Assembly: GCA_050249955.1 (NCBI GenBank)
Contig: JBFWPN010000002.1
Location: 392,442 to 456,441, forward strand
Direction: 5' to 3'
Length of the DNA: 64,000 bases
Source: Vicinamibacterales bacterium
GTDB lineage: Bacteria > Acidobacteriota > Vicinamibacteria > Vicinamibacterales > CAVVIG01
Position numbers and translations under genes: made by a program. The notes below the pieces were generated by a model, which ran no database searches, was not told where the DNA came from, and saw only the letters and a program-made list of their open reading frames with translations. How positions within the stretch are numbered: the stretch's first letter is position 1; the number at the start of each line of letters is the position of its first letter. Shown here piece after piece: positions 1-64,000 of the stretch.

Positions 1-1238
1 CGGCACTCGGCAGCCTTGCCCTCCAGGGCTACACCATCGGCGCCGAACCGGTGGTGCGGGCCGGGCTGGCCGCCACCCGGTTCGTCGTCCATGAAGAGGG
101 ACGGCCCCTGCACGTGGACGATCACGCGCACGACGAGCCGCACCATCACGCGGACCCCGATGCCCGCATCCACGAGCATTCCCATGCCCACGTGGACGCG
201 ACCGGCGCGGTGCACGTCCACACGCATGCGCACGCGCACGGCGACGGGCACGGGCATCGGACCCTGCGCGAGATCCTGGCGCTGATCGATGGCTCGGCCC
301 TGTCGCGCGCCGGCAAGGCGCGGGCGCAGGGCATGTTCGAGCGGCTTGCCGAGGTCGAAGCCCGCATGCACCGCATGCCGGTGGAGCAGGTGCACCTGCA
401 CGAGGTGGGCGCGCTCGACTCCATCATCGACATCGTGGGCGCGGTCTTCGCGATGGAGTGGGCGGGTGTCGACCGGGTGGTCTGCTCGCCACTGAATGTC
501 GGCGGCGGCATGGTGCGCGCGGCGCATGGCCTCTTTCCGGTGCCGGCTCCGGCCACGCTGGCCCTGCTGGGCGACGCGCCGGTGTACAGCGGACCCGTGC
601 AGAAGGAGCTGGTCACGCCGACCGGCGCCCTGATCGCCACCACGTACGCATCGGCGTTCGGCCCCGTGCCGGCCATGGCGATCGAGCGCGTCGGGTACGG
701 TGCCGGTGCGCGGGACAACCCCGGCACGCCGAACGTGCTGCGAATCCTGATTGGTCGTGCCACGGCGGTGGTGGCCGTCGATCGCGTGGTCGTCGTCGAG
801 TGCGAGATCGACGACATGAACCCCCAGCTCTTCGGTGCGGCGATGGAGCAGCTCTATGCCGCCGGGGCGCTCGAGGTGTTCTACGTCCCGGTCCAGATGA
901 AGAAGAACCGTCCGGGCACGCTGCTGACGGTGGTCGCGCGGCCCGACCTGCGGCCGGCCGTGGCCGAGATCATCTTCCGGGAGACCACCACCATCGGCCT
1001 GCGCTACTACGAAGTGGAGCGCGAGTGCCTCCGTCGTGAGATCATCACGGTGGACACTGCGCTCGGACCGGTACGCGTCAAGCTCGCGTACCGGGATGGA
1101 CGCGTGGTGAATGCGACGCCGGAGTATGAAGACTGCGCGGCGCTGGCCCGGACGCACCGGGTGCCGGTGAAGGAGGTGCAGGCGCAGGTGCTGCACGCCT
1201 ACGGATCGCGGCCACCCGCATCGAACCCAGCTTCCTGA
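1..1238 (+). CDS. larC: LarC-type nickel insertion protein (DUF111/UPF0272); N-terminus lies outside the window
   Basis: The frame is open from base 3 (ALGSLALQGYTIGAEPVVRAG...), so the gene starts upstream of the window. His-rich metal tract HVDDHAHDEPHHHADPDARIHEHSHAHV...HVHTHAHAHGDGHGH. Family motif HLHEVGALDSIIDIVGAVFAMEW. Third codon positions are nearly all G/C. Confidence 0.85.
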   Translation, partial: ALGSLALQGYTIGAEPVVRAGLAATRFVVHEEGRPLHVDDHAHDEPHHHADPDARIHEHSHAHVDATGAVHVHTHAHAHGDGHGHRTLREILALIDGSALSRAGKARAQGMFERLAEVEARMHRMPVEQVHLHEVGALDSIIDIVGAVFAMEWAGVDRVVCSPLNVGGGMVRAAHGLFPVPAPATLALLGDAPVYSGPVQKELVTPTGALIATTYASAFGPVPAMAIERVGYGAGARDNPGTPNVLRILIGRATAVVAVDRVVVVECEIDDMNPQLFGAAMEQLYAAGALEVFYVPVQMKKNRPGTLLTVVARPDLRPAVAEIIFRETTTIGLRYYEVERECLRREIITVDTALGPVRVKLAYRDGRVVNATPEYEDCAALARTHRVPVKEVQAQVLHAYGSRPPASNPAS

Positions 1239-1247
1239 CGAGGCCCC

Positions 1248-3260
1248 GTGAGCCGCTTCTACATCACCACGCCGATCTACTACATCAACGCCGAGCCCCA
1301 CCTCGGCCACGCGTACACGACCATGGTCGCCGACGCGGTCGCCCGCGCCCACCGGTTGATGGGCGACGACGTGCTGTTCCTCACCGGGACCGACGAGCAC
1401 GGGCAGAAGGTCGAGCGCGCCGCCCAGAAGGCCGGTGTCGACCCGCGTGCCTTCGCCGACCAGGTGTCGCAGAAGTTCCGCGACCTGCTGCCGCTGATCG
1501 GGGCCTCGAACGACGACTTCATCCGCACCACCGAGCCGCGGCACCATGCGTCGGTGCAGGCGCTCTGGCGGCGGGTGCGCGACAACGGCTTCATCTACAA
1601 GGGGAAGTACGAGGGCTGGTACTGCACGGTCGACGAAGTGTTCGTCCCCGAGACGCAGCTCGTCGAGGGGCGCTGCAACATCTGCGGGAACACCGTCGAG
1701 AAGCTCGAGGAAGAGAGCTACTTCTTCAGGCTCTCGGCCTTCCAGCAGCCGCTCCTCGATCACTACCGCCAGCATCCCGAATTCGTGACCCCCTCGATCC
1801 GCCGCAACGAGATGCTGGCCTTCCTCGAGGCCGGCCTCGAGGACCTGAGCGTCAGCCGCACTTCGTTCCGGTGGGGCATCCCGGTGCCAGACGACCCGGC
1901 TCACGTGATGTATGTCTGGTTCGACGCCCTCACGAACTACATCACCGCCGCCGGCTATGGCGACCCTGCTCCGGGCAGCCAGGCCAGGTTCGACACCTAC
2001 TGGCCGGTGGACGTGCACCTGATCGGGAAGGAGATCGTGCGCCAGCACGCGGTCTACTGGCCCGCCTTCCTGCTCGCCGCCGGGCTGCCGCTGCCGCGCC
2101 AGGTGGTCAGCCACGGATGGTGGCTGATGGAAGGGGCGAAGATGTCGAAGTCGAAGGGCAACGTCGTGCGGCCCGCCGACTACATCGCGCGCTTCGGCCT
2201 GGATGGCTTCCGCTACTTCGTGTTCCGCGAGATGGTGTTCGGCCAGGATGCCAGCTTCACCGACGAGGCGATCCTCACGCGCTACAACGCCGACCTCGCG
2301 AACGACCTCGGCAACCTGGCGAGCCGGGTCACCACGCTCATCCACCGGACCTGCGGCGGGCGCGTGCCCACGCCGGACCCGGCGCTTCTCGCCAGGGACG
2401 ACGAGCAGGCGCTGCGCACGGCGGCAGACGCGCTCGTCGGCCAGGTCCGCACGGCCGTCGGCACGTTCCAGCTGAGCACCGCACTTCGCGAGGTGTGGGA
2501 CCTGGTCGGGGCCACCAATCGCTACATCGTCGCGCGCGAGCCGTGGAAGCTGGCGAAGGACCCGGCGCGCGCCGCCGAACTGGCCACGTCGCTCTTCGTG
2601 CCGGCCGACGCGCTTCGCGTGATCGCCGAGCTGCTCCGGCCGTTCCTGCCGGCGACCGCCGAGCGGATGCTGGCCATGCTCGGGTGCGCCGTCGAGCCGG
2701 CGTCCTGGCAGGCACTGAAGGCGGGGGAGCTCGTCCCGGGCACGGCGCTCGGCGAGACCGTCCCCCTGTTCCCGCGAATCGAACTGACTGTGGAGGCACT
2801 GCGAGAGATGTCGAACGAGACCCCAGGTACACCGGCCGAGCCGGTGGCGGCACCCCAGGCACCGGCGCCCGAAGCCGCTGCGCCCGCACCCCAGACGCCC
2901 GTCGCCGCGGCGCCGGCCGAGGCGCCAGCGACCGAGCCGATCTCGTACGAGGACTTCATGAAGGTCGACCTGCGGGTGGCCAGGGTTCTCGAGGCCGAGC
3001 GCGTGCCGAAGTCGAAGAAGCTGATGAAGCTGCTGGTCGACACCGGGTTCGACAAGCGGACGATCGTCGCTGGCATTGCCGAGGCGTACGAGCCGGAGGC
3101 GCTCGTCAATCGCACGATTGCCATTGTCTTCAACCTGAAGCCCGCGAAGCTGATGGGCATCGAGTCGAATGGCATGGTCCTCGCGGGCAGCGCCGAAGGT
3201 GGCAAGCCGTTCCTGGTCGGGTTCGAGACCGACCTGCCTCCCGGGTCGCGCGTCCGCTAG
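1248..3260 (+). CDS. metG: Methionine--tRNA ligase with C-terminal EMAP-type tRNA-binding domain
   Basis: GTG start. Class I HIGH motif (PHLGHAYTT) and KMSKS motif (AKMSKSKGN). An Ala/Pro-rich linker is followed by a tRNA-binding domain (ISYEDFMKVDLRVARVLEAERVPKSKKLMKL...). Confidence 0.97.
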   Translation: MSRFYITTPIYYINAEPHLGHAYTTMVADAVARAHRLMGDDVLFLTGTDEHGQKVERAAQKAGVDPRAFADQVSQKFRDLLPLIGASNDDFIRTTEPRHHASVQALWRRVRDNGFIYKGKYEGWYCTVDEVFVPETQLVEGRCNICGNTVEKLEEESYFFRLSAFQQPLLDHYRQHPEFVTPSIRRNEMLAFLEAGLEDLSVSRTSFRWGIPVPDDPAHVMYVWFDALTNYITAAGYGDPAPGSQARFDTYWPVDVHLIGKEIVRQHAVYWPAFLLAAGLPLPRQVVSHGWWLMEGAKMSKSKGNVVRPADYIARFGLDGFRYFVFREMVFGQDASFTDEAILTRYNADLANDLGNLASRVTTLIHRTCGGRVPTPDPALLARDDEQALRTAADALVGQVRTAVGTFQLSTALREVWDLVGATNRYIVAREPWKLAKDPARAAELATSLFVPADALRVIAELLRPFLPATAERMLAMLGCAVEPASWQALKAGELVPGTALGETVPLFPRIELTVEALREMSNETPGTPAEPVAAPQAPAPEAAAPAPQTPVAAAPAEAPATEPISYEDFMKVDLRVARVLEAERVPKSKKLMKLLVDTGFDKRTIVAGIAEAYEPEALVNRTIAIVFNLKPAKLMGIESNGMVLAGSAEGGKPFLVGFETDLPPGSRVR

Positions 3261-3269
3261 CGCGTGCTG

Positions 3270-3293
3270 GCCGGCACGGGACACCGTGCCGGC
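3270..3293 (+). terminator. Perfect 10-bp GC hairpin 10 nt after the metG stop; possible terminator without a T-tract
   Basis: gccggcacgg-gaca-ccgtgccggc. No U-run follows, so intrinsic termination is uncertain. Confidence 0.4.
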
Positions 3294-3455
3294 GCACCAG
3301 CACGGCGTCCGTACTGTTGAAGGCAGGCCCAGTCGTCGATACGCGGAAATGATAAGCTCGACTGGACGCTGGAGCCGCTGCCGTGCCGGGTCATCCTCCC
3401 TGTACCCCGGACCGGCGGGGCCGGCCTGACACCCCCCAATGAACCGCCACCGCCG

Positions 3456-4235
3456 ATGATCGATTCCCACTGCCACCTGGCCGACGATGTGTTCGCTTCC
3501 GACCTGCCCGACGTGCTCACGCGCACGAAGGAGGCGGGATTCGAGCGGGTCATGGTGATCCTGGAAGCCGGAAACGCCAAGGAAGAAGCCCAGGCCAAGA
3601 AGGCCTACACGCTGTGGAACGAGATCCGCGTGGCCATCGGCGTCCATCCGCATCACGCCCAGCAGTTCAACGGCAATGCGCTCGGCGCCGTCGAGAAGGT
3701 GCGCGAGCAGATCAAGCGTACGCCCTACACGAGGGCCGTCGGCGAGATCGGGCTCGACTACCACTACGACTACTCTCCGCGTCCGACGCAGCAGGCCGTG
3801 TTCCGGGCGCAGCTCAGGCTGGCCCGGGAACTCAAGCTCCCCGTGGTGATCCACACACGCGAGGCCGACTCGGACACCATCGATGCGCTGAAGAGTGCGG
3901 GTGGTGGGGAAGTGCGGGGCGTGCTCCACTGCTTCACGGGGACGCGGGAACTGGCGAGCGCTGCGCTGGACCTCGGTTTCTACATCTCGCTGGCTGGCGT
4001 GCTGACATTCCCCAACGCCCAGGACCTCCGCAACATCGCGCGGCAGATCCCCATGGACCGGCTGCTGCTCGAGACCGACAGCCCGTTCCTGACGCCGGCG
4101 CCACATCGTGGCGCCCGCAACGAACCGGCCCGCATGCTGCACACGGCCGAGACGCTGGCCGCCCTGAAGGGTGTGTCCGTGGCTGAGCTCGGGACGGTGA
4201 CGACAGCGAACTTCCACGCGCTGTTCCGCCCGTGA
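3456..4235 (+). CDS. tatD: TatD-family metal-dependent hydrolase/DNase
   Basis: N-terminal MIDSHCHL metal motif. GVHPHH, EIGLDYHY, VIHTREA and LLLETDSPFL are typical of TatD/YchF TIM-barrel hydrolases. Confidence 0.9.
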   Translation: MIDSHCHLADDVFASDLPDVLTRTKEAGFERVMVILEAGNAKEEAQAKKAYTLWNEIRVAIGVHPHHAQQFNGNALGAVEKVREQIKRTPYTRAVGEIGLDYHYDYSPRPTQQAVFRAQLRLARELKLPVVIHTREADSDTIDALKSAGGGEVRGVLHCFTGTRELASAALDLGFYISLAGVLTFPNAQDLRNIARQIPMDRLLLETDSPFLTPAPHRGARNEPARMLHTAETLAALKGVSVAELGTVTTANFHALFRP

Positions 4236-4256
4236 TAAAGTCCTAAACTGAGCCAC

Positions 4257-5243
4257 GTGGAAAAAACTCCGGCCCTTTCGCAGATTTTCGAGCCGATTCG
4301 CGCCGATCTGGAACTGGTCGATCGCGAGTTCGGCCGCCAGGTCGAATCGCAGGTCGCGATCATCCCGACGATGGGCCGCTATATCCAGCAGGGTGGCGGC
4401 AAGCGGGTGCGTCCGGCGGTGTTGCTGATGGCCGCGCGCCTGCTCGGGTACCAGGGCGATCGCGCCATCCTCTTCGCAGCGGCGGTGGAGTTCATCCACT
4501 CGGCCACGCTCGTGCACGACGACATCATCGACGAGTCCGACACCCGTCGCGGCCGTCCTGCGGTGCACGCGCGGTGGGGCAACGACGTCACGGTCCTGCT
4601 CGGCGACTATCTGTACATCAAGTCGATGGCGCTGGCGCTCACCCACGACACGCTCGAGATCGTCCGCGTGCTGTGCGACGCCACGCTGAAGATGATCGAG
4701 GGCGAGATTTACCAACTCACCAAGAACGGCGACGCGGCGATCACCGAGGACGAGCACTTCGACATCATCCGGCGGAAGACCGCGTACCTGTTCGGCGCGT
4801 CGTCGCAGATCGGCGGCATGCTGGGCAGCGTCGACAAGGAACGCGAGCTTGCCCTCCAGCAGTACGGCTTCAACCTCGGGATCGCGTTCCAGCTGGTCGA
4901 CGACCTGCTCGACTACACGGGCGACCTCGAGGCGCTCGGCAAGCCGGTGGGTGCCGACCTGGTCGAAGGCAAGATGACGCTGCCGCTGATTCACCTGCTG
5001 CAGCAGCCCGGCCATCGCGGCGGCGAGATCGTCCGCGAGATCATCGCCAACCGGGTGGCCACGCGCGAGCAGTGGCAGGAGCTCCTCGCCCTGCTGAAGG
5101 AGCACCGCTGCATCGAGTACGCGAACCGGCGAGCCGTCGAGTTCGCCGAGCGCGCGAAGCGGCAGCTGTCCGCCTTCCCCCCAAGCTCGGAGCGCGACGC
5201 GTTGCTCGCGCTGCCCGATTACGTCCTCTCAAGGGATCGCTAG
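4257..5243 (+). CDS. ispB: Long-chain trans-polyprenyl diphosphate synthase (octaprenyl/solanesyl type)
   Basis: First Asp-rich motif LVHDDIIDESDTRRGRP and second motif QLVDDLLDY, plus the GKRVRP motif. 328 aa. Confidence 0.85.
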   Translation: MEKTPALSQIFEPIRADLELVDREFGRQVESQVAIIPTMGRYIQQGGGKRVRPAVLLMAARLLGYQGDRAILFAAAVEFIHSATLVHDDIIDESDTRRGRPAVHARWGNDVTVLLGDYLYIKSMALALTHDTLEIVRVLCDATLKMIEGEIYQLTKNGDAAITEDEHFDIIRRKTAYLFGASSQIGGMLGSVDKERELALQQYGFNLGIAFQLVDDLLDYTGDLEALGKPVGADLVEGKMTLPLIHLLQQPGHRGGEIVREIIANRVATREQWQELLALLKEHRCIEYANRRAVEFAERAKRQLSAFPPSSERDALLALPDYVLSRDR

Positions 5244-5315
5244 CCCGGACGTCCGGTCCCGCCCCACGATGGTGCGTACACCACCTCGTGACCCGCGCGC
5301 GTTCGTGGTGGCTGA

Positions 5316-7408
<2,093 letters not shown>

Positions 7409-7409
<1 letters not shown>

Positions 7410-8920
7410 TGTCGCGACGGTTCACGATCGTCACGCTGGCGCTCACGGCGGTGGTTGCGTTCCTGGTGGGCGCGATCGTCGCGGGTGGCTTCATGCGGCC
7501 GTCCGTCGTCGCGCAGGCCCCCCGGAACCAGGCCCGCCTCACCGCCGACCGCGCTGCGGGTGCGGGGACCCGCGGACCGCTCCCTCCCCTGGTCAACTTC
7601 GCCGACGTGGTCGAGCGCATCAACCCCGCGGTGGTCAACATCGACGCCACCAGTTCGGGGGCGGTGGCCGAGGCGCGCCGCCGCCGGTCGGGGTTGCTGC
7701 CCGATTCACCCGAGATGTTCGAGGCCCCGAGGCGCGAGGCGCCGCGCCGCGGTGCCGGCAGCGGCTTCATCATCGATGCCGATGGCAGCATCCTGACGAA
7801 CAACCACGTGATCGACGGAGCCGAGCGGATCCTGGTCAAGCTGTCCGACGGCCGATCGCTCCGCGCACGGGTGATTGGCGCCGACCCCGATACCGACATC
7901 GCCCTGCTCAAGGTCGACGGCCAGAACGGCCTCCCCGTGGCGCCGCTCGGCGATTCCACCAGCCTCCGCATGGGCGAGTGGGTCTGCGCCATCGGGAACC
8001 CGCTGGGCTACGAGCACAGCGTGACGGTGGGCGTGGTGAGCTACCTCGGGCGCAAGCTGTTCGACACGAGCCTCGACGACTACATCCAGACCGATGCCGC
8101 GATCAACTTCGGGAACAGCGGTGGCCCGCTGATCAACGCGCGCGGCGAGGTCATCGGCATCAACGCCGCCATCAGCTCGCGCGCGAGCAACATCGGCTTC
8201 GCGGTGCCCATCAACGGCGCGAAGGCGATCCTGCCGCAGCTGAAGACGCGCGGCCGCGTGTCGCGCGGCTACGTCGGGATCACGCTGCGCGACCTCGACC
8301 CGGACCTGCAGCGGTCGCTGAACATCCCGGTGTCGCGCGGTGCCGTCATCCAGGACGTGACGGATGGCTCGCCGGGCGCACGCGCGGGCCTTCGGCCGTA
8401 CGACGTGGTTGTCTCGTTCGAAGGCGTGCCCGTGGCGACCGATGACGAGCTGATCCACGAGATCTCGTCGCGTGCGCCTGGCTCCACGGCCGACATGCGG
8501 GTCGTGCGTGACGCCCGCGAGTTCACGGCCACCGTGAAGCTCACCGAACGGCCCGCGCGCGAGGGCGGCGCACGCCGACGTGAGGCCGAGCCGCGGAGCA
8601 CCTCGCCGCCGCCGGGCCCGGAAGGGCTGCTCGGCCTGACGGTCCGCGACCTGGATGCAGCGGCGTTCAATCGGCTGCGGCTGCCGGCGGCCACCCGGGG
8701 CGTGCTGATTGCGCGGGTGGACCCTGTGGGCCCGGCCTCGGACGCCGAGGTACAGCGCGGAACGGTCCTGATGGAGATCAACCGGAAGCCGATCCTCTCG
8801 CTGGCCGACTACACGCGCGTCGCCGCGGCGATCCAGCCCGGTGACGTGATCACCCTGTACGTCTATGCCCCGGACGTGGCCCAGCGACAGCTCAAGACCG
8901 TCCGTATCGACGACCGCTAA
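7409..8920 (+). CDS. htrA: HtrA/DegP-family periplasmic serine protease with two PDZ domains
   Basis: N-terminal membrane anchor. Catalytic motifs TNNHVI, DIALLK and GNSGGPL, followed by two PDZ-like segments. The start codon overlaps the ligA stop by 1 nt (tgATG). Confidence 0.93.
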
Positions 8921-8932
8921 CCCAACCCCCTC

Positions 8933-10336
<1,404 letters not shown>

Positions 10337-10418
10337 GGGCGTTCCGACGTGGAACTCAGCTCAGAGGTTCGCACGGCCGACCGGTGCGGTGTGGTCCGGG
10401 AGTACAATCAAACGGTCG

Positions 10419-10930
10419 CAGTCAGCCAGACGATCGCCGTTCGGCTCGGCCCTTGGGGCCTTGCTCACGGCAGGCCGGCTGGAGTGGGCCAAGTGCGGGC
10501 ATCGCATCGGTCCATCCAGCGGGCCTGCCCTGAGCGAGGCTCGAAGAGCCGGGTCGAAGGGAGGAAAGTCCGAACTCCGCAGGGCAGTGCGCCGGGTAAC
10601 GCCCGGTCGGGGTGACCCGAAGGAAAGTGGCACAGAAAAAATACCGCCCCGAGCGTCGCGCGCAGGCGCGGCGTCGAGGGGTAAGGGTGAAAAGGTGCGG
10701 TAAGAGCGCACCGCGCCCGTGGTAACACGGGTGGCAGGCAAAACCCCGCACGGAGCAAGACCAAATAGGGGAGCACCCGGCGCAAGCCGGACCGGACGGC
10801 CCGTCCGGCGCTTCCGGGTAGGTTGCTTGATTCCACCAGTGATGGTGGAACTAGAGGAATGATCGTCACCCCGAGCGAGGTGCGTAAGCACCGAGTCGAG
10901 GGGGACAGAATTCGGCTTACCGGCTGACTG
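10419..10930 (+). ncRNA. rnpB: RNase P RNA, bacterial type A
   Basis: Universal P4 5' strand GAGGAAAGTCCGAACTCC (10561-10578), ACAGAAAAAATACCGCC, GGTAAGGGTGAAAAGGTGCGGTAAGAGCGCACC, and P4 3' strand ACAGAATTCGGCTTAC (10905-10920). P1 pairs cagtcagccag (10419-) with ccggctgactg (-10930). End positions are +/- a few nt. Confidence 0.93.
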
Positions 10931-10946
10931 TGACTCTTCCATTTCC

Positions 10947-12110
10947 ATGAAACGACTCCTTTCCGTCGCCGCCACATTCGGCATCCTGTCACTCGCTCTC
11001 GTCACGGCGCAGCAGCCGTCCACGCCAGGCCAGGTGGTGCGGCGGCCGGCCGAAGGCCGTGAACCGGAACTGCAGCAGCCCCGGATCCGCGAGTACCATC
11101 CGCGCTCCACGCTGGTGGTGCCCGAGCACAAGGTGCCGAAGGCGAAGTTCCCGGTGATCGACTTCCACCACCACCCGCCGCGATCGATGTCCGTCGAGGA
11201 CGTCAACCGCGTGGGCGACGAGATGGCGCCGCTCAACCTGGGCCTGATGATCAACGCCAACGCCACGCCGAGCAGCGGCCTCAAGCCGGCACTCGATGCC
11301 ATTGCCGCGAGCCGCTACAAGGGCAGGATGGTGATGTTCGTCGGGCTCGACCTCAGGAACGTGGGGCCGGGGTCAGGCCAGAAGATCGCCGCACAGCTCG
11401 AGGCGGACGTGAAGGCGGGCGCTCTCGGCGTCGGCGAACTCATGAAGAGCTTCGGCCTGACCATCAAGAAGGCCGACGGTTCGCGTCTGAAGATCGACGA
11501 TCCTGAACTGGACCCCGTGTGGCAGACGGCCGCGCGCCTGAAGATCCCCATCTTCATGCACACCGCCGACCCCTCCGAGTTCTTCCAGCCGCTCGACTAC
11601 CGCAACGAGCGGTGGCTCGAGCTGGCCCTCTATCCGGACCGCCGCTACCAGGACCGCTCGCGCTTCCCGAGCTTCGAGGAGCTGATGGCGGAGCGGGACC
11701 GGCTCATCGCTCGCCACCCGAACGTCACCTGGGTGCTCGCCCACATGGGCTGGCACGCCAACGACCTGGCCCGGCTCGGCAGGATGTTCGACAGGCATCC
11801 GAACCTCTACGGCGAACTCGGGGCCGTGCTCTACGACTTCGGCCGGCAACCCAGGACTGCGCACGATTTCTTCGTGAAGTACCAGGATCGCATCCTGTTC
11901 GGTAAAGACAGCTTCCAGCCTGACGAATACCCCTACTACTGGCGCGTGTTCGAGACCAACGACGAGTACTTCGACTATTACCGGGACTACCACGCGTTCT
12001 GGAAGCTCTATGGCATCGGGTTGCCCGATGCCGTGCTGAAGAAGGTCTATTACGCCAACGCCCTGCGGATTACCCCGAACCTGCCCAGGGCCGGCTTCCC
12101 GGCCAACTAA
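10947..12110 (+). CDS. Secreted amidohydrolase-superfamily (TIM-barrel metal hydrolase) protein
   Basis: Signal peptide MKRLLSVAATFGILSLALVTAQQ. Metal motif PVIDFHHH, later FMHTADP and LAHMGWH. Substrate unknown. Confidence 0.75.
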   Translation: MKRLLSVAATFGILSLALVTAQQPSTPGQVVRRPAEGREPELQQPRIREYHPRSTLVVPEHKVPKAKFPVIDFHHHPPRSMSVEDVNRVGDEMAPLNLGLMINANATPSSGLKPALDAIAASRYKGRMVMFVGLDLRNVGPGSGQKIAAQLEADVKAGALGVGELMKSFGLTIKKADGSRLKIDDPELDPVWQTAARLKIPIFMHTADPSEFFQPLDYRNERWLELALYPDRRYQDRSRFPSFEELMAERDRLIARHPNVTWVLAHMGWHANDLARLGRMFDRHPNLYGELGAVLYDFGRQPRTAHDFFVKYQDRILFGKDSFQPDEYPYYWRVFETNDEYFDYYRDYHAFWKLYGIGLPDAVLKKVYYANALRITPNLPRAGFPAN

Positions 12111-12143
12111 CGGACGGGTTCAGGAATTGCAGTTGCCTCGCGC

Positions 12144-13112
12144 ATGAGTCATTACCTCGTCACCGGCGGCGCCGGGTTCATCGGCTCCCATCTCGCGACC
12201 GAACTGGTGCGTCGCGGTCACCGTGTCCGTGTGCTCGACAACCTGAGCACCGGACACCGGCACAATCTCGCGCACCTGCCCGACGTCGAGTTCCTCGAAG
12301 GGGACCTTGCCGACCTCGATGCCTGCGTCCAGGCGGTTCGCGGCATCGACTACGTGCTGCACCAGGCGGCGATCCCGTCGGTGCCGCGGTCGGTGGCCGA
12401 CCCGATCACCTCGAACCGGTCCAATGTCGACGGTTCGCTGAACATCCTCGTGGCGGCCCGCGATGCCCGCGTGCGCAGGCTCGTCTATGCGGCCTCCTCG
12501 TCGGCCTACGGCGACACGCCCACGCTGCCCAAGACCGAGGCGATGCCGACCAATCCGCTGTCGCCCTACGCGCTGCAGAAGCTGGTCGTCGAGCAGTACT
12601 GCCAGATGTTCACGGCGCTCTACGGCCTCGAAACGGTCAGCATCCGCTACTTCAACGTGTTCGGCCCCAGGCAGGATCCCGGCTCGCCCTACTCGGGCGT
12701 CATCTCGCTCTTCTCGACGGCGCTGCTCGAAGGGCGGCAGCCGATCGTCTACGGCGACGGCGAGCAGACCCGCGACTTCACCTACGTCGCCAACGTGGTC
12801 GACGGTGTGCTGCGTGCGTGCGAGGCCACGCATGCATCGGGCCAGGTGATCAACGTCGCCACCGGCAGCCGCATCTCGCTCAACGACCTGCTGCGGACGA
12901 TGAACGGGATCCTCGGCACGTCCATCCAGGCGGTCTACAGGGACGCCCGCCTCGGTGACGTGCGCGATTCACAGGCCGACATCACCAAGGCCGCCGACCT
13001 GCTCGGGTACCACCCGCTGGTCAACCTCGAAGAGGGCCTGCGCCATACGCTCGACTGGTGTCGCGCGGGGCGCCCCGACCTCACCGATCGGACGTCGGCC
13101 GTCGGCACCTGA
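12144..13112 (+). CDS. NAD-dependent nucleotide-sugar epimerase/dehydratase (extended SDR, GalE/WbpP-like)
   Basis: Rossmann motif VTGGAGFIGSHL. Catalytic SSSAYG...YALQK (YxxxK). Confidence 0.88.
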   Translation: MSHYLVTGGAGFIGSHLATELVRRGHRVRVLDNLSTGHRHNLAHLPDVEFLEGDLADLDACVQAVRGIDYVLHQAAIPSVPRSVADPITSNRSNVDGSLNILVAARDARVRRLVYAASSSAYGDTPTLPKTEAMPTNPLSPYALQKLVVEQYCQMFTALYGLETVSIRYFNVFGPRQDPGSPYSGVISLFSTALLEGRQPIVYGDGEQTRDFTYVANVVDGVLRACEATHASGQVINVATGSRISLNDLLRTMNGILGTSIQAVYRDARLGDVRDSQADITKAADLLGYHPLVNLEEGLRHTLDWCRAGRPDLTDRTSAVGT

Positions 13113-13158
13113 TCGCGGGGTCCTCCACGGGGCCCGCCAAAACGGGTACGATGGCAGC

Positions 13159-14814
<1,656 letters not shown>

Positions 14815-14833
14815 GCGACCCGTCCCGGCGCGA

Positions 14834-16753
14834 TCAGGCTGGCGTCAGCACCTGCGCTTCACCAGGCTCGAGCCGGACGTCGATGGCCGCCGCCACCCCG
14901 GTCGTCACCTCGCCGATGGCGTGCCAGAACCGGGCTTCGGGGATCTGGCGGGTGGCGCCTGCGCCCACGGTGCCGAGGTTGCTGAAGGCCACCGAGAGGG
15001 TGCGCGACCGCGCGTGGATGTCCCGGTCCACGAGCACGCATCCCGTGAACGTGGCGCGTCCCGTGTTGGCGACGACCACCACCTCCCGGTCCCCGAGGAT
15101 CCGCGAGAACGCCACGATTCCCCCGGTGCCCGCGGGGAAACCGAAGTCCACGCCGTTGCCCGACACCTCCCGGAAGTAGAGCCGCCCGTAGCGGACCGCG
15201 GGTTCCGCATCGCGCAGCCGTGCGAGCGCCTGCACGGTGGTGAACCGGGCGCTGTGTGTGTCGAAGGCGGCCGGCTTCCCCCACAACGCCTCGCGCGTCG
15301 ACTCGTTCGCCGTCAGGTCAGCCTGGCCCTGCGCGTCGACCGTGCCGCTGAGCGCCTGCTCCGTGCCGTAGTAGATCGACGGGATACCCTGGAGCGTGAA
15401 CAGCAGTGTCAGGGCGAGCGTCACCTGATGCGCCGGCGTGAGCGGATGCTGCATCCGCTCGTGCTGATCGTGGTTGTCCAGGAAGCTGACGAAGAAGCGC
15501 CCGGCTTCGCCGTGTGAACTGAGCAGTTCCGATTCGTGCGCCTTCCGTTCGTCGAAGACCTGCTTCAGCGCCGCCACGTCGACCATGCCCCGTGCGAGCC
15601 CGGGCAGCTTGAAGAACAGCGGGAAGTCGAGCGCGGCATCGATGCCGAATCCTTCGCCGCCCCCATTCCGCCCGATGAACCGCGCCACGACCGCTTCGTT
15701 GTCGTACACCTCGCCGAAGGTGAAGAAGTTGCGCTTGCCGATGCTCAGCGCACACTCGCGCATCGCGTTGCCGAACACCTGGATGGCACCGGCGTCGACG
15801 TACTTCACCGTGTCGAGCCGGTAGCCGTCGAAGTCGTACCGCGCCATCACGTACGCGTACGCGCGGATCAGGACCGACAGCACCGGCGACGCGCCGAGGC
15901 GGGCACGCACGGCTTCCTGGCCAGGTACGTCGGCCCGGTACTCGACCACCAGCTGCCGCATGTCGCCGAAGTCGCCCCGTACGAAGTGCGTGCCGGCATC
16001 GTCGGTGAGCTTGGCGCCGCGCCGCCTGAAGAACAGGTGGTTCTGCAGTTCCACGGGCCAGACGGCGTCATCCGCCGAGAGCGCGGCCGGTGCGGGAAGG
16101 GTGTCCTGCCAGTCGCCGCGCGGAACGCCGAACCCGTTCAGCCACTGCACGGCGGGCTCGCTGCCGGGAGGACCGTCCATGATCGTGGGGCTGGCCACCA
16201 CGCCACGAGGACCGTCCGGTGTGACGTAGTCGAAGACCCGGGCGGCATGGTTCAGCACGATGTCGAGGATGACGTGCATCCCCCGGGCATGCGCCTCGTC
16301 CACCAGTTCGGTCAGCTCGCGTTCGGCGGTGGCCCGCGTACCGTCGGACGCGAAGCGCTCGTCCACGTTCAGGAAGTCCTGCTGGCCGTACCCGTGATAG
16401 TTCCACGGCCAGTCCGGCTTCGCGTTCTTCAGCACCGGTGACAGCCACAGGGCCCGGACGCCGAGGTCCTGCAGATAGCCGAGCTGCGCGCGCACACCCT
16501 TGAACGTGCCGCCCTGGCGGTGATCGAAGCGACGGTTCCAGGCCGAGGCCGGCGGTGCGCCGTCGTTGTTGAACCGATCGATCAGCAGGAAGTAGATCCA
16601 CGTGTCCCGCCAGTCGGCCGGCGAGGGGAACGGACGCGGGATGCGGACCGTGGTGGTGCCGACCGCGACATCCACCTGGCGCCGCTCCCTGGCGTGGCGG
16701 CGCGCGTCCTCGAGGACCTGCTCGACGTCGGTTCCGAACAGTTCCGTCGGCAT
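14834..16753 (-). CDS. GH13 alpha-amylase-family glycoside hydrolase, cytoplasmic (no signal peptide)
   Basis: GH13 conserved regions LDIVLNHA, GYRLDTVKY, FGEV and FLDNHD. Specificity cannot be assigned by eye. Confidence 0.88.
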   Translation of the reverse strand: MPTELFGTDVEQVLEDARRHARERRQVDVAVGTTTVRIPRPFPSPADWRDTWIYFLLIDRFNNDGAPPASAWNRRFDHRQGGTFKGVRAQLGYLQDLGVRALWLSPVLKNAKPDWPWNYHGYGQQDFLNVDERFASDGTRATAERELTELVDEAHARGMHVILDIVLNHAARVFDYVTPDGPRGVVASPTIMDGPPGSEPAVQWLNGFGVPRGDWQDTLPAPAALSADDAVWPVELQNHLFFRRRGAKLTDDAGTHFVRGDFGDMRQLVVEYRADVPGQEAVRARLGASPVLSVLIRAYAYVMARYDFDGYRLDTVKYVDAGAIQVFGNAMRECALSIGKRNFFTFGEVYDNEAVVARFIGRNGGGEGFGIDAALDFPLFFKLPGLARGMVDVAALKQVFDERKAHESELLSSHGEAGRFFVSFLDNHDQHERMQHPLTPAHQVTLALTLLFTLQGIPSIYYGTEQALSGTVDAQGQADLTANESTREALWGKPAAFDTHSARFTTVQALARLRDAEPAVRYGRLYFREVSGNGVDFGFPAGTGGIVAFSRILGDREVVVVANTGRATFTGCVLVDRDIHARSRTLSVAFSNLGTVGAGATRQIPEARFWHAIGEVTTGVAAAIDVRLEPGEAQVLTPA

Positions 16754-16754
16754 C

Positions 16755-17798
16755 TCAGGCCCTCGTGACGTCGTAGTAGAGGAAGGGGCCAGTCGTCGGC
16801 TTCCCGCCGAGGCTGCGGCAGAAGTCCAGGTGGTTCGTCGGCTTGCCGTCCAGCACCTCGCCGATGTGCACCACGAGGCCCGCGATGTCCTGGAGCGGGT
16901 TCCCGAGGTCCAGGTCGAGATCGACGAAATGATGCTCGTAGGACGAACCGGCCTTCGGCCGGGCGATCACCATCTGCAACGATGGCGACCCCTCGACACG
17001 AAAACTCAGGAGGTCCTCCGGCCTGAACTGCCCGGTGGCGTCAGGGGCGAACGCCACCAGCGCCGGGAGGAGCTGCTCGTGAATCTTGGCCTTCGGCCGC
17101 CCCTCCGGGTAGACCAGGTCGCTCGACTCCGCGAGCTGCTGCACGCGCGTGAGGAACGCCGGCGTCACCTTCGCGAATGTCCGGTCGTCGCGCCCCTCGA
17201 AGAGGCAGACCACATCGTTGATGAGCGGCTCGGACTTCTTCGGCGTCACCCGGAGCGTCGCCAGAATGTTGAGGGCGCACGCGCGTCGCGTCGGGCGTAC
17301 GCCGGTCGACTGCACCCAGTCGAGGGCAGACAGCCCATCAATCTGCGACCGCTGCAGAACCGACAGGATGCGGCCATCCGCACCATCGAGGTCGACCGCA
17401 ATGCCGCGCGTATCGAACGTCAGGTCGACGGTCACCACGCCGTGCCCATCGTGCTTCACCTCGATCCGCCGCCGGTCCACCGTCGCCCGCCTGGTGCCGC
17501 TCACGCTCGCGGACACGATGTACCAGCCCTCGGGCAGGGCGTACTGATCGACGCCGCGGAGGACGAGCGAGCCATCCTCCACCGATGCCCTCAGGTCGAA
17601 GTGCTGTGGTCCCCAACCCTTTATCGAGCGCACCCGCTGCATCCGGTACCTGGTGCCATCGTCGAAGGGCGCCACGCCGAGCTCGATGGTGCGGGGCACC
17701 GGATGCGGCTCGTCGAACTCGAAGCCGGCCTCGATCTGGCGGCGCAGGGACAGGGGCTTGCCGTTCCGGCGGAAGCGGAGCTCGATGTATTCGTGCAT
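16755..17798 (-). CDS. Hypothetical protein (348 aa) tightly coupled to the GH13 gene
   Basis: Start chosen at MHEYIELRF... The ORF upstream of it overlaps kdgT. Strong G/C third-position bias throughout. Its stop lies 1 nt from the GH13 start codon. No motif I recognise. Confidence 0.65.
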   Translation of the reverse strand: MHEYIELRFRRNGKPLSLRRQIEAGFEFDEPHPVPRTIELGVAPFDDGTRYRMQRVRSIKGWGPQHFDLRASVEDGSLVLRGVDQYALPEGWYIVSASVSGTRRATVDRRRIEVKHDGHGVVTVDLTFDTRGIAVDLDGADGRILSVLQRSQIDGLSALDWVQSTGVRPTRRACALNILATLRVTPKKSEPLINDVVCLFEGRDDRTFAKVTPAFLTRVQQLAESSDLVYPEGRPKAKIHEQLLPALVAFAPDATGQFRPEDLLSFRVEGSPSLQMVIARPKAGSSYEHHFVDLDLDLGNPLQDIAGLVVHIGEVLDGKPTNHLDFCRSLGGKPTTGPFLYYDVTRA

Positions 17799-17896
17799 GG
17801 TGATCGATCCCTCGGAAGATGCGCGGCAGCGGGACGCGCGACAGGCTCCGATTCTAGCGGACGCCGCCCCGTAATCGCCCGATCGCGACAGGGTTG

Positions 17897-18874
17897 TTAC
17901 GCCACGGGCGAGGCCGGCCGCGGTGACGCCGCAGCTGACGCCGCCGCGGGGGCCACCCTGGTCCGGTACCACCACGACGTGAGCAGTGGCGTCAGCATGG
18001 CCGTGACGATCACCGAGGCCGTCACCTGCACCGTGGCCGCCGCGGCCACCGCCGCGTATGCCGGGTCTGCCAGCGCGACGGCCTGCGGCACGGCAGCGGA
18101 GTTGCCCGCCGTGCTCGAGGCGGCCGCGCCCGCGACCCCGCTCCCGCCGAGCAGCCGGTCGGCGACGACACAGGCCAGACCGGTGGTGACGAGCACGGTC
18201 ACGCCGAGGACGATGCCCGGCAGGCCCGCCGTGACCACCGAGCCGAGGTTGATCGTCTGTCCGAGCGTGAAGGCCATGAACGGCACGATGATCGGCTCGT
18301 GCGAGCCGAAGAACGCCCGCATGTCGTCGTCGAGGTTGCCGAGGATGGCCCCGGCCAGGATTGGCGCGATCACCGAGAGCATGGTGAGCCAGGGGATGAC
18401 CGCGAGCCCGGTGCCCACGAAGATGAGCATCGTCAGGAACGGGCCGGTCTCGATGCTCTGCACCACGTAGGTGCCGGCGTCGTCCTTGTTACCGAGCACG
18501 CTGGTGAGGGCGAGGAACATGCCGCCGTTGGTGTCGCTCATGGCCACCATCACCGCGAGGGTGGAAAGCCCGAGGAGGCTGCCACCAAACAGGTGTTCCA
18601 CCACGAGCGCAAAGACGGTGGCGGTGCCGACCTTGGCGAGAAGGATACCGAAGCCCCGCACCATCATGCGTGGTGCGGCGCGGACGGTCATCTTGGTGCC
18701 GACCGTGAAGAGGTACATGCCGAGCAGCGTCGGATAGCCCACGCCGGTGAGGGCCTGAGTGAAGCCGCCGATCCTGAGCAGGTCGGGCGCGAAGGTGTTC
18801 AGGGCCATGCCCAGGAACAGGGGAACGACCATCATGCCGCCCGGGACGCGCTGCACGGTGCGAAGGATCTGCAT
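17897..18874 (-). CDS. kdgT: 2-keto-3-deoxygluconate permease-family transporter
   Basis: Start at MQILRTVQRVPGGMMVVPLFLGMALNTFAP..., which matches the characteristic KdgT N-terminus. About 10 TM segments, 325 aa. The longer ORF (to 19141) adds a non-membrane Ala/Thr-rich leader. Confidence 0.8.
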   Translation of the reverse strand: MQILRTVQRVPGGMMVVPLFLGMALNTFAPDLLRIGGFTQALTGVGYPTLLGMYLFTVGTKMTVRAAPRMMVRGFGILLAKVGTATVFALVVEHLFGGSLLGLSTLAVMVAMSDTNGGMFLALTSVLGNKDDAGTYVVQSIETGPFLTMLIFVGTGLAVIPWLTMLSVIAPILAGAILGNLDDDMRAFFGSHEPIIVPFMAFTLGQTINLGSVVTAGLPGIVLGVTVLVTTGLACVVADRLLGGSGVAGAAASSTAGNSAAVPQAVALADPAYAAVAAAATVQVTASVIVTAMLTPLLTSWWYRTRVAPAAASAAASPRPASPVA

Positions 18875-19052
18875 CGACGCGCAGCTTACCCCGGAGCGGG
18901 AGCGACACTCGACATTTTCGTCGCGTCCCATGAGGCCGCGGACGAAGCTGTCGCTGGTCCGCGTTGCGATACCGCCGAATCCGGAGGCATTTGACGTGTG
19001 GGGCAGCGGCCGGGCTGGCGTGGTGCTTGCTGCCGTTGCGGCACAATCAGTC

Positions 19053-21635
19053 ATGCACTCACCCCACTCCGCGCTCCGGATTGTCACCGCTGCCGTTGCG
19101 GTGCTCGTTGCCACGGTGACCCTGACCACCGTGCCGTTCAAGGCCCAGGGCCGTCAGGCGCCCGGCAGCACCAGCTCCATCGAGGAACGCACGTCGTCGA
19201 TGCAGAAGCTCGACGGGTTCGTCCCGCTCTACTGGGACGAGCGTGCTGGCGCGCTGTTCATCGAGATCCCGCGCTTCGATGCCGAGTTCCTGTTGACCAC
19301 CGGGCTGGCGGCCGGGCTCGGTTCGAACGACCTCGGACTCGATCGCGGGCAGTCGGGCGGCGGGCGCGTCGTGATGTTCCAGCGGGTTGGCCCGAAGGTG
19401 CTCCTGGTCCAGACCAATCAGGCTTTCAGGTCCACGAGTGCCAATCCGGCGGAACGCAAGTCGGTGGAGGACTCGTTCGCGAAGTCCGTGCTCTGGGGCT
19501 TCACCGTGGCGGCCGAGTCGAACGGTCGCGTGCTGGTCGACGCGTCGGAGTTCCTGCTGCGCGACATCCACGGTGCGGCCGACGGGCTCCGTCCGGGCAC
19601 CTACCGGGTCGATCGCGCGCGCAGTGTGTTCCACATGCCCCGCACGAAGGCGTTCCCGAAGAACACCGAGGTCGAGACGACGCTGACCTTCACCAACGAA
19701 GTGGGCGCGGGTCGTGGCGGTGGGGGAGGGCCGGCTGACGGCCCGGACGCGATCGGCACCGCCCCGGTCCAGCCGACCGGCGGTCGCGGCCTGAGCCGCC
19801 TCTTCTCGGGCAGCGTGGCCAGCGTCTCGCCGAACGCACAGGCGGTCACGCTGCGCCAGCATGTCTCGTTCGTGGAACTGCCGGACGCCGGGTATCGACC
19901 GCGGCTGGACGACCCACGTGCGGGCTACGGTGGCATCAGCTTCGTCGACTACAGCGTGCCGATCGGCGACAACATCCAGCAGCGCTGGATCCGACGCCAT
20001 CGGCTGGAGAAGAAGGATCCGGCGGCCGCGATCAGCGAACCGGTGACGCCGATCCGGTACTGGGTCGATCCGGGGGCACCCGAGGACGTGCGGAAGGCGC
20101 TGCTCGAGGGCGCGAGCTGGTGGAACCAGGCGTTCGAGGCGGCCGGGTTCCGCAACGCCTTCAAGGTGGACGTACTGCCGGCGGATGCCGACCCGATGGA
20201 CATCCGCTACAACATGATCAACTGGGTGCACCGCTCGACGCGGGGCTGGAGCTCGGGCTCGACCGTCACCGACCCGCGCACCGGCGAGATCCTGAAGGCG
20301 ACGGTCACGCTGGGGTCGCTTCGCGATCGACAGGACTACCTGATCTTCGAGGGTCTGCTCTCGCCGTACGCCACCGGTACGGAACGGCCGCAGGCGCTGT
20401 ACGACACCGCGCTGATGCGCATCCGCCAGCTCGCGGCGCACGAGACCGGTCATACGCTCGGCCTGAGCCACAACTACTACGACAGTGCGAAGGGCTGGAT
20501 CTCGGTGATGGACTACCCGCATCCGCTGGAGGAACTGCGGCCGGACGGGACGATCGATATTTCGAGGGCCTATCCGCAGCGGATCGGCGACTGGGACAAG
20601 ATCGCCATCAACTACGGCTACCGTCAGCTCGCGCCCGGGGCGAACGAGCCGCAGGCACTCACGCGGATCCTTGACGAGGCGTGGGCGCAGGACCTGCGAT
20701 TCCTCACGAACCAGGACATGGACGCCAACCCGAGGGCGGATTGGTGGTCAAACGGCGCCAACCAGGCCGACGAGCTGAACCGCCTGCTGAAGGTCCGCCG
20801 CGCGGCGCTGGACCGGCTTGGCGAGCGCACCATCCGCGCGGGCATGCCGATGGCGACGATCGAGGAACCGCTGGTGCCCGTGTACATGTATCACCGCTGG
20901 GCGGTCGAAGCCGCCGCCTCGATCGTGGCGGGGCAGAACTACGTCTACGGCATCCGGGGCGACAATCGCATACCAACACAGTGGGCGTCGGCCGAGGACC
21001 AGGGGGCGGCCCTCGTCGCGCTGTCCGCGGCACTGAGGCCGTCGGAGCTCACGATCCCCGCGTCGCTGCTCGGGAAGATTCCACCAAGGCCCCCGGCCTG
21101 GGAGCGTCACCGCGAGCTCTTCCCGCGCACGACTGGCGATACGTTCGACCCGCTCACGCCGGCGATGATCGCGGCTGACGTGACCATCGGCTTCGTGCTG
21201 CAGATCGAGCGTGCGGCGCGGCTCGTGGCACAGCACGCTGTCGACCCGACACTGCCCGGCCTGGACGATGTGCTGGAGCGGCTGCAGGTGGCGACGTTCG
21301 GCGCCACGGCCGCATCGTCCTATGAGGCCGAGGTGCGCCGCGTCGAAGAGCGGGTGTTCGTCGACCGTGTGATGTGGCTCGCGTGGGCATCGCCCAACCC
21401 GCAGGTACGTGCATTCGCGACCGCGCGGCTCGCGGCGATTGCCGATCGCCTGAGGACGGTGGCCGGCGCCGACTCGGGGGATCGCGCGGCGCACGCCCTG
21501 CTCGTCAGCGACATCCAGAAGTTCCTCGAGCGTCCCTCCGACCCGTCGAAGTCGATCCTGCCGCCGCAGGCGCCACCAGGTGCGCCCATCGGCGATCTCC
21601 CCATGGACTGGCTCGCGCCAGCCCCCTGGAGGTAG
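19053..21635 (+). CDS. Secreted zinc metalloprotease (HExxHxxGxxH metzincin-like, DUF5117/5118-type architecture)
   Basis: Start at MHSPHSALRIVTAAVAVLVATVTL (signal/anchor). Zinc motif HETGHTLGLSHN. About 860 aa. Confidence 0.8.
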   Translation: MHSPHSALRIVTAAVAVLVATVTLTTVPFKAQGRQAPGSTSSIEERTSSMQKLDGFVPLYWDERAGALFIEIPRFDAEFLLTTGLAAGLGSNDLGLDRGQSGGGRVVMFQRVGPKVLLVQTNQAFRSTSANPAERKSVEDSFAKSVLWGFTVAAESNGRVLVDASEFLLRDIHGAADGLRPGTYRVDRARSVFHMPRTKAFPKNTEVETTLTFTNEVGAGRGGGGGPADGPDAIGTAPVQPTGGRGLSRLFSGSVASVSPNAQAVTLRQHVSFVELPDAGYRPRLDDPRAGYGGISFVDYSVPIGDNIQQRWIRRHRLEKKDPAAAISEPVTPIRYWVDPGAPEDVRKALLEGASWWNQAFEAAGFRNAFKVDVLPADADPMDIRYNMINWVHRSTRGWSSGSTVTDPRTGEILKATVTLGSLRDRQDYLIFEGLLSPYATGTERPQALYDTALMRIRQLAAHETGHTLGLSHNYYDSAKGWISVMDYPHPLEELRPDGTIDISRAYPQRIGDWDKIAINYGYRQLAPGANEPQALTRILDEAWAQDLRFLTNQDMDANPRADWWSNGANQADELNRLLKVRRAALDRLGERTIRAGMPMATIEEPLVPVYMYHRWAVEAAASIVAGQNYVYGIRGDNRIPTQWASAEDQGAALVALSAALRPSELTIPASLLGKIPPRPPAWERHRELFPRTTGDTFDPLTPAMIAADVTIGFVLQIERAARLVAQHAVDPTLPGLDDVLERLQVATFGATAASSYEAEVRRVEERVFVDRVMWLAWASPNPQVRAFATARLAAIADRLRTVAGADSGDRAAHALLVSDIQKFLERPSDPSKSILPPQAPPGAPIGDLPMDWLAPAPWR

Positions 21636-21648
21636 ACCGCGCGACCGG

Positions 21649-22992
21649 CTACTTCCGTGAGAGCAGCTCCAGGATCGCCGCCGTCTCGGCCCTGACGGCA
21701 GCCTTCAATGTCGGCTCGAGGTCCGGCGCCCACTCGGGCGAGTGCGGCGCTGGCACCGGAGTGCCCGTACGCCTCGCCTCGTCGAGCTTCACCTGCGAGA
21801 CGGCCCCGATGTGCAGCAGCACGGACGGTACGCCAGCGACGCCGAACTCGGCGAAGTCCTCGGAGGTCATCTTCTGGGGCATCTCGGTGACGCCCGCGGC
21901 ACCGAGCTGGGTCCTGAGAGCGGTCGCCAGCCTGCTGGTGGTCGCTGGGTCGTTGAAGACCGGTGGCGCCGCGGTGGCCGGCGCGTCCACCTTCGGCTCC
22001 CTCGGTGCGTTGGCCGCCATCGCCTCGCCCTTCGCCACGCGGCGGATGGCGTCGAGCATGCGCTGGCGGGTCTCCTTCGAGTAGGTTCGCACGGACAGCT
22101 GCAACCGCACTTCGTCCGGAATGACGTTGCCGGCGGTACCTCCATGGATGGATCCGATCGTGAGCACCACCGGATCGACCGGGTTGCTCTCACGCGACAC
22201 GATGGTCTGCAGCGAGAGCACGATCTTCGACGCCAGCACCACCGGGTCCACGGTGTTGTGCGGCATGGCGCCATGCCCACCGCGCCCGTACACGGTCACG
22301 GTGACGCCGTCCGAAATCGACCGGAACAGCCCCGGGTGATACCCCACCACCCCAGATGGCATCGTGTCGTCGTCATGGAAGGAGAGCGCGAAGTCCGGAC
22401 GTGGGAAACGGGTGAAGAGCCCGTCTTTGAGCATCGCCGCCGCACCGCCTCCGCCTTCCTCGGCCGGCTGCCCGACCATGACGAGCGTGCCGCTCCAGCG
22501 GGTGCGGTTCGCCGCCATCAGCCGAGCGGTACCGGCCCACGCGGCCATGTGGAGGTCGTGGCCGCAGGCGTGCATAACAGGTGTCGTGGTGCCGCTGGCC
22601 GTCTTTCCTGTCTGACGGCTGGCGAAGGGCAGACCGGTCTTCTCCTCGACCGGCAGGGCGTCCATCTCGGTGCGCATCATCACCGTGGGGCCGGGCCCGT
22701 TGCGCAGGACGCCGACGACACCGGTCCGGCCGATGCCGGTGGAGACCTCGAAGCCAAGCCCCTCGAGGTGACTCGCGAGCGCCGCCGAGGTCCGCACCTC
22801 CTGGAAGCCCAGCTCCGGGTGTTCGTGCAGGTCCACGTAGAGCGCGCGGAGGTCGGGATAGATTCCATCCACCTCGCTCGTTGTCGGGGCCAGCCAGCGC
22901 TCGCTGGCTGCCGTGCCGCCCCGCTGGGCCTGGACTGATGCTATACAGACGCTGACGGTCAGTGCGGTGGCGAGCGGCAGGAGACGTGTCAT
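21649..22992 (-). CDS. Secreted M20-family amidohydrolase (N-acyl-amino-acid / hippurate hydrolase type)
   Basis: Signal peptide MTRLLPLATALTVSVCIASVQAQ. M20D motifs MHACGHD, GQPAEEGGGGA and GGHGAMPH. Confidence 0.85.
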   Translation of the reverse strand: MTRLLPLATALTVSVCIASVQAQRGGTAASERWLAPTTSEVDGIYPDLRALYVDLHEHPELGFQEVRTSAALASHLEGLGFEVSTGIGRTGVVGVLRNGPGPTVMMRTEMDALPVEEKTGLPFASRQTGKTASGTTTPVMHACGHDLHMAAWAGTARLMAANRTRWSGTLVMVGQPAEEGGGGAAAMLKDGLFTRFPRPDFALSFHDDDTMPSGVVGYHPGLFRSISDGVTVTVYGRGGHGAMPHNTVDPVVLASKIVLSLQTIVSRESNPVDPVVLTIGSIHGGTAGNVIPDEVRLQLSVRTYSKETRQRMLDAIRRVAKGEAMAANAPREPKVDAPATAAPPVFNDPATTSRLATALRTQLGAAGVTEMPQKMTSEDFAEFGVAGVPSVLLHIGAVSQVKLDEARRTGTPVPAPHSPEWAPDLEPTLKAAVRAETAAILELLSRK

Positions 22993-23070
22993 GGCGTCCC
23001 AGAGTCTAGCCGGTTTGTCACCATCGCACGCAGGGCTGCATCTCCTGCTGCGGGTGTTCTGGGAGGAGCC

Positions 23071-24504
23071 ATGCTGGTCCGCCAAATTGCCGATCCGAAG
23101 CTTGCACAGTTTGCCTACCTCGTGGGGTGTCCCGCCACTGGTGAGGCCTTGATCATCGACCCTCAGCGGGATATCGACCGCTACGTGGCCGAAGCGGCCC
23201 GGGTCGGCCTGCGAATTGTCGCTGCTGCCGACACGCACATCCACGCCGACTACCTGTCGGGGCTGCGCGAGTTCGCGGCCCGCGGCGTGCCCGTGTATGC
23301 GTCGCGCGAGGGCGGTCCAGACTGGCAGTACGAATGGCTGGCCGGGTCGGCGTATCCGCACCACCTCCTCGGCGACGGGGACACGTTCAAGGTGGGCAAC
23401 ATCGAACTCACAGCCGTGCACACACCAGGACATACGCCCGAGCACCTGAGTTACCTGGTGCGCGACGGCGGTTCAGGTGCGAGCCAGCCCATCGCCATTG
23501 CGAGCGGCGACTTCGTGTTCGTGGGCGACGTCGGCCGGCCCGACCTGCTCGAGCGTGCCGCCGGCATCACGGGCGTGATGCAGGGGGCGGCGCGTGACCA
23601 GTACGCCTCGATTCACCGGGTTTTCAAGGGGCTGCCCGAGTTCCTGCAGGTGTGGCCCGGCCATGGGGCAGGCAGCGCCTGCGGCAAGTCACTGGGCGAC
23701 ATCCCGATGTCGACCGTGGGCTACGAACTGCGCGTCAACCCATCCATCCGGGCCGCGGACACACAGGAGCACTTCGTGGACTTCATCCTCGCGGGTCAGC
23801 CGGAACCTCCGGCCTACTTCGCGCGCATGAAGCGCGAGAACCGGAGCGGGCCGGCCGTGCTCGGCGAGTTGCCCAGGCCTCGCGAGGTGGGACAGGACGA
23901 ACTTGGTGCTCTGGCGTCGTCGAGTGGCGTCGTCATCCTCGACACGAGGTCGCGGCGCGAGTTCCTGGCCGGGCACCTTCCCGGTGCGCTGCTGACCGAG
24001 GCCGACTATCAGCTCTCCGCGATTGCGGGCTCGTATGCCGACCCGGCGCTGCCGGTCTACCTGGTGGTGCCAGCGTCGCGCGCCGACGAGGTGGTTCGGG
24101 GCCTCGTCCGGGTGGGCATCGATCGCATCGAAGGCATCATCACGCCCGATACACTCGCAGCCTGGGCGGCCGCTGGCGGCACGCTGCACCCGACGTCGGT
24201 CATCGACATGGGCGGGCTCGAGCGGCAGCGGCTGGCGGGTACCGTGCACGTGCTCGATGTGCGCGCACCGGCGGAGTTCGAGGCCGGCCACGTACCTGGC
24301 GCCATCAACATTCCGCACACGCGGCTGGGCGAGCGGTACCGTGAACTGCCGACCGATCGGCCTCTGGCGGTGCACTGCAGGAGCGGCGCCCGGTCGGCGG
24401 CTGCCAGCTCGCTGCTCGAGCGGCTTGGCTTCTCCGTGGTGGACGTGAACGACCTGTTCGCGCATTATCAGCAGGCGACTGCACCCGCACACACCGCCTC
24501 GTAG
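23071..24504 (+). CDS. Metallo-beta-lactamase-fold hydrolase fused to two rhodanese domains (persulfide-dioxygenase-like)
   Basis: MBL motif ADTHIHADYLSG and HTPGHTPEH. Two rhodanese repeats follow. The second has the active-site loop VHCRSGARS; the first lacks the Cys. Confidence 0.85.
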   Translation: MLVRQIADPKLAQFAYLVGCPATGEALIIDPQRDIDRYVAEAARVGLRIVAAADTHIHADYLSGLREFAARGVPVYASREGGPDWQYEWLAGSAYPHHLLGDGDTFKVGNIELTAVHTPGHTPEHLSYLVRDGGSGASQPIAIASGDFVFVGDVGRPDLLERAAGITGVMQGAARDQYASIHRVFKGLPEFLQVWPGHGAGSACGKSLGDIPMSTVGYELRVNPSIRAADTQEHFVDFILAGQPEPPAYFARMKRENRSGPAVLGELPRPREVGQDELGALASSSGVVILDTRSRREFLAGHLPGALLTEADYQLSAIAGSYADPALPVYLVVPASRADEVVRGLVRVGIDRIEGIITPDTLAAWAAAGGTLHPTSVIDMGGLERQRLAGTVHVLDVRAPAEFEAGHVPGAINIPHTRLGERYRELPTDRPLAVHCRSGARSAAASSLLERLGFSVVDVNDLFAHYQQATAPAHTAS

Positions 24505-24530
24505 GTCGAGGCCTGCAGTCGTCGACCCCG

Positions 24531-25304
24531 ATGATCCTGACCGCCATCCTCCTGGGAACCCTGATCGGCGCCTCGCTGGGCCTGCTCGGTGGCGGCGGCT
24601 CCATCCTGACGGTGCCGATCTTCGTCTACGTGCTCGGCTTCGCGCCGCGCGACGCCGTGGCCATGAGCCTCGGCGTCGTCGGCATCACCAGCATCGTCGG
24701 CGCGGCGCAGCACTTCAGGCGTGGCAACGTCGACCTGAGCATGGCCGCGGCCTTTGGCGCGGCCGCCACGGCCGGCACGTGGGCAGGGACCCGGCTCGCC
24801 TCGCTGCTCTCCGGATCGGCCCAGCTGGCGATCTTCGGCCTCGTCATGCTGGCCGCCGCAATCTTCATGTTCCGCGGCCGCCGCGATGCTGGTGGGACGC
24901 CGGGCCTTCAGGGCAGCTCCAGGTGGGCCCTGATCGTGGTGGAGGCCCTGGCAGTCGGCGGCCTGACCGGGCTCGTCGGCGTGGGCGGCGGGTTCCTCAT
25001 CGTGCCGGCCCTGGTGCTGCTGGGTGTCAGCATGCGGACGGCCGTCGGCACGTCGCTCCCGATCATCGCGTGGAACTGCGCGGTCGGGTTCTCGAGCTAC
25101 CTGGGACGGGCAGAGTTCGCGTGGGAGCCGATGGGGCTCGTGGCGCTGGGCACGCTGCCGGGCATTCTCGCGGGTACCTGGATGAACGGGTTCGTGCCCC
25201 AGGAGCGGCTTCGGCGCGGCTTCGCCATCTTCCTCGTGCTGATGGGCCTGCTCATCCTCGGCCAGAACCTCCCGACCGTGCTCGGCACGACAGACGGCCG
25301 CTGA
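24531..25304 (+). CDS. TauE/SafE-family sulfite/anion exporter
   Basis: Eight hydrophobic segments with duplicated GxGGG motifs ([14 protein letters not shown] and [17 protein letters not shown]). Confidence 0.85.
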
Positions 25305-25312
25305 GCCGACGC

Positions 25313-26149
25313 CTACGGCGATTTCCGGAAGGTGACGCTGACGGTCGAGTCGGCAGCCACGGGTGTGCCCCCCTGGCGTGCAGGCTCGAAGATCCACTGT
25401 CGGACGGCCGTTGCGGCGGCGGCATCGAGTGCAGGAATCGACTGCACCACGCTCACGTCGGAGACACGCCCGTCGCTCTCCACGCGAGCCCTCAGGACGA
25501 CGATGCCCTGGATGCCCTGCTGGAACGCATCGGCCGGATATCGCGGTTGTACCTGGCGGAGCACGCGCGGTGGTGTGAGGCGGGCGGGCGGAGCCGCCTG
25601 CGGCGGGGCAACCGGCGCGAGGGGGTCTGCCACCCGGGATGCGGGCTCCGGCGCGTCACCCGACGGTGTGCCCGGTGCACGGCCGCTCTCCTGCGGGGCG
25701 CGCTCGATCGGCGCGAGGTCGAACAGGGCACGGACCCGGTTCACCGCTGGCAGCACGTCCACCTGCTCGCCGCGCACGGCGGCATCGACCATCTCACGCA
25801 CCGCCGGCCAGACCTGCAGCGAGACCAGCGCGAAGTAGATGAGGCCGACGAAGAACGCCCAGCGGACCAGGCCAGCCAGGCATCCGGCGCCAGCCGCGGC
25901 TCCGGCCGGGGCGGGCACGGCTCGCTGGGTGGCCTGACGGGCGGGGCGGCGCTGGATGGCCCGGCGGACCGACTCGACACGCGGGTCGCGTGCGGCCGAC
26001 CTCACCGTATCGACCGCTTCCTGCGCCGCCTCGAGGGTGCGACGGCGCATCTGCGCGAAGTCGGCGTCGTCCACGAAGACCGCGCTGCCGCAGCGGCGGC
26101 AGAACGAGCGGTTCGGGTCGCAGCGTGCGCCGCACGCACTGCATCTCAT
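25313..26149 (-). CDS. Zinc-ribbon / TM / TonB-C-terminal-domain protein
   Basis: N-terminal MRCSACGARCDPNRSFCRRCG zinc ribbon, one TM segment (WAFFVGLIYFALVSLQVW), a Pro/Ala linker and a TonB_C domain (QPRYPADAFQQGIQGIVVLRARVESDGRVSDVSVV...). Confidence 0.8.
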   Translation of the reverse strand: MRCSACGARCDPNRSFCRRCGSAVFVDDADFAQMRRRTLEAAQEAVDTVRSAARDPRVESVRRAIQRRPARQATQRAVPAPAGAAAGAGCLAGLVRWAFFVGLIYFALVSLQVWPAVREMVDAAVRGEQVDVLPAVNRVRALFDLAPIERAPQESGRAPGTPSGDAPEPASRVADPLAPVAPPQAAPPARLTPPRVLRQVQPRYPADAFQQGIQGIVVLRARVESDGRVSDVSVVQSIPALDAAAATAVRQWIFEPARQGGTPVAADSTVSVTFRKSP

Positions 26150-26173
26150 CGTGGACCAGTCCGGTGCCGGCCG

Positions 26174-29020
26174 CTAGCGTGACTCGGGGCGCAGCGTCAC
26201 CTGGACGTAGCGCTGGAGTGTCAGGAACTGTGCGGCCGCCGCCCTGAGCCCGCTCACGGTCATCTGGTCGTAGAGCGCGCGCTTGTTGAATACGCTGCCC
26301 ACGTCCTCGCCGTTCTCGATGCTCTCGAGCAGGTCGTTCAGCAGGTCGGCGTTCTCCTGGTAGCCGTTCTCCAGGTCGCGGTCCATCTGGTTACGAGCGC
26401 CGGCCAGATAGTCCGCCGATGGTCCGCGCTCGGCGAACCGCCGGATCTCGTTCCACGCGGCATCGGTCAGCTCCGTCACCCGTGCCGGATCGCAGCTGAA
26501 CCCGATGGAGATCTGGTACTCCTGGGTCGGGAACTTCGAGAAGCGCGAGTCGACATTGACCCCGTAGGTGCCCCCGAGTTCCTCGCGCAGCACGTGGTGC
26601 AGGTTCCCGCCCAGCATCTCGCCCATGGTCTTGATCAGCAGTCGGTTCAGCGGCGTGTTCTGGAAGGTGCCCGCAAAGACGATGGCGACCTGGCTGCGCG
26701 GGTCGACCCCCTTCACCACCTCGCGCTCCACCACCGTGGTGGGCGGCCTGATGCCGCGATCCACGGCCGCCTCGGTGCGCTTCAGCGAGGGCAGGCTGGC
26801 CAGGTACTTCTCCACGAGCGGCTTCATGGCCTGCACGTCGAAGCTGCCGACGAACACGAACGTGAAGTCGCTCGCGTCGGCGAAGCGGTTCCGGTAGAAC
26901 GCCACCGAGCGCTCGAGGTTCATCTGGTCGATGGCGGCCGGCGTGAGCGGCCGCGCACGCGGGTTGTCCTGCGTCAGCGCGGCAGTGATGGCTGCACGGA
27001 AGGTGGCTTCCGGCAGCGACTGCTGGTTGGCCAGCATCGGCTTCAGTCGGGCCTTGAGCGCCTCGAACTGGCCGGGATCCGCGCGAGGCGCCGTGAAGTT
27101 CAGGTAGATCAGCTGGAACATCCGTTCGACGTCCTTCTTCGCCGACCCGCCCCGCAAGCCTTCGTCCGCGTCGCCGATGTCGGCGCGCACGGCAGCGTTC
27201 GCACCCGCGAGCGCCTTGGTCAGGTCGATGCGCGAGAAGGCACCGAGTCCCCCTTCCGCGACGACCTCGTCGGCCGTCTCGGCCACGACAATGTCCTGAT
27301 CGGGCGCCAGGGAGGTGCCGCCAGGGCTGTACGCCCGGAAGAGGATCTCGTCTTCCTTCACCGTGGTCGGCTTGAGGACCACCTTCGCGCCGTTCGAGAG
27401 CTGCCACTCGGTGACGCCGATCTCCGGCCGCGTGGTGGTGCGGGTGACCGTGCCGGGCGTCGGCATCTGCGCGATGAGCGGCTGGGTGCTGACGCGGTCC
27501 ACGTAGGCGTCCACCCGGGCATTGGTGGCGGTGAAGATCGCGGACGCGAGGCGTGCCTGGGTCGGCAGGGCCAGGCCCGGACGCTCGGGGGCGGTGATGG
27601 CGACCACGCGGTCACCCTCGGGAATCCAGTTCTTCGCGAGCGCGTTGATCTCGGCCAGGGAGATGCCGGGCAGGAAGCGCTGCGCCATGGCCTGCTCGTA
27701 CACGATGCCGGGCACCGGCTCGTCCTGGATGACGTGGCGCACGAGTTCATCGGCGAGGGGGCCGGATGGGCTCTTGTCCTTGTCGGCGAGCGCTTCGTCG
27801 AGGTAGTGCAGGCTGTTGCTCTTCTCGCGGTCGAGTTCGGTCTGGGTGAAGCCGTGCTGGATGACCCGTTCCACCTCGGTGAAGATGGCCTGCAGCCCGC
27901 GGTCGGCGGTGCCGTCGGGCACGAGGGCCACGACATTGGTGGCGACCGCCGACTTCACGATCAGGCCGCGGTTCGTCTCGGCCGCGAGAAACGGCGGGTT
28001 GGGACCATCGGCCAGTTCGGCGAAGCGCGCGGAGAGCATGCGGCCGAAGAGCCGTTCCACCATCTGCTGGCGGTAGGTGCCGACCGTGCGCTGATCGCCG
28101 GCGGGCTTGATGCTGTAGACATTGACCAGCGTGCCTCTGGCCTCGCGATCGGCCACCAGGGAATAGAGCGTCTCGCCGTGCGGCGGGACAGTGTAGAGCG
28201 GGCGTGGCCTGGCGCTGGTCGGGCGCGGGATGTCGCGGAAGTGCGCCACGATCATTTGCTCGAGGACCGCGGCATCGAAGTCGCCGACGGCGATCACCGC
28301 CATCAGGTCTGGCCGATACCAGTCCGTGTAGAACTGCCGGAGCTGTTCGGGCGTGACGCTCTGCAGGATCTCGGGTCGGCCGATGGGCGAACGGTCCGCA
28401 TAGCGGGCACCCTTCAGCAGCACCGGCATCTGCGCGTCGCGAATCCGCGACTCGGCGCCGAGGCCGAGACGCCACTCCTCGAGGACGACGCCCCGTTCCT
28501 TGTCCACCTCGGCCTTGTCGAAGGTGACGCCGTGGGCCCAGTCCTCCAGAATCAGGATCGAGCGGTCGATGATGGCCGGGTTGTCGGTCGGGATCTGGAG
28601 CTGGTAGACCGTTTCGTCGAAGCTGGTGTGTGCGTTGACGTGCGCACCGAACCGCATGCCCAGCCGCTGGATGAAGGCCGGAATCTCGCCGCCGGGGAAG
28701 TTCGTCGTGCCATTGAACGCCATGTGCTCGACGAAATGGGCGAGCCCGCGCTGGTTCTCGTCCTCGAGCACGGAGCCCGCGTTGACCACCAGGCGGAGCT
28801 CGGCCCGACCTCGCGGTGTGCCGTTCGACCGCACGTAGTACTCGAGGCCGTTCGGGAGCCGCCCGGTGCGCACCTCAGGGGTGACCGCGATGACGGCCGT
28901 GAGGGGATCCTGTGCGGCGCGCTGGGCCGGGTTGGCCTGCGACGGTTGCTGGGCCCAGACCGGCGGGACCGCGGTGACCGTGAGAAGCGCCAGGACGAAA
29001 GCTCGGATGCGTATGGTCAT
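26174..29020 (-). CDS. Secreted M16 (pitrilysin/insulinase) zinc peptidase, double-length
   Basis: Start at MTIRIRAFVLALLTVTAVPPVWAQQ (signal peptide). Inverted zinc motif GLAHFVEHMAFNGT. About 948 aa with a second inactive M16 half. Confidence 0.9.
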   Translation of the reverse strand: MTIRIRAFVLALLTVTAVPPVWAQQPSQANPAQRAAQDPLTAVIAVTPEVRTGRLPNGLEYYVRSNGTPRGRAELRLVVNAGSVLEDENQRGLAHFVEHMAFNGTTNFPGGEIPAFIQRLGMRFGAHVNAHTSFDETVYQLQIPTDNPAIIDRSILILEDWAHGVTFDKAEVDKERGVVLEEWRLGLGAESRIRDAQMPVLLKGARYADRSPIGRPEILQSVTPEQLRQFYTDWYRPDLMAVIAVGDFDAAVLEQMIVAHFRDIPRPTSARPRPLYTVPPHGETLYSLVADREARGTLVNVYSIKPAGDQRTVGTYRQQMVERLFGRMLSARFAELADGPNPPFLAAETNRGLIVKSAVATNVVALVPDGTADRGLQAIFTEVERVIQHGFTQTELDREKSNSLHYLDEALADKDKSPSGPLADELVRHVIQDEPVPGIVYEQAMAQRFLPGISLAEINALAKNWIPEGDRVVAITAPERPGLALPTQARLASAIFTATNARVDAYVDRVSTQPLIAQMPTPGTVTRTTTRPEIGVTEWQLSNGAKVVLKPTTVKEDEILFRAYSPGGTSLAPDQDIVVAETADEVVAEGGLGAFSRIDLTKALAGANAAVRADIGDADEGLRGGSAKKDVERMFQLIYLNFTAPRADPGQFEALKARLKPMLANQQSLPEATFRAAITAALTQDNPRARPLTPAAIDQMNLERSVAFYRNRFADASDFTFVFVGSFDVQAMKPLVEKYLASLPSLKRTEAAVDRGIRPPTTVVEREVVKGVDPRSQVAIVFAGTFQNTPLNRLLIKTMGEMLGGNLHHVLREELGGTYGVNVDSRFSKFPTQEYQISIGFSCDPARVTELTDAAWNEIRRFAERGPSADYLAGARNQMDRDLENGYQENADLLNDLLESIENGEDVGSVFNKRALYDQMTVSGLRAAAAQFLTLQRYVQVTLRPESR

Positions 29021-30017
29021 GAACGTGTCAGGCACAAGGTAATTGGGCTGGAGCCGGCCAGCGGTTCGCCCAAGGGTACAACGCCTCGATGCCGTTAGGA
29101 CGCCGGGCGCCCAGCCCGGGATGGCGCTGCGGGGACGATTCTGCATCAGGAGGCGCGGATCCGCCCCGGAAAGGCCCGGAACTTAAGGTCAGCCGGGGAA
29201 ATCGGACCGAAGGGTGACGCCCGCCGGCTCGACGTCGCCTGGGGTTGCGACGGGAGGAACAGCGGTTACCTCGGCATTGGACCTGCGTTCGACGCCTGAG
29301 CCGGGAGGAGTTGGCTGACGGGGGAGCCGGCCTCGCGCGTCAACGGCGGGAACCGTCCGGCCGCGTTCCGGAGGGGGACGGGTTCGTGCGGCGGGCCGGT
29401 GACCAGTGGAACTGGCCATCGATCCGCTGTTTAGCCGGCCGCTGTCGCGGTGCGCGCGTCTGGAGCGCGGCTTGCCATCGGAAGGGTCGACCCGGGGTGC
29501 GGCTCCTTCAACCCAGCGCAGGGCCCGACCTCCCAGGCGTGGGATCGCCGCTCCCGGGTTCCTCCACCACACGTCCATCCGTGGCTCACAGCCGACGCCA
29601 GCCGTCGGCTGGCGCGAACCTGCGCTCAGTCGGAAGACGCGGGCGCTCACCTCGCACGCGGCTCCCCGCCCACACAGCCCGCTCACTCGAACCACGACGT
29701 CCGCGACGCCCGGACCTCGTCGTCTGGCCCCTGTCGCAGCGGCGCTGGAGGACGAATGGGTTCGCAGCGTTGACGCTGCGGCAACACCGGTTCCCGCACG
29801 GCTCGTGGGTGGCGACGAGACGGGAGGGCCGGTCGTGCCATTGAGTTGCGGGTTCGGTATGGGCGGAGCCACTGAGCCTGCGTGCCACGCTGCGACAACC
29901 CATGTTGACGGAACTCGGCGATGCCCGCATGCGGCACCGGGGCAGTCATGAAGGCGTCTGGTGCCGAAGGTTCGTCGCCATCAGCAGTTGCACTGACGGG
30001 CGTGGTGTGCCGGGAGG

Positions 30018-30033
30018 TGGACCCGCCCTTGCC
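30018..30033 (+). promoter_or_regulatory. Candidate sigma-54 (-24/-12) promoter upstream of comEA
   Basis: TGGACC-cgccc-TTGCC has the correct TGG-N8-TTGC spacing. It is intergenic and about 100 nt upstream of the comEA ATG. About 7 exact matches to this core are expected by chance in the whole window, so the support comes from position. Confidence 0.4.
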
Positions 30034-30131
30034 CCGCACGGGGCCGACGCGATGAAGGTGACAGGGTGTGGGGCCACGGTCGGCCGCCTGCGGCCCGGTC
30101 GCCGTCGCCAGTCAAACCAAGGAGAACACGT

Positions 30132-30464
30132 ATGGTGCGAATCGGCTCGTTGGCGCTCGTCATCTTCTGGCTGTTCGGCGGGTGGGCCTCCGCGCAGTCG
30201 CCCGCGCGCGAGAAGGCGGAGGCGCCTGTCACGAAGGCGGCAGCCACGGTGAACCTGAACACGGCGAGTGCCACGGAACTGGAGCAGTTGCCCGGTATTG
30301 GTGCGAAGGTGGCGGCGCGCATCGTGGAGTACCGGACGAAGAAGGGGCCGTTCCGGAAGATCGAGGAGCTGATGAACGTACAGGGCATCGGCGAGAAGAG
30401 CTTCCTGAAGCTCCGCGCGCAGCTGACGGTGGGCACGCCGGCTCCGGCGGCGCAGCAGCAGTAG
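30132..30464 (+). CDS. comEA: ComEA-type helix-hairpin-helix DNA-binding/uptake protein
   Basis: AAGGAG RBS 8 nt upstream. Signal/anchor MVRIGSLALVIFWLFGGWASA. Motif VNLNTASATELEQLPGIGAKVAARIVEYR...GPFRKIEELMNVQGIGEKSF. Confidence 0.9.
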   Translation: MVRIGSLALVIFWLFGGWASAQSPAREKAEAPVTKAAATVNLNTASATELEQLPGIGAKVAARIVEYRTKKGPFRKIEELMNVQGIGEKSFLKLRAQLTVGTPAPAAQQQ

Positions 30465-30471
30465 GGCGGTC

Positions 30472-31038
30472 GTGGCGGCGTCCTCCCTTACCGAACTGCT
30501 GTTCGTGCTGGGTGTCGCCGCCACGCTCGCATCGACGAGCGTGGCGCAACTCGCCTGGACCCTCGACAGTGCCCGTGCTTCGTCGGCTGCCCGGCATGTG
30601 GCGGCGCGCCTGCAGGAGGCGCGCGTGCGTGCCATTGCCCGCAACCGGTCGACGGCGCTGCGGATCACCAGCGACGCGCGTGGCTACCTCGTCACCGTGT
30701 ACGAAGACGGCAACCGGAACGGCGTGACGAGTGCCGATATCCAGTCGGGCGTGGACCATGCGCTGGCAGCGGGGGAGCGGCTTCCCGAGCAGTTCCCTGG
30801 TGTGGAGTTCGGTGCCGTGCCAGGGTTGCCCGGAGCTGAAGGCAGTGCCCCGCCCGGTACCGACCCGATTCGTGTAGGCGTATCCGACTCGGTCACCTTC
30901 ACGCCGGAGGGCACGGCAACCCCCGGAAGCCTCTACGTGCGCGGCCGGCGGGGCGTGCAGTTCGTGGTGCGCATCTACGGTGAAACGGGGCGGACGCGCG
31001 TGCTCGGCTTCAATGCACGAACCCAGACATGGCACTGA
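30472..31038 (+). CDS. GspH/FimT-like minor pseudopilin
   Basis: GTG start. Prepilin-like hydrophobic N-terminus SLTELLFVLGVAATLAS with the Glu at +5-like position. GspH-type body (ARHVAARLQEARVRAIARNRSTALRI...VTFTPEGTATPGSLYV). No Gly precedes the predicted cleavage position. Confidence 0.7.
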   Translation: MAASSLTELLFVLGVAATLASTSVAQLAWTLDSARASSAARHVAARLQEARVRAIARNRSTALRITSDARGYLVTVYEDGNRNGVTSADIQSGVDHALAAGERLPEQFPGVEFGAVPGLPGAEGSAPPGTDPIRVGVSDSVTFTPEGTATPGSLYVRGRRGVQFVVRIYGETGRTRVLGFNARTQTWH

Positions 31039-31367
31039 ACGCCACAGACGAACGCCGGGAGCACACGCGACTCTCGGGTGCCGACCTGCCGGACACGCTG
31101 GTCGCGCGAATCCGCCCCGGGTACCAGACCCGCATCATCGACCTTGCGCGCAGTGGCGTGTTGATCGAGTGCGGCAGGCGGTTGCTGCCCGGAACGAGTG
31201 TGGAACTCATCGTGGAGCGGGATCCCGCGCGCCACGCGACGCGTGCCCGCGTGGTGCGCTGCTACGTGCACCTGGTGCTTCCCACCGGGCTCATCTATCG
31301 GTGCGGCCTCAGGCTCGACTCGGCGATCGCGTGGCTGGCCGAGCCGGCTACAGATCGGGGCAGGTGA
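31029..31367 (+). CDS. PilZ-domain protein (putative c-di-GMP receptor)
   Basis: RxxxR-like ERREHTR near the N-terminus and IIDLARSGVLIE resembling the D/NxSxxG element. 112 aa. Overlaps the pseudopilin gene by 10 nt. Confidence 0.6.
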   Translation: MALNATDERREHTRLSGADLPDTLVARIRPGYQTRIIDLARSGVLIECGRRLLPGTSVELIVERDPARHATRARVVRCYVHLVLPTGLIYRCGLRLDSAIAWLAEPATDRGR

Positions 31368-31499
31368 CGAACCCGGTGCATTCAGCGTCGAGTGAAGTGC
31401 GGAGGCGGGAGTGAGGAGAGCCACTATCAGTGTGCGCGCGACCCGCTGAATCTTCAAGACTGTTTCGTGGTGGGCCGGACGGGTAATATCGCCGGCCCT

Positions 31500-33110
31500 A
31501 TGAGCAGGTCCAGGCTGCACTCCACGACGCCGGCCACAGCTCGTCCGATCGACGAGCTGATGAGCGCTCCTGATGTGGCGCAGGTCGTCCGCGAGGCAGA
31601 TCACCGGATTCTGCACCAGGTGATGCGTGCCGTGGGGACTGACGAGGCGGTGGGGTTGCTGCGGTTCGCGTCACCTGCGCAGATCACCAGGATCGTCGAC
31701 CTCGATCTCTGGACACCCCGGCCCGGACAGACCGACCGTTTCGACCCGGAGCGATTCGGTGAATGGGTGGAGGCGCTGGTCGAGGAAGACATCGCGCTGG
31801 CGCTCGCCATCCTGCGCGAGCTTGGCGTCGCGTTCACGACCACCGCCATCAGCCAGCACATCGCGGTGTGCAGCCGGTCGACGGCGGAGCAGCGGGGCCT
31901 GGTCGATTCGGCGGTCACCCATGAAATCGGGGCGCTCGTCCTGGTGGCGCGTCGGCCCGACGCTTTTCACGCCATCGTGGCGGTGCTCGACCACGCGCAC
32001 GCGGAGGACGGGGCCTTCTTCCATGACCTGATGGCTGAATGCCGCCAGTTGTCGTACGAGCACCTCGAAGAGGAGTCCGGCTTCGACGTGCTGCTGACCA
32101 GGCGCGATCAGGCGATGGCGGACCTTGCGTTCGAGAGGCAGCGGCGCATGGAGGCCGACGGCTACCTCACTCGCGACCAGGCTGTCGCGTTCCTCGCACA
32201 AGCCAGGCAGCCGGCCGACACGTTACGTACAGGGCCAGACCCGATCGCGCACGCGTACTTCCGCGACCGGCGCGTGGCCGGCTGGGACGATGGGGAGGCG
32301 GGCGCCGCGACCACGACCGACGAACCGGAGGAGCGTGTGTCCGCCCGCCGTTTCCTGATCGACCTGCTCGCCGACCAGTGGCAGGGGGGCGCCCCTGGCG
32401 AGCCGCTGGCGCTGCTGGGGCCGGGGACTGACGGGGCCACCGCTAGCTACGCAAGGTTGGCGGCGCACATCCGTGAGAGTGCGGCATCGGACCCGGCCGC
32501 CGGCCGCGTGGTCGAGCAGCTGGCCTTCCTGGCTGGTGTCCTCCTCGAAGGTGGCCAGGTCCACGATCGTGCCTTCACCGTGGCGGAATCGAGCGACGCC
32601 GCTGCCGCGCTCTGCAATCTCGGTCTCGAGGTGCTGGCGCTGCACCCGCCACGCACCGTTCCCAACCGTCGCGGGTCACCGTCTGTCGAAGACGCTGCCC
32701 TGATTCGCGCGTTCACGGTCGGATGGCGGACGATCCACGAGTCGCTCTGTGCGGGGGCGCTGCAGGCACTGTTGCAGGTGCTGTCGAACGTGTCGGGTGA
32801 GGCGAACGACCAGATTGCGGACCTTCGGCTGCTGCGCCGGGCGCTGTTGGGCGCAGCGGATCGGGGCGAGCCGTGGCAGGCGAGGCCGGCGCTCGACACG
32901 ATTGCGGTCCTGGATGCGGAAGCCTGGGTAAACCTGCAGCACTTCATCAATCCGTGTCCCGTCGTGCCGCGCGACTGCGTGCGACCGTCGGGCCGCCGCG
33001 CCGCCCGCCTCCGCGTGCACCCCGACCAGTTCGAGTTCGTGAGCGGCCTCGCGCAGGTGCGGTGGGCGGAGGCATATCTCGCCCGCCTGCCCGCGCACCT
33101 CGGGCTCTGA
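31500..33110 (+). CDS. Hypothetical cytoplasmic protein (536 aa), helical and acidic
   Basis: Start chosen at MSRSRLHS... (first ATG with good downstream codon bias). Strong G/C third-position bias. No catalytic motif recognised. The N-terminal third (LLRFASPAQITRIVDLDLW...FDPERFGEWVEALVE) looks like a helical-repeat domain. Confidence 0.65.
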   Translation: MSRSRLHSTTPATARPIDELMSAPDVAQVVREADHRILHQVMRAVGTDEAVGLLRFASPAQITRIVDLDLWTPRPGQTDRFDPERFGEWVEALVEEDIALALAILRELGVAFTTTAISQHIAVCSRSTAEQRGLVDSAVTHEIGALVLVARRPDAFHAIVAVLDHAHAEDGAFFHDLMAECRQLSYEHLEEESGFDVLLTRRDQAMADLAFERQRRMEADGYLTRDQAVAFLAQARQPADTLRTGPDPIAHAYFRDRRVAGWDDGEAGAATTTDEPEERVSARRFLIDLLADQWQGGAPGEPLALLGPGTDGATASYARLAAHIRESAASDPAAGRVVEQLAFLAGVLLEGGQVHDRAFTVAESSDAAAALCNLGLEVLALHPPRTVPNRRGSPSVEDAALIRAFTVGWRTIHESLCAGALQALLQVLSNVSGEANDQIADLRLLRRALLGAADRGEPWQARPALDTIAVLDAEAWVNLQHFINPCPVVPRDCVRPSGRRAARLRVHPDQFEFVSGLAQVRWAEAYLARLPAHLGL

Positions 33111-33234
33111 GGTCAGCCGTCGCTGCGGGACACGCTTCACGCACGGGAACGAGCTTCCCGCGCAGCCGCCGCGCCTCACGCGATCAGATCCCGAGAACAC
33201 TGGCCTTTTCCGCGACGCGCCACGGTGCGCGCGC

Positions 33235-33250
33235 TGGCACTCCGTTTGGT
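33235..33250 (+). promoter_or_regulatory. Candidate sigma-54 promoter immediately upstream of the enhancer-binding-protein gene
   Basis: Perfect -24 box TGGCAC, N5, then TTGGT (the -12 GC is replaced by GG). Lies 36 nt upstream of the ATG at 33286, with AGGAG in between. Confidence 0.45.
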
Positions 33251-33285
33251 TCCTGGGTCGGCACACCTACGCAGGAGACCACGGG

Positions 33286-34728
33286 ATGGGCGTGTCAGAC
33301 AGGGATGGACGGGAGCCAGGAATGCGCACACGCCGCCGCCGCGATCGGCGGCGCGGCATCGGCGACGTGCTGGCGCAGTTGGGCAGGGTGCTCGGGGCGC
33401 GTGGCGAGCCAGGCCAGTTGCGCACCACGTTCGAGGAAGCGTTGCTGCAGGTGGTGCCCGTCCGGTCGATCGTGCTGCGCGAGAGCGTGGCGCGCTGGTC
33501 GGCCGAGCGCGACGACCCGGCCCACGAGTCGGTGGCGTTCGAGGTGCCGGGTTCGGCGCCGGGGCCGAAGGGGATCCTCGAGGCGACATTCGTGCCGCAG
33601 GATCGGCTGGCGGAGTGGGACTTCCAGGTGATGGGCCATGCCGCGCAACTCGCGGGCCTTGTGCTCGAGGCCGAGCGTGGGCGCGCGGGGCGGCTTGCCA
33701 CACCACCCGCCAGAACCCGACGTGATGCGGCAGCCCCGCTCATCGGATCGACGCCAGCCATGGCGGACCTCCGCTACCGCATCGAGCGGGTCGCCCTCAC
33801 TGATTTCACCGTGCTCCTGGAAGGCGAGTCGGGTGTGGGCAAGGAACTGGTGGCGCGCCAGATCCACGAGTTGAGCCGGAGGCGCACCGGTCCGTTCGTC
33901 GCGATCAACTGCGCGGCGCTTGTGGAAACGCTCCTCGAGGCGGAGCTGTTCGGCATCGAGGAGCGCACGGCCACCGGCGTGCGCGGCCGCCGCGGGAAGT
34001 TCGAACATGCCGACGGCGGGACGCTCTTCCTCGACGAAGTGTCCGACCTGTCGCTCACGGCGCAGGCGAAACTGCTGCGTGCCATCCAGGACCTGGCGGT
34101 GGAGCGTGTGGGCGGCAACGGTACGCAGCGGGTCGACATCCGGATCGTGGCGGCCACCAATCGCAGCCTGGCCGACATGGTCGAACGACGTCTGTTCCGC
34201 GCCGACCTGTTCTATCGCCTGGGGGGCGTCGACCTCCGCGTGCCGCCGCTGCGCGAGCGCCGACAGGACATCCTCGATCTCGCCACGCACTTCCTGGAGC
34301 GGCACCGGCAGGTGCGCTCGCTGCGCCTGTCCGAGGCTGCGCGCGAGGCGCTGATGCTGCACGACTGGCCAGGCAATGTCCGCGAACTCGAGCGGGTGAT
34401 CGAGCGCGCCGTGGCGCTGTGCACCGGCGAGGCCATCGAGGCCGACGACCTGCCCACCGCGGTGCGCGGCGACTACGACGCAGTGCTGTCCCCCTCGCTC
34501 CGCCGGTCCGAGACGTTGCGGGCCTGGGGCAGCCGCTACGCCCGGCTCATGCTCGACCGCTGCAAAGGCAACAAGCGCGAAACCGCGCGCGTGCTCGGCA
34601 TCACGTACCACACGCTCAATGCCTACCTGCGGTTCCCACTCGCCACTCCGGTTGATGAGGGGCTCGACGGTCCGGTTGCGCAGGGCGAGGTGCCTGCGCC
34701 CGAGGAGGTCGCGGCGGCGGGAGCCTAG
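33286..34728 (+). CDS. Sigma-54-activator-family AAA+ transcription factor with N-terminal sensory (GAF-like) domain and degenerate GAFTGA loop
   Basis: Walker A GESGVGKE, Walker B TLFLDEV, R-finger region and C-terminal HTH (KGNKRETARVLGITYHTLNAYL). No receiver domain. The loop reads ELFGIEERTATGV (33964-33981) where GAFTGA is expected. Confidence 0.88.
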   Translation: MGVSDRDGREPGMRTRRRRDRRRGIGDVLAQLGRVLGARGEPGQLRTTFEEALLQVVPVRSIVLRESVARWSAERDDPAHESVAFEVPGSAPGPKGILEATFVPQDRLAEWDFQVMGHAAQLAGLVLEAERGRAGRLATPPARTRRDAAAPLIGSTPAMADLRYRIERVALTDFTVLLEGESGVGKELVARQIHELSRRRTGPFVAINCAALVETLLEAELFGIEERTATGVRGRRGKFEHADGGTLFLDEVSDLSLTAQAKLLRAIQDLAVERVGGNGTQRVDIRIVAATNRSLADMVERRLFRADLFYRLGGVDLRVPPLRERRQDILDLATHFLERHRQVRSLRLSEAAREALMLHDWPGNVRELERVIERAVALCTGEAIEADDLPTAVRGDYDAVLSPSLRRSETLRAWGSRYARLMLDRCKGNKRETARVLGITYHTLNAYLRFPLATPVDEGLDGPVAQGEVPAPEEVAAAGA

Positions 34729-34791
34729 GGCCCCGGTCGTGGCAGGGCCGGGTGTCGCCGGCCTTCGGACGCGCGAGGCAGGGCAGCCAGG

Positions 34792-34807
34792 TGGCTGCGG
34801 GGTCGCA
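34792..34807 (+). promoter_or_regulatory. Candidate sigma-54 promoter upstream of the secreted-protein gene
   Basis: TGGCTG-cgggg-TCGCA has correct GG-N10-GC spacing. It is intergenic and 65 nt upstream of the ATG at 34872. Confidence 0.35.
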
Positions 34808-34871
34808 CGCGGGTCCCAGCAGCGGCACGACACGAGTGCCGCACCGGGCCGGTGGTCCGGAGGGAGTACGC

Positions 34872-35759
34872 ATGAAGAAGCTGGTGCAGTGGCCATCACT
34901 CGCCTGGGCGCTCGCCCTGGTGACGATCGGCATGGGAGCCCGGGGAGCGACGGCCGAGCCGATCGCCGGACGCTTTGGCGCCGGCGCATGCCAGGCATCC
35001 CCGGGCTTCGGACAGGTCGGCTCCAGGGTGGCTGCGCTGACCGGCCCGGGTGGCACGGCCGGACAGTCTGCCACGCGGCCCACGGCGCGGCCGGCGGCGC
35101 AGGTGACGCGGAACGACAGGGCCGATGTCACCTTCGAGGTCAGGCCAACAGTGGACAACAGCGTGGAGGTGTCCGCGGTGACCGGCGACCTGCGGGTCAC
35201 CAAGCGGGTGCAGGGCAACGGTGAGTTCACGCTGCAGGTGGCTACCGGCGACGATCAGGTCACGATCGCCATGTCGGGTCGCGGGCTCAACGTCACCCGC
35301 AACCGCAAGACGCTCGATCTGCCCCGCGCCTCCCGCGACGAGCGCAGGAGCGCCGAGGCCCGGCGGCTGCTCGTCGACTCGCCGGCCCTGACCCGCTACC
35401 GGGTGGCTGCCGACGCGCTGATGGAAACCGACGACCGGTCGCCTGCCGCCATGGCCCTCATCATCGCCGACGCCACGGTGGGCATGCTCACGGGCGACGT
35501 GGGTGCGCCCAGGCGCATTGCACGGCAACTCGCCCAGCGGGGCCAGCGCAACCTGCGGCCGGCAGGGCTGGCGATCGACTGCTTCACGCTGATGGAGCAA
35601 CGGATGGTCGAGGCCTGGAACGACTACCTGGCCTGCTACATCTCGGTGACCAACAACCCGTTCTACGTCTTCTACTGGGAGATGTGTGCGGCCCGGTGGA
35701 CGCTGCAGGTCGAATCGTACTGGTTCAGCTTTCTGAGCTGTTCCGGGTTCAACTGGTAG
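34872..35759 (+). CDS. Secreted hypothetical protein with Cys/aromatic-rich C-terminus
   Basis: GGAGGGAG RBS. Signal peptide MKKLVQWPSLAWALALVTIGMGARGATA. The C-terminal 60 aa contain 4 Cys and many W/Y/F (CFTLMEQRMVEAWNDYLACYISVTNNPFYVFYWEMCAARWTLQVESYWFSFLSCSGFNW). Good codon bias. Confidence 0.7.
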   Translation: MKKLVQWPSLAWALALVTIGMGARGATAEPIAGRFGAGACQASPGFGQVGSRVAALTGPGGTAGQSATRPTARPAAQVTRNDRADVTFEVRPTVDNSVEVSAVTGDLRVTKRVQGNGEFTLQVATGDDQVTIAMSGRGLNVTRNRKTLDLPRASRDERRSAEARRLLVDSPALTRYRVAADALMETDDRSPAAMALIIADATVGMLTGDVGAPRRIARQLAQRGQRNLRPAGLAIDCFTLMEQRMVEAWNDYLACYISVTNNPFYVFYWEMCAARWTLQVESYWFSFLSCSGFNW

Positions 35760-35767
35760 GAGGAGGA

Positions 35768-35959
35768 ATGGACAGGCTGCGCCTGCTGATCGCAGGGCTC
35801 ATCGGAGGGACGCTGCTCGCCGGCGTGGGCGTGGGGCTGCTCGTGCCGCTCGCCCCGGTGCCCTGGCGGACGCCCACCGTGATCTGGGGTGGTTCCGCCG
35901 CGGTCGTCGCCCTCGCCGTTGGCGCCCTGTTCCTCATCGTCCGGCCACGGCGCGAGTGA
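35768..35959 (+). CDS. Small two-TM membrane protein (63 aa)
   Basis: AGGAGGAGGA RBS directly upstream. MDRLRLLIAGLIGGTLLAGVGVGLLVPLAP...GGSAAVVALAVGALFLIVRPRRE. Starts 8 nt after the preceding stop. Confidence 0.6.
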   Translation: MDRLRLLIAGLIGGTLLAGVGVGLLVPLAPVPWRTPTVIWGGSAAVVALAVGALFLIVRPRRE

Positions 35960-36051
35960 CCGGAGTGGCGGGCGTTGGCGCGGCGCGTTCCTTGACCACG
36001 CGCGAAGGCGCATAGTACCGTTGGCCTGTTCCCTTCACTGCGAATTTCTCC

Positions 36052-37167
36052 ATGAATCAGGCCAGCGATACGCCCCTCAAGAAGACGCCGCTCAACGCCC
36101 GCCATCGTGCCCTCGGGGCGCGAATGGTGCCTTTCGGCGGATGGGACATGCCGGTCGAATACACGGGCATCACCGCCGAACACATGGCCGTGCGCGAGCG
36201 CGCCGGCCTCTTCGATGTGAGCCACATGGGGCAGATCGAGATCGCCGGCGCCGATGCCCTCAGCGCCGTGCAGCGCATCTCGTGCAACGACGCCTCCAAG
36301 CTGCAGGTGGGACAGGCACAGTACTCCGGCCTGCTCACGCCGCAGGGTACGTTCGTCGACGACCTGCTCGTCTACCGGCTCGGCCCGCAGCACTTCATGC
36401 TGGTCGTGAACGCGTCGCACATCGAGAAGGACTTCGAGACGATTGTCGAGGGCATCAGGCCGGTTGGCGATGCCGTCGCGGTCAACGTCAGTTCCCGCTA
36501 CGCGCTCATCGCGGTGCAGGGTCCCAGGGCGCTCGAGATCCTGCAGCCGCTCACCGGCATCGATCTCGCCGCCATGAAGTACTACTGGTTCGCCCACGGC
36601 GAGATTGCCGGCGTGCGGGGCACCGTCTCGCGCACGGGCTATACGGGCGAGGACGGCTTCGAGGTGTTCGTGCCGCCGCAGGCGGCCGACAAGGTCTGGC
36701 TGGCTCTCATGCAGGCCGGCGAGCCGTACGGGCTCGTTCCCTGTGGGCTCGGCGCGCGCGACACACTGCGGCTCGAGGCAGCGATGTGCCTGCACGGCAA
36801 CGACATCGACGAGACCACCACTCCCGTGGAGGCCGGCCTCAACTGGATCGTTGGCTGGAAGAAGGACGCGTTCATCGGCAGCGACGTCCTGAAGCAGCAG
36901 AAGGCCGACGGCCCCGCGCGCCGGCTGGTCGGCTTCGAGATGGTCGACCGCGGCATCGCCCGCCACGGATACGGCATCTTCTCGGGTGACGCACAGGTGG
37001 GCACGGTCACCAGCGGCACCCAGACCCCCTATCTCAAGAAAGCCATCGGACTCGGCTACGTGACGGCGGCACTCGCGGCCCCGGGCACCGAGCTCGGGAT
37101 CGACATTCGCGGCCGCCGCCTGAAGGCAGTGGTCGTTCCCACACCCTTCTACAAGAGGACCAAGTGA
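36052..37167 (+). CDS. gcvT: Glycine cleavage system T protein (aminomethyltransferase)
   Basis: LKKTPLNARHRALGARMVPFGGWDMPVEYTGI..., DVSHMGQIEI, TGYTGEDGFE. Confidence 0.96.
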   Translation: MNQASDTPLKKTPLNARHRALGARMVPFGGWDMPVEYTGITAEHMAVRERAGLFDVSHMGQIEIAGADALSAVQRISCNDASKLQVGQAQYSGLLTPQGTFVDDLLVYRLGPQHFMLVVNASHIEKDFETIVEGIRPVGDAVAVNVSSRYALIAVQGPRALEILQPLTGIDLAAMKYYWFAHGEIAGVRGTVSRTGYTGEDGFEVFVPPQAADKVWLALMQAGEPYGLVPCGLGARDTLRLEAAMCLHGNDIDETTTPVEAGLNWIVGWKKDAFIGSDVLKQQKADGPARRLVGFEMVDRGIARHGYGIFSGDAQVGTVTSGTQTPYLKKAIGLGYVTAALAAPGTELGIDIRGRRLKAVVVPTPFYKRTK

Positions 37168-37537
37168 TGGAGTATCCGGCCGGGTTCAAGTACACGAAGG
37201 ACCACGAATGGCTCGAACTCTCGGGCGATCAGGGGAAGGTCGGCATCACGGACTTCGCCCAGGCCCAGCTGGGCGACGTCGTCTACCTCGAGCTGCCTGA
37301 GGTGGGCACCACGGTGAAGGCTGGCCAGACCTTCGGCAACATCGAGTCGGTGAAGGCCGTGTCGGAACTCTACGCGCCCGTGTCGGGGCAGGTGGTCGAG
37401 GTGAACACCGCGCTCAAGGAGAAGCCGGAAGCGGTCAACACCGACCCGCATGGGAGCTGGATGGTGGTCATCCGGATGTCAGACCCCGGTGAAGTCGACC
37501 AGCTCCTCGACGTGACCCAGTACGCAGACCTGGTGAA

Positions 37538-37541
<4 letters not shown>
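37164..37541 (+). CDS. gcvH: Glycine cleavage system H protein (lipoyl carrier)
   Basis: YTKDHEWL...[20 protein letters not shown] and the lipoyl-lysine motif [12 protein letters not shown]. Overlaps gcvT by 4 nt. Confidence 0.96.
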
Positions 37542-40420
<2,879 letters not shown>

Positions 40421-40443
40421 CTGAATTCCGGTAGCTCCCATCG

Positions 40444-40477
40444 AAAGGCAGCCTCGCCGGCACGGCGGGCTGCCTTT
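40444..40477 (+). terminator. Hairpin terminator after gcvP
   Basis: aaaggcagcc-(14-nt loop)-ggctgccttt forms a 10-bp stem 24 nt after the stop. The trailing run is only ttt/cctt, so it is a weak U-tract. Confidence 0.55.
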
Positions 40478-40588
40478 CCTTGCGTACGGCCCGTGCCGAT
40501 GCGGTAGGCTCTCGTCTGTTCCGCCAGGACACGGTGGCGCCGCTCCGCACCTGCGGAAGGGCAGGCGTCGTTGCAGGAGGAGAGTACG

Positions 40589-41035
40589 GTGATCGGAATT
40601 CTGTCCAGAACGTGCGCAGCCCTGGCTCTCACCGGACTGCTGGTGGCCACCGCGTCGGCACAGCAGCCGGCGGCCCAGCCCGGTGAGGCCGACCCCGGCG
40701 TCCGTCCCGTCCGGCTCATCGACCGGGACGAGATCCGCGTGAGCCGCGTCGAACTGCAGCCTGGCGCCGTCCGCAAGGCGCACCTGCACGACGATGTGGA
40801 GTATCACGTGTGGGCGCCGGTCAACGGCACACTGGAGATCACCATCGGCTCGGACGGTCCGAAGGCGGCCGCGCCCGGTCAGGCGTTCTTCATGAAGAAG
40901 GGGACCATGCACGGGTTCCGCAACACGGGGTCGACGCCGGCGGCGGTCTTCGAGATCTTCGTGAAGAAGTCGTCGACCACCGCCTCGCTCGACATCGACG
41001 GCGAAGTGCAGCAGATCCTCGCCGGTCTCCGCTGA
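40589..41035 (+). CDS. Secreted cupin-domain protein
   Basis: GTG start preceded by AGGAGGAG. Signal peptide VIGILSRTCAALALTGLLVATASAQQ. Cupin motifs AHLHDDVEYHV and GTMHGFRNTG. Confidence 0.8.
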   Translation: MIGILSRTCAALALTGLLVATASAQQPAAQPGEADPGVRPVRLIDRDEIRVSRVELQPGAVRKAHLHDDVEYHVWAPVNGTLEITIGSDGPKAAAPGQAFFMKKGTMHGFRNTGSTPAAVFEIFVKKSSTTASLDIDGEVQQILAGLR

Positions 41036-41044
41036 GGGCGGTGC

Positions 41045-41938
41045 TCAGGCCCCGGCCGTTGCTGCAGTCAGGCGGCGAACCCCGGCTCGGAAGCCGTCGA
41101 GCAATCGGCGCGTGATCGGCCCAGGCTGTCCGGTGCCGATCACGTGCTCATCCACCCGGACGATCGGCAGCACCTCGCGTGTCGTGCTCGTGAGGAACAC
41201 CTCGTCTGCACCCAGCAGATCCGCGTCGAGGATCACCTGTTCGCGCATCGGCACGCCGTGCTCGCGGGCGACCTCGAACAGGAACTCGCGCGTGATGCCG
41301 ACGAGCAGCCCGGCGTCCGCGGGCGGGGTCAGCACCTCGCCGTCCTTCACGATGAAGATGTTGGACTGGCTGCACTCGGCAATCTCGCCGCGGTAGTTCC
41401 GCATGATCGCCTCGAAGGCCCCCTTGCGGATCGCCTCCTGCTGGCCCAGCGCGTTGTTCAGCAGGTTGTTGGACTTGATGATCGGGTTCACCGAGCTGGG
41501 GTGGTTCCGCATCACGCCAACCAGCGACACCATCACGCCATCGTCATACGCCGACACTGGTGCGTCCACGTGCGGCTTTACGATGACGACGATGCTCGGC
41601 GTCGGGCAGGACTTCGGGTCGTAGCTGATCTCGCCGATGCCCCGCGTCACCAGGATGCGGATGTACGCCTCGCGGCCGTCGGTGCCGAGCCCGGCGGCCC
41701 GCATGGTCTCGTCGCACCGTCGGGCCAGTTCGTCGTCGGTCAGTCCGATGTCGAGGTGGATGCGCGCGGCAGACGCCCGCATCCGGTGCATGTGCCGGTC
41801 GAAGAGGAAGGGGATGCCGTCGTAGGTCCGCACGACCTCGTAGACCCCCTCGCCGTACAGGAACCCGTGGTCGAACACCGAGATGACCGCGTGCTCCCTG
41901 TCCATGAGGCGGCCGTTCACATTCACCATCACGCTCAT
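41045..41938 (-). CDS. ilvE: Class IV (fold type IV) aminotransferase, branched-chain amino acid / D-amino acid type
   Basis: VFDHGFLYGEGVYEVVRTYDG.PFLFDRHMHRM. The later EIAECSQSNIFIVKDGEVLTPP and GITR motifs are typical of IlvE/Dat/PabC. The exact subfamily is not resolvable by eye. Confidence 0.8.
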   Translation of the reverse strand: MSVMVNVNGRLMDREHAVISVFDHGFLYGEGVYEVVRTYDGIPFLFDRHMHRMRASAARIHLDIGLTDDELARRCDETMRAAGLGTDGREAYIRILVTRGIGEISYDPKSCPTPSIVVIVKPHVDAPVSAYDDGVMVSLVGVMRNHPSSVNPIIKSNNLLNNALGQQEAIRKGAFEAIMRNYRGEIAECSQSNIFIVKDGEVLTPPADAGLLVGITREFLFEVAREHGVPMREQVILDADLLGADEVFLTSTTREVLPIVRVDEHVIGTGQPGPITRRLLDGFRAGVRRLTAATAGA

Positions 41939-41980
41939 CAGGCCAGCGTACCGCCTGTGCTATCGTGGTTTCAACCCTCC

Positions 41981-43555
41981 ATGCGAGTGCTCACAGCCGC
42001 GCAGATGCGCGAGGCCGACCGCCGGACGATCGAGGATATTGGCATCCCGTCACTGGTGTTGATGGAGAACGCCGGCCGCCAGGTCGTGGCGGCGATGGAG
42101 GCGGTGCACGGCGACCTCCAGGAACACTCGGTCGCGGTGCTCTGCGGGCGCGGCAACAACGGAGGCGACGGCTTCGTCGTGGCCCGCACGCTCATCCAGC
42201 GCGGTGTCGACGTGTCGGTGTTCGTGGTGGGCAGCCGCGTGGCCGAGGTACGCGGCGACGCGCGCGTGAACCTCGACATCCTCGGCCGGCTCGGCATCAC
42301 CGTGGTGGAGGTCGCCGACAGCCAGGCCTGGGAACTGCACTTCTCCGAGGTGTCGGCCTGCACGCTCATCGTGGACGCCATCTTCGGCACCGGCCTCAAC
42401 GCCCCGCTCGAGGGGTTGCTGGCGAGTGTCGCGGAGGACGTGAACCAGTCCGGCATTCCGGTTGTGGCCATCGACCTGCCGTCCGGCCTCTCGGCCGACC
42501 ACCACGAACCGCTCGGCGACTCCATCGTGGCCGGCACCACGGTGACGCTCGCGGCCCCGAAGCTCGCCCTCGTCCTGCCCCCGGCCGAAACCCGCGCCGG
42601 CGACATCGTGATTGCCGACATCGGCATCCCGATGGAGGTGGTCGAGTCGCTGGAGGGGCCCCGCATGGACCTGCTGACACGTGGCGCCATGCGCAGCCTG
42701 GTGGTACCTCGCGAGGCCGACACGCACAAGGGCGACTACGGGCGCGTGCTGCTGGTGGCCGGCTCACGCGGCAAGACCGGTGCAGCGCACCTGGCGGCGG
42801 TGGGCGCCCTGCGGGCGGGTGCCGGGCTCGTGACGATCGCCACTCCGTCCAGTTGCCTGCCCATCGTGGCGGCGATGGCGCCTGAGTACATGACGGCCAG
42901 CCTCGACGAGAACCCGGACGGTCTCGACCCGGACGGCGTCGAGGAACTTCTCGGGACAGCGACCGACGTGCTGGCCGTTGGACCTGGCCTCGGGCAGGGC
43001 GCTGGCACGCGCGCCTTCGTCCAGGCCATCGTCGACCGCGCAACCGTGCCGCTGGTGATCGACGCCGACGGGCTGAATGCATTCGCGGGTCAGCCCGATC
43101 GCCTCGCCGGCCGCGAGGGCCGAGACGTCATCATCACGCCGCATCCGGGCGAGATGGCGCGGCTGGTCGGGATGACCACCGAGGAGGTGCAGGCGAACCG
43201 GCTCGACGTAGCCCGCACGTTCGCAACCACACACCATGTCTACGTGGTGCTGAAGGGGCACCGCACGCTCATCGCGACGCCTGACGGCACGATCTTCATC
43301 AACCCGACCGGGAACCCCGGGATGGCTACCGGGGGCACCGGTGACGTGCTGTGCGGAATGATTGCCGCGTGGCTCGCGCAGTTGCTCGATGCCGAGGCGG
43401 CCTGCAGGCTTGCGGTCTACCTGCACGGGATGGCGGGCGACCTGGCACAGGCCGACGAGGGCGAGGCGGCGATGCTCGCGTCCGACGTCGCCGCGCACAT
43501 CGGCGATGCGATTCTCGAGCTGACGTCGAGCCGCAAGGTCGTCGAGAAGCAGTGA
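41981..43555 (+). CDS. nnr: Bifunctional NAD(P)H-hydrate repair enzyme (epimerase + ADP-dependent dehydratase)
   Basis: Start at MRVLTAAQMREADRRTIE.GIPSLVLMENAG, with CGRGNNGGDGFV (YjeF_N). C-terminal carbohydrate-kinase part has KGDYGRVLLVAGS..., GMATGGTGDVL. The upstream 280 codons of the ORF are antisense to ilvE. Confidence 0.93.
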   Translation: MRVLTAAQMREADRRTIEDIGIPSLVLMENAGRQVVAAMEAVHGDLQEHSVAVLCGRGNNGGDGFVVARTLIQRGVDVSVFVVGSRVAEVRGDARVNLDILGRLGITVVEVADSQAWELHFSEVSACTLIVDAIFGTGLNAPLEGLLASVAEDVNQSGIPVVAIDLPSGLSADHHEPLGDSIVAGTTVTLAAPKLALVLPPAETRAGDIVIADIGIPMEVVESLEGPRMDLLTRGAMRSLVVPREADTHKGDYGRVLLVAGSRGKTGAAHLAAVGALRAGAGLVTIATPSSCLPIVAAMAPEYMTASLDENPDGLDPDGVEELLGTATDVLAVGPGLGQGAGTRAFVQAIVDRATVPLVIDADGLNAFAGQPDRLAGREGRDVIITPHPGEMARLVGMTTEEVQANRLDVARTFATTHHVYVVLKGHRTLIATPDGTIFINPTGNPGMATGGTGDVLCGMIAAWLAQLLDAEAACRLAVYLHGMAGDLAQADEGEAAMLASDVAAHIGDAILELTSSRKVVEKQ

Positions 43556-43971
43556 TCGTCTCCAGCCACTCGGAGGCCGAGACCCGCGCGATTGCGCGCG
43601 ATCTCGCCGGTCGGCTCGAGCCTGACGCCATCGTCCTGCTCACGGGCGAGCTGGGCGCAGGCAAGACCGCCTTCGTGAAGGGGCTGGCCGAAGGGCTCGG
43701 TCTCGACCCCTCGGATGTGACCTCGCCCACCTTCACGCTCGTCCAGGAGTATCGCGGCGGGCGGCTCACGCTGTACCACATCGATCTCTACCGGCTCTCT
43801 CCGCGTGAGGTCGACGATCTCGGGCTCGATGAGCTGACGGCGAGCGGGGGAGTGGTGGCCATCGAGTGGCCGGACCGGTGGACGGACCCGCCGGACGCGG
43901 TGACGCGCGTGGCCCTGCAGGCGGTGGGAGAGGATGAGCGGTCGATTTCCATCGACCGCCCCGTACGGTAG
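43552..43971 (+). CDS. tsaE: tRNA t6A biosynthesis ATPase TsaE
   Basis: GTG overlaps the nnr stop (GTGA). Walker A LTGELGAGKTAFVKGL, with SPTFTLVQEY and HIDLYRL. Confidence 0.9.
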   Translation: MIVSSHSEAETRAIARDLAGRLEPDAIVLLTGELGAGKTAFVKGLAEGLGLDPSDVTSPTFTLVQEYRGGRLTLYHIDLYRLSPREVDDLGLDELTASGGVVAIEWPDRWTDPPDAVTRVALQAVGEDERSISIDRPVR

Positions 43972-43998
43972 CCGGTCCACCTGCATGGACCGACCTCC

Positions 43999-45611
<1,613 letters not shown>

Positions 45612-45641
45612 GATCGACGGGGCGGGGCAGGGCGCACGCGT

Positions 45642-48611
<2,970 letters not shown>

Positions 48612-48689
48612 CTACAGCGCGGAATGTCCCGTCCTTCGATGCGCCTCAGGACGTCCCTGAGTTGGCCGAAGGGCCATGGGTATCTGCCG

Positions 48690-48698
48690 ATTGTAGCA
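48690..48698 (-). promoter_or_regulatory. Extended -10 promoter element for secA
   Basis: The minus strand reads TGCTACAAT (TGn + TACAAT), about 80 nt upstream of the secA ATG and immediately after the upstream terminator. Confidence 0.5.
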
Positions 48699-48699
48699 G

Positions 48700-48752
48700 A
48701 AAGAAAAAGGGCCGAAGGGTGGACGGGTCATGCCCGTGTGTCCCTCCGGCCC
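48700..48752 (-). terminator. Intrinsic terminator of the M23 peptidase gene
   Basis: Long interrupted hairpin (gggccgaaggg..ggacggg / cccgt..ccctccggccc) followed on the minus strand by TTTTTCTTT. Confidence 0.7.
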
Positions 48753-48778
48753 GTGGATGGCGTCGAGGCGCTGCGACC

Positions 48779-49699
48779 CTAGCGGGTCTTGGCCGGCTGC
48801 GCGAGGAGCTGCATCGGGTTGAGCAGCTTGCCGTTCACGAGAATCTCGTAGTGCAGGTGGGCACCGGTGGAACGGCCGGTGGAGCCCACATAGCCGATGA
48901 CGTCGCCCCGGTGCACGTCCTGTCCGCGCTTCACGTTGAACCCGCTCAGGTGGCCGTAGCGGGTGGTAATCCCGAAGTCGTGGCGGAGGACGACCATGTT
49001 GCCGTACTCGCCCTCATACGAGGCCGAGTTCACCTTGCCGTCGGCCGTGGCGTACACCGGCTGGCCCTTGGAGGCCGAGATGTCGAGCCCCTGGTGGAAC
49101 GCCGACTGACCCGTGAACGGGTCCGAGCGTCCACCGAAGCGTCCCGTGAGCCATCCCTTCGCAGGCCAGATGGACGGCGTCGCGGCCGCCAGCTTCTCCT
49201 GGCGCTCGATGCCCTGGCGGACGCTGCTCAGTCGTGTTTCGAGGGCGGAGAGGAGCGTGCGCAGGACACCGAAGGTGTCCTCGGGGGAGATGAGCGACGT
49301 GGACATCACGTTGCTGATGGCGGCGTTGGTCTGCGAGGTGCCGCCGACCGCCCGGTTCTTCACCACGGCAGGCAGCTTCGCAATTGCATTGGCCTGTACC
49401 GGGTCGAGCGCGGACCGCGACCCTAGCTCGTCAATCACCCCTTCGAGCGACTGAATCTGCTCAGCGAGTTCGCCGGTCGTTTCGCGATAGTTGCCGTTCT
49501 CCTGGGTCAGCGCCGAATTGGTGGCGCGGAGCTGGTGCAGCTCCATGCTGGCGCTCCACTTGGCGCCGAGCCCGATGAGCACGGGCATCGCCAGTGTGCT
49601 GCCGACGACGAACGCGACGGTCCGCAGGCTGATGGTCAGTCTGCGCACGACGCCGGTCGATCGGTCAGCGATGAGAACGGTGTATCGCCGTGAGAACAT
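48779..49699 (-). CDS. M23/LytM-family murein endopeptidase with N-terminal anchor and coiled coil
   Basis: TM segment FVVGSTLAMPVLIGL and a coiled-coil region. LytM motifs FHQGLDISA, PVYATADGKV, YGHLS and GRSTGAHLHYEI. Confidence 0.92.
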   Translation of the reverse strand: MFSRRYTVLIADRSTGVVRRLTISLRTVAFVVGSTLAMPVLIGLGAKWSASMELHQLRATNSALTQENGNYRETTGELAEQIQSLEGVIDELGSRSALDPVQANAIAKLPAVVKNRAVGGTSQTNAAISNVMSTSLISPEDTFGVLRTLLSALETRLSSVRQGIERQEKLAAATPSIWPAKGWLTGRFGGRSDPFTGQSAFHQGLDISASKGQPVYATADGKVNSASYEGEYGNMVVLRHDFGITTRYGHLSGFNVKRGQDVHRGDVIGYVGSTGRSTGAHLHYEILVNGKLLNPMQLLAQPAKTR

Positions 49700-49785
49700 T
49701 ACCCTCTCAAGTGAAGCGGAACTGCTTGTCCGGGAAGTCCGAAGACAACCGAGGTTCGAGCCCGGCAGAACGGGGAATTTTCAGC

Positions 49786-49798
49786 ACTGTAGCACACG
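49786..49798 (-). promoter_or_regulatory. Extended -10 promoter element for the M23 peptidase gene
   Basis: The minus strand reads CGTGTGCTACAGT, the same 13-mer as upstream of the BMC-H gene (56991-57003). About 90 nt upstream of the start codon. Confidence 0.45.
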
Positions 49799-49914
49799 CG
49801 ATTTCACGATCGGAAGTACGAAATGCCGAGTCGGCGAACGCCCAGCGAAGAACGTGCGCATGGCTGTGCAGCGTTCGCCAGCCCCACCATCGTCGTCTGC
49901 GAGGACAGGCACCT

Positions 49915-51225
49915 ATGACGCACAGAAGAGCCCTCATCGTGGCCGTGACGGCGGCCGTGCTGCTCGCGAACGAGCAGCCTGCGTCCACGGTTGGACGTCC
50001 GGGATTCACCCCGCTGGCCTGCCCGGCCCAGAGCTGGACACCCGATGACCCCGCATTCGAGCCCTTGCCCGGAGCGAAGGCCTTCTTCGGACGCTATGAC
50101 GGCGGCATCTACCGCGTCGAGATCCCGGAGCGCTGGAACGGCGAGCTGATGCTGAGCGCGCACGGATTCGTCAGCAACGCGGGGCCGCGCGGTGCTCAAC
50201 TGCGCGTGGGCACGCCAGCGATCCGCCAGCACCTGATCGAGCAGGGCTTCGCCTGGGCCGCGTCGAGCTACCGCTGCAATGGGTACGTGCCCGGCGCGGG
50301 GCTGCAGGACACCATGGCGCTCATGGACCTGTTCACCCAGTTCAACGGCGGCACCGCCGCCCGGCGGGTCTACCTGACCGGCACCTCGATGGGCGGGCAC
50401 GTCACCCTGCTCGGGATGCACGAGTTTCCCACGACGTTCGCGGGCGGACTGGCCATGTGTCCGGCCGGTCCCGAACTCTTCGACTACTTCACCGCCGTGG
50501 GGGCCGCTGCCGAGGTGATCACCGGGGTCCGGTTCGAGAACCCGTCGACCGTGGGCGACAGCCTGAACCGGATGGCCGCGATCCTGGGCGAACCACCGAA
50601 CTACACCGAGAAGGGACGCCAGCTCGCCAATGTCCAGATCGAGCTGAGCGGCGGCCCCCGTCCATTCGCGGCACAGGGCCTGCGCTCGCGTTTCCTGCAG
50701 AACATCAGCGGTGCCGCGCTGGCCGGGAGTACCTCGCCGTCGAACCGCGCCACCACCAATATCCACTACACCTACCGCCTCGACGGGGCGCTCGGGCTCG
50801 AGGGTGGATCGCTCGATCGGCTCGTCCGCCGCAAGGCGCCCGACATGGAGGTGCGCGGACCGCAGGGGCCCTTCGATGAACTGGTGCCGCTCGATGGACG
50901 GATCGAGCGTCCGCTGCTGACAATGCACGGCACGGGCGATCTGTTCGTGCCGATTCACCTGGAACAGACGCTGCGCACGGCCGTGAAGGCGGCTGGCAAG
51001 GACGACCTGCTCGTGCAGCGCATCTACCGGATTGGCGGGCACTGCCAGTTCAGCGTGCCCGAACAGGCACGCGCCTTCGACGACCTGGTCCGCTGGGTGC
51101 GGGAGGGGATCACGCCGGATGGCGATACCGTGTTCGGCGACCTGAGTGATGCGGGGCGCCGATTCACGAACCCACTCCGTGACGGTGATCCCGGCGGTCT
51201 GGTCGTTGGCGCGGTCCGGCGCTAG
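49915..51225 (+). CDS. Secreted alpha/beta-hydrolase-fold protein
   Basis: Start at MTHRRALIVAVTAAVLLA (signal peptide). Nucleophile elbow GTSMGGH. Late GDLFVP...H consistent with an Asp/His of the triad. Confidence 0.7.
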   Translation: MTHRRALIVAVTAAVLLANEQPASTVGRPGFTPLACPAQSWTPDDPAFEPLPGAKAFFGRYDGGIYRVEIPERWNGELMLSAHGFVSNAGPRGAQLRVGTPAIRQHLIEQGFAWAASSYRCNGYVPGAGLQDTMALMDLFTQFNGGTAARRVYLTGTSMGGHVTLLGMHEFPTTFAGGLAMCPAGPELFDYFTAVGAAAEVITGVRFENPSTVGDSLNRMAAILGEPPNYTEKGRQLANVQIELSGGPRPFAAQGLRSRFLQNISGAALAGSTSPSNRATTNIHYTYRLDGALGLEGGSLDRLVRRKAPDMEVRGPQGPFDELVPLDGRIERPLLTMHGTGDLFVPIHLEQTLRTAVKAAGKDDLLVQRIYRIGGHCQFSVPEQARAFDDLVRWVREGITPDGDTVFGDLSDAGRRFTNPLRDGDPGGLVVGAVRR

Positions 51226-51239
51226 GGGAGGGAGCGGCA

Positions 51240-52742
51240 TCAGCCCAGCCTGAACTGCAGGGCTTCGGCGACATGGTCGGCGTGGATGCGGTCCTCGCCG
51301 GCGAGGTCGGCGACGGTACGTGCGACACGGCGGACGCGGTCGAACCCGCGGGCACTCAGGCCAAGCCGCTCGGCGGCGCGTTGCAGCAGCTGCAGGCCGG
51401 AGCGGTCGAGCGCGCAGTGCGTCCGCAACTCCGTCGACCCGAGCGCGCCGTTGGTCTGTACGCGGGCACCCAGGTATCGCTGCTGCTGCCGGTCACGGGC
51501 CGCCATCACCCGGCGGCGGATGGCGGCAGAGCTCTCGGACACCCCGGCGGTACCGAGCTGGTCCGGAGGCAGGCGCTGCACGTCGACGGTCAGGTCGAGA
51601 CGGTCCTTCAGGGGACCCGACAGGCGTCCGGCGTACCGGGCCACCTGCTGTGGCGTGCACCGGCAGGTGCGGACGGGATCACCCGCCATACCGCAGGGAC
51701 ACGGATTGGTGGCGGCGACCAGCACGAACCTGGCCGGGAAGGTGACCGTCCTCGAGGCCCGCGCCACCGTCACCACCCCTTCTTCGAGCGGCTGACGCAG
51801 CACGTCGAGGACGCTACGCGGGAACTCCAGCATCTCATCCAGGAACAGCACGCCGTTGTGTGCCAGGCTCACTTCGCCGGGGCGTGGATGCGAGCCGCCG
51901 CCCGCCAGGGCGGAGGCCGAGATGGTGTGGTGAGGAGCCCTGAACGGGCGGACCGCAATGAGTCCTGCACCCGGCTGCACCAGCCCGGCCACGGAGTGGA
52001 CGGTGGTCGACTCGATGGCTTCATCGAAGGTGAGCGGGGGCAGCACGCCCGCCATCCGCCTCGCGATCATGGTCTTGCCCGCGCCCGGGGGGCCGACCAT
52101 GAGGAGGTTGTGCCCGCCAGACGAGGCGATCTCGATGGCTCGGCGCGCCAGGTCCTGCCCGGCCACGTCGGCGAAGTCGGCCACCACGGGCTCCGTGGGC
52201 GGGTGGGCCTGAACGATGGCCCGGCTCGCGGCCGGGTCGCGCGTCGCCCCGACCGCGTCTGCCAGTGAGGCCACAGGCAGGAGTCCGGCGGGAAGGACTG
52301 CGGCCGCCTCCGAGGCGTTGGCCGAGGGCAGCAGCAGATACCCAAGCCCTTCGCGACGTGCGGCCGCCGCGAACGGCAGCATCCCGCGGGTGGACTGGAT
52401 CCGACCGTCGAGCGACAGCTCACCGACCACCATCATCGAGGCCAGGGCATCGGCAGGAATCACGCCGCTTGCGGCCAGGATGCCCAGCGCGATCGGGAGG
52501 TCGAAGGCGGCCCCGGCCTTCCGGACGTCGGCCGGCGCCAGGTTCACCGTGATGCGGTGTGGCGGAAACTCGAAGCCGCTGTTGCGGATTGCACTGCGCA
52601 CACGGTCGCGGCTCTCGCGCACGCTGGCGTCTGGCAGTCCGACCATGGTGAAGAGCGGCATCCCGAACGAGACGTCGACCTCCACCTGCACCGCGCAGGC
52701 GTCCACACCCTGAATGGCCGCAGTCCGAACGGAGGCGAGCAT
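51240..52742 (-). CDS. comM: YifB/ComM-family Mg-chelatase-like AAA+ protein
   Basis: Lon-like N-terminal domain (GLPDASVRESRDRVRSAI.NSGF.FP..RITVNLAPAD.RK). Walker A MVGPPGAGKTM, Walker B VLFLDE. C-terminal ChlI-like region. Confidence 0.93.
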   Translation of the reverse strand: MLASVRTAAIQGVDACAVQVEVDVSFGMPLFTMVGLPDASVRESRDRVRSAIRNSGFEFPPHRITVNLAPADVRKAGAAFDLPIALGILAASGVIPADALASMMVVGELSLDGRIQSTRGMLPFAAAARREGLGYLLLPSANASEAAAVLPAGLLPVASLADAVGATRDPAASRAIVQAHPPTEPVVADFADVAGQDLARRAIEIASSGGHNLLMVGPPGAGKTMIARRMAGVLPPLTFDEAIESTTVHSVAGLVQPGAGLIAVRPFRAPHHTISASALAGGGSHPRPGEVSLAHNGVLFLDEMLEFPRSVLDVLRQPLEEGVVTVARASRTVTFPARFVLVAATNPCPCGMAGDPVRTCRCTPQQVARYAGRLSGPLKDRLDLTVDVQRLPPDQLGTAGVSESSAAIRRRVMAARDRQQQRYLGARVQTNGALGSTELRTHCALDRSGLQLLQRAAERLGLSARGFDRVRRVARTVADLAGEDRIHADHVAEALQFRLG

Positions 52743-52914
52743 GCGCTCTGGCTCTGCAAGGACCGCCCCGCTGGGGCCGTTCCAGGCCTGTCAAGCACTT
52801 GCAGCGGCTGACCGATTCAGGTGTGGCAGGAACAGCAGCCTGGGACGAGGTGGTGTACGCAGATAACGATGCACCGCCGGTGGGGCAGACACGTGGGCAG
52901 GTTGCCCGTGCGCG

Positions 52915-54651
52915 TCAGTTGGCCTGCGCCGTGTAGATGGTGAGGCGGTCGCCCGCCGTGATGCGGGTACCGGGGATGCGGTTCCAGGACTTGATGTTCG
53001 ACACCGTGGTGTTGAACGCGCGGGCGATGGCCCCCAGCGTGTCGCCGCGCTTCACGCGGTAGGTCACCTTGATGCGCTGGCCGCTCGAGGCGTTGACGGC
53101 CGGCACGACGGAGTCGGCCACCAGCGGACGCGACTCGGCGGCGGGCACCGGCCGGTCGGCGCGGGCCGCCATGAGCCGGGTGGACTCGTGCGGCACCATC
53201 AGCTTGGCGCCCGGCCTGACGCGGGCGGTGGTCTTGAGGTAGTTCGCCGCCGCCAGGTCGGCGCGGCTCACCCGCAGCGTGCGGGCCACGGCGGCCAGTG
53301 TGTCGCCCTTCTTCACGGTGTACCAACGCAGCGACGCGAGGTCGGCCGTGGAGGCGTCGGCCAGCTTCGTGCGGACCGCTTCTGCCGTACCCGACGGCAC
53401 CTTCAGGCTGTAGCTGTTGTCCTTGATGGGCGTGGTCCAGCGACGAAGTTCGGGATTGAGCCGCTGGATCGTGTCGATGGTGGTGTCGGCCCACTCCGCG
53501 ATGCGCCGGAGGTCGACCGGCTGCTCGAGCGTCACCGTCTCGTAGCTGTGCGCTTCCTCGGTTTCGAACTCGAATCCGTACTGGGCCGGGTTCTTCGCGA
53601 TGACGATCGCCGCGAGAATCATCGGCACGTAGTCGCGCGTCTCGCGGGGCAGCACGCGTGGCTTCTTCGAGAGGGCCCAGAAGTCGCTGACGCCCGCGCG
53701 CTTGATCGCCTTCTGCAGCCGTCCCGGACCGCCGTTGTATGACGCCAGCGCCAGGTGCCAGTCGCCATCGAACATCGAGGACAGCGTGTTCAGGTACTTC
53801 GCCGCGGCGAACGTCGCCTTCTCGGGGTCGGAGCGCTCATCGATGTACCAGTCCTGCCGGAGGCCGTTTTCCCTGCCCGTGCCGAGCATGAACTGCCAGA
53901 CGCCGCGGGCCTTCGTACGCGACAGGGCATTCGGGTTGAACGCGCTCTCGACCAGCGGCACGTACGCCAGATCCAGCGGCAGCCCTTCTGCCCGGAAGAC
54001 GTTCTGGATCATCGGAAGGTACTTGCTGCCGCGCTTCATTCCCTCCTGCAGGAAGTCGTGCAGCCGCCCCTGGAACAGCTCGATGAACGAGAGCACCCGG
54101 TCGTTCAGGGGAATGGGGATGTCGTAGTCGCCCGTCTGGAGGTTCGACTTCACCGTGCGGGCGAGTTCGGCACTGACGGCGGGTGGCACCAGCGTGGCCG
54201 AGACAGCCAGGAGCTCGTCGATCGAGGCCGGCTCGTCCGGTTGCCGATCGGTGAATCCGTCGCCCTGCGCGAGCGCCTTCACCTCGTAAGTGCTGATGCG
54301 GTCGACCAGGCGGTCGAACTGCTCCCGGATCCTGGGCTCGGTCCGTCCCCCGTAGGGCGATTCGATCAGCACGTTGAGCGCCCGGTCGAAGGCCTGCCGC
54401 GCACCCTCGACATGGCCCGCCTCGAGCTCGAGCTGGCCGGTCCTGAAGTGACGGTCGGACTGTGCGAGGAGGGCGAGAACGGGATCTTCGACGGGCGTCG
54501 TGGAACCGGGCAGGGTCGTGGCGGTGACGGGAGCCACTGAAGGACCCGGCGGGGCTGCGGTGACTGGCGCCCGGCGAACGCCCGCGCCGCAGGCCGCCAA
54601 CAGGGGCAGCAGCGCAAGGAGAGCGAGTCGCAGGTGCGGGCGTCGAACCAT
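52915..54651 (-). CDS. mltD: MltD-like lytic murein transglycosylase lipoprotein with three LysM domains
   Basis: Start at MVRRPHLRLALLALLPLLAACG (lipobox LLAAC). SLT catalytic region VESAFNP.A.S...ARGVWQFM and AAYNGGPG. Three LysM repeats (YTVKKGDTLAAVAR..., etc.). The ORF extends to 54693 if the earlier ATG is used. Confidence 0.9.
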   Translation of the reverse strand: MVRRPHLRLALLALLPLLAACGAGVRRAPVTAAPPGPSVAPVTATTLPGSTTPVEDPVLALLAQSDRHFRTGQLELEAGHVEGARQAFDRALNVLIESPYGGRTEPRIREQFDRLVDRISTYEVKALAQGDGFTDRQPDEPASIDELLAVSATLVPPAVSAELARTVKSNLQTGDYDIPIPLNDRVLSFIELFQGRLHDFLQEGMKRGSKYLPMIQNVFRAEGLPLDLAYVPLVESAFNPNALSRTKARGVWQFMLGTGRENGLRQDWYIDERSDPEKATFAAAKYLNTLSSMFDGDWHLALASYNGGPGRLQKAIKRAGVSDFWALSKKPRVLPRETRDYVPMILAAIVIAKNPAQYGFEFETEEAHSYETVTLEQPVDLRRIAEWADTTIDTIQRLNPELRRWTTPIKDNSYSLKVPSGTAEAVRTKLADASTADLASLRWYTVKKGDTLAAVARTLRVSRADLAAANYLKTTARVRPGAKLMVPHESTRLMAARADRPVPAAESRPLVADSVVPAVNASSGQRIKVTYRVKRGDTLGAIARAFNTTVSNIKSWNRIPGTRITAGDRLTIYTAQAN

Positions 54652-54836
54652 TCGGGCGCTCCGAAATCGCGCGTCCGCCAATCGGGGCGGCACCGCGCAT
54701 CGTAAGTCGCCCCCGTGCGGGGGCTCCGGGTGAACCGGGGCGGCGCCAGATGGTGCGCGCCGAAACCTAGCGTGCCGTGTGGAAGCTGCGGAAGCCTTCC
54801 GCCTGCCCGGACGAGCCGGGCGTCAACGGCTGAGGC

Positions 54837-54865
54837 ATACTAGCATCCGCCCGTCGGTCGGTCAA
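54837..54865 (-). promoter_or_regulatory. Sigma-70-type promoter for mltD
   Basis: The minus strand reads TTGACC-17 nt-TAGTAT, in the only locally A+T-enriched patch of this intergenic region. Confidence 0.5.
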
Positions 54866-54958
54866 CAGTAAGTCCAAGTGGCTCAGCATTAAGCGGCCGA
54901 CGAACGTTTGGTCCACGGGGCGGAAACCGCGGCGGCCGACCCGGAGTCGACCGTGAGG

Positions 54959-56686
54959 TCAGCCGTGGAAGGGGGCCGGCGCGAACACCCGGTTCGCCTC
55001 GCCCAGTTCGCGAGCCGAGGGGGTGACGATCGCCCGCTCGGAGACGACGAGCGTTCGACCCTCGCGCATGGCCTTGCGGACATCCTCCTCGCAGACGAAG
55101 TCCAGGGGCGGGGCATCCGAACCGCTTGTGGCTGCCGGACCGGCGGACGTGGTGCCCCCGTCCGTGGCCGCGACACCCTTGTAGCCGCGCGACCCCAGGA
55201 ACTGCTCAATCCGCTGCGTCAGCACCTTGGACGTGATGCCGGCCGAGGGCGCCACACGCGCCGGGCCCGACACCGGCAACGTGATGCCGGATGCCCGCTC
55301 GAACCGGTTCGGCACGGAGGTGACTTCGTAGGCCAGCCGCTTGATGTTGAGCAGGTGCCGCGGAGTGATGTTGTCCGACGTGATGTTGCCGCCGTAGCCG
55401 CCGCATCCCAGTGTCATCGCGGGATCGAGACCCGAGGAGATGCCGGTGGATCCGAACGTGGTCGGCGTGTTCACCGCAATGCGGAAGGCCGGTTTCTTCA
55501 GCCCGAACTCGAGGATCACCTGCTCGTTCTGCGAGTGGATCCCCATGGTGTGACCCATGCCGCCGTACCGCAGGATCTGCTTGCAGCGTTCGCAGCCCTC
55601 GCGCCAGTCGGCCACCACGTAGAACGAGAGGACCGGGCACAGCTTCTCGATGGACAGGGGGTGGTCGCGGCCAACCCCGTCGAGTTCGGCGATGAGCACC
55701 CTGGTGCCGTCCGGCACGGTGATGCCGCAGGCGCTGGCGATGGCGACCGCGGACTTCCCGACCAGCGTTGGATTCGGTAGCCGCTGGGGAGTGACCAGCA
55801 CCGCCGCCACCTTGCTGCGCTCCGCCGGGCTCAGGAAGTGGCACCCCTGCGCCTGGAACTCGCGCTTCACCTGCTCGGCAATCGGCGCATCGACGACCAC
55901 GGAGTTCTCCGACGAGCAGAGCACGCCGTTGTCGAAGGTCTTGCCGGTGATGATGTCGCGCACGGCCTTCTTCACGTCGGCCGTCCGCTCGATGTAAGCA
56001 GGGGCGTTGCCCGGTCCGACGCCGTACGCCGGCTTGCCGGCCGAGTAGGCGGCGCGCACCAGGCCCATCCCACCGGTGGCAAGGATGACCGCCACCTCGC
56101 GCTGCTTCATCAGCTCCTGCGTCCCTTCGAGCGACACCGTCGTCATCCAGCTGATGGCTCCCGCGGGCGCTCCCGCGCGCCGCGCGGCCTCATCCATCAC
56201 TTCGGCCACCCGTGTGATGCACGTCACGGCCGACGGGTGCGGGCTCAGGACGATGGTGCAGCGGGCCTTCAGGGCGATGAGAATCTTGTAGATGGCGGTC
56301 GACGTCGGGTTGGTCGACGGGACGATGGCCGCGACGACGCCGAATGGCTCGGCGATCTCGACAACCCGCCGCTCCTCGTGCCGTGCCACGACCCCCACCG
56401 TCTTCATGCCCTTGATGAAGTCGTAGACCTTGCGGGAGGCGAACAGGTTCTTCTGGATCTTGTCTTCGTAGACGCCGAAGCCGGTCTCGTCCACGGCCAT
56501 GCGGGCGAACACCTCGGCCTGCGCGGTGGCAGCCTCGGCCATCGCGGTCACGATGGCGTCAATCCGTTCCTGGGAGAACTCGGCGAGTTCGAGCCAGGCC
56601 TGCCTGGCCCGGCGGGCGAGGGCACGGGCCTCGGCGATGGACGCGAGGTCGCGATCGCCGTGGGGGCTGACGGCGGCGTCGGCCAT
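54959..56686 (-). CDS. CoA-acylating aldehyde dehydrogenase (AdhE-N/EutE/PduP family) with a 120-aa C-terminal extension
   Basis: Catalytic Cys context [15 protein letters not shown]. The core ends [29 protein letters not shown] as in AdhE-type acylating ALDHs. 575 aa, against the ~460 aa I recall for typical EutE/PduP. Starts 6 nt after the BMC-H stop. Confidence 0.9.
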
Positions 56687-56692
56687 CGGCGG

Positions 56693-56971
56693 CTAGGCGC
56701 CCTTCGGCAGGATGCGCTCGACCTCGGCGTGAGGGCGCGGAATGACGTGGACGGACACCAGCTCACCGACCCGGCGGGCAGCTGCGGCCCCGGCGTCGGT
56801 GGCGGCCTTCACCGCGCCGACGTCGCCACGGACCATGACGGTGACGTACCCGGCGCCGATGTACTCCTTCGCGATCAGCGCGACATTGGCGGTCTTCACC
56901 ATGGCGTCGGCCGCTTCGACCGAGCCGATCAGCCCCTTTGTTTCCACCAGTCCCAGCGCGTCGTGTGCCAC
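56693..56971 (-). CDS. Bacterial microcompartment shell protein, BMC-H (PduA/EutM/CcmK type, Pfam PF00936 fold)
   Basis: GTG start with AGGAG 7 nt upstream. [92 protein letters not shown] is collinear with PduA along its whole length. 92 aa. Confidence 0.93.
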
Positions 56972-56990
56972 GTCAGACTCCTGCGCCGAA

Positions 56991-57003
56991 ACTGTAGCAC
57001 ACG
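56991..57003 (-). promoter_or_regulatory. Extended -10 promoter element for the BMC-H/ALDH operon
   Basis: The minus strand reads CGTGTGCTACAGT, ending about 20 nt upstream of the GTG start. Identical 13-mer to 49786-49798. Confidence 0.45.
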
Positions 57004-57079
57004 GGTCCGCCCGATTGCGCCTGCCCGCGGCATCCGCTAGCATTCCTAGGTTTCACTCTGAGCGATTTTCCGGAGCATT

Positions 57080-57979
57080 ATGATTCGAGCACGTCTTCCT
57101 CTTCCCGTCCTTGCCGGCCTGCTGTCCTTGACCACCGCGCTGCTTGGGTCCGCCTGTGGTGGCGGTGACGAGACCGCCGGTCCGCCCCAGGCCACGCCGA
57201 GCGTGTCGCTCAGCTTCGAGCGCGTACCAGCCGGCAGCCCGCTCGAGATCACCTACAAGTTCGTGGTCGCCTCCGACGCGTCGTTCAGCGAGGACTACCG
57301 TGTGTTCGTCCACGTCGTCGACACGGACGAGGAGCAGATGTGGAATGACGACCACGATCCGCCCACCCCGACGTCGCAGTGGAAGCCCGGGCAGACGATC
57401 GAGTACACGCGGACGATCTTCGTGCCGGTGTTTCCGTACGTGGGGGATGCCACCCTCCAGGTGGGCCTGCACTCCGTGAAGGACCAGCGGCGCGTGGCCA
57501 TGACCGGCGAGGATGCCGGCCAGCACTCCTACCGGGTGGCGAAGCTGCAGCTCCTGCCGCAGACCGACAACCTCTTCACGGTCTTCAAGGACGGCTGGCA
57601 CCCGGCAGAGACCGCGGCGCACGACCCGGCGCTGGAGTGGCAGTGGACGAAGAAGCAGGCCACGCTGGCGTTCAAGAATCCCAAGAAGGACGCCATCTTC
57701 TACTTCGACCTCGACAGCCCGGGCAAGGACCTGCACGGACCGCAGCAGGTGTCCGTCATGCTGGGCGGCCAGGCCGTACAGACCCTGACGGTGCAGCCGG
57801 AAGAGCGGTCGCTGCACAAGATCACCCTGCCCGGCAACCTGATGGGCGAGGCGGATCTGGCGGAGCTGCAGATCGTGGTGGACAATACGTTTGTGCCGTC
57901 CACGATCACGAACGGCACCAGCAAGGATCCCCGTGAACTGGGCGTTCGCGTCTTCCACGCTTTCGTCGACCCGCGGTAG
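57080..57979 (+). CDS. Hypothetical lipoprotein (299 aa)
   Basis: Lipobox LLGSAC after MIRARLPLPVLAGLLSLTTA. Predicted all-beta, Trp-rich body. No recognised domain. Confidence 0.7.
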   Translation: MIRARLPLPVLAGLLSLTTALLGSACGGGDETAGPPQATPSVSLSFERVPAGSPLEITYKFVVASDASFSEDYRVFVHVVDTDEEQMWNDDHDPPTPTSQWKPGQTIEYTRTIFVPVFPYVGDATLQVGLHSVKDQRRVAMTGEDAGQHSYRVAKLQLLPQTDNLFTVFKDGWHPAETAAHDPALEWQWTKKQATLAFKNPKKDAIFYFDLDSPGKDLHGPQQVSVMLGGQAVQTLTVQPEERSLHKITLPGNLMGEADLAELQIVVDNTFVPSTITNGTSKDPRELGVRVFHAFVDPR

Positions 57980-58652
57980 TCGGGCCTGGAGGGTCCGGCT
58001 GCTCGGCCTGACCCTCTGCCTCCTCGGCTTCCCGGTTGCGGCCCGGGCCGACCTGGTCACGTTCGTCACCGGACGGACGATGTCGGTTCGTGCACATCGC
58101 CCGGATGGCACCCGGGTCGTGCTCGAACTGCGTGGCGGCGGCGAGATGGTGGTCGAGACCGCACTTATCGCCGGGATCGGACCTGACGAGGTCCCGTATC
58201 CGGAGCCGGCCCCGGCAGCCGATCCGACCCAGCACGCCGCCCAGCCCGTTCCCCTGCCTGGCCTGCCAGCCCTGACCCGCCATCCGTCGTACGACTCGCT
58301 GATCCGGAAGGTGGCGGCCGAGCAGGGGGTCGACCCCACGCTCGTCCGGGCGGTCATCCAGGTGGAGTCGGCGTACCAGCCTCGTGCGCGGTCGAGCAAG
58401 GGGGCTCTCGGGCTGATGCAGGTGATGCCCGCGACGGGACGCCGGTACGGCATCCGCAATCTCTACGACCCTGCTGCCAATATCAGGGCAGGCGTCACCC
58501 ACCTCAAGACCCTGCTCGATCGTTTTCCACTCGAGCTGGCCCTGGCGGCCTACAACGCCGGGGAAGGGGCGGTCGAGCGGTTCGCCGGCGTGCCCCCGTA
58601 CCGGGAAACGCTGGACTACGTTGCACGCATCCGGGCGCTCACCGGGCTCTGA
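57933..58652 (+). CDS. Soluble lytic transglycosylase (SLT-domain) protein
   Basis: SLT motifs VIQVESAYQPRARSSKGALGLMQVMPATG and AAYNAGEGAV. Signal-like LLGLTLCLLGFPVAARA. The start is uncertain (GTG 57933 or ATG 57891); either overlaps the preceding gene. Confidence 0.8.
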   Translation: MNWAFASSTLSSTRGSRAWRVRLLGLTLCLLGFPVAARADLVTFVTGRTMSVRAHRPDGTRVVLELRGGGEMVVETALIAGIGPDEVPYPEPAPAADPTQHAAQPVPLPGLPALTRHPSYDSLIRKVAAEQGVDPTLVRAVIQVESAYQPRARSSKGALGLMQVMPATGRRYGIRNLYDPAANIRAGVTHLKTLLDRFPLELALAAYNAGEGAVERFAGVPPYRETLDYVARIRALTGL

Positions 58653-58673
58653 CGGGCTGCGCCGGGCCGGAGT

Positions 58674-58682
58674 TGATATACT
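58674..58682 (+). promoter_or_regulatory. Possible extended -10 element upstream of pilC
   Basis: TGATATACT (TGn + TATACT), 60 nt upstream of the GTG start at 58742. Confidence 0.3.
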
Positions 58683-58741
58683 CTCGGACTGTAATGTCCA
58701 CGGCTGCAATCTGTTGCGGTTTCGGCGGGGGCGCCTGACGG

Positions 58742-59953
58742 GTGGAGTTCCACTGTCGGCTCGCCTCGAGCACGGGCGAAATCGTGGAGGGGGTGTACGT
58801 AGCCGACTCCGAGGCACGCCTCCGCCATGAACTCGAGGAGAAGGGGCTCTACGTCCTCGCGCTCAAGCCTCGCGGTGCCGTGGCCGGCATCCCGTTCCGC
58901 CTCCCGAATCGCTCGACCATTTCGATGCGCGAGTTCCTGGTCTTCAACCAGGAACTGGCCACGCTCCTCAAGGCCGGCATGCCGCTGGTGCAGTCGCTCG
59001 ATCTCCTGAAGCGCCGCGTCACGACACCGCTGTTCCGCGGCGTCCTCGACGACGTGCACGAGCGGGTCCGGGCGGGGGCGGCGCTCTCGGATGCATTCGC
59101 CGCGCAGGGCAGCCTCTTTCCGAGCATCTACACCGCCTCGCTCGTCGCGGGCGAGCGCAGCGGCAACCTCGATGCGGTGCTGCGGCGGTTCGTGGAGTAC
59201 ACCAAGATTCTCGCGACGGTGAAGCGCAAGACGCTCTCGGCGCTGATCTATCCGGCCATCCTGACGGCACTCGCGTCCGGCGTGGTGGCGATCATCGTGC
59301 TCTGGGCGGTGCCGAACTTCGCCGACTTCTATGCGTCGTTCGGGGCCGAGCTTCCGTTGGTCACGCAGGTCATCGTGGCGGTGTCCGACATCCTGCGGCG
59401 CCACTACCTGATCATCCTGCTCGCGATAGGCGGGGCCGTGGCGTTCTTCATGAGCTGGATCCGGCAGCCTGGCCGCAGGGCCGTGCTCGATCGGCTCCTG
59501 TTGAGGCTGCCGTTCGTCGGCGAGATCGCGGCCAAGTTCGCCACCTCGCAGATGGCGCGGACGCTGGCCACGCTCCTGAGCGGCGGCCTGCCGCTCGTCA
59601 ACGCGCTCGACATCGCCGCGAGGTCTGTCGGCAACCAGTTCATGGCGCGTGAGCTGGACGTGGTGGGCACCCGCGTGCGGGAAGGCGTGGCATTCTCGGC
59701 AGCGCTCGAGGCGCGCGGCGTGTTTCCCGAAGTGGCCGTGAAGATGGCCGAGGTGGGGGAGTCGACCGGGGCCCTCCAGGACATGCTGAACACGGTGGCC
59801 GACTTCTACGACGAGGAGATCTCGACCAACATGGAGCGGTTCGTCACCGTCATCGAACCGGTGCTGCTGGTCGTGATGGGCATGGTCATCGCGGGGCTGC
59901 TGCTGGCGCTTTACATGCCGCTCTTCCAGCTCAGCGCGGTGCTGGCCGGCTAG
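58742..59953 (+). CDS. pilC: Type IV pilus / T2SS platform protein (GspF/PilC family)
   Basis: 403 aa with two T2SSF repeats (FLVFNQELATLLKAGMPLVQSL... and FATSQMARTLATLLSGGLPLVNAL...) and three TM segments. Confidence 0.9.
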   Translation: MEFHCRLASSTGEIVEGVYVADSEARLRHELEEKGLYVLALKPRGAVAGIPFRLPNRSTISMREFLVFNQELATLLKAGMPLVQSLDLLKRRVTTPLFRGVLDDVHERVRAGAALSDAFAAQGSLFPSIYTASLVAGERSGNLDAVLRRFVEYTKILATVKRKTLSALIYPAILTALASGVVAIIVLWAVPNFADFYASFGAELPLVTQVIVAVSDILRRHYLIILLAIGGAVAFFMSWIRQPGRRAVLDRLLLRLPFVGEIAAKFATSQMARTLATLLSGGLPLVNALDIAARSVGNQFMARELDVVGTRVREGVAFSAALEARGVFPEVAVKMAEVGESTGALQDMLNTVADFYDEEISTNMERFVTVIEPVLLVVMGMVIAGLLLALYMPLFQLSAVLAG

Positions 59954-59986
59954 GCGGCCTTCACGAGAGTCCGAAGTACATCGCGC

Positions 59987-61633
59987 ATGGCTGACGTCCC
60001 CACCCCCACCACCTCGCTGCACACTGACGCCCCCGACCTTGGGCCGGACGAGCACCTCGCCGAACTGGAGCAGGCCCGGCGCCTGGCCGAGCGGTACCGG
60101 CTCGAGTTCGTCGACATGGACACGTTCCGGATCGACCAGGAGCTGTTCCGGTCGATTCCCGCAGACCTGATGCTGCGGTACGGCTTCGTGCCCTATCGTC
60201 GCGACGGCCGCTCGCTCTGCATCGTCGTATCCGACCCAACCGACCTCCCGATGATCGACGAGCTGGGCGTGCTGCTGTCCACGCCGATCAAGGTGGCCGT
60301 GGGGCCACGCTCGGCGATCGAATCGATCCTGAAGAAGAGCGAGAGCTCGCAGCGCGTACTCGAGGATGCGACCGAGAGCTTCCAGCTCCAGCTCCTCAAG
60401 GACGATGACACCGCGGAAGACGCGCTGACGGTCGAGCGGCTGACCAGCGACATCAGCCCGGTCATCCGTTTGATCGACTCGACGATCTACACGGCGATCC
60501 AGCGGCGGGCGAGCGACATCCACATCGAGACGCAGGACGACGCGGTGTACGTGAAGTACCGCATCGACGGCGTCCTGCAGCCGGCCATGCGGCCGATCGC
60601 CAAGCAGTTCCACGGACCGATCATCTCGCGCATCAAGGTGATGGCCGAGCTGGACATTGCGGAGAAGCGGGTCCCGCAGGACGGCCGCTTCAAGCTCCGG
60701 ATGCCGGGCAAGACCATCGACTTCCGCGTCTCGATCATGCCGAGCGTGCACGGCGAGGACGCCGTGATCCGCATCCTGGACAAGGAGTCCATCAGCGAGC
60801 AGTTCACGGAACTGCGGCTCGACATCCTGGGCTTCCCGGAGGCCGAGCTCCGGCGGTTCCGGAAGTACATCGCCGAGCCCTACGGCATGGTGCTGGTCAC
60901 CGGTCCTACCGGCAGCGGCAAGACGACGACGCTGTATGCCGCGCTCTCGGAGATCAAGTCGGTCGAGGACAAGATCATCACGATCGAGGACCCGGTCGAG
61001 TACCAGCTCCGCGGCATCACGCAGATCCCGATCAACGAGAAGAAGGGCCTGACGTTCGCGCGTGGCCTGCGCTCGATCCTCCGGCACGACCCCGACAAGA
61101 TCATGGTCGGCGAGATCCGCGACGCGGAGACGGCACAGATCGCGATCAATTCGGCGCTCACCGGGCACCTGGTCTTCACGACCGTGCACGCGAACAACGT
61201 GCTCGACGTGCTCGGCCGCTTCCTCAACATGGGGGTGGAGGCCTACCAGTTCGTCTCGGCGCTGAACTGCGTCCTCGCGCAGCGGCTGGTGCGGACCATC
61301 TGTGTCCACTGCAAGCGGCCCGCACCGGTCTCGCGTGCGCTGCTCGAGGAGTCGGCGCTCGATCCGAACCTCGAGCACACCCACACGTTCTACGAGGGTG
61401 TGGGGTGCATCGAGTGCAACGGCACCGGGTACAAGGGACGGTTCGCGATCTGCGAACTCCTCGACCTCACGGATCGCATCCGCGAGATGATCCTGGCCAA
61501 GCGGCCCACGTCGGAAATCAAGAAGGCGGCCCGGGAAGAGGGCATGCGGTTCCTGCGAGAGTCGGCCGTCGAGCGCGTGATGGACGGCCATACCACCCTG
61601 CGTGAGATCAACAAGGTGACGTTCGTCGAATGA
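59987..61633 (+). CDS. pilB: Type IV pilus / T2SS assembly ATPase (GspE/PilB family)
   Basis: GspE_N domain, Walker A VTGPTGSGKTTTLYA, Asp box, Walker B IMVGEIRD, His box and tetracysteine CVHC...CIECNGTGYKGR. Confidence 0.95.
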   Translation: MADVPTPTTSLHTDAPDLGPDEHLAELEQARRLAERYRLEFVDMDTFRIDQELFRSIPADLMLRYGFVPYRRDGRSLCIVVSDPTDLPMIDELGVLLSTPIKVAVGPRSAIESILKKSESSQRVLEDATESFQLQLLKDDDTAEDALTVERLTSDISPVIRLIDSTIYTAIQRRASDIHIETQDDAVYVKYRIDGVLQPAMRPIAKQFHGPIISRIKVMAELDIAEKRVPQDGRFKLRMPGKTIDFRVSIMPSVHGEDAVIRILDKESISEQFTELRLDILGFPEAELRRFRKYIAEPYGMVLVTGPTGSGKTTTLYAALSEIKSVEDKIITIEDPVEYQLRGITQIPINEKKGLTFARGLRSILRHDPDKIMVGEIRDAETAQIAINSALTGHLVFTTVHANNVLDVLGRFLNMGVEAYQFVSALNCVLAQRLVRTICVHCKRPAPVSRALLEESALDPNLEHTHTFYEGVGCIECNGTGYKGRFAICELLDLTDRIREMILAKRPTSEIKKAAREEGMRFLRESAVERVMDGHTTLREINKVTFVE

Positions 61634-62580
61634 GCCGCTTCTCTCTTTCCCTGCAGGATGCGGCGCCCCCGATGGCCGCCGTGCAGATACTCGGATCGCG
61701 CATCTCCGGGCTGGCCCTCGAGGACCGCGGCGGGCGGTGCACCGTCGTGGCGCATGCCACCGAGGCGCTGCCGGAGCAGGCGCTCGTGCCGGCGCTCAAC
61801 ACCCTGAACGTCAGGGACCGGACCGTCGTGGCGGCGGCGCTCGGACGCGTGCTCGAGCGCATCGGCAACCCCCGGCGCATCGGTCTCGTGGTGGCCGATC
61901 CGGTGGTGAAGGTGTCGCTGGTCAGGCTCCAGCAGGTGCCCGGCCGGGCGCAGGATCTGGAGCAGGTCATCCGATGGCAGGTGCGCAAGAGCGCGCCGTT
62001 TGCCATCGACGACGCCCAGGTGTCCTTCGTGCCGGGCATCGCGGCGGCCGACGGCCAGGAGTTCATCGTGACGCTGGCCAGGCGTGACGTGATTGCAGAG
62101 TACGAGAGCCTCTGCGACGCGGCTGGCGCGCAGGCGGGCATTGTCGACCTGTCGACCTTCAACGTGGTGAACGCGGTGATCGCCGCCGGGTCCGTGCCGC
62201 CGGGCGACTGGCTGCTGGTGAACGTGTCGGCCGGGTGGGAGTCCATCGCCATCATGCGTGGCGGGCAGCTGATCTTCTTCCGCAGCCATGGGGCGGACGG
62301 GGAAGGCACGCTCACCGACGTCGTGCACCAGACGGCGATGTACTACGAGGACCGCCTGGGCGGCAGCGGCTTCAGCCGCGTGCTGCTGTGTGGCGGCGCC
62401 GAGGCCGGTGACCCGGCCACGCTGCGGCGCACCCTCGGTGAGCGGCTCATGACGGATGTGGAGGCGGTGGACCCGACGCGCGCAGCGTCGATGACCGACC
62501 GGATCGGTGCCGCGCCGGCGCTGCTCGACGCCCTGACCCCGCTCGTCGGGCTCATTCTCCGGAACCGGGAGGCCGCGTGA
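61630..62580 (+). CDS. pilM: PilM-like actin-fold pilus assembly protein
   Basis: The position and size fit PilM. Motif region VVADPVVKVSLVRLQQVP....LEQVIRWQVRKSAPFAIDDAQVSF is typical of PilM. Overlaps pilB by 4 nt. Confidence 0.75.
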   Translation: MSRFSLSLQDAAPPMAAVQILGSRISGLALEDRGGRCTVVAHATEALPEQALVPALNTLNVRDRTVVAAALGRVLERIGNPRRIGLVVADPVVKVSLVRLQQVPGRAQDLEQVIRWQVRKSAPFAIDDAQVSFVPGIAAADGQEFIVTLARRDVIAEYESLCDAAGAQAGIVDLSTFNVVNAVIAAGSVPPGDWLLVNVSAGWESIAIMRGGQLIFFRSHGADGEGTLTDVVHQTAMYYEDRLGGSGFSRVLLCGGAEAGDPATLRRTLGERLMTDVEAVDPTRAASMTDRIGAAPALLDALTPLVGLILRNREAA

Positions 62581-63194
62581 TCCGCACGAACCTGTCGACG
62601 CGCCCGTTCTACAACACGAGCGCCGTGCGCCTGTGGCTGGCGCTTGCCGGCCTGCTGGTCTTGGGTGCCACAGTCTTCAACGTGACACAGGTGCTGCGCT
62701 ACTCGAACAGCAACACCGAACTGGTGACACGGGCTGCCAACGACGAGGCCCGGGCTGCCGAGCAGCGGCGGACGGCCCAGCGGCTCCGGTCCACCGTGGA
62801 CGTGGCCCAGGTCGACGCCGTCTCGGTGGATGCCCGCCAGGCCAACGACCTGATCGATCGCCGCACCTTCTCCTGGACCGAGCTGTTCAACCGCTTCGAG
62901 GGGACGCTTCCCGATGACGTGCGGATCACCGCGGTGCGTCCGGAGGTGGACAAGGATCGACGCACGCTGCTGACGGTCAACGTGCTCGCGCGCTCCGTGG
63001 ACGATGTCAACCGTTTCATGGAGAACCTGGACCGGACCGACGCGTTCCTCGAGCTCCGTTCGAGCCAGGAGCAGACCAACGACGAGGGCCAGATCGAATC
63101 GTCGCTGCAGATGATCTACCGGCCGGTGCCGCCGGAGCAGCCGGCCGCCGATGCGGCAGCCGCCACGCCTGCGGTTGCGGGAGGCGCACGATGA
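62577..63194 (+). CDS. pilN: PilN-like bitopic pilus assembly protein
   Basis: GTG overlapping the pilM stop. Short cytoplasmic N-terminus VIRTNLSTRPFYN, one TM segment, then a coiled coil and ferredoxin-like periplasmic part. Confidence 0.7.
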   Translation: MIRTNLSTRPFYNTSAVRLWLALAGLLVLGATVFNVTQVLRYSNSNTELVTRAANDEARAAEQRRTAQRLRSTVDVAQVDAVSVDARQANDLIDRRTFSWTELFNRFEGTLPDDVRITAVRPEVDKDRRTLLTVNVLARSVDDVNRFMENLDRTDAFLELRSSQEQTNDEGQIESSLQMIYRPVPPEQPAADAAAATPAVAGGAR

Positions 63195-63769
63195 ACCCGC
63201 TCGTACGACGCGCGTTCAGCGAGAACCGGGCGATCAGTGTCGCCCTCGCCGTGGCGCTCGTCGCCAACGTGCTGGCCTACATCTTGGTGGTGCGTCCCCT
63301 GGAGGCCAAGTCGACGGGGGCGGAGGATCGGGCGGCGGCTGCCGCGAACGCGCTGCGTGCGGCCGAGCGTGAGCGCGCGCAGGCCGACGCGCTCGTGAAG
63401 GGGAAGGCCACGGCCGACGAGGAGCTTGCGGCGTTCTACCAGAAGGTGCTGCCGAGCGACATGACCGCTGCGCGGCGGATGACCTACGCCAGCCTGCCTG
63501 CCCTCGCGCGCCGCACCGGGGTCCGCTACGAGGCGCGCACCACCAACATCGAGGAGGTGGACCGCGATCACCGGCTCGAGCGGATGACGATTCGCATGAG
63601 CCTGCAGGGCGAGTATGCGAACCTGCGGCAGTTCATCTATGCGCTCGAGAGCGCGCCGGAGTTCGTCATCATCGACGGTGTCACGCTGGTGGAGAGCCAG
63701 GGCGACGAGCCGCTCAGCCTGACCCTCGATCTCTCCACCTACTACCGCGTGCGCCCGAATGCCTCCTGA
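63191..63769 (+). CDS. pilO: PilO/GspM-like pilus assembly protein
   Basis: One TM segment (AISVALAVALVANVLAYILVV), a coiled coil and a C-terminal LQGEYANLRQFIYALESAPEFVIIDGVTL resembling PilO/GspM. Overlaps pilN by 4 nt. Confidence 0.65.
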   Translation: MNPLVRRAFSENRAISVALAVALVANVLAYILVVRPLEAKSTGAEDRAAAAANALRAAERERAQADALVKGKATADEELAAFYQKVLPSDMTAARRMTYASLPALARRTGVRYEARTTNIEEVDRDHRLERMTIRMSLQGEYANLRQFIYALESAPEFVIIDGVTLVESQGDEPLSLTLDLSTYYRVRPNAS

Positions 63770-64000
63770 ACGCCGCCGGCTCATCGTGCTGCTCACCATC
63801 CTCGGCGCGGTGGTGCTGGTGGCGGTGTATCGATTCTGGCCGTCGGCGCCTGACGCGGCTGCGGCCCGCGCGGCAGCGCGCCCGGCTGCGAGACCGACCG
63901 CGGCTGCCACCCTGTCCGCGCCAGACGTGCACCTGCAGGCGCTCCAGGGCGAGCGGCCACGCCCCGTGGAGGAGCCCGGCCGGGACCTGTTCCGGTTCAT
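63759..64000 (+). CDS. PilP-like / unknown pilus-operon protein, 3' end outside the window
   Basis: My hand translation gives MPPERRRLIVLLTILGAVVLVAVYRFWPSAPDAAAARAAARPAARP...PVEEPGRDLFRF with no stop before the window edge. One TM segment, an Ala/Pro linker and an R-D-x-F-type motif. Overlaps pilO by 11 nt. Not in the supplied ORF track. Confidence 0.5.
   Translation, partial: MPPERRRLIVLLTILGAVVLVAVYRFWPSAPDAAAARAAARPAARPTAAATLSAPDVHLQALQGERPRPVEEPGRDLFRF

Follow-up and report, generated by a model that had tools for sequence, protein, structure and literature searches.

A shell hexamer gene coupled to an aldehyde dehydrogenase gene in a Vicinamibacterales genome: very probably a satellite locus of the ACI-type bacterial microcompartment

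How can a gene for a bacterial microcompartment (BMC) shell protein and a gene for an aldehyde dehydrogenase (ALDH) make sense side by side when no other part of a microcompartment is found around them? Such a pair lies on the minus strand of the window, by which we mean the whole stretch of 64,000 nucleotides analysed here (Table 1). The window comes from a genome of the order Vicinamibacterales, and the Vicinamibacteria correspond to Acidobacteria subdivision 6. An earlier note on this DNA described a 92-aa shell protein of the BMC-H type, whose gene stops 6 nt short of that for a 575-aa CoA-acylating ALDH, and coordinates, PF00936, PF00171 and PDB 3k9d all agree with that description. It left three readings side by side: a satellite belonging to a main locus at another place in the genome, a minimal assembly that sequesters aldehyde, and a non-canonical use of the shell hexamer as a scaffold. 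The first of these is the best supported. The pair fits the satellite locus of the ACI-type BMC on every feature tested, and we regard it as very probably such a locus; the two-gene arrangement itself is already known, having been entered under the ACI type in a catalogue of 2021. The other two readings are without positive support. The ALDH keeps a conserved encapsulation peptide (EP), and the BMC-H keeps all the canonical motifs of a facet protein.

The TAG stop codon of the BMC-H gene occupies 56693-56695 and the ATG of the ALDH gene begins at 56686. That the pair has an extended -10 element of its own, as had been claimed, is borne out by comparison, the element recurring as TGnTAnAnT 5′ of the BMC-H gene in most of 40 aligned related loci; it escaped a simple scan for sigma-70 promoters, as a -35 match is absent. 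The neighbours are also those described before, namely an MltD-like gene with SLT and LysM domains and a ComM-like gene downstream, and a divergent lipoprotein gene, an SLT gene and a pilus operon upstream. The 265-nt gap 3′ of the ALDH gene contains a TG-extended site of the sigma-70 kind (54865..54837, minus strand), which, to judge by its position, would serve the MltD-like gene as promoter. Rfam gave no match in this gap, and no riboswitch or known RNA was found around the pair. The GC content of the pair region, 0.68-0.69, is similar to that of the remainder of the window.

Table 1. Features of the BMC-H and ALDH gene pair, in positions of the window
Feature	Position	Strand	Basis
Extended -10 element TGcTACAGT of the two-gene operon	56991..56999	-	Sequence reading and conservation in related loci
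Shine-Dalgarno sequence AGGAG	56978..56982	-	Sequence reading; 6 nt 5′ of the BMC-H GTG start
Predicted BMC-H shell hexamer gene, 92 aa, PduA/EutM-like	56693..56971	-	PF00936, NCBIfam EutM, orthologues
Predicted CoA-acylating aldehyde dehydrogenase gene, 575 aa, type I BMC AldDh, stop codon included	54959..56686	-	PF00171, TIGR02518, PDB 3k9d
Codon of the catalytic Cys257 of the ALDH	55916..55918	-	Alignment to the PDB 3k9d motif; invariant in 33 homologues
Encapsulation-peptide-like amphipathic helix of the ALDH, aa ~484-501	55184..55237	-	Orthologue consensus, AlphaFold2
C-terminal domain of the ALDH, 49 aa (aa 527-575), EutQ-N/EutT-N/PduM-C-like	54962..55108	-	Conservation, AlphaFold2, hhalign

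Is the small protein a proper shell protein? Its open reading frame extends over 56693..57043, and the GTG start at 56971 is backed by homologues, for which JGI gene calls likewise give 92 aa. It covers 75/75 positions of the Pfam profile PF00936 (E=3e-27) as a single BMC domain and matches NCBIfam EutM at E=5e-35. Orthologues are 82-98% identical to it, and among 79 of them the edge motif AADAMVK, containing Lys26, is retained in 78 and the pore motif KEYIGAG in 70, while the motif PRPH is found in 77 and PRPF in none. With canonical PduA/EutM hexamers it has Lys26, the pore loop and PRPH in common, and its identity to annotated EutM/PduA genes is 74-82%. The pore loop reads IGSG in PduA and IGGG in EutM, whereas the window protein has IGAG instead, and its gene lies away from other shell genes. 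Judged by its sequence, the BMC-H is a canonical shell hexamer.

The ALDH matches PF00171, and its best profile score, 613 bits, is to TIGR02518, acetylating acetaldehyde dehydrogenase, marginally below the cut-off of 620 bits. Residues 11-456 align with PDB 3k9d (E=3e-146), and AdhE N-terminal domains are matched at E~1e-110. The 11-residue motif around Cys257 aligns with FDNGTICASEQ of PDB 3k9d. The fold and the acylating-type cysteine motif make it a predicted CoA-acylating aldehyde dehydrogenase; a protein 100% identical to it, MGE3956316.1, comes from a Vicinamibacterales metagenome-assembled genome (MAG). TIGR02518 presumably corresponds to IPR013357. In the BMC catalogue IPR013357 is the type I AldDh class, the members of which carry a C-terminal EP (PMC8217296). 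An N-terminal EP is absent from the window ALDH, merely ~10 residues preceding the region aligned with 3k9d. Compared with the type I enzyme of PDB 3k9d, the EUT2-type AldDh of Listeria monocytogenes, the core, the cysteine motif and the C-terminal encapsulation signal are held in common, but the window ALDH adds ~120 C-terminal residues, which form a linker, the EP, a second linker and a folded domain of 49 aa.

This C-terminal extension is under evident constraint. The helix follows the consensus GIsAexLxrRIDxFLgSRG[YF] in 69 of 75 ALDH orthologues and lies between variable linkers, and AlphaFold2 places a helix at 486-499 with low-confidence linkers on either side. The domain at the end has 12 invariant positions among 26 orthologues and was modelled by AlphaFold2 as a beta-alpha-beta-alpha-beta fold with a pLDDT of 93.7. 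As the helix and the domain are conserved while the linkers vary freely, selection appears to act on both of them.

To which known microcompartment, then, does such a pair belong? The comparison with the published catalogue that had been proposed for this locus gives a match among the catalogued acidobacterial types, the ACI satellite locus (Sutter, Melnicki, Schulz, Woyke & Kerfeld, 2021, Nat Commun 12:3809, Supplementary Data 2; PMC8217296). ACI BMCs are restricted to Acidobacteria, mainly subdivisions 4 and 6, and the AldDh on their satellite locus, which groups with ACI/MIC3 in the tree of BMC AldDhs, bears an EP towards its C-terminus and, beyond this, a ~50-aa domain whose function is unknown; only "occasionally" is this AldDh paired with a standard BMC-H, which belongs to the clade H_fuchsia with standard motifs or to H_royalpurple with a PRPF motif (PMC8217296). 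The window pair is alike in being from subdivision 6, in having its AldDh apart from BMC-P and aldolase genes, in the near-C-terminal EP with the ~50-aa domain behind it, and in a BMC-H partner with standard motifs and no PTAC or alcohol dehydrogenase nearby. In its motifs, the BMC-H fits the description of H_fuchsia. Nothing tested differs from the catalogued locus, save that the BMC-H partner, occasional in the catalogue, is constant in 78 Vicinamibacterales genomes. Outside the ACI type, a parallel is offered by the CcmK3/CcmK4 satellite of beta-carboxysomes, where hexamer genes are likewise always away from the main locus and under their own regulation, but which consists of shell genes only, while in the window pair a hexamer gene is coupled to the gene of a core enzyme.

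The ACI main locus carries a PF00596 class II aldolase with a C-terminal EP, a PF00389/PF02826 2-hydroxyacid dehydrogenase, a BMC-P triplet, a BMC-H and small proteins of unknown function (PMC8217296). From the catalogue and the conserved EP, such a locus is expected elsewhere in the source genome. Within the 64 kb, the claim that no other BMC gene is present was confirmed: tblastn returned a single BMC-H match and nothing with four BMC-P probes, and Pfam scans of 26 window ORFs found housekeeping families alone beyond the pair. The remaining ORFs, judged by their N-terminal sequences, are presumably those for MetG, LigA, glycine-cleavage genes, GuaB, SecA and pilus genes. By the same means, no BMC-P triplet, aldolase or 2-hydroxyacid dehydrogenase was seen near the AldDh in the window. 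An exported Amidohydro_2 gene (10947..12110) was considered as MIC3-like cargo and rejected, having an apparent signal peptide and lying 45 kb away.

Searches for the main locus beyond the window did not retrieve it from the source genome or its relatives. The 120 proteins brought up by a search for BMC-H homologues are near-identical (at least 88% identity where given) and presumably come from satellites; a BMC-H of the main locus was not among them. Scanning metagenomes with a BMC-P alignment yielded 80 loci, all HO/SPU-like (T-H-P-AldDh), with AldDhs ~30% identical to the window ALDH, and viral contigs scanned with this alignment gave no BMC-P. When the profile was built on the second paralogue of the triplet, the named matches were from Acidimicrobiia and Chloroflexi, the two that were looked up being SPU-type loci with RpiB and DeoC, and no ACI main locus appeared; searching plasmids with the BMC-H brought up no record from Acidobacteria.

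Might the pair then work by itself? In this genome, or in a part of the Vicinamibacterales, there could be a self-sufficient assembly without any ACI main locus, in which the ALDH would dock via its EP and a EutQ-like module onto hexamer sheets, tubes or open patches for a pentamer-free oxidation or detoxification of aldehyde. Such an assembly would agree with the lack of a pentamer, a BMC-T and a signature enzyme in the 64 kb and of any BMC-P within 10 kb in the best 80 relatives, with the constant inheritance of the pair as a unit that has a promoter to itself and lies among housekeeping genes, with the two candidate shell-contact elements on the ALDH, and with the failure of BMC-P searches to find the main locus in any Vicinamibacterales genome. 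However, the description of the satellite itself predicts that no BMC-P is nearby, and in no case has a genome been shown to be without the main locus. Moreover, the catalogue gives ACI main loci, with a BMC-P triplet, for subdivision 6 and for the soil MAG series that also yields satellite loci, if not provably for the same genomes (PMC8217296). Against the satellite reading it counts that the catalogue was built from genomes having a main locus, so that pair-carrying genomes need not all have one (PMC8217296). We consider a self-sufficient assembly improbable.

The comparison of related genomes favours the satellite reading. The BMC-H gene is directly upstream of the ALDH gene in 78 of the 80 best related loci, and the contigs of the other two begin at the ALDH, so that the shell gene is kept in 78/78 testable loci; the earlier note had named routine absence of the shell gene in relatives as a sign of chance juxtaposition, and the adjacency found here argues against it. 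Nine out of nine lake-metagenome contigs also have the two genes adjacent within a common gene neighbourhood. Neither a BMC-P nor a second BMC-H was found within 10 kb in the best 80 loci, 78 of which are labelled as Acidobacteriota lineages, for example Vicinamibacterales, the other two seemingly being mis-binned. In a few genomes there are insertions between the lipoprotein gene and the BMC-H gene; these are not BMC parts, but code for a multi-pass membrane protein resembling a glycosyltransferase.

These data also bear on whether the pair might be a modular add-on for another BMC type, or pass by horizontal transfer from one type to another, instead of belonging firmly to ACI. Satellite modules that extend function are known, such as EUT modules beside HO/SPU6 loci (PMC8217296), and the BMC-H comes close in identity to EutM/PduA of unrelated phyla. 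Yet the strict synteny and the host-like composition point to vertical inheritance of the pair, the nearest relatives of the ALDH among the fetched genome records are all from Acidobacteriota loci, and in the catalogue ACI is always the sole BMC type of its genome (PMC8217296), so that a modular or exchanged pair seems very unlikely. Least probable is a meaningless adjacency of an ordinary cytosolic acetaldehyde dehydrogenase, which the closeness of the ALDH core to AdhE-type and free acetylating ALDHs might suggest, and a shell gene left as a relic: what is conserved already contradicts this idea, namely a BMC-H that keeps its functional motifs intact, a C-terminal helix and domain kept while the linkers vary, and the two genes side by side in every testable genome.

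If the pair is the ACI satellite, its working can be pictured as follows. Both genes would be expressed as one short operon from the conserved extended -10 promoter, the BMC-H would enter the shell as a facet hexamer, and the ALDH would be brought into the lumen by its C-terminal amphipathic EP as the aldehyde-oxidising core enzyme. There it may convert the aldehyde produced by the signature class II aldolase, a presumed substrate, with CoA and NAD+ to an acyl-CoA. The separate main locus would supply the EP-bearing aldolase, the 2-hydroxyacid dehydrogenase, the BMC-P triplet for the vertices, another BMC-H and the small proteins.

What does the 49-aa domain do at the end of such an enzyme? 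In hhalign it scored 30.7 with EutQ residues 5-40, 25.9 with EutT residues 3-41 and 21.2 with PduM residues 131-157, against 19.1 for the best of 62 other proteins and 19.3 for the best of 200 shuffles. The probabilities were 69% for EutQ (P=4.6e-5), 32% for EutT and 13% for PduM, with Pfam E~0.1, all of these being below curated thresholds. The common pattern of ~40 residues, (I/V)x(E)xD(V/I)R...G..(L/I)...V....I(V/I)TPxAR(D/E)L, is found in the EutQ H1/H2 region, the EutT N-terminus and the PduM C-terminus, and all three proteins are BMC-associated, as is the locus that encodes the ALDH domain; in the window, however, it is an enzyme that carries the module, C-terminally and behind an EP. 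No Pfam model spans this module. Foldseek against the PDB gave no significant structural match (best E=0.66), PDB sequences searched with a profile of the domain gave matches at chance level alone, and a search for representatives showed, among the 150 matches listed, apparent ALDH C-terminal fragments and no new domain architecture. The similarity to the shell-binding N-terminus of EutQ, to the EutT N-terminus and to the PduM C-terminus is weak but specific. EutQ residues 9-41 have been demonstrated experimentally to bind the Eut shell (Sci Adv 2025, PMC12487888). By analogy with the N-terminal H1/H2 of EutQ, the domain would probably give the ALDH a second direct grip on shell proteins. That a main locus exists and that the domain, in addition, is a module not recognised before, which shares ancestry with the N-termini of EutQ and EutT and anchors the enzyme to the shell, is a joint proposal to which we give even chances.

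For the Vicinamibacterales, the invariant pair of BMC-H and AldDh, with its fixed housekeeping neighbourhood and conserved promoter, makes a marker that is stable and easy to recognise. ACI also seems to be among the commonest BMC types in soil metagenomes, as more than 8,000 ALDH clusters at 90% identity were counted. The EutQ-like resemblance of the ALDH tail is possibly the sole new detail of this locus, and the likeness of what was called a domain of unknown function to EutQ leads to a testable idea of how a core enzyme may be tethered to the shell.

Two genes on the minus strand make up the pair, a 92-aa PduA/EutM-like gene whose stop codon lies 6 nt before the ATG of a 575-aa CoA-acylating aldehyde dehydrogenase (ALDH) gene (see the table for coordinates). 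The observation of the earlier note is borne out in full. The product of the first gene covers the whole PF00936 profile of Pfam (E=3e-27), matches NCBIfam EutM (E=5e-35) and is 74-82% identical to the products of annotated EutM and PduA genes. Its Lys26 edge motif is found in 78 of 79 orthologues, PRPH in 77 and the pore motif KEYIGAG in 70. Judged by these motifs, the protein is a canonical shell hexamer (BMC-H) of microcompartments (BMCs).

Coordinates of features in the window, in related loci and in Escherichia coli
Feature	Position	Strand	Remarks
BMC-domain ORF	56693..57043	minus	ORF call
BMC-H gene, 92 aa	start GTG at 56971	minus	start backed by homologues, AGGAG ahead
ALDH ORF, 575 aa	54959..56686	minus	starts with ATG; PF00171 match
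ALDH segment 1, conserved catalytic core	to ~residue 456		orthologue alignment
ALDH segment 2, variable linker	between core and helix		orthologue alignment
ALDH segment 3, conserved helix	residues 484-501		GIsAexLxrRIDxFLgSRG[YF]; orthologue alignment
ALDH segment 4, variable low-complexity linker	between helix and C-terminal domain		orthologue alignment
ALDH segment 5, conserved 49-residue domain	residues 527-575		12 invariant positions; orthologue alignment
Extended -10 element upstream of BMC-H gene	56999..56991	minus	TGcTACAGT; from sequence
Sigma-70-like site with TG extension	54865..54837	minus	in 265-nt gap after ALDH
Lipoprotein gene, 299 aa	57080..57979	plus	divergent from the pair
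Conserved housekeeping block around pair	51240..63769		loci L001-L080, L161-L164
Amidohydro_2 (PF04909) gene	10947..12110	plus	N-terminal signal-like sequence
M20 peptidase ORF, longest form	21649..23445	minus	
MBL-fold/rhodanese ORF, longest form	23071..24504	plus	
Inserted gene, related locus L005	868..2271	minus	locus coordinates
Inserted gene, related locus L043	1613..3208	minus	locus coordinates
Inserted gene, related locus L053	8198..9607	minus	locus coordinates
SPU-type locus, L170	4946..10601		
SPU-type locus, L171	5369..10563		
eutT, E. coli MG1655 (L172)	21503..22306	minus	module in first ~45 codons
eutQ, E. coli MG1655 (L172)	22303..23004	minus	module in first ~45 codons

The top family match of the ALDH is TIGR02518 (acetylating acetaldehyde dehydrogenase), at 613 bits against a cut-off of 620, and we take this family to be equivalent to IPR013357. 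In the published catalogue of BMC types, IPR013357 denotes the type I class of aldehyde dehydrogenases (AldDh), which carries a C-terminal encapsulation peptide (EP) (Sutter et al., 2021; PMC8217296). The alignment with PDB 3k9d spans residues 11-456 including the catalytic 11-residue motif (E=3e-146), with no N-terminal extension in the ALDH. Alignment of 75 orthologues defines the five segments listed in the table; AlphaFold2 predicts residues 486-499 as a helix with low-confidence linkers on either side, and the 49-residue domain as a beta-alpha-beta-alpha-beta fold (pLDDT 93.7). NCBI protein MGE3956316.1, encoded in a Vicinamibacterales MAG, is identical to the ALDH.

The earlier note's claim of a separate promoter for the pair gains support from the conservation of the extended -10 element: TGnTAnAnT is kept in most of 40 aligned related loci. 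The position of the sigma-70-like site downstream suggests that it serves the MltD-like gene, and no Rfam family matched the region around the pair. The divergent lipoprotein gene has its promoter region in common with the BMC-H/ALDH operon; its product matches nothing in Pfam or NCBIfam. Almost every related locus has this gene beside BMC-H (36-78% identity), and L008, L018, L034 and L055 have it in duplicate. In L005, L043 and L053 another gene, encoding a multi-pass membrane protein of ~470-530 aa which by eye looks like an ArnT/PMT-type glycosyltransferase, is inserted between the two and sets them 1.5-1.8 kb apart.

How constant is this arrangement among relatives? A scan with the ALDH, taking one genome per GTDB species, gave 359 relatives, of which the best 80 loci (65-88% identity) were used. 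In 78 of these best 80, the gene immediately upstream of the ALDH is a BMC-H (82-98% identity), and in the other two the contig starts at the ALDH. Synteny extends over the neighbourhood as a whole (pilus operon, SLT, lipoprotein / BMC-H, ALDH, MltD-like, ComM-like), and nine lake-metagenome contigs have the same gene order. The adjacency and the synteny thus rule out a chance juxtaposition of the two genes. Neither a BMC-P nor a second BMC-H was found within 10 kb in the best 80 loci. Their labels are Acidobacteriota or Vicinamibacterales with two exceptions: L016, labelled Bifidobacteriaceae, and L023, labelled Acidimicrobiia, both hold a syntenic Vicinamibacterales-type locus, so that an error of binning or labelling is probable. 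The classification of L004, L014 and L070, whose labels are from other acidobacterial groups (Acidobacteriaceae, Terriglobia, Solibacteraceae), may be imprecise. It is to be noted that the pair sits in a housekeeping block (PilQ..PilB/PilC, SLT, lipoprotein / BMC-H, ALDH, MltD-like, ComM-like, S9 peptidase, M23 peptidase, SecA) common to soil MAGs and lake-metagenome contigs, and that cell-wall lytic transglycosylase genes stand on both sides of the BMC genes in nearly every genome.

As had been described, the genes that flank the pair in the window are unrelated to microcompartments: on the downstream side are genes for an MltD-like SLT+LysM protein and a ComM-like protein, and on the upstream side the divergent lipoprotein gene together with an SLT gene and the type IV pilus operon. 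G+C is 0.65-0.72 throughout, and the composition does not shift at the pair. By tblastn the window holds a single BMC-H match and no match for four BMC-P probes; a Pfam scan of 26 ORFs returned housekeeping families only, and the remaining ORFs were recognised by their N-terminal sequences (MetG, LigA, glycine-cleavage genes, GuaB, SecA, pilus genes). No other BMC part was found in the 64 kb by these three approaches. The catalogue has a PF04909 HMM for its MIC3 type, and the AldDh closest to that of the ACI type of Acidobacteria is the MIC3 one (PMC8217296). The Amidohydro_2 protein of the window is probably unrelated, being apparently exported and encoded at a distance of 45 kb. The longest M20 peptidase and MBL-fold/rhodanese ORFs overlap head-to-head by ~375 nt; the true start of the former is probably far downstream of its first start codon, because the Pfam match begins only at residue 257.

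The ACI type comprises 125 loci, found in Acidobacteria only and mainly in subdivisions 4 and 6, and its AldDh sometimes has alongside it a BMC-H with mostly standard motifs (PMC8217296, Supplementary Data 2). In the catalogue this AldDh stands on a satellite locus, away from a main locus with the aldolase, the 2-hydroxyacid dehydrogenase and the BMC-P triplet. The ALDH of the window has the anatomy that the catalogue gives for ACI AldDh, an EP near the C-terminus followed by a domain of ~50 aa. As the acidobacterial lineage, this anatomy, a canonical BMC-H and the absence of BMC-P nearby all agree with the type, we file the pair, by its sequence features, as an ACI satellite locus. The finding is thus real and was accurately described; since the arrangement is catalogued, it is already known.

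Can the C-terminal domain tell us something about the pairing? It gave sub-threshold Pfam matches (E 0.08-0.25) to the C-terminal end of the PduM family PF15953, always at profile positions 117-150. With hhalign it aligned to two E. coli proteins, EutQ (residues 5-40, score 30.7, E-value 4.6e-5) and EutT (residues 3-41, 25.9, 4.9e-4), and to PduM (residues 131-157, 21.2, 0.0022). The best control scores were 19.1 for 62 further proteins, drawn from the window and from the remainder of the eut region, and 19.3 for 200 shuffles of EutQ. EutQ and EutT were taken from the MG1655 record; the PduM sequence was confirmed as a PF15953 member (208 bits). The domain and these targets have the pattern (I/V)x(E)xD(V/I)R...G..(L/I)..V....I(V/I)TPxAR(D/E)L in common. 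The N-termini of EutQ and EutT are not covered by any Pfam model, a Foldseek search with the domain found no structure of significant similarity, and the 150 matches listed in a representative search appear to be this ALDH tail again, with no new domain architecture among them. Experiments have shown that EutQ binds the Eut shell through residues 9-41 (H1/H2) and cargo encapsulation peptides through H3/H4 (PMC12487888). By analogy, and on a weak similarity, the ACI AldDh might have a module that binds the shell directly, besides its EP, which would fit the constant pairing with a hexamer gene. A small module of the form (I)Tx..(I/L)R...G......(I/L)TP.ARE(L/V) seems common to the EutT and EutQ N-termini, the PduM C-terminus and the ACI AldDh tail, and it may represent a recurrent domain of BMC-associated proteins that has not been described.

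Three readings had been offered: a satellite of a main locus elsewhere, a minimal aldehyde-sequestering assembly, and a hexamer used as a scaffold for one enzyme. The first is by far the best supported, and the catalogue together with the conserved encapsulation peptide points to a main locus elsewhere in the source genome. Searches with BMC-H and BMC-P, viral contigs included, retrieved no ACI main locus from the source genome or its relatives: the BMC-H search was saturated with near-identical proteins, presumably satellite copies, the BMC-P searches gave only HO/SPU-type loci of other phyla, and the viral-contig scan with BMC-P found nothing. The redundancy-reduced shell-protein trees, one part of the catalogue, include ACI main-locus BMC-P proteins, "P_kiwi_aci-pdulike" (PMC8217296), from soil MAG series that also gave several satellite loci (RIFCSPLOWO2, 13_1_40CM, DMF/DMG-tagged MAGs), a match of series and not of the same genome. 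We leave a small probability that the pair is an orphan, with no main locus in the source genome; for a minimal assembly or a scaffold there we found no positive evidence. The SPU-type loci, of which the BMC-P searches gave many, have the order RpiB, DeoC, BMC-T, BMC-H, BMC-P, AldDh, BMC-T, BMC-P, BMC-P, and named matches related to the two looked up (L170, L171) are from Acidimicrobiia and Chloroflexi MAGs. In L171 two short ORFs take the place of one AldDh gene, owing either to pseudogenisation or to a frameshift in long-read data.

The products of the short operon are a facet hexamer and an acylating ALDH with an encapsulation-type helix. For the satellite reading, the catalogue and the logic of metabolosomes suggest that the ALDH would be targeted into a shell built of the main-locus BMC-H, the BMC-P triplet and the hexamer of the pair. 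Within it, aldehyde from a class II aldolase would be converted to acyl-CoA by the ALDH, the 2-hydroxyacid dehydrogenase being a candidate for cofactor recycling. For the ACI type as a whole, the catalogue suggests a role in carbohydrate degradation (PMC8217296).

Follow-up and report, generated by a model that had tools for sequence, protein, structure and literature searches.

A candidate shell-docking module, probably related to the EutQ N-terminus, at the end of an acidobacterial microcompartment aldehyde dehydrogenase

Results

The locus and its aldehyde dehydrogenase

The window, i.e., the whole 64,000-nt stretch of Vicinamibacterales DNA analysed here, carries a shell protein gene of the BMC-H type and, starting 6 nt after its end, an open reading frame for a 575-aa CoA-acylating aldehyde dehydrogenase (ALDH) of the AdhE-N/TIGR02518 type (Table 1). 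Residues 11-475 of the ALDH align with positions 1-466 of the 488 of TIGR02518, scoring 613.3 bits, just under the family cut-off of 620.1, and Cys257, the catalytic cysteine, is invariant in the alignment of homologues. With position 1 of the profile falling on residue 11, there is no N-terminal extension, in agreement with an earlier note on this DNA, which saw no extra helix at that end. The match to the AdhE-type profile NF010378 ends at residue 453, and about 120 residues lie past ...KRLAYEV, i.e., past the ALDH fold.

Table 1. Positions of the BMC-H gene, the ALDH gene and the parts of the ALDH within the window
Feature	Positions	Strand	Basis and remarks
BMC-H shell gene, 92 aa from MAHDALGL...	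56693-56971	-	PF00936, E=3.1e-27
ALDH gene, 575 aa	54959-56686	-	
ALDH catalytic body, residues 1-455	55322-56686	-	TIGR02518, E=3.4e-184; PF00171; type I, AdhE-N-like
Linker 1, residues 456-482 (T456-A482)	55241-55321	-	Homologue alignment; AF2
Encapsulation-peptide-like helix region, G483-K503	55178-55240	-	AF2 helix 486-499; conservation; encapsulation peptide in PMC8217296, Supplementary Data 2
Linker 2, low-complexity Gly/Ala/Thr/Ser/Pro, residues 504-526 (G504-P526)	55109-55177	-	Alignment; AF2
Terminal folded module, P527-G575, strand-helix-hairpin-helix-strand	54962-55108	-	AF2, NCBIfam, hhalign; candidate shell-docking domain, probably related to EutQ H1/H2
Stop codon of the ALDH gene	54959-54961	-	

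A four-part tail and its distribution

The division of the tail into a linker, a helix, a low-complexity linker and a terminal module, first proposed in the earlier note, is confirmed by the homologue alignment and by AF2. The module had been placed exactly (54983-55105, L528-F568); the helix, given as 55187-55237, had been cut one codon short, since I484-G501 spans 55184-55237. Linker 1 opens with a conserved VPNRFERA turn or short helix (AF2 helix 461-466), while its remainder is variable in length and has a pLDDT below 50 at residues 469-481. Linker 2 varies freely in length and sequence among homologues and likewise falls below 50, at residues 504-523. In the full-length AF2 model, built with 103 homologues, the module reaches a pLDDT of about 88-93, and both linkers stay below 50.

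Conservation is strong in the helix and in the module, whereas both linkers vary in length and composition. Invariant residues include L489, F496, L497, R500 and G501 in the helix (103 homologues) and F530, V531, C532, E533, D535, V536, R537, G543, T555, P556, A558 and R559 in the module. Judged from the alignments, such a pattern is the signature of two functional elements held on flexible tethers.

A search with the tail only returned 613 database proteins at E<=0.01, the best 120 of them at E<=1e-23; nearly all are ALDHs of 570-595 aa from Vicinamibacterales and other Acidobacteria. Of 301 sampled Acidobacteriota genomes, 123 encode the module, and 122 of these also have PF00936 shell genes, whereas 138 of the 301 carry neither module nor shell gene; the surveyed genomes are related to one another, and these counts are to be read as a pattern rather than as independent trials. 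The lone module-positive genome lacking PF00936 owes its place to a match in a 38-aa frame at E=4e-4. A broader profile, made from modules of mixed hosts, picked out 138 genomes, 137 of them with shell genes. In the genome collection as a whole, the module is encoded in at least 560 species-representative genomes.

These data bear on two of the objections that the earlier note had raised against its own reading, namely, that the tail might prove common in genomes without PF00936 and that a frameshift might have made it. The first fails among the 301 sampled Acidobacteriota genomes. As to the second, a frameshift or other artefactual origin of the tail is ruled out by its conservation and its co-occurrence with shell genes. 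Taking together the artefact (frameshift or read-through) and the related notion that the tail merely helps the ALDH to oligomerise and has nothing to do with microcompartments, we give this explanation almost no credence: the same in-frame tail occurs in more than 600 proteins and in 122 sampled genomes, it was not found in any of the 138 sampled genomes that lack shell genes, the linkers are predicted by AF2 to be disordered, and the architecture has been published for the family (PMC8217296). A further objection of the note, that the tail packs back onto the ALDH, is countered for the linkers by their predicted disorder, while the module itself may lie against the ALDH body.

A satellite locus of an ACI-type microcompartment

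A BMC-H gene lies on the same strand immediately upstream of the ALDH gene in all 73 related loci that have enough upstream DNA. In the window, this BMC-H retains K53 and D57 of EutM. The genome has three BMC-H loci, all of the single-domain type, and one BMC-P triplet; no BMC-T gene was found in this shell-gene set of three BMC-H and three BMC-P. Apart from the pair in the window (contig C2), there is a lone BMC-H gene on contig C11 and a main locus on contig C17, comprising a class II aldolase with a C-terminal helix resembling an encapsulation peptide (EP), a BMC-H, three BMC-P (EutN_CcmL) and a 2-hydroxyacid dehydrogenase (2-Hacid_dh). The aldolase (Aldolase_II) is 312 aa long and ends in ...YRELSALIEDAIRSLK.

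Such a gene set corresponds to the ACI type catalogued by Sutter, Melnicki, Schulz, Woyke and Kerfeld (2021, Nat Commun 12:3809; PMC8217296, Supplementary Data 2). [quoted passage not shown] All of these traits recur here: the main-locus genes on C17, the separate AldDh on C2, the EP-like helix and, at residues 527-575, a domain of the expected size. The host is acidobacterial as well, judging by the labels of its relatives: Vicinamibacterales, Acidobacteriota or Acidobacteria for the closest homologues and for 78 of 80 related loci. The ACI satellite AldDh and the ALDH of the window share, moreover, the separate locus and the adjoining BMC-H, and we found no architectural difference between them; the type I assignment of the ACI AldDh (IPR013357/TIGR02518) is approached by the ALDH of the window with its score just under the TIGR02518 cut-off. 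The BMC-H/ALDH pair is thus a satellite locus of an ACI-type microcompartment whose main locus lies, at whatever physical distance, on another of the 28 contigs of the assembly. It follows that the tail architecture is already in print for ACI and that our gene is one more member; the earlier view of the tailed ALDH as microcompartment cargo gains support from both the adjoining BMC-H and this genome context. In the ACI catalogue, the domain of about 50 aa was left unassigned, and three proteins of the main locus are entered as unknown (PMC8217296).

The internal helix

The helix of the ALDH carries a conserved VLxxxIxxFL hydrophobic pattern. Enzyme targeting to microcompartments is commonly attributed to nothing more than a short amphipathic helix. 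For the ALDH's own helix, the Eisenberg hydrophobic moment comes to 0.37, which is not significant, as 25% of shuffled sequences score at least as high. What makes this helix look amphipathic is therefore the conserved VLxxxIxxFL pattern, together with the helix predicted by AF2, rather than its moment. With the classical EPs (the N-termini of PduP, PduD, EutC and EutE, and the C-terminal EPs of type I AldDh), it shares a conserved helix of about 15-20 aa, a pattern of the VLxxxIxxFL type and poorly conserved, flexible linkers, which here lie on both sides. Unlike them, it does not occupy an extreme N- or C-terminal position but is internal, being followed by 72 residues that include a folded domain. 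The earlier reading of this helix as EP-like agrees with the EP label given to it in the catalogue (PMC8217296, Supplementary Data 2).

The terminal module and its relatives

Modelled alone, the module has a pLDDT of 91.2, with a strand at its residues 2-5, a helix at 7-16, a hairpin at 20-28, a helix at 30-38 and a strand at 42-44. No solved structure resembling this model was found in a fold search of the PDB, and a PDB sequence search with the module profile gave chance matches only, to designed mini-proteins (E 0.4-0.9). Pfam returned no family for the tail at E<=1. With NCBIfam the outcome was different: in hmmscan, 29 diverse module sequences matched BMC families only, and always at the ends of those families. 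TIGR02536 ('eut_hyp') was matched at profile positions 165-200 of 207 by 28 of the 29 (best E 8e-5), EutQ (NF012001) at 5-39 of 233 by 21 (best E 0.003) and PduM (TIGR04493) at 117-149 of 153 by 11 (best E 0.016). The reversed module sequence and nine shuffles gave no match at E<=1. The earlier note had tentatively mentioned FVxExDVR...IxTPxAR segments on BMC-associated proteins, and these matches, to the N-termini of EutQ and EutT and the C-termini of PduM and TIGR02536, bear it out.

By hhalign, the module profile was aligned with residues 5-40 of E. coli K-12 EutQ (N-terminus MKKLITANDIREAHARGEQAMSVVLRASIITPEAREVADLLGF) at a probability of 86% and E=4.9e-6. A separate search with the EutQ N-terminus brought up nothing more diverse than near-identical sequences from E. 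coli, Shigella and Salmonella. Residues 17-41 of E. coli K-12 EutT, the N-terminus of which (MKDFITEAWLRANHTLSEGAEIHLPADSRLTPSARELLESRHLRI) also matches the module, were aligned at E=3e-5. The resemblance to EutQ is limited in both length and strength (35% identity over 34 columns; hmmscan E 0.003-0.07 per sequence), and convergence on a small motif may be its source. The ALDH does not belong to EutQ, PduM or TIGR02536 as full-length families, since only some 35-40 terminal profile positions are matched, at 12-26 bits against cut-offs of 50-193, and no cupin domain is present.

The module and the H1/H2 region of EutQ (residues ~3-45 in Salmonella and E. coli) share the motif h-I/V-T/C-x-x-D-V/I-R ... 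G ... A-I-I/V-T-P-x-A-R-E/D. Both contain two helices (those of EutQ taken from PMC12487888, those of the module from AF2 only), both are terminal on a flexible linker beside a helical element, presumably amphipathic in the ALDH, and both are confined to microcompartment systems. There are differences as well. EutQ is an adaptor in its own right that combines an N-terminal module with a cupin/acetate-kinase domain, whereas the ALDH, itself a cargo enzyme, carries the module in cis; in EutQ the module precedes the helices, whereas in the ALDH tail the helix comes first; and the receptor proposed for EutQ includes EutL, a BMC-T protein, a type that the genome of the window lacks. Overall, on sequence grounds, we conclude that the terminal module is probably a homologue of the N-terminal H1/H2 region of EutQ.

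The links to PduM and TIGR02536 are profile matches only. In PduM (PF15953/TIGR04493), which links shell and cargo, the last ~40 profile residues resemble the module; however, PduM is a free-standing protein of ~160 aa, similar at its C-terminal end only, and the scores fall so far below the cut-offs that the ALDH is no PduM member. TIGR02536, known from non-proteobacterial EUT2 loci, gives the best and most consistent profile match, its module-like part being again C-terminal on a BMC-associated protein; it is nevertheless a free-standing protein of ~207 aa that shares only its terminal ~40 residues with the module.

The module on other proteins

Secondary matches in the sampled genomes of other Acidobacteriota place the module also at the N-terminus of RpiB-like proteins, DeoC and class II aldolase. 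In these copies the matches to TIGR02536, PduM, EutT and EutQ are stronger, with E-values as low as 6e-6, and most of the copies have a classical EP helix ahead, such as DRIRALVRDVLDKIP or ADELRQLVCKAVEQI. The order EP, linker, module, read from N to C, is therefore the same in the N-terminal cassettes (RpiB, DeoC) and in the C-terminal cassette of the ALDH, and T-P-x-A-R is invariant across all module hosts. In a profile search of 1.84 billion proteins, which gave 614 matches, all of the 150 matches listed were ALDH tails or fragments, with no other hosts among them. In the genome of the window itself, tblastn found no second copy of the module, the broader module profile gave only one marginal copy, on an RpiB-like protein, and no stand-alone EutQ- or PduM-like adaptor with the module was found.

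Similar extensions have been described for the SPU type by Dwyer et al. [quoted passage not shown] In the acidobacterial RpiB and DeoC, the stretch preceding the enzyme consists of EP helix, linker and module. Cassettes of the SPU type are N-terminal, whereas that of the ALDH is C-terminal.

One might suppose, alternatively, that the module is a small adaptor or regulatory handle, e.g., one resembling a peripheral subunit-binding domain (PSBD), which recruits a partner dehydrogenase or aldolase rather than docking on a shell. In one DeoC relative, the second half of the module matches positions 2-18 of the 36 of PF02817 (E3_binding) at E=6e-4, and the TPxAR(D/E)L helix resembles the first helix of a PSBD. 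However, the module of the window has no PF02817 match, only half of the PSBD is covered, and the consistent matches are to BMC assembly proteins; moreover, the module sits on several unrelated enzymes and, with 137 of 138 positive genomes, keeps to shell-bearing genomes. We regard such a handle as improbable.

Discussion

The best-studied relative of the module is EutQ. Deletions, imaging, ITC and NMR have shown that it contacts the shell through residues 9-41 (H1/H2), that the EPs of EutC and EutE are bound by residues 62-99 (H3/H4), and that the flexible stretch joining the two parts is required (Yang et al. 2025, Sci Adv; PMC12487888). It is H3/H4 of EutQ, and not the shell directly, that binds amphipathic EP helices in the Eut system (PMC12487888). 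It had been found before that deletion of residues 1-100 of EutQ abolishes the binding of EutM (Held et al. 2016; PMC4827028). Gram-positive EutQ is devoid of H1-H3 (PMC12487888), and it is there that TIGR02536 occurs; a 2026 atlas of complexes predicts binding of TIGR02536 to EutL (PMC13181095). PduM, in turn, ties cargo to the shell (PMC9132943).

Since H1/H2 is the shell-binding part of EutQ, contact of the ALDH with the shell is more plausibly made by the module than by the helix. The earlier note had seen the helix as the targeting signal for the adjacent BMC-H; keeping in mind what H1/H2 and H3/H4 do in the Eut system, this division of labour is probably wrong. By analogy with EutQ, we find it fairly probable that the module docks the ALDH on the shell and that the helix is a cargo-clustering EP, the two forming a two-part targeting cassette. 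The ALDH would then be a lumen enzyme carrying this cassette on flexible linkers. Its module would attach to the shell from the lumen side, the probable site being the upstream-encoded BMC-H or a groove between shell tiles, while its helix would bundle with the EPs of other cargo, such as the C-terminal EP of the main-locus aldolase, to give an enzyme core. As the genome has no free adaptor with the module, the ALDH would serve as its own shell-to-cargo tether, perhaps together with the RpiB-like protein bearing a similar module.

Some observations speak against docking of this kind, the shortness of the similarity to EutQ and the ordinary hydrophobic moment of the helix among them. The site of EutQ has been proposed at the EutM/EutL interface, and PduM acts via the N-terminus of PduB; the partner of the ALDH module would have to differ, because the genome has only single-domain BMC-H and BMC-P and no BMC-T. 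When the N-terminus of PduB is missing and shell contact is broken, PduM, which has its module at the C-terminus, co-localises with the cargo and not with the shell (PMC9132943), and what members of the module family touch may accordingly be cargo, or an extension of the shell, and not the body of the shell itself.

The same behaviour of PduM would suit a reversed arrangement, in which it is the helix that binds the shell and acts as the targeting signal, as proposed for PduP and PduA, and the module works on the cargo side, clustering the ALDH with the core enzymes or binding their EPs. For classical EPs, indeed, binding of shell proteins has been reported besides the aggregation of cargo (introduction of PMC11585597), and L489, F496 and L497 of the helix are invariant. 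However, EP peptides caused no chemical-shift change in H1/H2 of EutQ, and EutQ stays with the cargo when H1/H2 is deleted, which marks H1/H2 as a shell-side element (PMC12487888); the EP-binding part of EutQ is H3/H4, which is absent from the ALDH tail. We therefore consider the reversed arrangement unlikely, and docking through the module remains our preferred reading.

In the literature as searchable, the domain of about 50 aa has not been linked to EutQ, EutT or PduM, and the identity proposed for it here is the new point. It is tempting to go further and to suppose, tentatively and with rather less confidence than we place in the docking of the ALDH, that the module is a widespread, portable shell-docking domain, a second and folded targeting signal beside the EP. 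It would be supplied in trans on EutQ, PduM and TIGR02536 in the Eut and Pdu systems, and in cis on AldDh, RpiB-like proteins, DeoC, aldolase and EutT in ACI, SPU and related types. The ACI ALDH would then be a shell-to-core tether, and the adjoining BMC-H paralogue its dedicated receptor.

If the module indeed serves as a shell dock in EutQ, EutT, PduM, TIGR02536 and in the cargo of ACI and SPU compartments alike, encapsulation would use a two-part signal. The "unknown" domain of ACI and the "unstructured linker" of SPU would gain a function, and engineers would have at hand a compact, well-folded tag for fixing enzymes to shells. Such a dock would also explain how core and shell are joined in ACI compartments, which are abundant in soil Acidobacteria, without an adaptor of the EutQ or PduM kind.

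Cassette Order and Further Copies of the Module

In the Acidobacteriota RpiB-like and DeoC genes (L027-L035), the N-terminal cassette runs from the encapsulation-peptide (EP) helix through a linker and the module to the enzyme, and in the ALDH the enzyme is followed by the EP helix, a linker and the module. The EP precedes the module at either enzyme end, which suggests that the whole cassette is mobile as one piece. In EutQ, by contrast, this order is reversed.

The N-terminus of EutT from E. coli K-12 (locus L009) aligned with the ALDH module profile (hhalign, E=3e-5), the EutT stretch including …LTPSARELLESRHLRI. Judged by this alignment, the stretch is a further module copy; therefore, EutT may share the docking element of EutQ. 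It is also worth mentioning a DeoC relative (locus L026, genome G235), in which the second module half, EGAIITPAARDRARELG (residues 70-86), matched positions 2-18 of 36 of PF02817 (E=6e-4), where this E3-binding/peripheral-subunit-binding domain has its first helix. Such a likeness may reflect either convergence or a distant relationship.

Within the ALDH, the VPNRFERA stretch still lies inside the TIGR02518 match, which reaches position 466 of the 488 in that profile, and is predicted to form a short helix (residues 461-466). Vicinamibacterales-type ALDH tails (76-80% identity) were also found in metagenome bins L043 and L084, labelled 'Acidimicrobiia' and 'Bifidobacterium sp.'; these two cases are probably binning or labelling errors.

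Features discussed in this section (G000 denotes the own genome)
Feature	Location	Strand	Remark
VPNRFERA motif	ALDH residues 458-465; window 55294-55315		Directly after ALDH fold; family-wide conservation
RpiB/LacAB-fold protein	G000:C2:~129555-130187 (outside window)	+	Module-like N-terminal extension
eutT, E. coli K-12	L009:7503-8306	-	N-terminal ~48 residues like module
Solitary BMC-H, third of genome	G000:C11:~163409-163747 (L008:7409-7747)	-	DUF1501/DUF1800-like genes adjoin

Unlinked Genes of the Own Genome

The BMC-H gene on contig C11 is far from both other BMC loci, consistent with the catalogue's remark that additional BMC-H genes stand alone in ACI genomes (Sutter et al. 2021, PMC8217296). 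The extension of the RpiB/LacAB-fold protein, MKRFEIITEAEARVIPVGDTVSLAKGGHVTPLAHDTLRERRVTVV, matched the mixed profile with E=0.07. Asp (IDGAG) occupies the position of the E. coli catalytic Cys66 in this protein, the same replacement as reported for the 'dead' RPIs of SPU compartments. It may serve the ACI compartment as an additional cargo or adaptor encoded at an unlinked site.
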